In this document: piece by piece, positions 1 to 4,723 of the stretch
Position numbering within the stretch: the stretch's first letter is position 1
How the letters are laid out: each line of letters opens with the position of its first letter
IMG/VR virus record: IMGVR_UViG_2703718868_000011
Length of the DNA: 4,723 nt
Source of the DNA: a virus
Lineage: Duplodnaviria; Heunggongvirae; Uroviricota; Caudoviricetes
Strand: one strand, 5' to 3'
Notes under the pieces: model-generated
What the model was told of the DNA's origin: nothing
Seen by the model: the letters and a program-made list of their open reading frames with translations, nothing else
The model's database searches: none
Position numbers and translations under genes: made by a program

Positions 1-879
1 ATGAGCAAAAAGCAGAGTTCCACCCCACACGATGCGCTGTTCAAACTCTTTTTACGCCAACCGGACACGGCTCGTGATTTTCTTGCGTTTCATTTACCGG
101 CACCCATTCACGCGCTTTGTGATATGAAAACCCTCAAGCTGGAGTCGAGCAGCTTTATTGATGACGATCTGCGTGAAAGCTATTCCGATGTGCTGTGGTC
201 GGTGAAAACGGAACAAGGACCAGGATACATCTATTGTCTGATTGAACATCAAAGCACCTCAAACAAACTGATCGCATTTCGCATGATGCGTTACGCTATT
301 GCCGCAATGCAAAATCACCTTGATGCCGGATACAAAACGTTGCCGATGGTGGTGCCATTGTTGTTTTACCACGGTATTGAAAGCCCCTATCCCTATTCGC
401 TGTGTTGGCTGGATTGTTTCGCCGATCCCAAACTGGCAAGGCAGCTTTATGCCTCCGCATTTCCGCTGATTGATGTCACCGTCATGCCTGATGATGAAAT
501 CATGCAGCACCGACGTATGGCGCTGCTGGAGTTAATTCAAAAACATATTCGTCAACGCGACCTGATGGGGCAGGTAGAGCAAATGGCCTGCTTATTAAGT
601 AGTGGATACGCTAATGACAGACAAATCAAAGGGCTGTTTAATTACATACTGCAAACCGGCGACGCGGTACGTTTTAACGATTTTATCGACGGCGTTGCCG
701 AACGTTCACCGAAACACAAGGAGAGTTTAATGACAATTGCGGAAAGATTGCGGCAGGAGGGGGAACAATCCAAAGCCCTGCATATAGCCAAAATAATGCT
801 TGAATCCGGAGTCCCTCTTACAGACATCATGCGCTTTACCGGGGTGTCAGAAGAAGAGTTGGCTGCGGCGAGCCAGTAA
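1..879 (+). CDS. Rpn-family recombination-promoting nuclease (YhgA-like, PD-(D/E)xK fold)
   Basis: Complete 292-aa ORF, ATG at 1, TAA at 877-879. N-terminal [10 protein letters not shown] motif and an Asp ... EHQ ... K arrangement (SYSDVLW / [10 protein letters not shown]) typical of YhgA/Rpn PD-(D/E)xK nucleases. Length fits E. coli RpnA-E (about 290-300 aa). The paralogue cannot be assigned without an alignment. Its promoter lies upstream of the window. Confidence 0.8.
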
Positions 880-978
880 ATTTCTGTCTCGCCATTTCAA
901 AAGTTGCCTACACCCTCTGCTTCAACGCCACCAGCAGGTGGCATAAGGGGGTAGCATGTACCGCACCATCCCTTTATA

Positions 979-991
979 TATCAAATAGTTA
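979..991. promoter_or_regulatory. Candidate IHF binding site in the integrase-distal intergenic region (possible att arm)
   Basis: TATCAAATAGTTA matches the IHF consensus WATCAANNNNTTR at every defined position and follows an AT-rich tract (TTTATATA). It sits about 40 bp beyond the 3' end of the integrase gene, where att sites of integrase-encoding elements usually lie. The consensus is degenerate, so a chance match is possible. Confidence 0.3.
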
Positions 992-1032
992 CAAGTTCAA
1001 AGTGGTTCGAAATCGTGCCATTTAGTCCCCGT

Positions 1033-2028
1033 TTATGGGCAAAATCTGGACAACTCCGCAACCGGATTGAACCTTACCGCGTCCTGGAGATAATCAGGTG
1101 CAAAGTGCGCATAGGTCATTGTTTGCTGAATTGTGCTGTGCCCTAAAATACGCTGAAGGGTAATAATGTTCCCTCCATTTATCATGAAATGAGTTGCGAA
1201 TGTGTGCCGTAAAACATGCACAGACTGACCGACTGGTAAATCAGGCCGCACAGTCCTTATTGCACTTCTGACTATCGCATAACTGGGATTCATTAATCTT
1301 CCAGTCGCTTTGACTTTAATCAGAGATTCAAGATCTTTAGCTATAGGAATAACCCGCCGCGATCCATTCTTTGTCTCCATGAAAATAACCTTCCCACCAA
1401 TTATGTGTTCACCTTTAATATTGGCAACTTCACCCCAGCGCCCGCCTGTAGCCAGGCTTAACAATACAGCCTTAAGATTATCGCCAGATAAAAGTGCGGT
1501 TAGCCTGGGAATATCATCATGTGCAAGATAAGCCATTTCCGGCTGATTAATTGTTAGCTTGCGTATCTCGTGAAACGGGTTATCACCCACAAACTCTTCA
1601 ACATCAATCAGCTTTTCAAAGAAACCACTCATCATTGCACAATAACGATTTACCGTTGACTGCTTAATTCCGCGATTCATTAATTCAAGGCGATATCTGA
1701 TAATATTTTTTCGGGTTAAGTGGTCACTTCTGTTAATACCAAGCTCTTGCATATCACGAAGAACCGCTTCAATTCTGACCCGATTCATCGCGCCATAACG
1801 ATGATTCTTACCGTGGTACACCCACCACAGTTCCAGAAGATCGCTTAACGCTTTACGTTCAATAGGTTTTTCGACCCAGTCCTTATCGTGATAATGCGTC
1901 AGAACATGGCGTTCATACATCGCCGCTTCACCACGGGTAGGAAATCGCCGCCGAAATCTTCTTCCTTCAGATCCAGCAGGCCGCACGTCCACACAGTATT
2001 TGCCATCAGCGAGCTTCTTAATCGACAT
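1033..2028 (-). CDS. int: Tyrosine site-specific integrase, P2-like phage integrase family
   Basis: Minus-strand ORF. Preferred start is the ATG at 2028-2026 (MSIKKLADGKY...), preceded on the coding strand by GGGGG about 8 nt upstream; the track ORF extends to 2064 but that start has no ribosome-binding site. Stop is TAA (complement of 1033-1035). C-terminal catalytic signature is present: HVLRHTFATHF (His-x-x-Arg box), GHSTIQQTMTYAHF (catalytic Tyr). About 331 aa, close to P2 Int size. No terminator-like hairpin between the upstream repressor gene and int, suggesting co-transcription. Confidence 0.9.
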   Translation of the reverse strand: MSIKKLADGKYCVDVRPAGSEGRRFRRRFPTRGEAAMYERHVLTHYHDKDWVEKPIERKALSDLLELWWVYHGKNHRYGAMNRVRIEAVLRDMQELGINRSDHLTRKNIIRYRLELMNRGIKQSTVNRYCAMMSGFFEKLIDVEEFVGDNPFHEIRKLTINQPEMAYLAHDDIPRLTALLSGDNLKAVLLSLATGGRWGEVANIKGEHIIGGKVIFMETKNGSRRVIPIAKDLESLIKVKATGRLMNPSYAIVRSAIRTVRPDLPVGQSVHVLRHTFATHFMINGGNIITLQRILGHSTIQQTMTYAHFAPDYLQDAVRFNPVAELSRFCP

Positions 2029-2094
2029 AAGGAAGCCCCCCAATGAAAACATCATCTTGATCACAATTTTGAGAAATAAAGGCCAGATGGACCG

Positions 2095-2394
2095 TTAACC
2101 AGTCTTCTTGCCGGAGTGGGATGATTCCGCTTCGCTTTGCCCAATGTGTGCGAGAGCCGGTACCACCTGCCCGGCCTTTGGTTCGACCTCATCGAACAAA
2201 AACCAGTCACGGTATTTACGGAAACGAGCGTGCCGCAAAAGAAGGATCCCAAAATCAAGAGGCATCTTAGATTTCCCACTTTCATAGCCATGATATGTAT
2301 AGTAATTAATTCCAATTAAATCAGATAGTTCCTTCATTTTCATCCGTTCAGACTCTCTGATAAGTTTTAATTTCTCATTTTGCGGTATTGACAT
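2095..2394 (-). CDS. Small HTH (XRE-like) immunity repressor, P2 C-type by size and position
   Basis: The 117-aa track ORF was re-started at the internal ATG 2394-2392 (MSIPQNEKLKL...), giving 99 aa, with GGAG (complement of 2407-2410) about 12 nt upstream. Helix-turn-helix pattern in MKELSDLIGINYYTYHGYESGKSKMP. It lies directly upstream of int on the same strand and diverges from the rightward early operon, as does the C repressor of P2 (also about 99 aa). Confidence 0.75.
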   Translation of the reverse strand: MSIPQNEKLKLIRESERMKMKELSDLIGINYYTYHGYESGKSKMPLDFGILLLRHARFRKYRDWFLFDEVEPKAGQVVPALAHIGQSEAESSHSGKKTG

Positions 2395-2416
2395 AATTTT
2401 TCTAATCTCCAATAAT
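2388..2416 (+). promoter_or_regulatory. Candidate rightward early promoter (Pe-like), sigma70-type
   Basis: TTGACA at 2388-2393 (perfect -35), a 17-nt spacer, then AATAAT at 2411-2416 (5/6 match to TATAAT). Predicted start near 2423-2425, about 78 nt upstream of the ATG at 2502. The -35 overlaps the repressor start codon on the other strand. Confidence 0.4.
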
Positions 2417-2418
2417 TT

Positions 2419-2436
2419 TTGTGTATAGCAACACAA
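2419..2436. promoter_or_regulatory. Inverted repeat TTGTGT-N6-ACACAA, candidate operator of the lysis/lysogeny switch
   Basis: Perfect 6-bp arms (TTGTGT / ACACAA) around a 6-bp spacer ATAGCA. It overlaps the predicted start of the rightward promoter and the -10 of the leftward promoter candidate. Confidence 0.4.
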
Positions 2437-2448
2437 GAATAGTCGCAA
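2422..2448 (-). promoter_or_regulatory. Candidate leftward repressor/integrase promoter (Pc-like)
   Basis: On the minus strand, TGcTATACA (complement of 2430-2422) is an extended -10-like element with TTGCGA (complement of 2448-2443) upstream. The spacer is only about 15 nt, so the -35 assignment is weak. The predicted start near 2415 would give a short leader with the GGAG before the repressor ATG. Confidence 0.25.
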
Positions 2449-2501
2449 TTGGTTCTACATGGTCCCTATTCGAAAAAGGGGCCAATAACGGAGGATACCA
2501 G

Positions 2502-2927
2502 ATGCAAGAAGTCACTCAAAACGCGCCTGAATCGCCTGCCGAAACACAGTGCGATCAGTTGACAGATGCGCCAGAAACCGCACACCTGAAGACCAGCCGC
2601 AAAGCCCCTGAACGCCAGGAAATCCGGCTTTCACAAAACCCTTCTCATCTCCTGTCAAAAGAAGGGTTTGCGATGTATATCGGCAAGACCGTTGACGCCA
2701 TCGTGAGCATGGCAAAAGCAGGGAAATTACCCGCTGTGTACATGGCGGACCCTCTCAAGCCTGGCGGAAACGCCGAACTCTACATCAACCGGAAAGCGTG
2801 GGATGAAGCCTGCGATCGACTCACTGAAAACGCACCGCAAGAATGGCACGAATGGGAAAACCGACTTTTTTTATTTAAGCCAGCAGCTGGTTCACGGAAT
2901 AAACGCATCAGTAAAAAAGCTGCGTGA
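2502..2927 (+). CDS. Excisionase/Cox-like winged-helix DNA-binding protein, first gene of the rightward early operon
   Basis: ATG at 2502 preceded by GGAGG (2489-2493) 8 nt upstream; TGA at 2925-2927; 141 aa. The track ORF begins at a GTG at 2421 with no ribosome-binding site. The segment FAMYIGKTVDAIVSMAKAGKLPAVYMADP resembles the DNA-binding core of Xis/Cox/AlpA-type proteins. Alternative start at ATG 2673 (GAAGGG 6 nt upstream) would give 84 aa, closer to the sizes of P2 Cox and 186 Apl. Position matches cox/apl in P2-like phages. Confidence 0.65.
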   Translation: MQEVTQNAPESPAETQCDQLTDAPETAHLKTSRKAPERQEIRLSQNPSHLLSKEGFAMYIGKTVDAIVSMAKAGKLPAVYMADPLKPGGNAELYINRKAWDEACDRLTENAPQEWHEWENRLFLFKPAAGSRNKRISKKAA

Positions 2928-2957
2928 TATAGAACTGGCAATCATTGGAGGGGCAAG

Positions 2958-3188
2958 ATGATTAAACACACGGAAATCAGACAAAGAATAAAAATAAGCG
3001 ACGACGCTTCAGTAATAATCTGTAATCAGAACTTAGATGCCATTGTTCGGGCTGGCAACGATTTGTATTTCCATTACCCGACCCATTGCATCGTTGTGAC
3101 ATTTGAAACAGAAGAGTCCTTAAAAAATGCAATGGAGCAGACAGGATTTCAGAATGAAACAGTAATAAGAAAAGACAACTGGGCATAA
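2958..3188 (+). CDS. Hypothetical small protein (76 aa), early operon
   Basis: ATG 2958 with GGAGG (2947-2951) 6 nt upstream; TAA at 3186-3188. Only 30 nt after the preceding stop. No recognisable motif. Confidence 0.6.
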   Translation: MIKHTEIRQRIKISDDASVIICNQNLDAIVRAGNDLYFHYPTHCIVVTFETEESLKNAMEQTGFQNETVIRKDNWA

Positions 3189-3240
3189 ATGCCAATACAC
3201 CGTTATTTCAATTCTTTTAACTTAAGCGGGTTTTTCCGAT

Positions 3241-3576
3241 ATGACACAGCGACGCAACTTCCGCACTGGCACAGAACGCCACGCAGCCCGTTTCTCAACC
3301 AGTGCATCACGCAGCAACACGCACTACAGCCTGCAGGAAACGCACGCCACACCTGACGGGCATCCGGTTAAACAAACCGGTAAACACACCTGGCTGATTA
3401 ATGATGCCGGAATTGTCATTCACCGGGGCGCACGCAACCCGATTACCGGGAATACCTGTTACTCCCTGACTCGCGGAGATGAGCAGTTCGGGCAGGATTT
3501 CACCCTGCACGAAGCATTAAGAACGGCAGACCGATTAATCAGCGGTCGCAGTTTTCAGCATCCATGGGGGAATTAA
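3241..3576 (+). CDS. Hypothetical protein (111 aa) in a GC-rich segment; coding status uncertain
   Basis: Longest ORF in the segment and on the operon strand, but there is no ribosome-binding site before ATG 3241 and the N-terminal half is Arg/Thr/Ser/His-rich and low in complexity. The C-terminal half (WLINDAGIVIHRGARNPITGNTCYSLTRGDEQFGQDFTLHEALRTADRLISG) looks more protein-like. Its stop (TAA 3574-3576) lies 3 nt before the next start. Confidence 0.4.
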   Translation: MTQRRNFRTGTERHAARFSTSASRSNTHYSLQETHATPDGHPVKQTGKHTWLINDAGIVIHRGARNPITGNTCYSLTRGDEQFGQDFTLHEALRTADRLISGRSFQHPWGN

Positions 3577-3579
3577 TAC

Positions 3580-3834
3580 ATGGCAACAACGACAAAAGAC
3601 ATGGCAGAGATAGCATCAGCCTACACAATTATCATACACCGGCTCATAGCTAATAATGCCCGTAATGCACTAAATACAGCAAAACCTTTATGGGAAACAA
3701 AAAAAGATATCATCAGCGCATTACAGGGGCTACAGAAATGCGCCGACCTCGCAGGCGATTACGCCGCATACATGGCTATTGAAGACACGATAGAGAAGAT
3801 TGAATCAGGTAAATCATTAAGCGATTTTGTTTAA
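3580..3834 (+). CDS. Hypothetical small protein (84 aa), early operon
   Basis: ATG 3580 with GGGGG (3566-3570) 9 nt upstream; TAA at 3832-3834. Tightly packed behind the previous ORF. Composition suggests a helical protein; no motif recognised. Confidence 0.6.
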   Translation: MATTTKDMAEIASAYTIIIHRLIANNARNALNTAKPLWETKKDIISALQGLQKCADLAGDYAAYMAIEDTIEKIESGKSLSDFV

Positions 3835-3854
3835 TTGTTTTCCGGGGAAATACA

Positions 3855-4097
3855 ATGGACAAAGAATATAAGGTTCTCATCAATAAAGCCCTTGAGCGCT
3901 TTAACTTTCGCCTGAGTATGTCAGGAGTTGCCGCAGAACATGCAGCAAGAGACTCACTGACCAGAGCAATTCGCAGCCTGTATGATGCAGCTTTTTACGC
4001 TGACGATCTGGATGCTCTCAATGAGCTGTCTGAGCTTGTTCGTGATGCAGAATGCGGAGTACATATTGAGCCATACGCACTTGGGAATGCAGCATGA
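3855..4097 (+). CDS. Hypothetical small acidic protein (80 aa), early operon
   Basis: ATG 3855 with GGGGAAA about 7 nt upstream; TGA at 4095-4097, which overlaps the next start as ATGA. No motif recognised. Confidence 0.6.
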   Translation: MDKEYKVLINKALERFNFRLSMSGVAAEHAARDSLTRAIRSLYDAAFYADDLDALNELSELVRDAECGVHIEPYALGNAA

Positions 4098-4219
4098 GCG
4101 TATTTCTTTCATGGGTGATTCTGATTATTTCCGTGCTTATGGCGATTGGCATTATGCGAATTATCGAAGCGCTGAAAAATATCGAATCTTTATTTACTGG
4201 CGAAGAACGCCGTAAATAA
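4094..4219 (+). CDS. Small hydrophobic protein (41 aa), predicted single transmembrane helix; not in the supplied ORF track
   Basis: ATG 4094-4096 overlaps the upstream stop (ATGA), a typical translational-coupling arrangement; GGGA lies about 8 nt upstream. Translation: MSVFLSWVILIISVLMAIGIMRIIEALKNIESLFTGEERRK. Residues 3-24 form a hydrophobic stretch, followed by a charged tail. TAA at 4217-4219. It fills a gap of about 200 bp in an otherwise tightly packed operon. Confidence 0.45.
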   Translation: MSVFLSWVILIISVLMAIGIMRIIEALKNIESLFTGEERRK

Positions 4220-4298
4220 ATAACCAACCGGACAGAAAACATTAAAACCATCCGCATCTGCGGAGGGCTTCACTCAATCCAGAAACGGAGAAACAGCT

Positions 4299-4577
4299 AT
4301 GAGCACCAATACACCTACAGAAATAAACAAACTATTTACCGACCCGGCGCATATTGAATTGACGCAAAAAACGCTGACTGAAATAACCAATGTACTGGAT
4401 GAAAGAATATCAGAAATAGATAAAGACAAGCATTTTGCCACCTACATGGCCCTGCAAATGCAAAGCATGGCAATGGTGACAGCAAAACAGACCATCAGTG
4501 AACTCTATATGAAAAACCTGCGCCTCGAGCGCGAACTGGCAGAACTCCGGGCACAGTCCGGCCAGTTTTCAGCGTGA
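4299..4577 (+). CDS. Hypothetical protein (92 aa) with a likely coiled-coil C-terminus
   Basis: ATG 4299 with GGAG (4287-4290) 8 nt upstream; TGA at 4575-4577. The C-terminal LYMKNLRLERELAELRAQ is heptad-like. No motif recognised. Confidence 0.6.
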   Translation: MSTNTPTEINKLFTDPAHIELTQKTLTEITNVLDERISEIDKDKHFATYMALQMQSMAMVTAKQTISELYMKNLRLERELAELRAQSGQFSA

Positions 4578-4588
4578 GGGGCAGGTCG

Positions 4589-4723
4589 ATGAACAGCATA
4601 TTTACCGCCACCATGCTGACGCGTTTCACCGATGCCGTGGGCCACGAGTTCATGGTGGAAAGTCATTTGATCACAACGACCACGCCGTGCCCGTCAGACG
4701 CTGATTATCTCTACATCCATCTG
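4589..4723 (+). CDS. 5' end of a further gene, truncated by the window edge (product unknown)
   Basis: ATG 4589 with GAGGGG (4576-4581) about 8 nt upstream, 11 nt after the previous stop. Open for 45 codons to the window end (MNSIFTATMLTRFTDAVGHEFMVESHL...). By position in a P2-like early operon it could start a larger replication gene, but the sequence itself shows nothing that confirms this. Confidence 0.45.
   Translation, partial: MNSIFTATMLTRFTDAVGHEFMVESHLITTTTPCPSDADYLYIHL

Follow-up and report, generated by a model that had tools for sequence, protein, structure and literature searches.

The closest described system to the locus analysed here is the RpnA-L/RpnA-S pair of Escherichia coli K-12, for which the initiation site, the inhibition of toxicity, of the SOS response and of DNA cleavage, the stoichiometry and pH-dependent dissociation of the complex, and the structure have all been established experimentally (Zhong et al. 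2023, PNAS, PMC10400941). Chromosomal SPA tagging exposed small C-terminal proteins, denoted RpnS, and a start-site ribosome profiling signal (Onc112 and retapamulin) was reported for RpnA-S. When K240R+E241D+M244L were introduced on the K-12 chromosome, RpnA-S was abolished and the SPA-tagged band was gone; a single internal start is described for rpnA, and no larger species is mentioned. According to that paper, which cites dRNA-seq data for an internal promoter, most RpnA-S stems from a transcript that begins inside rpnA and is shorter and more abundant; full-length RpnA-L was undetected at native levels in K-12. Without RpnA-S, the long form (RpnA-L*) led to slower growth. SOS induction by RpnA was blocked by RpnA-S but not by RpnB-S, and RpnA-S had no blocking effect on RpnB, so that antitoxin action is cognate-specific. 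Purified RpnA-S stops DNA cleavage by RpnA-L in vitro; the complex comprises two RpnA-S and two RpnA-L chains by SEC-MALS and dissociates at pH 9-10, and in the crystal RpnA-S is a dimer of three-helix bundles (PDB 7TH0).

The same design recurs more widely. RpnB-E, the plasmid-borne RpnP2 and other bacterial Rpn proteins follow the same layout as the gene described below: the N-terminal domain is of the Transposase_31/PD-(D/E)XK type, a second start lies inside the gene, and the tail is short and helical. In the homologues examined these tails begin with MTIA, as here. The tails of the paralogues are longer (as much as 101 aa in the loci examined) because they hold more four-residue repeats, whereas the present tail belongs to the shortest class. 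Variation of such repeats, inserted 8-20 residues downstream of the initiating Met, has been described among homologues, as have stand-alone RpnS genes that lie beside some rpn genes and to which the DUF4351 family is linked (PMC10400941). Protection against phage was shown for plasmid RpnP2, with T-even phages, and not for RpnA. The part in phage defence that a preliminary description of this DNA had named for Rpn genes thus stands for RpnP2 and does not extend as such to RpnA, for which a comparable role may be supposed by analogy with its paralogue; the PADLOC 2023 defence models gave no match to RpnA. A further parallel, cited in PMC10400941, is Cas11d within cas10d: as with RpnA-S, a shorter in-frame protein is made from an internal Shine-Dalgarno (SD) sequence and ATG and interacts with the full-length product. 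Cas11d, however, is required and works together with the long form as a subunit, whereas RpnA-S opposes it.

We analysed a stretch of 4,723 nucleotides from a Caudoviricetes record (IMG/VR IMGVR_UViG_2703718868_000011), referred to here in its entirety as the window. Positions 1-879 are E. coli rpnA (yhgA) with its already known gene within a gene. The sole long open reading frame of this segment opens at ATG 1 on the plus strand, closes at TAA 877-879 and specifies the 292-residue full-length RpnA-L, a PD-(D/E)XK DNA endonuclease and the toxin of the pair, an assignment that draws on family models and on comparison with K-12. The whole window protein scores 693.4 bits against the NCBIfam equivalog NF007361 for RpnA (cutoff 583) and 157 bits against the Rpn family model TIGR01784 (cutoff 52), and Pfam PF04754 (Transposase_31) covers residues 8-209 with 304 bits (cutoff 21; E = 5.6e-91). 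The identity of bases 1-946 to complete E. coli chromosomes reaches 99.8%, in a region where RefSeq places rpnA with bioH as its convergent neighbour, and 5,425 of 5,426 complete E. coli genomes contain a match to rpnA. The corresponding K-12 MG1655 gene (b3411, labelled rpnA in RefSeq) is the same gene in the same chromosomal place, upstream of and convergent with bioH, and it shares with the window gene the length of 292 aa, the SD sequence AAGGAG at K240-E241, the start at M244 and a 49-aa product. Only three of 292 residues differ from K-12: one substitution, L191Q, lies in the nuclease part, and the tail that both products share has the other two, A274T and L282V. Mutation of D11, D63, E82 or Q84 abolished all phenotypes of RpnA in K-12 (Kingston et al. 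2017, PMC5350276); these residues are intact in the window protein, because the sole differences from K-12 lie at positions 191, 274 and 282.

Within this gene, the hexamer AAGGAG at 718-723 (plus strand) lies six nucleotides (AGTTTA) upstream of an in-frame ATG at 730-732, and the frame that opens there ends at the stop codon 877-879 to give 49 residues, exactly as the preliminary description had set out. In codon terms, K240 occupies 718-720, E241 occupies 721-723 and M244 occupies 730-732. The stretch CACAAGGAGAGTTTAATGAC has the same letters in the window and in K-12, and the DNA of positions 703-734 shows no difference between the two. We therefore find the internal start at the same position as in K-12 RpnA, a comparison that had been proposed beforehand. 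The product of the nested frame rpnA-S (730-879, plus strand), which is assigned as the antitoxin RpnA-S from its identity to a crystallized protein and from homologues, aligns residue for residue with chain A of PDB 7TH0, 'Recombination-promoting nuclease RpnA', a 49-aa chain that begins at M244; the match runs end to end with 47 of 49 positions identical (E = 2.7e-25). The two substitutions relative to the crystallized protein, A274T and L282V, both fall after the first helix. The expectation that an internal start yields a short C-terminal neutralizer of the Rpn nuclease is borne out by this correspondence to the published K-12 protein (PMC10400941). Searches of the 49-aa peptide against Pfam gave no match to DUF4351 (PF14261) at E values up to 0.1; the sole Pfam match, LPD23, was sub-threshold (E = 0.039) and was disregarded.

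The window taken by itself says little about whether this signal is used. AAGGAG occurs once against 1.8 occurrences expected, and the pattern AGGAG-N4-10-ATG occurs once against 0.72 expected, with at least one occurrence in 97 of 200 shuffled sequences. Within the window alone, the SD-ATG motif is thus no more frequent than chance would have it and, because it is not enriched, in-window statistics are unable to carry the claim of an internal start. It could be argued from these numbers that AAGGAG is incidental to the coding of Lys-Glu, perhaps acting as an SD-like pause site from which no protein is initiated at 730, and that a Lys-Glu pair with Met three codons on was kept for reasons of the protein. 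This argument meets the K-12 data directly: RpnA-S was detected there and was lost on mutation of the K240, E241 and M244 codons, the 49-aa protein was purified and crystallized (PMC10400941, 7TH0), and the stand-alone RpnS genes that adjoin some rpn genes speak against it as well. Together with the behaviour of residues 240-241 in the homologues (see below), these observations make an incidental motif virtually untenable as an explanation. That the internal-start signal is real follows from conservation and experiment, not from its statistics in the window.

The energy of the duplex with the anti-SD sequence is -8.5 kcal/mol for ATG 730, which ranks eighth among 505 candidate ATG, GTG and TTG starts on both strands. 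It had been suggested that this ribosome-binding site is better than most gene starts in the window, which is only roughly right: pairing is stronger than at four other starts in the ranked list (3580, 4589, 4299 and 2394) and weaker than at three phage gene or ORF starts (2502, 2958 and 2028), which puts the site in the range of the real phage gene starts of the window, though not at their top. In the predicted local RNA fold, the SD sequence and the AUG (718-732) are unpaired, and the fold around them is predicted to be no more stable than that of shuffled sequence (z = +0.71). The assignment of 718-723 as the SD sequence of an internal initiation site rests on this fold, on the K-12 mutant and on the homologues. 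At least 3,963 of the 5,426 complete E. coli genomes share, letter for letter, a 32-mer that covers both the SD sequence and ATG 730; the number is a lower bound, since copies with a mismatch at the centre escape megablast. A consensus scan of the plus strand inside 1-879 found no sigma-70-like promoter.

To follow the site beyond E. coli, we took 80 loci that encode relatives of RpnA, with one genome per species, and kept 73 with intact open reading frames of at least 285 aa; together with the window gene, these gave 74 sequences of 44-99% identity. The proteins were aligned, the DNA under each column was read, and the anti-SD energy was scored in the 17 nucleotides upstream. At the M244 column the codon is ATG in 72 sequences, GTG in one and ACG in one, so that a start codon is present in 73 of the 74. 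The mean anti-SD energy is lower here than in any other column scored (-7.58 kcal/mol; background across the gene, -2.33 +/- 2.66 kcal/mol), and energies of -8 kcal/mol or lower are found there in 39% of the sequences compared with 2.7% in the background. The SD tract codes for different residues in different homologues, with K, E, R or Q at position 240 and E, T or others at 241. Pairs such as KE, EE, RE and QE replace one another while a purine-rich GGAG/GAGG tract is kept in many lineages, which points to selection on the nucleotides, not on the amino acids, and argues against a motif retained for the sake of Lys-Glu.

The tails that follow the start have a regular construction. In the 20 homologues printed they begin with MTIA(E/Q/D), and across the set their lengths range from 49 to 101 aa and equal 1 mod 4 in 61 of 74 homologues. 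The differences consist of tetrapeptide repeats such as EGRQ or GRxE, from about ten residues after the Met, and our comparison thereby reproduces the four-residue repeat variation described in PMC10400941. The window tail is the minimal form without extra repeats, as in K-12, and the internal start with its ribosome-binding site lies at the boundary between conserved domain and variable tail, the same site as in K-12. Each of the Photorhabdus and Xenorhabdus genomes (loci L029-L079) has numerous Rpn paralogues and contributed several of the 80 loci, and the RpnS tails there reach 101 aa through long runs of GRxE-type tetrapeptide repeats. In these paralogues, the GGAG tract is found farther upstream and an extra in-frame ATG precedes the aligned start by two codons; judging by sequence, the exact start may be shifted by two codons there.

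With little doubt, then, rpnA is an intragenic toxin-antitoxin system in which an internal ribosome-binding site and ATG 730 give rise to RpnA-S, an inhibitor of RpnA-L. On the K-12 model, initiation at codon 1 would yield RpnA-L, the 292-aa PD-(D/E)XK DNA endonuclease, which would damage DNA and be toxic, while ribosomes that load on the internal AAGGAG (718-723) would start at ATG 730 (M244) in the same frame and produce RpnA-S, the last 49 residues. RpnA-S would fold as a three-helix bundle, dimerize and bind RpnA-L in a 2:2 complex in which DNA cleavage is blocked; because the short product would block the long one, a single gene would amount to a toxin-antitoxin pair. RpnA-S is identical to the C-terminal oligomerization domain of RpnA-L and presumably engages that domain to form the inactive 2:2 complex. 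Since both are read from the same DNA, a change in the interaction helix would appear in toxin and antitoxin together, and RpnA-S and RpnA-L must both carry A274T and L282V. The window allele, which is 99% identical to K-12 with SD and ATG unchanged, would be expected to behave like its K-12 counterpart. The earlier proposal of a one-gene toxin-antitoxin unit accordingly has the support of the K-12 data, and through near-identity probably holds for the window allele too.

A second in-frame ATG had been put forward as a weaker candidate start at 583-585 (plus strand; M195), where a 98-aa frame opens. The stretch upstream, GGGGCAGGTAG, has an anti-SD energy of -9.0 kcal/mol in the window, nominally as good as that of ATG 730, and the codon is in frame with rpnA; a third isoform of 98 aa made with GGGGCAGGTAG as ribosome-binding site might act as a longer antitoxin or as a modulator. 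The pairing, however, proceeds through G-rich, non-canonical matches and not through GGAGG, and it depends on a single base. At position 572, the window has A (CAG, Q191) where K-12 has T (CTG, L191); A572 raises the SD-like score to -9.0 kcal/mol from the -6.8 kcal/mol of the K-12-type allele, and a search of 5,426 complete E. coli genomes located the exact A572 32-mer in only 89. The homologues give the candidate no better standing. In the M195 column, 66 of 74 sequences have Leu, Ile or Phe, Met being confined to the Escherichia/Shigella group and one further locus (L022), and in mean anti-SD energy across the 74 this column falls outside the 15 lowest. The 98-aa product would moreover begin inside the conserved Transposase_31 domain (residues 8-209), and PMC10400941 describes a single internal start, with RpnA-S lost in the triple mutant and no larger species mentioned. 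On the strength of homologues and allele counts, we judge ATG 583 to be an ordinary internal Met codon and reject it as a second start: conservation is lacking, and the SD-like stretch before it owes its strength to a minority allele. This evidence is comparative and indirect, and it leaves a third isoform highly improbable in general; that the minority lineage with A572 (Q191) makes an in-frame 98-aa product, joining the end of the nuclease domain to the RpnS tail, is likewise very doubtful. If made, such a product could shift the balance of toxin to antitoxin in the A572 lineage. The five matches listed for the A572 32-mer overlap with strains that give the best rpnA match (for example CFSAN061769, 2014C-4587 and 2015C-3163).

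To return to ATG 730, it is the published RpnA-S start, and a 2023 paper already covers gene, start site, antitoxin function and structure for the near-identical K-12 allele, so the value of the site as a discovery is small. Its use lies in annotation. The RefSeq records examined (K-12 and other E. coli) list only the 292-aa rpnA coding sequence, and the nested 49-aa antitoxin gene is therefore unmarked. Our comparison also shows that sequence alone suffices to recognize start codon, SD tract and four-residue-repeat tail in Rpn homologues down to about 44% identity.

As had been noted, rpnA sits beside a prophage integration site: a P2-like prophage, absent from K-12, begins about 50 bp after the rpnA stop codon, inside the 3' end of bioH. 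The bioH stop codon lies at 908-910 on the minus strand, and the insertion point of the prophage falls among the last ~11 codons of that gene. Identity with K-12 weakens from position 941 and is gone after 946, while 923-4723 matches, at 98-99% identity, the left arm of a prophage that a few E. coli genomes carry at another site; in strain JNEC-KY202, the same prophage adjoins chpS, not rpnA. The 24-bp overlap or core at 923-946, CAACGCCACCAGCAGGTGGCATAA, mixes the K-12 bioH sequence (..CCAGCAGGTGACAAAA) with the attachment site on the chpS side (..CCCGAAGGTGGCATAA), and this hybrid holds the inverted repeat GCCACC/GGTGGC. The rpnA-prophage junction of the window occurs in none of the 5,426 complete E. 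coli genomes. We found no functional link between the prophage and rpnA; as a weaker alternative to the 98-aa product, the prophage about 50 bp downstream might alter the 3' end or the termination of the rpnA and rpnA-S transcripts.

The prophage arm encodes an integrase (1033-2028, minus strand), a C-like helix-turn-helix repressor (2095-2394, minus strand), a Cox-like protein (2502-2927, plus strand), a DUF4761 protein (3241-3576) and a DUF4754 protein (3855-4097), and in strain JNEC-KY202 the arm runs on to a replication endonuclease. The gene order is P2-like but does not correspond to a known phage: the closest deposited phage, P88, has only the integrase and repressor region in common, at 76.5% identity. 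Between the cox-like and DUF4761 genes lies an open reading frame of 76 aa (2958-3188, plus strand) whose ribosome-binding site GGAGGGG (-9.8 kcal/mol) is among the strongest in the window; it had no match to a PHROG family, and the gap that it occupies is unannotated in RefSeq in the near-identical JNEC-KY202 prophage. The top anti-SD match of the entire window (-11.9 kcal/mol, AAGGGGGT) stands upstream of ATG 956, which opens a frame of just ten codons (956-988, plus strand) in the prophage arm right after the attachment core, and this strong match is probably due to chance.

Follow-up and report, generated by a model that had tools for sequence, protein, structure and literature searches.

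The window analysed here, a stretch of 4,723 nt, begins with host DNA and continues, in all likelihood, into the first genes of a P2-type prophage (Table 1). Two of these genes, int and C, read leftward and a Cox-like gene reads rightward, as the preliminary description of this DNA had it; all three open reading frames lie on the strands claimed, with two coordinates slightly corrected. The identities of the genes, their order and their homology to Int, C and Cox of P2 are established by pairwise alignments and by Pfam, PDB and PHROG matches, and the P2 layout proposed earlier holds. With E-values from 1e-5 to 1e-103, the three genes are not chance open reading frames.

Table 1. Features of the window, in order of position.
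Feature	Position	Strand	Basis
Host bioH 3' remnant (last ~12 codons and stop), severed by the prophage	908-946	-	Empty-site comparison
attL core GCCACC-AGCA-GGTGGC, inverted repeat	927-942	.	Three-way comparison
int, P2-type tyrosine integrase, 331 aa	1033-2028	-	Pfam, PHROG, P2 Int homology
Candidate P' arm-type Int sites, TATGGGCA (1034-1041) and TCTGGACA (1045-1052)	1034-1052	+	P2-type consensus
C, P2-type immunity repressor, 99 aa	2095-2394	-	P2 C homology, PDB, PHROG
Candidate early promoter Pe: TTGACA (2388-2393), 17-nt spacer, AATAAT (2411-2416)	2388-2416	+	Promoter scan
Candidate C operator half-sites, ATAATTTTT direct repeat	2393-2401 and 2412-2420	+	Repeat search
Expected Pc (leftward promoter) region, two weak hand-read candidates	2422-2519	-	Read from sequence
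Stem-loop UGGUCCCU / AGGGGCCA, 8 bp	2460-2484	+	Minimum-energy fold of Pe leader
cox, long-form, 141 aa	2502-2927	+	Pfam Phage_Cox, PDB 4LHF
Early operon start past cox	2958-4723	+	ORFs, Pfam, PHROGs, P88 homologues
76-aa ORF	2958-3188	+	
DUF4761 ORF	3241-3576	+	Pfam
84-aa ORF	3580-3834	+	
DUF4754 ORF	3855-4097	+	Pfam
41-aa ORF	4094-4219	+	
92-aa ORF	4299-4577	+	
ORF running off the window end	4589-4723	+	

The maximal open reading frame of int spans 1033-2064 (GTG start, 343 aa). The coding sequence is likely to begin at the ATG at 2028 (MSIKKL), since this start matches that of P2 Int (MAIKKL) and yields a protein of 331 aa, as long as the annotated integrases of P88, pro483 and RefSeq genomes. 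Its product matches the Pfam families Int_N (1e-19) and Phage_integrase (3e-15) as well as PHROG 1, integrase (4e-65), and is 43.5% identical to P2 Int over 324 aa; this alignment shows conservation of the catalytic R, K, HxxR, H and Y, and at the N-terminus Y, D and R are those of the P2 type. Two direct repeats, 11 bp apart and straddling the int stop codon, are candidate arm-type sites, TATGGGCA having two mismatches and TCTGGACA one to the P2-type arm-site consensus tgTGGaCa (PMC3448106). The annotated P' arm of P2 has the same 11-bp period and the same position over the 3' end of int. The P arm of the present copy falls outside the window; that of the attP reconstructed from a 99%-identical relative contains the same tandem, TATGGCAAAATGTGGACA. 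Judging from these resemblances, Int would bind at the two candidate sites.

The repressor had been described as equal in length to P2 C, and indeed the two proteins align over 99/99 residues, with 45.5% identity. It also matches PDB entries 2XCJ/2L49, 'C protein' (6e-24, residues 5-99 vs 5-99), and PHROG 147 (4e-33). As int starts 66 nt past the C stop codon and a scan of this strand revealed neither a promoter nor a terminator between them, co-transcription of C and int is plausible. Rightward, the Cox-like maximal open reading frame covers 2421-2927, and the coding sequence likely starts at the ATG at 2502, which is preceded by GGAGG 7 nt upstream. The protein matches Pfam Phage_Cox (1.1e-27, residues 40-120) and P2 Cox in the PDB (4LHF, 1e-5), and is 35% identical to P2 Cox over 68 aa. 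By these matches it is a homologue of the winged-helix excisionases and Pc repressors, extended by about 45 aa at its N-terminus; larger 'group 2' Cox proteins have been described (PMC3448106). It is the first rightward open reading frame past the switch, in agreement with the suggestion that a Cox-like gene heads the opposed early operon.

Between C and cox lies an intergenic region of 107 nt; its counterpart has 114 nt in P2 and ranges from 93 to 109 nt in relatives. The candidate Pe in this region, which agrees with the consensus at 11 of 12 positions, was the top site of the promoter scan in 850-3300. Its -35 hexamer overlaps the C start codon (2392-2394), as in the annotated Pe of P2, and this overlap is kept in the switches of P88, L026 and pro483. 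Among the direct repeats in the switch, ATAATTTTT is the longest; its two copies, 19 nt from start to start, bracket and overlap the Pe -10 like O1/O2 of P2. A repeat of at least 9 nt arose in only 18 of 2000 dinucleotide shuffles, and the same script recovers the experimental O1/O2 of P2 (GTTTAGAT). In pro483, which has the same HTH, ATAATTTTG and ATTATATTG stand at the matching half-site positions. We thus regard the ATAATTTTT copies as putative C-binding half-sites, and they would offer a candidate operator for an immunity class without biochemical study. Half-sites are spaced by 22 nt in P2 and by 34 nt in W-phi, and the 19 nt found here speaks against the reading.

No leftward promoter in the switch exceeded the threshold of the promoter scan, and both Pc candidates read by hand are sub-threshold: (a) TTGCGA (2448-2443), a 15-nt spacer and TATACA (2427-2422) with TG in front, and (b) TTGAGT (2519-2514), a 16-nt spacer and TATCCT (2497-2492). 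The start of the C transcript is predicted near 2415 or near 2485. Candidate (b) resembles the arrangement in P2, in which Pc is found just upstream of cox and the C transcript would start at a hairpin. The predicted stem-loop at 2460-2484 sits just upstream of the cox ribosome-binding site. Heteroimmune relatives retain it as GGTGCT / AGCACC; a comparison of 4 sequences gave one compensatory change and one wobble change, which is too thin for a functional claim. Cox boxes common to the att arm (947-1060) and the switch (2417-2501) were also sought (9-mers, at most one mismatch); no significant motif emerged, the one shared 9-mer being equalled in 240 of 300 shuffles.

If the analogy with P2 is followed, in lysogeny a weak leftward promoter would drive C and, further along the same transcript, int. 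C dimers would then bind two directly repeated half-sites (the candidates at 2393 and 2412), and because these half-sites bracket the -10 of the strong rightward Pe, bound C would silence the early operon. In lytic growth, on the other hand, Pe would fire and Cox would be made first; Cox may then repress Pc and serve as the directionality factor in Int-mediated excision at the att sites.

The left boundary of the element was mapped by comparing the window with an empty bioH site and with the attL and attR of a 99%-identical prophage in NZ_AP045178. At the empty site (E. coli E2863, L002), rpnA is followed by a convergent bioH, and the window matches this arrangement through 946. Clearly bacterial sequence runs to 936 and clearly phage sequence starts at 941, which places the crossover within GGTG (937-940) and establishes the attL junction. 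The att core is the hairpin GCCACC-N4-GGTGGC, the same as in the published P88 attP core GCCACCCGAAGGTG (PMC5285337) and unrelated to the P2 core AAAAAATAAGCCCGTGTAAGGGAGATT, so that the impression that this core differs from that of P2 was right. Also upheld is the remark that the integration site is not a tRNA, as the window has neither a tRNA nor an Rfam match; nor does any structured RNA lie at the att site. As to duplication of the core, which had been proposed as a check, attL and attR of a relative (H3) share the 16-bp core, one copy at each prophage end.

The normal target of this family of elements is the terminator hairpin downstream of ytfP, in the ytfP/chpS intergenic region. We established this primary attB by reconstruction: genomes free of the prophage have it uninterrupted and with 100% identity, and it is at least 80% covered in 5200 of 5426 genomes. 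In the present case, Int would have recombined the phage core GCCACC-CGAA-GGTGGC with a look-alike, GCCACC-AGCA-GGTG, in the last codons of bioH, which would make bioH a secondary site in relation to the ytfP hairpin. The complete prophage would be expected to comprise about 30-36 kb of P2-like genes and to end in ...TTTTCGC-GCCACC-NNNN-GGTG-ACAAAACTCGACC, fused to the body of bioH.

Past cox, the early open reading frames include matches to PHROGs 2492 and 2549, and P88 gp04, gp06 and gp07 are homologues of early open reading frames at 66-82% identity. In relatives 99% identical to this DNA, the same string of open reading frames extends to the gpA replication endonuclease, and on this ground the downstream small open reading frames belong to the early operon, as had been suspected. 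Relatives that are 99% identical to 923-4723, in other E. coli genomes, carry genes for gpA, Ogr, portal, terminase, the GPO scaffold and the P2-family capsid, with the Q-P-O-N-M-L capsid module and tail genes among them; flanking phage genes, the other check proposed at the outset, are thus present there. We therefore consider 941-4723 to be the integrase-proximal end of a P88-like prophage with a P2-type Int-C-Cox lysogeny switch, a reading to which we would assign, from sequence comparison, a probability of about 90%. The window covers the first 3.8 kb of the prophage; any structural genes and attR would lie beyond 4723, and by comparison with the 99%-identical relatives the present copy would probably be a complete prophage.

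It could be argued that the element is instead a defective remnant or a P2-derived satellite, in which the int-C-cox arm and some early genes stand alone. The visible phage DNA amounts to only 3.8 kb, and related copies do show decay: cox is frameshifted in L006 and L011, and in NZ_AP045178 tail genes and an ash gene are pseudogenes. Yet every open reading frame in the window is intact, 923-4723 is 99% identical to prophages with a whole P2-like gene set, and Pfam and PHROG searches found the satellite hallmarks (P4-type primase, Sid/Psu, AlpA) absent from the window. We find a remnant or satellite improbable, and a satellite in particular unlikely because the 99%-identical copies in other E. 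coli are full-length P2-like prophages. A P4-like satellite or a PICI was rejected on protein homology and gene content. Of the two possibilities raised before, a prophage arm or a P2-derived satellite, the first stands, with support from the 99%-identical full-length relatives, and the second is not favoured.

Another question is whether the junction itself is real. The prophage might lie at the ytfP site and have been joined to bioH only in assembly, through the shared hairpin CAACGCCACC....GGTG, as CAACGCCACC is present at the bioH site and also in the flank of the primary site on the chpS side. This idea draws on the rarity of the junction: the rpnA/bioH-int arrangement occurs in 0 of 5426 complete E. 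coli genomes in RefSeq, and neither the exact attL junction nor the predicted attR pattern has a match in metagenome or GTDB representative contigs. Nevertheless, the shared stretch is about 10 + 4 nt, far below assembler overlap lengths, and attL has the loop of the bioH site, AGCA, and then the phage arm, as a real GGTG crossover would leave it. Exact-protein look-ups of Int and Cox returned other sites only. An identical Int also occupies two other non-canonical sites, adjoining a truncated TPP-enzyme gene at one and a glycosyl hydrolase family 8 gene (in a cellulose-synthase cluster) at the other. It is known that P2-family phages use secondary sites. An assembly artefact seems to us very unlikely.

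Least credible of all, with hardly any weight left to it, is a switch of the 186 type (CI, Apl, CII, SOS-inducible via Tum) rather than of the P2 type: 186 does share the layout of int and repressor leftward and excisionase/regulator rightward, and relatives of the present element have a 'derepression protein' gene further along the early operon, but the repressor of 99 aa aligns end to end with P2 C, while 186 CI is about twice the size of C and does not align to it (PMC3448106), the rightward gene matches Phage_Cox and P2 Cox, Int has the P2-type Y, D and R at its N-terminus, the candidate arm sites follow the tgTGGaCa pattern, and the open reading frame list of the module contains neither a CI-sized repressor nor a cII homologue. 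A 186-type switch would be expected to have a CI of about 190 aa, cII, tgccGCCActt arm sites and a tRNA att; a P2 C homologue, P2-type arms and no tRNA were found, and this candidate was rejected.

Taken together, a genuine secondary-site integration of a P88-like prophage into the 3' coding end of bioH, with a re-closed BioH frame and a chimeric repressor, appears to us probable, though less firmly so than the prophage assignment itself. If this is true, the right arm of the phage would re-close the BioH frame, with a predicted end ...EFCHL(L/R)VARKLM-stop vs the native ...EFCHLLVALKQRV-stop, and biotin synthesis would survive lysogeny. In that event bioH would be an additional secondary attachment site for an integrase which normally targets the ytfP terminator hairpin. 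The element (Peduoviridae, Xuanwuvirus-related, in E. coli) is of an already known kind, and its sole unusual point is its location at the 3' end of bioH as opposed to the usual site of the family. The value of the result lies mainly in annotation: in the window, host DNA with rpnA and the tail of bioH runs into the left end of a P88-like prophage, which gives a frame for reading the downstream small open reading frames as early-operon genes.

Among known systems, P2 (NC_001895) shares with the present element the gene order and orientation, a 99-aa C, and integration outside tRNA genes. The candidate Pe and the putative half-sites and arm sites described here also have P2 counterparts: the -35 covers the C start codon, direct repeats surround the -10, and a pair of arm-type Int sites with an 11-bp period lies over the 3' end of int. 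The proteins, however, are just 35-45% identical, Cox has 91 aa in P2 and 141 aa here, and the operator is GTTTAGAT with a spacing of 22 nt in P2, whereas it would be ATAATTTTT with 19 nt here. The att cores are unrelated, and the early genes past cox also differ, there being no orf78 or gpB homologue within the window. The description of the element as P2-like was thus correct as to family and can be refined, in that its nearest named relative is not P2 but phage P88 (Xuanwuvirus P88, Peduoviridae; NC_026014).

P88 has the same string of int, C, long Cox, DUF4761, small open reading frame, DUF4754 and 37-41-aa open reading frame, and the same att core. Its Int is 80% and its Cox 83% identical, and its C hardly differs over the C-terminal half. 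In a Megablast search against isolated phages P88 was the sole match; the aligned stretch, int with part of C, is about 76% identical. At window position 2223, however, the nucleotide match to P88 breaks off, and the two show no relationship in the N-terminal half of C, which holds the HTH, or in the left two thirds of the switch DNA. P88 and the present element are therefore probably heteroimmune. The P88 site is the ytfP/chpS intergenic hairpin, as opposed to bioH here.

The missing half of this likeness is supplied by pro483 and its relatives (Peduovirus; NC_028943, P24E6b, D8, 11W), whose repressors surfaced only by protein-level search, Megablast against isolated phages being insufficient. 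Their C also has 99 aa and is 70.7% identical, with residues 7-44 (HTH) almost identical; the promoter-proximal switch DNA CATAATTTT.CTAATCTCCAAT is conserved, and Cox is long as well (122 aa in pro483). The near-identical HTH together with the conserved switch DNA suggests an immunity specificity the same as, or close to, that of pro483. On the other side, Int of pro483 (pro383-group) is 58% and Cox 58.5% identical, the C-terminal tail of C is unlike, and pro483 has a P2-type early operon (gpB, DUF2732 and orf81 homologues). C of the present element would therefore be a natural chimera of a pro483-type DNA-binding half and a P88-type C-terminal half, and such a mosaic would illustrate the swapping of immunity specificity between the Peduovirus and Xuanwuvirus lineages.

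Integrase, repressor and excisionase all lie where the preliminary description had placed them in the ORF listing, and the repressor, C, is exactly 99 aa long, as it had stated. Each of the three is similar to its P2 counterpart. Int shows 43.5% identity to P2 Int over 324 aa (80% to P88 Int), and in this alignment it retains the catalytic Arg, Lys, HxxR, His and Tyr. C shows 45.5% identity to P2 C across 99/99 residues (55% to P88 C), and a PDB search aligned its residues 5-99 with residues 5-99 of P2 C (2XCJ/2L49, E 6e-24). Cox shows 35% identity to P2 Cox over 68 aa (83% to P88 Cox) and retrieved P2 Cox, 4LHF, at E 1e-5. Its N-terminal extension of about 45 residues has more variable counterparts in P88 and pro483, and a survey of P2-like regulatory regions describes a second, larger group of Cox proteins (PMC3448106). 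The likeliest start codon of int is the ATG at 2028 (331 aa, MSIKKL...), not the GTG at 2064, because P2 Int (MAIKKL...), P88 Int, pro483 Int and identical RefSeq copies use the same start; for cox, 2502 is the most likely start, not the GTG at 2421, because GGAGG sits 7 nt 5' of it.

Features of the window, with candidate leftward promoters
Feature	Position	Strand	Basis or remark
rpnA	1-879	+	ORF listing and family scans
Integrase ORF (maximal)	1033-2064	-	ORF listing and family scans
99-aa helix-turn-helix protein (C)	2095-2394	-	ORF listing and family scans
Intergenic region, 107 nt	2395-2501	.	between C and cox
141-aa Phage_Cox protein	2502-2927	+	ORF listing and family scans
Small ORFs: 76 aa, DUF4761, 84 aa, DUF4754, 41 aa, 92 aa, one off the window end	2958-4723	+	
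Pc candidate, overlaps Pe, extended -10 TGcTATACA	2430-2422	-	sub-threshold
Pc candidate just inside cox: TTGAGT, 16-nt spacer, TATCCT		-	sub-threshold; would mimic the P2 arrangement

The cox gene is frameshifted in two related prophages (L006 9102-9527 and L011 9102-9527), appearing as two ORFs or truncated, which might lock these elements in place. Between cox and the DUF4761 gene (2928-3240), comparison of the window with seven related loci (L006, L007, L009, L010, L012, L013, L015) revealed a variable cargo slot. In the window it is occupied by the 76-aa ORF, which matches no family and has a strong ribosome-binding site; in relatives, by a reverse-strand 145-aa ORF, a 163-aa and 107-aa pair, or a 181-aa and 72-aa pair.

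A scan of 850-3300 for sigma-70-like promoters gave one strong site, a candidate rightward early promoter Pe matching 11/12 positions (TTGACA, 2388-2393; 17-nt spacer; AATAAT, 2411-2416). Its -35 hexamer runs into the start codon of C (2392-2394), as happens in P2, where the annotated Pe -35 is at 25884-25889 and C starts at 25888-25890; this overlap, as TTGACAT, is also found in P88-type and pro483 switches. The DNA bound by P2 C is a pair of direct repeats, GTTTAGAT, that lie 22 nt apart and bracket the Pe -10, and the W-phi C repeats are 34 nt apart (PMC1904263; PMC2995052). The longest direct repeat in our switch, ATAATTTTT (2393-2401 and 2412-2420), occupies the equivalent positions, although with a spacing of 19 nt rather than 22 nt, and may thus represent the C half-sites. 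A repeat of this length arose in only 18 of 2000 dinucleotide shuffles, and the same script recovered the true O1/O2 half-sites of P2. No leftward promoter (Pc) for C and int exceeded the scan threshold in the switch, and two sub-threshold candidates are listed in the table. Just 5' of the cox Shine-Dalgarno sequence lies an 8-bp stem-loop (2460-2484). Heteroimmune relatives retain it with a single compensatory change and a single wobble change (GGTGCT/AGCACC in P88-type switches), and it is comparable to the inverted repeat AGTGC...GCACT beside the P2 Pc start. Cox would presumably bind both in the switch and at att; no Cox-box-like motif common to the switch and the att arm rose above shuffles.

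The repressor itself is a mosaic, since its helix-turn-helix half is of the pro483 (Peduovirus) type and its C-terminal half of the P88 type. Among isolated phages, the former is almost identical to its counterpart in pro483 and related phages (70.7% identity over the whole of C), and the latter is nearly identical to P88; nucleotide similarity to P88 ends at 2223, near the breakpoint in C. In the pro483 switch the promoter-proximal DNA is retained and both half-sites recur in degenerate form; in immunity, the prophage in the window is probably of the pro483 type, not the P88 type.

As regards attachment, both ends of the 99%-identical prophage in NZ_AP045178 share a 16-bp core, GCCACCCGAAGGTGGC (L001, attL region, 20005-20020; L003, attR region, 12884-12899), the first 14 nt of which are the attP reported for P88 (PMC5285337). 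The attB obtained by joining the outer flanks is intact, at 100% identity, 3' of ytfP in prophage-free E. coli, and is covered to at least 80% in 5200 of 5426 genomes. It forms a hairpin on the ytfP strand that looks like the ytfP terminator because a T-tract, GTTGTTTTTT, follows. Once the prophage has integrated, the T-tract lies behind int (attL), and attR consists of ytfP followed by the hairpin without it. Candidate P2-type arm sites, TATGGGCA and TCTGGACA, lie 11 bp apart over the int stop codon, as the arm sites of P2 do, and the P arm of the attP reconstructed from the 99%-identical relative contains the matching pair. The core bears no resemblance to that of P2, and no tRNA was found in the window, both as the preliminary description had suspected; nor did the window match any Rfam family.

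The window itself records a different site. In the empty locus of E. coli E2863 (L002), rpnA is followed by convergent bioH, and host identity extends to 946; therefore only the last 12 or so bioH codons (908-946) are retained. Comparison of the window junction, CAAC-GCCACC-AGCA-GGTG-GCATAAGGGGG, with the empty site, CAAC-GCCACC-AGCA-GGTG-ACAAAAC, places the crossover in GGTG (937-940). The bioH site matches both stems of the core, not its 4-nt centre. This junction is unlikely to be an artefact, although neither it nor the predicted attR was found in 5426 complete E. coli genomes, metagenome contigs or GTDB genome contigs; a bioH-type centre joined to a phage arm argues for a real recombination event. 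bioH is interrupted 10-12 codons short of its stop. Provided that the insertion is real, the right arm, taken from the 99%-identical relative, would restore the BioH frame with an altered tail, the predicted C-terminus reading ...EFCHL(L/R)VARKLM instead of the native ...EFCHLLVALKQRV and being one residue shorter.

Megablast against the 5426 complete E. coli genomes matched 923-4723 to NZ_AP045178 at 99% identity, and to a few others with somewhat less coverage. Relatives of the int-C-cox block were detectable in only 38 of the genomes. Exact Int and Cox protein look-ups returned many more such prophages. Farther on, the NZ_AP045178 element has more small genes of the early operon and one for a derepression protein, then a gpA-type replication endonuclease, Ogr/Delta, portal, large terminase and GPO scaffold, together with a P2-family major capsid, small terminase, lysis and tail genes. 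The P2-like replication and structural genes sought beyond the window are thus present in this relative. Of the two options first proposed, the arm of a P2-like prophage stands and the P2-derived satellite is disfavoured: the window stops before a decisive gene, but the 99%-identical element and other relatives carry the whole P2-like gene set, so a full prophage is far more likely, and this copy is presumably complete.

The tail region of that relative (L001 36901-43802, L003 14691-22401; DUF2586, DUF2590, baseplate J) is annotated unlike the P88 and P2 tail modules and holds pseudogenised tail-fibre genes. In relatives the early operon includes an ash-family gene along with one for a 'derepression protein' (PF25738), at L001 24707-25248, about 1.5 kb past the window-end match, a hint that an antirepressor could mediate induction. 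Classical P2 is non-inducible. P88 was obtained following treatment with mitomycin C (PMC5285337).

The common integration site is the ytfP/chpS hairpin. An identical 331-aa Int also lies beside a truncated TPP-enzyme gene and beside a glycosyl hydrolase family 8 gene of the cellulose-synthase cluster (L010, L011), loci which, by gene order, we take to be oxc-yfdV and bcsZ; the attL cores (L010 10997-11140 and L011 10997-11140) read GACACCCCA-GGTGGC and GCCGCC-CGAA-GGTGGC. Evidently this integrase can act at secondary sites, a behaviour known from P2, and the bioH insertion site is the only unusual detail of the prophage.

As far as sequence can tell, the module is a P2-type Int-C-Cox switch, and a 186-type switch was rejected on its own sequence-testable features. 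Gene homology, P2-like relatives and the att core all support the P2-type lysogeny switch initially proposed. The finding is an ordinary one: public genomes already hold identical or near-identical copies, annotated as phage integrase, HTH protein and Cox-family protein, and one member of the family, P88 (Xuanwuvirus, Peduoviridae), has been isolated and sequenced and its att core published. P88 is also the closest isolated phage by DNA, its identity being 76% across int and the 3' part of C.

Follow-up and report, generated by a model that had tools for sequence, protein, structure and literature searches.

The six small genes that follow cox in the early region of an E. coli prophage of the P2 family (P88-like) fall into two classes. 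Three of them (O2, O4 and O5) are backbone genes present in all 92–93 P88-like loci examined, and the other three (O1, O3 and O6) are variable cargo occupying three separate sites where relatives carry unrelated genes or nothing at all. The region is probably the promoter-proximal part of a Pe operon, organized as a mosaic of a fixed backbone module and three single-gene slots. The module consists of four elements, namely DUF4761 (O2), DUF4754 (O4), a single-pass membrane micropeptide (O5) and a closing mRNA stem-loop, with slots between cox and DUF4761, between DUF4761 and DUF4754, and after the stem-loop that hold O1, O3 and O6 here. The first-pass annotation of this DNA had asked whether the position as a whole is a variable cargo slot; that description fits O1, O3 and O6 but not the three fixed genes. 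Few prophages are as common in Enterobacteriaceae as those of the P2 family, but to our knowledge P2 and 186 are the only members whose cox-to-replicase genes are understood. Separating the fixed module from the swappable cargo in this interval of P88-like phages yields two targets for testing: the DUF4761/DUF4754/micropeptide trio as a unit, and the strain-variable O1, O3 and O6, which are probably directed at the host or at defences. Should Fil-like or anti-defence activity prove true, new small inhibitors of bacterial processes would be gained; should it not, the region is a further block of phage dark matter. In any case, this is an ordinary though unsolved sort of phage region, and nothing here overturns current understanding.

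The window (the whole 4,723-nt stretch of DNA that was analyzed) encodes an integrase, a C-type repressor and Cox upstream of the six ORFs, which bears out the P2-like setting proposed earlier. Its Cox is 35% identical to that of P2, and the closest deposited relatives of the prophage are P88-like phages (Xuanwuvirus). The ORFs all lie on the + strand downstream of cox and encode products of 76, 111, 84, 80, 41 and 92 aa. Spacing is tight: gaps of 52, 3 and 20 nt are followed by a 4-nt ATGA overlap between O4 and O5 and a gap of 79 nt. Purine-rich Shine-Dalgarno-like motifs precede O1 (GGAGGGG), O3, O4, O5 and O6, and a weak one precedes O2. The packing, the single overlap and the ribosome-binding sites described in the first-pass annotation were thus all recovered. 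Coordinates of these and neighboring features are collected in Table 1.

Table 1. Features of the early region, in window coordinates, with the evidence for each (values such as 4e-33 are E-values).
Feature	Position	Strand	Evidence or remark
C-type immunity repressor gene (HTH)	2098..2397	-	phrog_147 transcriptional regulator 4e-33; HTH_19 1e-5
Pe-like early promoter, candidate	2388..2420	+	TTGACA 2388-2393, 17-nt spacer, AATAAT 2411-2416
cox, early operon gene 1	2502..2927	+	PF10743 Phage_Cox 1e-27, 96 bits; phrog_1831 6e-50
O1, 76 aa, rare single-gene cargo, slot A (cox/DUF4761)	2958..3188	+	Shine-Dalgarno GGAGGGG; low-GC insert
O2, 111 aa, DUF4761, backbone gene	3241..3576	+	PF15958 2e-48; phrog_2492 4e-36
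O3, 84 aa, minority cargo, slot B (DUF4761/DUF4754)	3580..3834	+	9 loci
O4, 80 aa, DUF4754, backbone gene	3855..4097	+	PF15946 3e-43; phrog_2549 2e-31
O5, 41 aa, membrane micropeptide	4094..4219	+	ATGA overlap with O4
Stem-loop TCCGC-N4-GCGGA	4251..4264	+	paired cells, covariation
O6, 92 aa, minority cargo, slot C (after stem-loop)	4299..4577	+	27 protein clusters
Next early-operon ORF (start)	4589..4723	+	80 aa in relative; PGAP CDS 15668-15910 in L001

The operon runs past O6, as shown by a further ORF that begins at 4589. How far it extends can be seen in a prophage of E. coli JNEC-KY202 (L001), which is 99% identical to the window's prophage. There, a further six intact genes plus an ash pseudogene separate O6 from the replication endonuclease (A), which lies outside the window; in L001 it is found ∼3 kb downstream, and the same-strand string of genes reaches it. 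The earlier placement of the cluster between cox and the replication gene is therefore right as to its upstream neighbor, but judging from this relative O1–O6 account for no more than the first half of the stretch from cox to A.

Expression timing was inferred from P2. A promoter scan identified a Pe-like sequence upstream of cox with 11 of 12 consensus matches (TTGACA-17-AATAAT, 2388–2416); it runs across the start of the repressor gene (2397), an arrangement also seen in the P2 record. The repressor CDS, which PGAP also calls in L001, is divergent from the early operon. Reading of the sequence further revealed an 8-bp direct repeat, TAATTTTT, at 2394–2401 and 2413–2420, flanking the −10 element. 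The two copies are candidate repressor operators by analogy with P2, whose Pe/Pc switch geometry with its operators O1 and O2 (not to be confused with the ORFs named here) is matched by the window's Pe-like promoter. Because a Pe-like promoter with P2-like geometry adjoins a C-type repressor gene, the six genes are most likely expressed early in the lytic cycle and switched off in lysogens. Consensus scans of the cluster found no + strand terminator and no excess of promoter-like sites: five were detected, including those at 3629–3657 and 3957–3986, where 4.6 are expected in shuffled sequence. A candidate extended −10 element, TGATATAGA, was noticed by eye at the cox stop.

Conservation was assessed across 93 related loci (92 for the O4/O5 overlap and the O5 counts); a species-level scan with one genome per species returned just 3 loci. 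Relative to homologues that are 60–80% identical, O2, O4 and O5 have dN/dS values of 0.06–0.27, indicating clear purifying selection, and most of the six ORFs accordingly look, on sequence evidence, like more than chance ORFs. None of them matches a housekeeping protein. The first-pass annotation had recognized no motif in any product. This holds with respect to characterized proteins, none of which was matched by O1–O6 in Pfam, PHROGs, NCBIfam or PADLOC, but the same scans returned two domains of unknown function, function-less PHROGs and a weak PDC-M64 match. O2 contains a DUF4761 domain (163.2 bits over profile positions 1–99 of 105) and O4 a full-length DUF4754 domain (146.3 bits), both passing gathering thresholds of 27 bits. 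No functional studies of DUF4761, DUF4754, PDC-M64 or Xuanwuvirus turned up in our literature search.

O2 (dN/dS 0.13–0.21) is a basic protein (pI 10.4) with a disordered, Arg-rich N-terminal tail. Its AlphaFold2 model shows a compact domain of five strands and a C-terminal helix, with pLDDT values of 81–90 over residues 31–100. An exhaustive profile search with DUF4761 recovered only 25 representatives among 1.84 billion and no link to a known family. The position of the domain directly after cox is fixed across three Peduoviridae genera, with short forms following cox in Klebsiella and Salmonella phages. O4 (dN/dS 0.06–0.07) is acidic with three predicted helices (AlphaFold2 single-sequence model, pLDDT 68). 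Among phage records it is found in P88-like phages only, and a distant relative adjoins DUF4761 in a Klebsiella phage. Neither the O2 nor the O4 model had an informative structural analogue. A local match of O4 to the C-terminus of the helicase-loading P2 gpB (9/18 identical residues) was considered as a sign that DUF4754 is a truncated gpB; the profile comparison (hhalign) aligned the two over just 19 columns with 2.8% probability, and the idea was rejected.

O5 has one N-terminal transmembrane helix (Kyte-Doolittle 19-residue maximum of 2.74) followed by an amphipathic, charged tail, with a consensus of MSIFISWLVLIISV.CAIGIMRII. The −4-nt ATGA overlap between O4 and O5 is preserved in 92/92 loci, from which O5 is predicted to be translationally coupled to O4. 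Downstream of O5, the stem-loop sits within a conserved intergenic element of ∼50 nt, closing the backbone module at its 3′ end and bounding slot C on the left. Over 30 distinct sequences, 99.3% of cells are paired, with compensatory changes at two pairs and two G-U wobbles that pair on the + strand only. These wobble variants disfavor an antisense-strand terminator, and an intrinsic terminator of the operon was rejected because no U-tract follows the stem-loop on the + strand. Rfam gave no match at E-values up to 1 for the whole window, stem-loop included, and a tRNA scan was likewise negative.

Of the three cargo genes, O1 was found in 4/93 loci and lies within an insert (∼2931–3211) with a GC content of 38–40%, as opposed to 53–55% in the flanks, bounded by mosaic breakpoints at ∼2930 and ∼3212. 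It has no family match in Pfam, PHROGs, NCBIfam, PADLOC or a PDB sequence search, and at the DNA level a nucleotide search of deposited phage records matched O2–O5 only. O3 occupies slot B in 9 loci; the majority carry an unrelated gene of the P88 gp05 type, with which O3 showed no relationship on direct comparison, and in 3 loci the slot is empty. Selection on O3 is moderate (dN/dS 0.40–0.45). O3 is possibly a very diverged duplicate of DUF4754: hhalign aligned it to that profile with 38% probability and an E-value of 3e-4, and the register agrees with that of a weak phrog_2549 match (E 0.1). Pfam, on the other hand, did not detect DUF4754 in O3, and BLASTP between O3 and O4 found nothing.

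The 27 protein clusters of O6 come exclusively from E. coli, and the gene is absent from 50,697 deposited phage records. Both O6 and O1 are near-orphans confined to this species. Its dN/dS of 0.40–0.75 comes from a weak selection test. In the alignment, the N-terminal two thirds diverge rapidly while the C-terminal helix, with leucine heptads at L69, L76 and L83, is nearly invariant; the C-terminal 20-mer is preserved despite 5–6 synonymous codon changes. PADLOC matched O6 weakly to two component models of PDC-M64, a candidate defence system: PDC-M64B (18.9 bits, E 3.7e-4) and PDC-M64C (E 3e-3). The signal did not strengthen across the O6 family, with 9/16 members matching (best E 3.3e-4), and no other PDC-M64 component was matched by PADLOC in the other five ORFs at E-values up to 1. 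PDB sequence searches with O1, O2 and O6 gave nothing meaningful. Possible relationships of O6 to O3 and to the 136-aa alternative found in slot C were both rejected on comparison.

Among known systems, the closest parallel is P88 itself (Xuanwuvirus), which shares the order int, C, cox, DUF4761, slot gene, DUF4754, overlapping membrane peptide, stem-loop, small genes and replication endonuclease. Its corresponding genes (gp04, DUF4761; gp05; gp06, DUF4754; gp07, membrane protein) are all annotated as hypothetical or DUF, and nucleotide identity to the window over O2–O5 is ∼73%. P88 lacks O1, with 37 nt between cox and DUF4761, and has unrelated genes of 92 and 67 aa at the positions of O3 and O6, respectively. 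In the P2 early operon (cox, orf78, B, terminator, orf80–83, A), small ORFs of unknown function likewise fill the cox-to-A interval, but orf78, B and orf80–83 have no homologue among the six. The early lytic operon of 186 is annotated as apl, cII, fil, dhr, the terminator tR1, CP80–84 and A, confirming the earlier statement that fil and dhr occupy the equivalent position. As in this prophage, small genes lie between an excisionase/repressor gene and a rolling-circle replicase and are followed by a structured RNA element, although tR1 is an intrinsic terminator and the window's stem-loop has no U-tract. The small 186 genes are non-essential; among them are fil and dhr, whose host-directed products block division and replication, respectively. 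None of CII, Fil, Dhr or CP80–84 resembles any of the six: phmmer and BLASTP against Fil and Dhr found nothing below an E-value of 0.5, the Fil family PF10893 was not matched at E-values up to 1, and when all P2 and 186 early proteins were compared directly Cox was the sole match. In phage SEN4, a Fil homologue does follow DUF4761 (gp39, PF10893 at 4e-18). Finally, O1, O3 and O6 resemble morons and the genes of P2-like accessory hotspots in being single-gene presence/absence polymorphisms between otherwise collinear relatives, and O1 also in its deviant GC content. They appear to differ from morons in that they lie inside the early operon and the consensus scans recognized no promoter or terminator of their own; lytic expression, rather than expression from the prophage, is therefore probable. 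The described P2 defence hotspots (old/tin and Z/fun) are at other genome positions.

In the mosaic reading, Pe would drive all six genes together with cox; their products would appear within the first minutes after infection or induction, and in a lysogen C would keep the genes off. Each of the products is short (41–111 aa) and lacks an enzymatic domain; their mode of action would most likely be stoichiometric binding to other macromolecules. The Pe context favors small host-directed or regulatory binder proteins over defence proteins expressed in the lysogen. The backbone trio may have an intrinsic early-lytic function, filling the place of orf78/B in P2 and cII/fil/dhr in 186, and O4 and O5 could act jointly at the inner membrane, for example by arresting division or envelope functions as Fil does. 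The pointers to such a Fil-like role are gene position and the predicted membrane insertion of O5, and the cross-genus conservation of the backbone fits a regulatory or replication role equally well. O1, O3 and O6 would be strain-variable accessory proteins with host-directed or anti-defence roles. The host-takeover or anti-defence function suggested in the first-pass annotation is kept here as a conjecture; no tool result assigned such an activity to any of the six. It is possible, but on balance doubtful, that DUF4761, DUF4754, the micropeptide and the stem-loop constitute an uncharacterized early-lytic host-control module of P88-like phages that replaces Fil/Dhr or orf78/B, for example one in which a bipartite inhibitor at the inner membrane blocks division or envelope function and a partner protein binds nucleic acid, and that the three slots are previously undescribed lytic-phase cargo sites with new anti-defence or takeover proteins.

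The backbone genes could instead act in the regulation of the phage itself or in its DNA replication, substituting for 186 CII or P2 B rather than being host-directed. This alternative is the less likely one. The fixed place of DUF4761 after cox, its Arg-rich tail and basic character (compatible with nucleic-acid binding), and the presence of a conserved RNA stem-loop where P2 and 186 place their first early terminator all argue for it, as does the fact that annotated P88-like early regions list no homologue of P2 B or 186 CII. However, the candidates share no sequence or profile similarity with B or CII, no DNA- or RNA-binding fold was recognized in the O2 model, and a membrane micropeptide would be unexpected in a module of replication or transcription factors. 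Somewhat less probable still, in our estimation, is that the whole set of six is exchangeable cargo in one variable hotspot, with accessory roles in host takeover, anti-defence or superinfection exclusion. O1, O3 and O6 do behave as cargo, and the absence of housekeeping matches fits, as does the fast-evolving head of O6 on its fixed tail, an architecture common in arms-race proteins. Even within the backbone, DUF4754 exists as two alleles that are just 43% identical between near-identical flanks. Against a single hotspot, the slots are three and separate. O2, O4 and O5 are under strong purifying selection and are found at virtually all P88-like loci, and relatives of O2 and O4 also hold the same post-cox position in a Klebsiella phage belonging to a different genus. 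PADLOC matched none of the six except, weakly, O6. Moreover, exclusion and defence require expression in the lysogen, and the silence expected there weakens both this reading and a plaquing test on lysogens.

Least likely of all is that some of the ORFs are not genes, in which case O1 above all would have arisen by chance in AT-rich spacer DNA and O5 would be incidental to the stop region of O4. O1 was left uncalled by PGAP in L001 and L008 (two RefSeq genomes), it comprises just 6 protein clusters that are all at least 88% identical, and its substitutions are spread 8/6/7 over the codon positions, with no third-position excess; the dN/dS of 0.37, from 16 substitutions (6 synonymous and 10 non-synonymous), is a weak test of selection. 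Coding evidence for O1 is thin, but the ORF is still supported as a gene because it remains intact in a second context, where it is longer and called by PGAP, because its Shine-Dalgarno motif has consensus strength and optimal spacing, and because the antisense ORF is broken in that context (L006). As for O5, it is intact in 92/92 loci at 37–41 aa, with a dN/dS of 0.18–0.27 and a conserved transmembrane sequence.

The six small ORFs that follow cox (O1–O6) appear to form the promoter-proximal part of an early operon, in which a fixed module, composed of DUF4761 (O2), DUF4754 (O4), a coupled micropeptide (O5) and a stem-loop, alternates with three single-gene slots. The coordinates, lengths, strand, gaps and ATGA overlap of the ORFs all match the first-pass annotation and are listed in the table together with the surrounding features of the P2-family prophage. 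The same prophage is present at 99% identity in the E. coli genome JNEC-KY202 (locus L001), where same-strand genes go on past O6 (80-aa and 70-aa proteins, a DNA-binding protein, an ash pseudogene, a 'derepression protein' and a 138-aa protein) and end with the replication endonuclease gene, A, about 3 kb past the window end. O1–O6 thus account for the half of the interval between cox and A that lies nearer the promoter. The closest deposited phages are P88, PhiR44_2, Chuche, 520873 and Citrobacter phiSM (genus Xuanwuvirus). Identity of the Xuanwuvirus phages to the window (~73% at the nucleotide level) is limited to O2–O5, and near matches to the whole cluster were found in only 17 of 5,426 complete E. 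coli genomes.

Features of the early region and selection on its ORFs (dN/dS by Nei-Gojobori against relatives 60–90% identical)
Feature	Position	Strand	dN/dS	Remarks
rpnA	1-879			NCBIfam equivalog, 693 bits
Left end of P2-family prophage	from ~923			
Tyrosine integrase	1033-2064	minus		
C-type HTH repressor	2098-2397	minus		phrog_147, 4e-33
Pe-like promoter	2388-2416			TTGACA-17-AATAAT; overlaps repressor gene start; 86 nt upstream of cox
8-bp direct repeat	2394-2401, 2413-2420			TAATTTTT; just past -35; over -10
Cox (control)	2502-2927		0.12	PF10743, 96 bits; O1-O6 come next
O1	2958-3188	plus	0.37	76 aa; 16 substitutions only
O2	3241-3576	plus	0.13-0.21	111 aa; DUF4761 (PF15958)
O3	3580-3834	plus	0.40-0.45	84 aa
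O4	3855-4097	plus	0.06-0.07	80 aa; DUF4754 (PF15946)
O5	4094-4219	plus	0.18-0.27	41 aa; membrane micropeptide
Conserved intergenic element	within 4223-4286			~50 nt; ~30 nt past micropeptide stop
Stem-loop	4251-4264			TCCGC-N4-GCGGA; stem 4251-4255 / 4260-4264; in the element
O6	4299-4577	plus	0.40-0.75	92 aa

The promoter-like site upstream of cox has the same geometry as the early promoter Pe in the annotated P2 record. The direct repeat has the arrangement that the P2 repressor operators O1 and O2 show around the -10 of Pe, but the region here is AT-rich and the repeat could be due to chance. No terminator-like site was found on the plus strand downstream of cox, and promoter-like sites within the cluster show no excess over shuffled sequence. 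The early operon of P2 is transcribed early in lytic growth and repressed in the lysogen; by analogy, the six genes would share a transcript with cox at the start of lytic growth and be silent in a lysogen. By eye, TGATATAGA at 2925-2933, over the cox stop and just upstream of O1, resembles an extended -10 and would, if active, give O1 a promoter of its own.

We take all six ORFs to be genes, with O1 the least certain. The possibility that some are spurious is unlikely except perhaps for O1, whose substitutions show no third-position excess and which, though intact, goes without PGAP annotation in two RefSeq genomes (L001 14036-14266; L008 6036-6263). On the other side, its Shine-Dalgarno sequence is of consensus strength, and in a second Cox context (genome L006) O1 is still open, with PGAP calling an N-terminally longer 107-aa protein, and the antisense ORF of O1 is broken. 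As for the first-pass statement that most of the ORFs have their own ribosome-binding site, a Shine-Dalgarno-like motif precedes five of the six starts, but that of O2 is poor. The 52-nt spacer upstream of O2 (3189-3240), with its weak ribosome-binding site, holds the right-hand mosaic breakpoint (~3212) of the O1 cassette.

The module was traced through 93 loci (8 annotated E. coli/phage records, 3 one-genome-per-species contigs, 80 from IMG/VR, the window and others), essentially all of which contain DUF4761, DUF4754 and the micropeptide in the same order. In 92 of 92 loci, the DUF4754 stop and the micropeptide start share 4 nt. The peptide is intact in every locus, and its N-terminal transmembrane segment hardly varies (consensus MSIFISWLVLIISV.CAIGIMRII; Kyte-Doolittle maximum 2.74). 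The stem is paired in 99.3% of cells across 30 distinct sequences, with independent compensatory double changes (C-G to U-A) at two of the five pairs; both single-sided changes give G-U wobbles, which can pair in the plus-strand RNA alone. In P2 and 186 the first terminator of the early operon lies at this position (tR1 in 186), whereas the stem-loop here has no U-tract on the plus strand; no Rfam match was found.

Around this module, cargo genes come and go. Slot A, between cox and DUF4761, holds O1 in four loci in all. P88 and others leave it empty, with 37 nt between the two genes, and elsewhere it is filled by a 68-aa membrane protein, by a 58-aa gene together with a reverse ORF, or by a reverse 145-aa gene. 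Slot B, between DUF4761 and DUF4754, holds O3 in nine loci, an unrelated P88 gp05 type in most, and nothing in three. Slot C begins directly past the stem-loop element and holds O6 in about eight loci; in relatives it contains a 136-aa gene or other small genes, or is empty. The slot alternatives are mutually unrelated. The inserted O1 cassette is low in GC (38–40% vs 53–55% in the flanks), and its edges are mosaic breakpoints at ~2930 and ~3212. In O6, the last 20 residues, LRLERELAELRAQSGxFSA (within 4491-4577) with leucines at heptad spacing, are almost invariant and persist across 5–6 synonymous codon changes, while the remainder falls to ~30% identity. In one IMG/VR contig (L015 4415-4903) an in-frame fusion joins O6 to the cargo gene that follows, for a product of 162 aa. 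DUF4754 itself has two alleles that are 43% identical (L006 4637-4879 and L008 6677-6919 vs window 3855-4097). The divergent allele is flanked by DUF4761 and micropeptide genes 97–100% identical to the window's and accompanies an empty slot B, so that O3 and O4 look to be exchanged as one cassette. O3 could have arisen as a highly diverged duplicate of DUF4754, judging from its alignment (hhalign 38%, E 3e-4), the register of which agrees with a weak phrog_2549 match.

DUF4761 forms 98 clusters, all from Enterobacteriaceae and at least 56% identical, and an exhaustive profile search found 25 among 1.84 billion representatives. Some of these are short forms (64–87 aa) without the basic tail, located directly after cox or one gene further in P2-like phages of Klebsiella (Reipivirus), Enterobacter and Salmonella (SEN4). 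DUF4754 occurs in 14 phage records, every one P88-like. In Klebsiella phage ST16-OXA48phi5.4 (L095 3097-3708) the short DUF4761 protein gp05 is followed by a 125-aa protein, gp06, a distant DUF4754 relative that the Pfam model misses (hhalign 93%, E 3e-7), indicating that the pair is older than the genus and has been kept after cox in a second Peduoviridae genus. In Salmonella phage SEN4 (L096 3269-3909), cox is followed by a 67-aa gene, then short DUF4761 and directly after it a Fil homologue (PF10893, 4e-18), so DUF4761 can adjoin a known cell-division inhibitor. O6 forms 27 clusters, in E. coli only, with no match in 50,697 phage records. O1 forms 6 clusters, all at least 88% identical; the exact protein is common in draft E. 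coli assemblies (1131 index blocks), and all six contexts inspected there were the same prophage beside ppa/chpS. A contig labeled as Gram-positive, NZ_JBQPOM010000071.1 ('Vagococcus sp. WN89Y', L012), carries a typical P88-like early region with an 85% identical DUF4754, and is probably enterobacterial contamination of that assembly.

Searches of Pfam, PHROG, NCBIfam and PADLOC gave no known-function family for O1–O6 apart from a weak match of O6 to the PADLOC candidate system PDC-M64 (18.9 bits), which did not gain across the O6 family and for which no partner components were found nearby. No sequence relatives of O1, O2 or O6 were found in the PDB, and the products bear no resemblance to P2 orf78, B and orf80-83 or to 186 CII, Fil, Dhr and CP80-84. 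The earlier impression that none carries a recognizable motif holds as regards characterized proteins, but O2 and O4 were already catalogued as DUFs. A local similarity between DUF4754 and the P2 B C-terminus did not survive profile comparison (hhalign 2.8%). In an AlphaFold model from a 40-sequence alignment, residues 31–100 of O2 (pLDDT 81–90) form five strands and a C-terminal helix, preceded by an Arg-rich tail that is disordered in the model; the pI of the whole protein is 10.4. The single-sequence model of O4 has three helices (pLDDT 68) and matches only generic bundles.

The products are all small and without catalytic signatures, so binding is their likely mode of action. For the backbone, the sole functional clue is positional: it occupies the place of P2 orf78/B and 186 cII/fil/dhr. 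That an acidic helical protein is obligatorily coupled to a membrane micropeptide suggests that the DUF4754-micropeptide pair acts at the inner membrane, and our preferred guess, held with low confidence, is that the pair would block division or envelope function in the manner of Fil. Alternatively, the backbone possibly serves phage regulation or replication, a reading favored by DUF4761's basic tail and by a stem-loop located where 186 has tR1. That all six genes are cargo is contradicted by the conserved backbone: the first-pass observation of the cluster was confirmed and its interpretation supported in part, but the idea of a variable cargo slot, raised there as something to check, fits O1, O3 and O6, which are replaced or missing in relatives, and fails for O2, O4 and O5. 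As candidates for host- or defense-directed accessory proteins the cargo genes are the stronger ones, especially O6, in which a variable head is joined to a fixed leucine-heptad tail, and the orphan O1. Overall, these are uncharacterized small genes in a P2-like early operon. The new descriptive points are the backbone with its three slots, the conserved coupling of the micropeptide and the covariation in the stem-loop; they are useful but will not surprise phage specialists.

At the left end of the prophage (interval 880-1032), host sequence of rpnA-bioH reaches 946 and identity with the chpS-adjacent prophage begins at 923. The 24 bp common to both sides (923-946), CAACGCCACCAGCAGGTGGCATAA, include a GCCACC-N4-GGTGGC hairpin and look like the att core. 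None of the 5,426 complete E. coli genomes has the prophage at rpnA-bioH, and its close relatives adjoin chpS/ppa, dmsB or prpC, which suggests that rpnA-bioH is a secondary or alternative attachment site.

Follow-up and report, generated by a model that had tools for sequence, protein, structure and literature searches.

A conserved gene for a predicted small membrane protein overlaps the DUF4754 gene in the early operon of P88-like Escherichia coli prophages

Small proteins of diverse origin provide the background against which the locus described herein can be viewed. Phage 186 encodes Fil, an inhibitor of cell division, and Dhr, which depresses the replication of the host. SidA (Caulobacter), AcrZ, MgrB, and the type I toxins Hok, TisB, and Ldr are 30-50 amino acids (aa) long and consist of one hydrophobic helix with a short charged tail. 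Small inner-membrane proteins of other phages act in exclusion or anti-defence, and small phage membrane proteins of known function often reveal vulnerable host targets. A homolog of the peptide examined here, gp07 of phage P88 (YP_009113050.1), has been named 'membrane protein'; the homolog in vB_EcoM-569R5 is named 'putative membrane protein', and 37-aa relatives in UniRef, including Salmonella and Shigella entries, carry the name 'Prophage membrane protein'. Literature searches on the peptide, its accession, DUF4754, P88, and CP-933T retrieved nothing functional.

We analyzed a stretch of viral DNA of 4,723 nucleotides (IMG/VR record IMGVR_UViG_2703718868_000011), referred to as the window, which is the left end of a P2-like E. 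coli prophage. The closest named phage was P88 (Peduoviridae, Xuanwuvirus), with 76.5% DNA identity across the integrase/repressor region and a shared early gene order, and the prophage that carries the small gene is P88-like (P88-type; Xuanwuvirus, P2-like). A YhgA-like (Transposase_31) host gene (1-879) is followed by a tyrosine integrase (1033-2028, minus strand) and a small HTH repressor (2095-2394, minus strand). A strong promoter-like site on the plus strand (2388-2416; TTGACA-17-AATAAT, 11/12 matches) lies between cox and the HTH repressor gene transcribed away from it, at the position of Pe in P2, and is presumed to be the Pe-type promoter of the operon that includes the small gene. 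The rightward early operon begins with a Cox-family gene (2502-2927, plus strand; Pfam Phage_Cox, 1.1e-27; phrog_1831, 5.6e-50) and continues with a 76-aa ORF, a DUF4761 gene (3241-3576), an 84-aa ORF (3580-3834), and, directly downstream of the latter, the DUF4754 gene (3855-4097, plus strand; 80 aa; PF15946, 3.2e-43). Next in this string come the small gene (4094-4219, plus strand) and a 92-aa ORF (4299-4577), after which a further ORF starts.

The E. coli N51 chromosome was 99.8% identical to the window across 3800-4320 and, beyond the window, carried the same string followed by genes for a 'derepression protein', a replication endonuclease, and Ogr, and by P2-type portal, terminase, and capsid genes. 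Gene order in locus L001 and in P88 ran from int through C and cox as far as replication gene A and from there into the late genes, and the annotation of a near-identical chromosome places the start of the late morphogenesis region more than 6 kb downstream of the small gene. A preliminary description of this DNA had assigned the small gene to a prophage early region, and its position in the cox-led rightward operon of a P2-like prophage agrees with that assignment. The early region around it is a variable accessory zone, with a ParE-like toxin, an exonuclease, an SPFH protein, and the derepression protein among its items. Two neighbors merit mention in their own right. The 84-aa protein had a faint match (E=0.1) to phrog_2549, a PHROG also matched by DUF4754, and may be a diverged paralog of the DUF4754 protein. 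The 92-aa protein had weak matches to the PADLOC candidate defence models PDC-M64B (E=3.7e-4) and PDC-M64C (E=3.3e-3).

The ATG at 4094 opens 41 codons that end with TAA at 4217-4219, and the ORF listing of the window gives the product as MSVFLSWVILIISVLMAIGIMRIIEALKNIESLFTGEERRK. The basic anatomy set out in the preliminary description held up. The ATG overlaps the upstream stop within an ATGA at 4094-4097, where the 80-aa ORF (3855-4097) ends in TGA (4095-4097), and the product has a hydrophobic helix (mean Kyte-Doolittle of 2.74 over residues 3-21) and a charged tail (R22, K28, and R39-K41, along with E25, E31, E37, and E38). An ATG-initiated ORF of at least 35 aa with an equally hydrophobic stretch was recovered in 3 of 300 shuffles of the window.

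For comparison, we used 88 homologous loci, comprising 80 IMG/VR contigs as well as E. coli chromosomes and phage records. The 41-codon frame was open in every one of them (88/88). Across 33 distinct 111-nt sequences, NG86 dN/dS was 0.23 (dS 0.64), a ratio of non-synonymous to synonymous change that favors the 41-codon frame, versus 1.1 and 2.5 in the other two forward frames, in which stops occurred in 33/33 and 25/33 of the distinct sequences. Variable columns in the same set numbered 22, 11, and 35 at the first, second, and third codon positions, respectively. When the coding region was divided, dN/dS was 0.23 for the helix and 0.25 for the tail, alongside 0.33 for DUF4754, such that both parts are constrained, and at least as strongly as the DUF4754 protein. 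No indels were found in the first 30 codons among 140 distinct variants. On this comparative evidence, 4094-4219 was confirmed as a genuine conserved protein-coding gene under purifying selection.

The same interval also contains a 77-aa ORF (3982-4215, plus strand) that overlaps the small gene and is listed in the automated ORF track. Were there no gene in the 41-codon frame, either this ORF or an antisense one would be real, or the 41-codon frame would merely be a translational spacer, and, admittedly, no frame in the interval is longer than the 77-aa ORF. Against this reading, 48 of the 51 distinct homologous regions had stops in the 77-aa frame, which also showed a dN/dS of 2.5 and returned no match in family searches (Pfam, PHROG). 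Further, as had been claimed beforehand, it starts inside the upstream gene and has no ribosome-binding site, its anti-SD pairing reaching only -1.9 kcal/mol. The 77-aa ORF as a real gene was thus ruled out by homolog stops, dN/dS above 1, no SD, and no family, and we judged it non-coding. The three reverse frames carried stops in 31, 16, and 33 of 33 distinct sequences, which rules out antisense ORFs as the product, and the purifying selection acting on the peptide sequence is not expected of a mere spacer. Hence, we assign a vanishingly small probability to these alternatives, which the sequence comparisons have already refuted. The preliminary description had also raised the case of homologs with a broken 41-codon frame and a preserved 77-aa frame; the opposite was found, and because the 77-aa frame is broken in 48/51 and the 41-codon frame intact in 88/88, the latter is the coding one. 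The locus offers a clean example of a spurious ORF in an automated track that is longer than the real gene it overlaps.

One element of the preliminary description did not survive, namely that the gene is hidden and had been missed by annotation pipelines. PGAP/RefSeq has a CDS at identical coordinates, WP_000110304.1, a 'hypothetical protein' with 100% identity to the window peptide; in locus L001, the RefSeq CDS at 12295-12420 corresponds to window positions 4094-4219. Every near-identical genome inspected carried this annotation, as did nearly all sampled rows of 1426 matching records. Its absence from the supplied ORF track stems from the length cut-off of that track. Occasional records, such as NC_049344, do lack an annotation of the small gene. 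Overall, the gene is already catalogued: with the CDS present in RefSeq, UniProt, and GenBank phage records, the sequence feature as such is not new.

The cassette formed by DUF4754 and the small gene was detected in 1425 of 5426 complete E. coli genomes (~26%; BLASTN, distant setting), with carriers that include the O157:H7 and O55:H7 lineages, and the features under the cassette match read 'DUF4754 family protein | hypothetical protein' in 23 of 25 sampled rows. The exact 41-aa sequence was present on at least 1000 contigs. A profile search of a 5.8-billion-protein collection recovered 137 proteins, all from Escherichia, unnamed, and with no Pfam domains (family matches E 1e-23 to 1e-13), and an index-free HMMER scan, covering 1.84 billion representatives, yielded 18, all belonging to the family itself, and no outside homolog. 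The small gene was present in just two of 185,579 species representatives, E. albertii and one contig labeled 'Vagococcus'. The latter (L093, NZ_JBQPOM010000071.1, labeled Vagococcus sp. WN89Y) is a Firmicute-labeled contig with an Escherichia-type prophage gene, at 66% identity, and looks like contamination or mislabeling. The family is narrow, being found in Escherichia and in a few Shigella, Salmonella, and Citrobacter. Searches with the peptide gave no model match above threshold in Pfam or NCBIfam and nothing among PDB sequences or in PADLOC. A phrog_5315 alignment (E=0.045, 14.5 bits) covered residues 8-30 only and may reflect hydrophobic composition.

The start of the small gene sits in a conserved setting. 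The ATGA start/stop overlap was kept in 88/88 homologous loci. A weak SD-like GGGAA (4083-4087, plus strand) lies 6 nt before the ATG, with -4.2 kcal/mol versus the anti-SD, a value that 13% of background positions equal or beat. Homologous junctions carried GGGGA, GGAG, or GGAGG, with energies ranging from -4.2 to -10.3 kcal/mol, and all junction types had an SD-like motif. The ATGA overlap and SD-like motif together form the arrangement that would be expected for translational coupling, in keeping with the earlier claim of coupling to the upstream gene. No plus-strand terminator-like site was found across 2300-4723.

Transmembrane prediction likewise accorded with the initial view of the product. 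The predicted transmembrane helix spans codons 3-21 (4100-4156, plus strand; VFLSWVILIISVLMAIGIM), has a summed Hessa dG of -3.3 in addition to the hydrophobicity given above, and is helical in AlphaFold. R22 is placed at the membrane boundary and begins an amphipathic helix in codons 22-36 (4157-4201, plus strand; RIIEALKNIESLFTG), with a hydrophobic moment of 1.66. Modeled with the family alignment, AlphaFold returned one continuous helix over residues 2-39, with pLDDT values of 89-94 over the first 20 residues and ~50-60 at the end. The product is therefore most likely, as far as these predictions go, a single-pass inner-membrane protein in which one hydrophobic helix of ~19-22 residues is followed by a C-terminal half that is amphipathic and net positive. 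The database names independently class it as a membrane protein. An N-out/C-in topology is suggested by the positive-inside rule, since the residues before the helix are uncharged and the positive residues R22 and K28 come after it.

Conservation was mapped onto this model using the 140 distinct variants. M1, S6, and W7 were invariant, and F4, L10, I11, G19, and I24 nearly so; in the tail, conservation was high at R22 and K28, with I23, I24, and I30 also conserved, and substitutions within the helix were I/L/V/M swaps. Residues 37-41 vary or are missing in relatives. Family members are 37, 41, or 45 aa long, with a few of 30, the differences being all C-terminal and the 45-aa forms having frameshifted tails; the existence of these truncated and frameshift-tailed variants indicates that part of the tail is dispensable. 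Conservation was not significantly one-sided along the helix (794 of 5000 permutations reached the observed moment), so that one-faced conservation was rejected as evidence of a packing interface, and, because conservation lies on no single helix face, we claim no defined interface. A lipoprotein or secreted peptide was also rejected, there being no charged n-region and the Cys at position 16 being variable: it is not conserved, given that Cys occurs in 98/140 and Met in 34/140 variants, and the window itself has Met.

The upstream partner was similarly constant in its placement. The ORF preceding the small gene measured 79-81 aa in 86 of the 88 loci, the remaining two running off the contig end, and the small gene followed an ~80-aa relative wherever upstream sequence was present, even at 30-43% identity and without a DUF4754 label. 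AlphaFold confidently modeled the DUF4754 protein as a three-helix bundle (pLDDT 88.6; helices 4-20, 25-48, and 52-67). Fold searches against PDB and viral structures gave generic helical matches only, none at E<=0.001, and with no informative structural match, the route to a function through the fold of this partner was rejected. In the divergent cassette of L092, the peptide was 56% identical by hand count, and its C-terminal 25 residues aligned at 68%, where the upstream partner had drifted to 33%. That the peptide retains 56% identity against 33% for its partner, and that S6, W7, and G19 are invariant or nearly so, was counted for a role that would be sequence-specific rather than that of a bare anchor.

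In the cytoplasm, the peptide tail may have the DUF4754 protein as its partner. In L004, an identical peptide lies behind a DUF4754 allele only 43% identical to that of the window, which makes a complex of co-adapted DUF4754 protein and peptide less credible; since the cassette is mosaic, any contact between the two must use conserved features. The mosaic breakpoint was placed at ~4089-4094, with several genomes (e.g., L004 and NZ_CP027323) matching the window at 99.6-100% from ~4089 onward. Database 'DUF4754' proteins of 103-128 aa were considered as fusions linking the two proteins and rejected as frameshifted read-throughs: among 14 inspected, 11 were frameshift artefacts that leave the DUF4754 frame, mostly into a non-coding frame. 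These records (P0137, P0142, P0145, P0151, P0156, P0163, and others) shift mostly into the 77-aa frame, and are probably due to sequencing or assembly indels. Separately, a degraded prophage of E. coli O111:H8 TW05614 (L091) has DUF4754 without the small gene; IS1203 lies ~60 nt past the DUF4754 end, at the expected small-gene site, and the replication gene is truncated.

Downstream of the small gene, we noted a hairpin with a 5-bp stem, TCCGC-ATCT-GCGGA (4251-4264, strand unassigned), which begins 32 nt after the stop codon and is preceded by an A-run at 4243-4248. It was kept in 78 of the 88 homologous loci, although the downstream gene differs between loci; its loop is variable, and one pair of the stem has undergone a compensatory change from C-G to U-A. 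Read on the minus strand, the hairpin is terminator-like, with TGGTTTT after it; its plus-strand reading lacks a U-tract and overlaps a GGAGG. In a subgroup of 10 loci (L008, at 1639-1734, and L009-L017), another small hydrophobic ORF, of 31 aa, MKNVKAILTIATVWLIFQVCALIWLALKIWG, takes the place of the hairpin region. This putative ORF starts 13 nt after the small-gene stop and has no obvious SD.

With regard to function, we consider it probable, with considerable room for doubt, that this real single-pass membrane gene is expressed early and that its product, oriented N-out/C-in, binds a membrane partner and acts as a modulator, and not as a lytic toxin. As part of an early operon under repressor control, the gene would be silent in the lysogen. 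Following induction or infection, its product would be made early from the Pe-like promoter, coupled to DUF4754, and would insert N-out/C-in into the inner membrane. There it may bind a membrane-embedded partner, be it a host inner-membrane machine, itself, or both, in the manner of a small-protein modulator.

A different use of the same architecture would be membrane damage. A small toxin resembling the type I toxins or holins would oligomerize through its helix, dissipate the proton-motive force, and arrest or kill the host early in the lytic cycle, and the size and layout of the peptide (hydrophobic helix, charged C-terminus) do recall small membrane toxins. The surroundings of the gene argue otherwise. 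We found no promoter specific to the small gene above chance, and promoter-like sites totaled five versus a shuffle expectation of 4.4 +/- 2.2, so that no antisense promoter exceeded chance either; two minus-strand promoter-like sites (9/12 matches) inside the small ORF fall within this chance-level total. Rfam returned no family at E<=1 in the window, and thus no antitoxin RNA. The gene is coupled by overlap into a long operon on which replication and late gene expression still depend, and a long distance separates it from the P2-type lysis cassette of the late region. The cassette is, moreover, intact in 26% of complete E. coli genomes, and the peptide had no PADLOC match, likewise counted against a stand-alone toxin locus. 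We regard the toxin reading as unlikely. The preliminary description had named toxins, cell-division or membrane-complex modulators, and exclusion factors as candidate roles; among these, the only distinguishing result is the absence of type I toxin-locus features. The modulator role is preferred over it because there is no antisense or own promoter and no Rfam RNA, and because the gene precedes replication genes that need expression and lies far from the late lysis genes.

The genomic neighborhood brings in another candidate, in which the peptide acts from the inner membrane during the early phase in superinfection exclusion, blocking DNA entry by other phages, or in anti-defence, disarming a membrane-bound defence effector. 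The early region is a variable accessory zone, the adjacent 92-aa protein has its weak PADLOC candidate matches, and the small inner-membrane proteins of other phages set a precedent. The peptide itself, on the other hand, matched nothing in PADLOC and has no promoter of its own above chance, and a repressor-controlled operon argues against expression in the lysogen, where exclusion usually pays. We hold such a role to be improbable. A bolder possibility is that the peptide, alone or with the DUF4754 protein, is a dedicated host-takeover factor that binds and inhibits one essential E. coli inner-membrane machine (e.g., the divisome or a cell-wall precursor component) or disarms a defence effector. 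This we think a long shot; if true, it would be a widespread, previously uncharacterized small-protein inhibitor, widespread because the cassette occurs in a quarter of sequenced E. coli, O157:H7 included. The value of the locus is as a candidate for function testing: a membrane protein of 37-45 aa that is under clear purifying selection and more conserved than its neighbors.

Comparison with known systems sets the small gene apart from the membrane-active classes that it resembles in outline. SidA, AcrZ, MgrB, Hok, TisB, and Ldr are alike in size and layout, whereas the small gene is phage-encoded and embedded in an operon, and searches of the 1.84 billion representatives, the PDB, Pfam, and NCBIfam detected no homology outside its own family. 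Type I toxin loci have an antisense RNA gene, overlapping or adjacent, with its own promoter, unlike the small gene, at which no antisense promoter rose above chance and no Rfam match was obtained; the toxins are also made from a stand-alone, independently promoted transcript whose ribosome-binding site is regulated and usually occluded, whereas the start of the small gene overlaps an upstream stop in a multi-gene operon. Holins and pinholins belong to a lysis cassette beside the endolysin, under late control, in contrast to the position of the small gene between cox and a replication gene in the early operon. These comparisons, together with the sequence of the product, gave no support to an identity as a type I toxin, a holin, or a lipoprotein. 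TatA/TatE share the combination of a transmembrane helix and an amphipathic helix, with a weak NCBIfam alignment (12.4 bits, E=0.11), and membership was rejected since the cut-off is 104 bits; a TatA-type hinge motif was not evident in the peptide when read by eye.

Among P2-like phages, the likeness to fil and dhr of 186 is positional only: these are two small, overlapping accessory genes that precede the replication genes in the rightward early operon, with a hairpin after the pair. They differ in that Fil and Dhr are not predicted to be single-pass membrane peptides. Fil gave no BLASTP alignment with the peptide at E<=100, Dhr had no similarity when compared by eye from the translation only, and P2 Orf78 had none either. 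P88 gp07, in turn, is a true homolog, at 63% identity over the full length (tblastn, E 6e-9). The gp07 family occupies the same place after DUF4754, with the same ATGA overlap and in the same early operon, as supported by the annotated context in L001-L004, P88, L090, and L092, and the two forms differ at the C-terminus, the window allele being 41 aa and ending in EERRK and the P88 form being 37 aa and ending in TGE.
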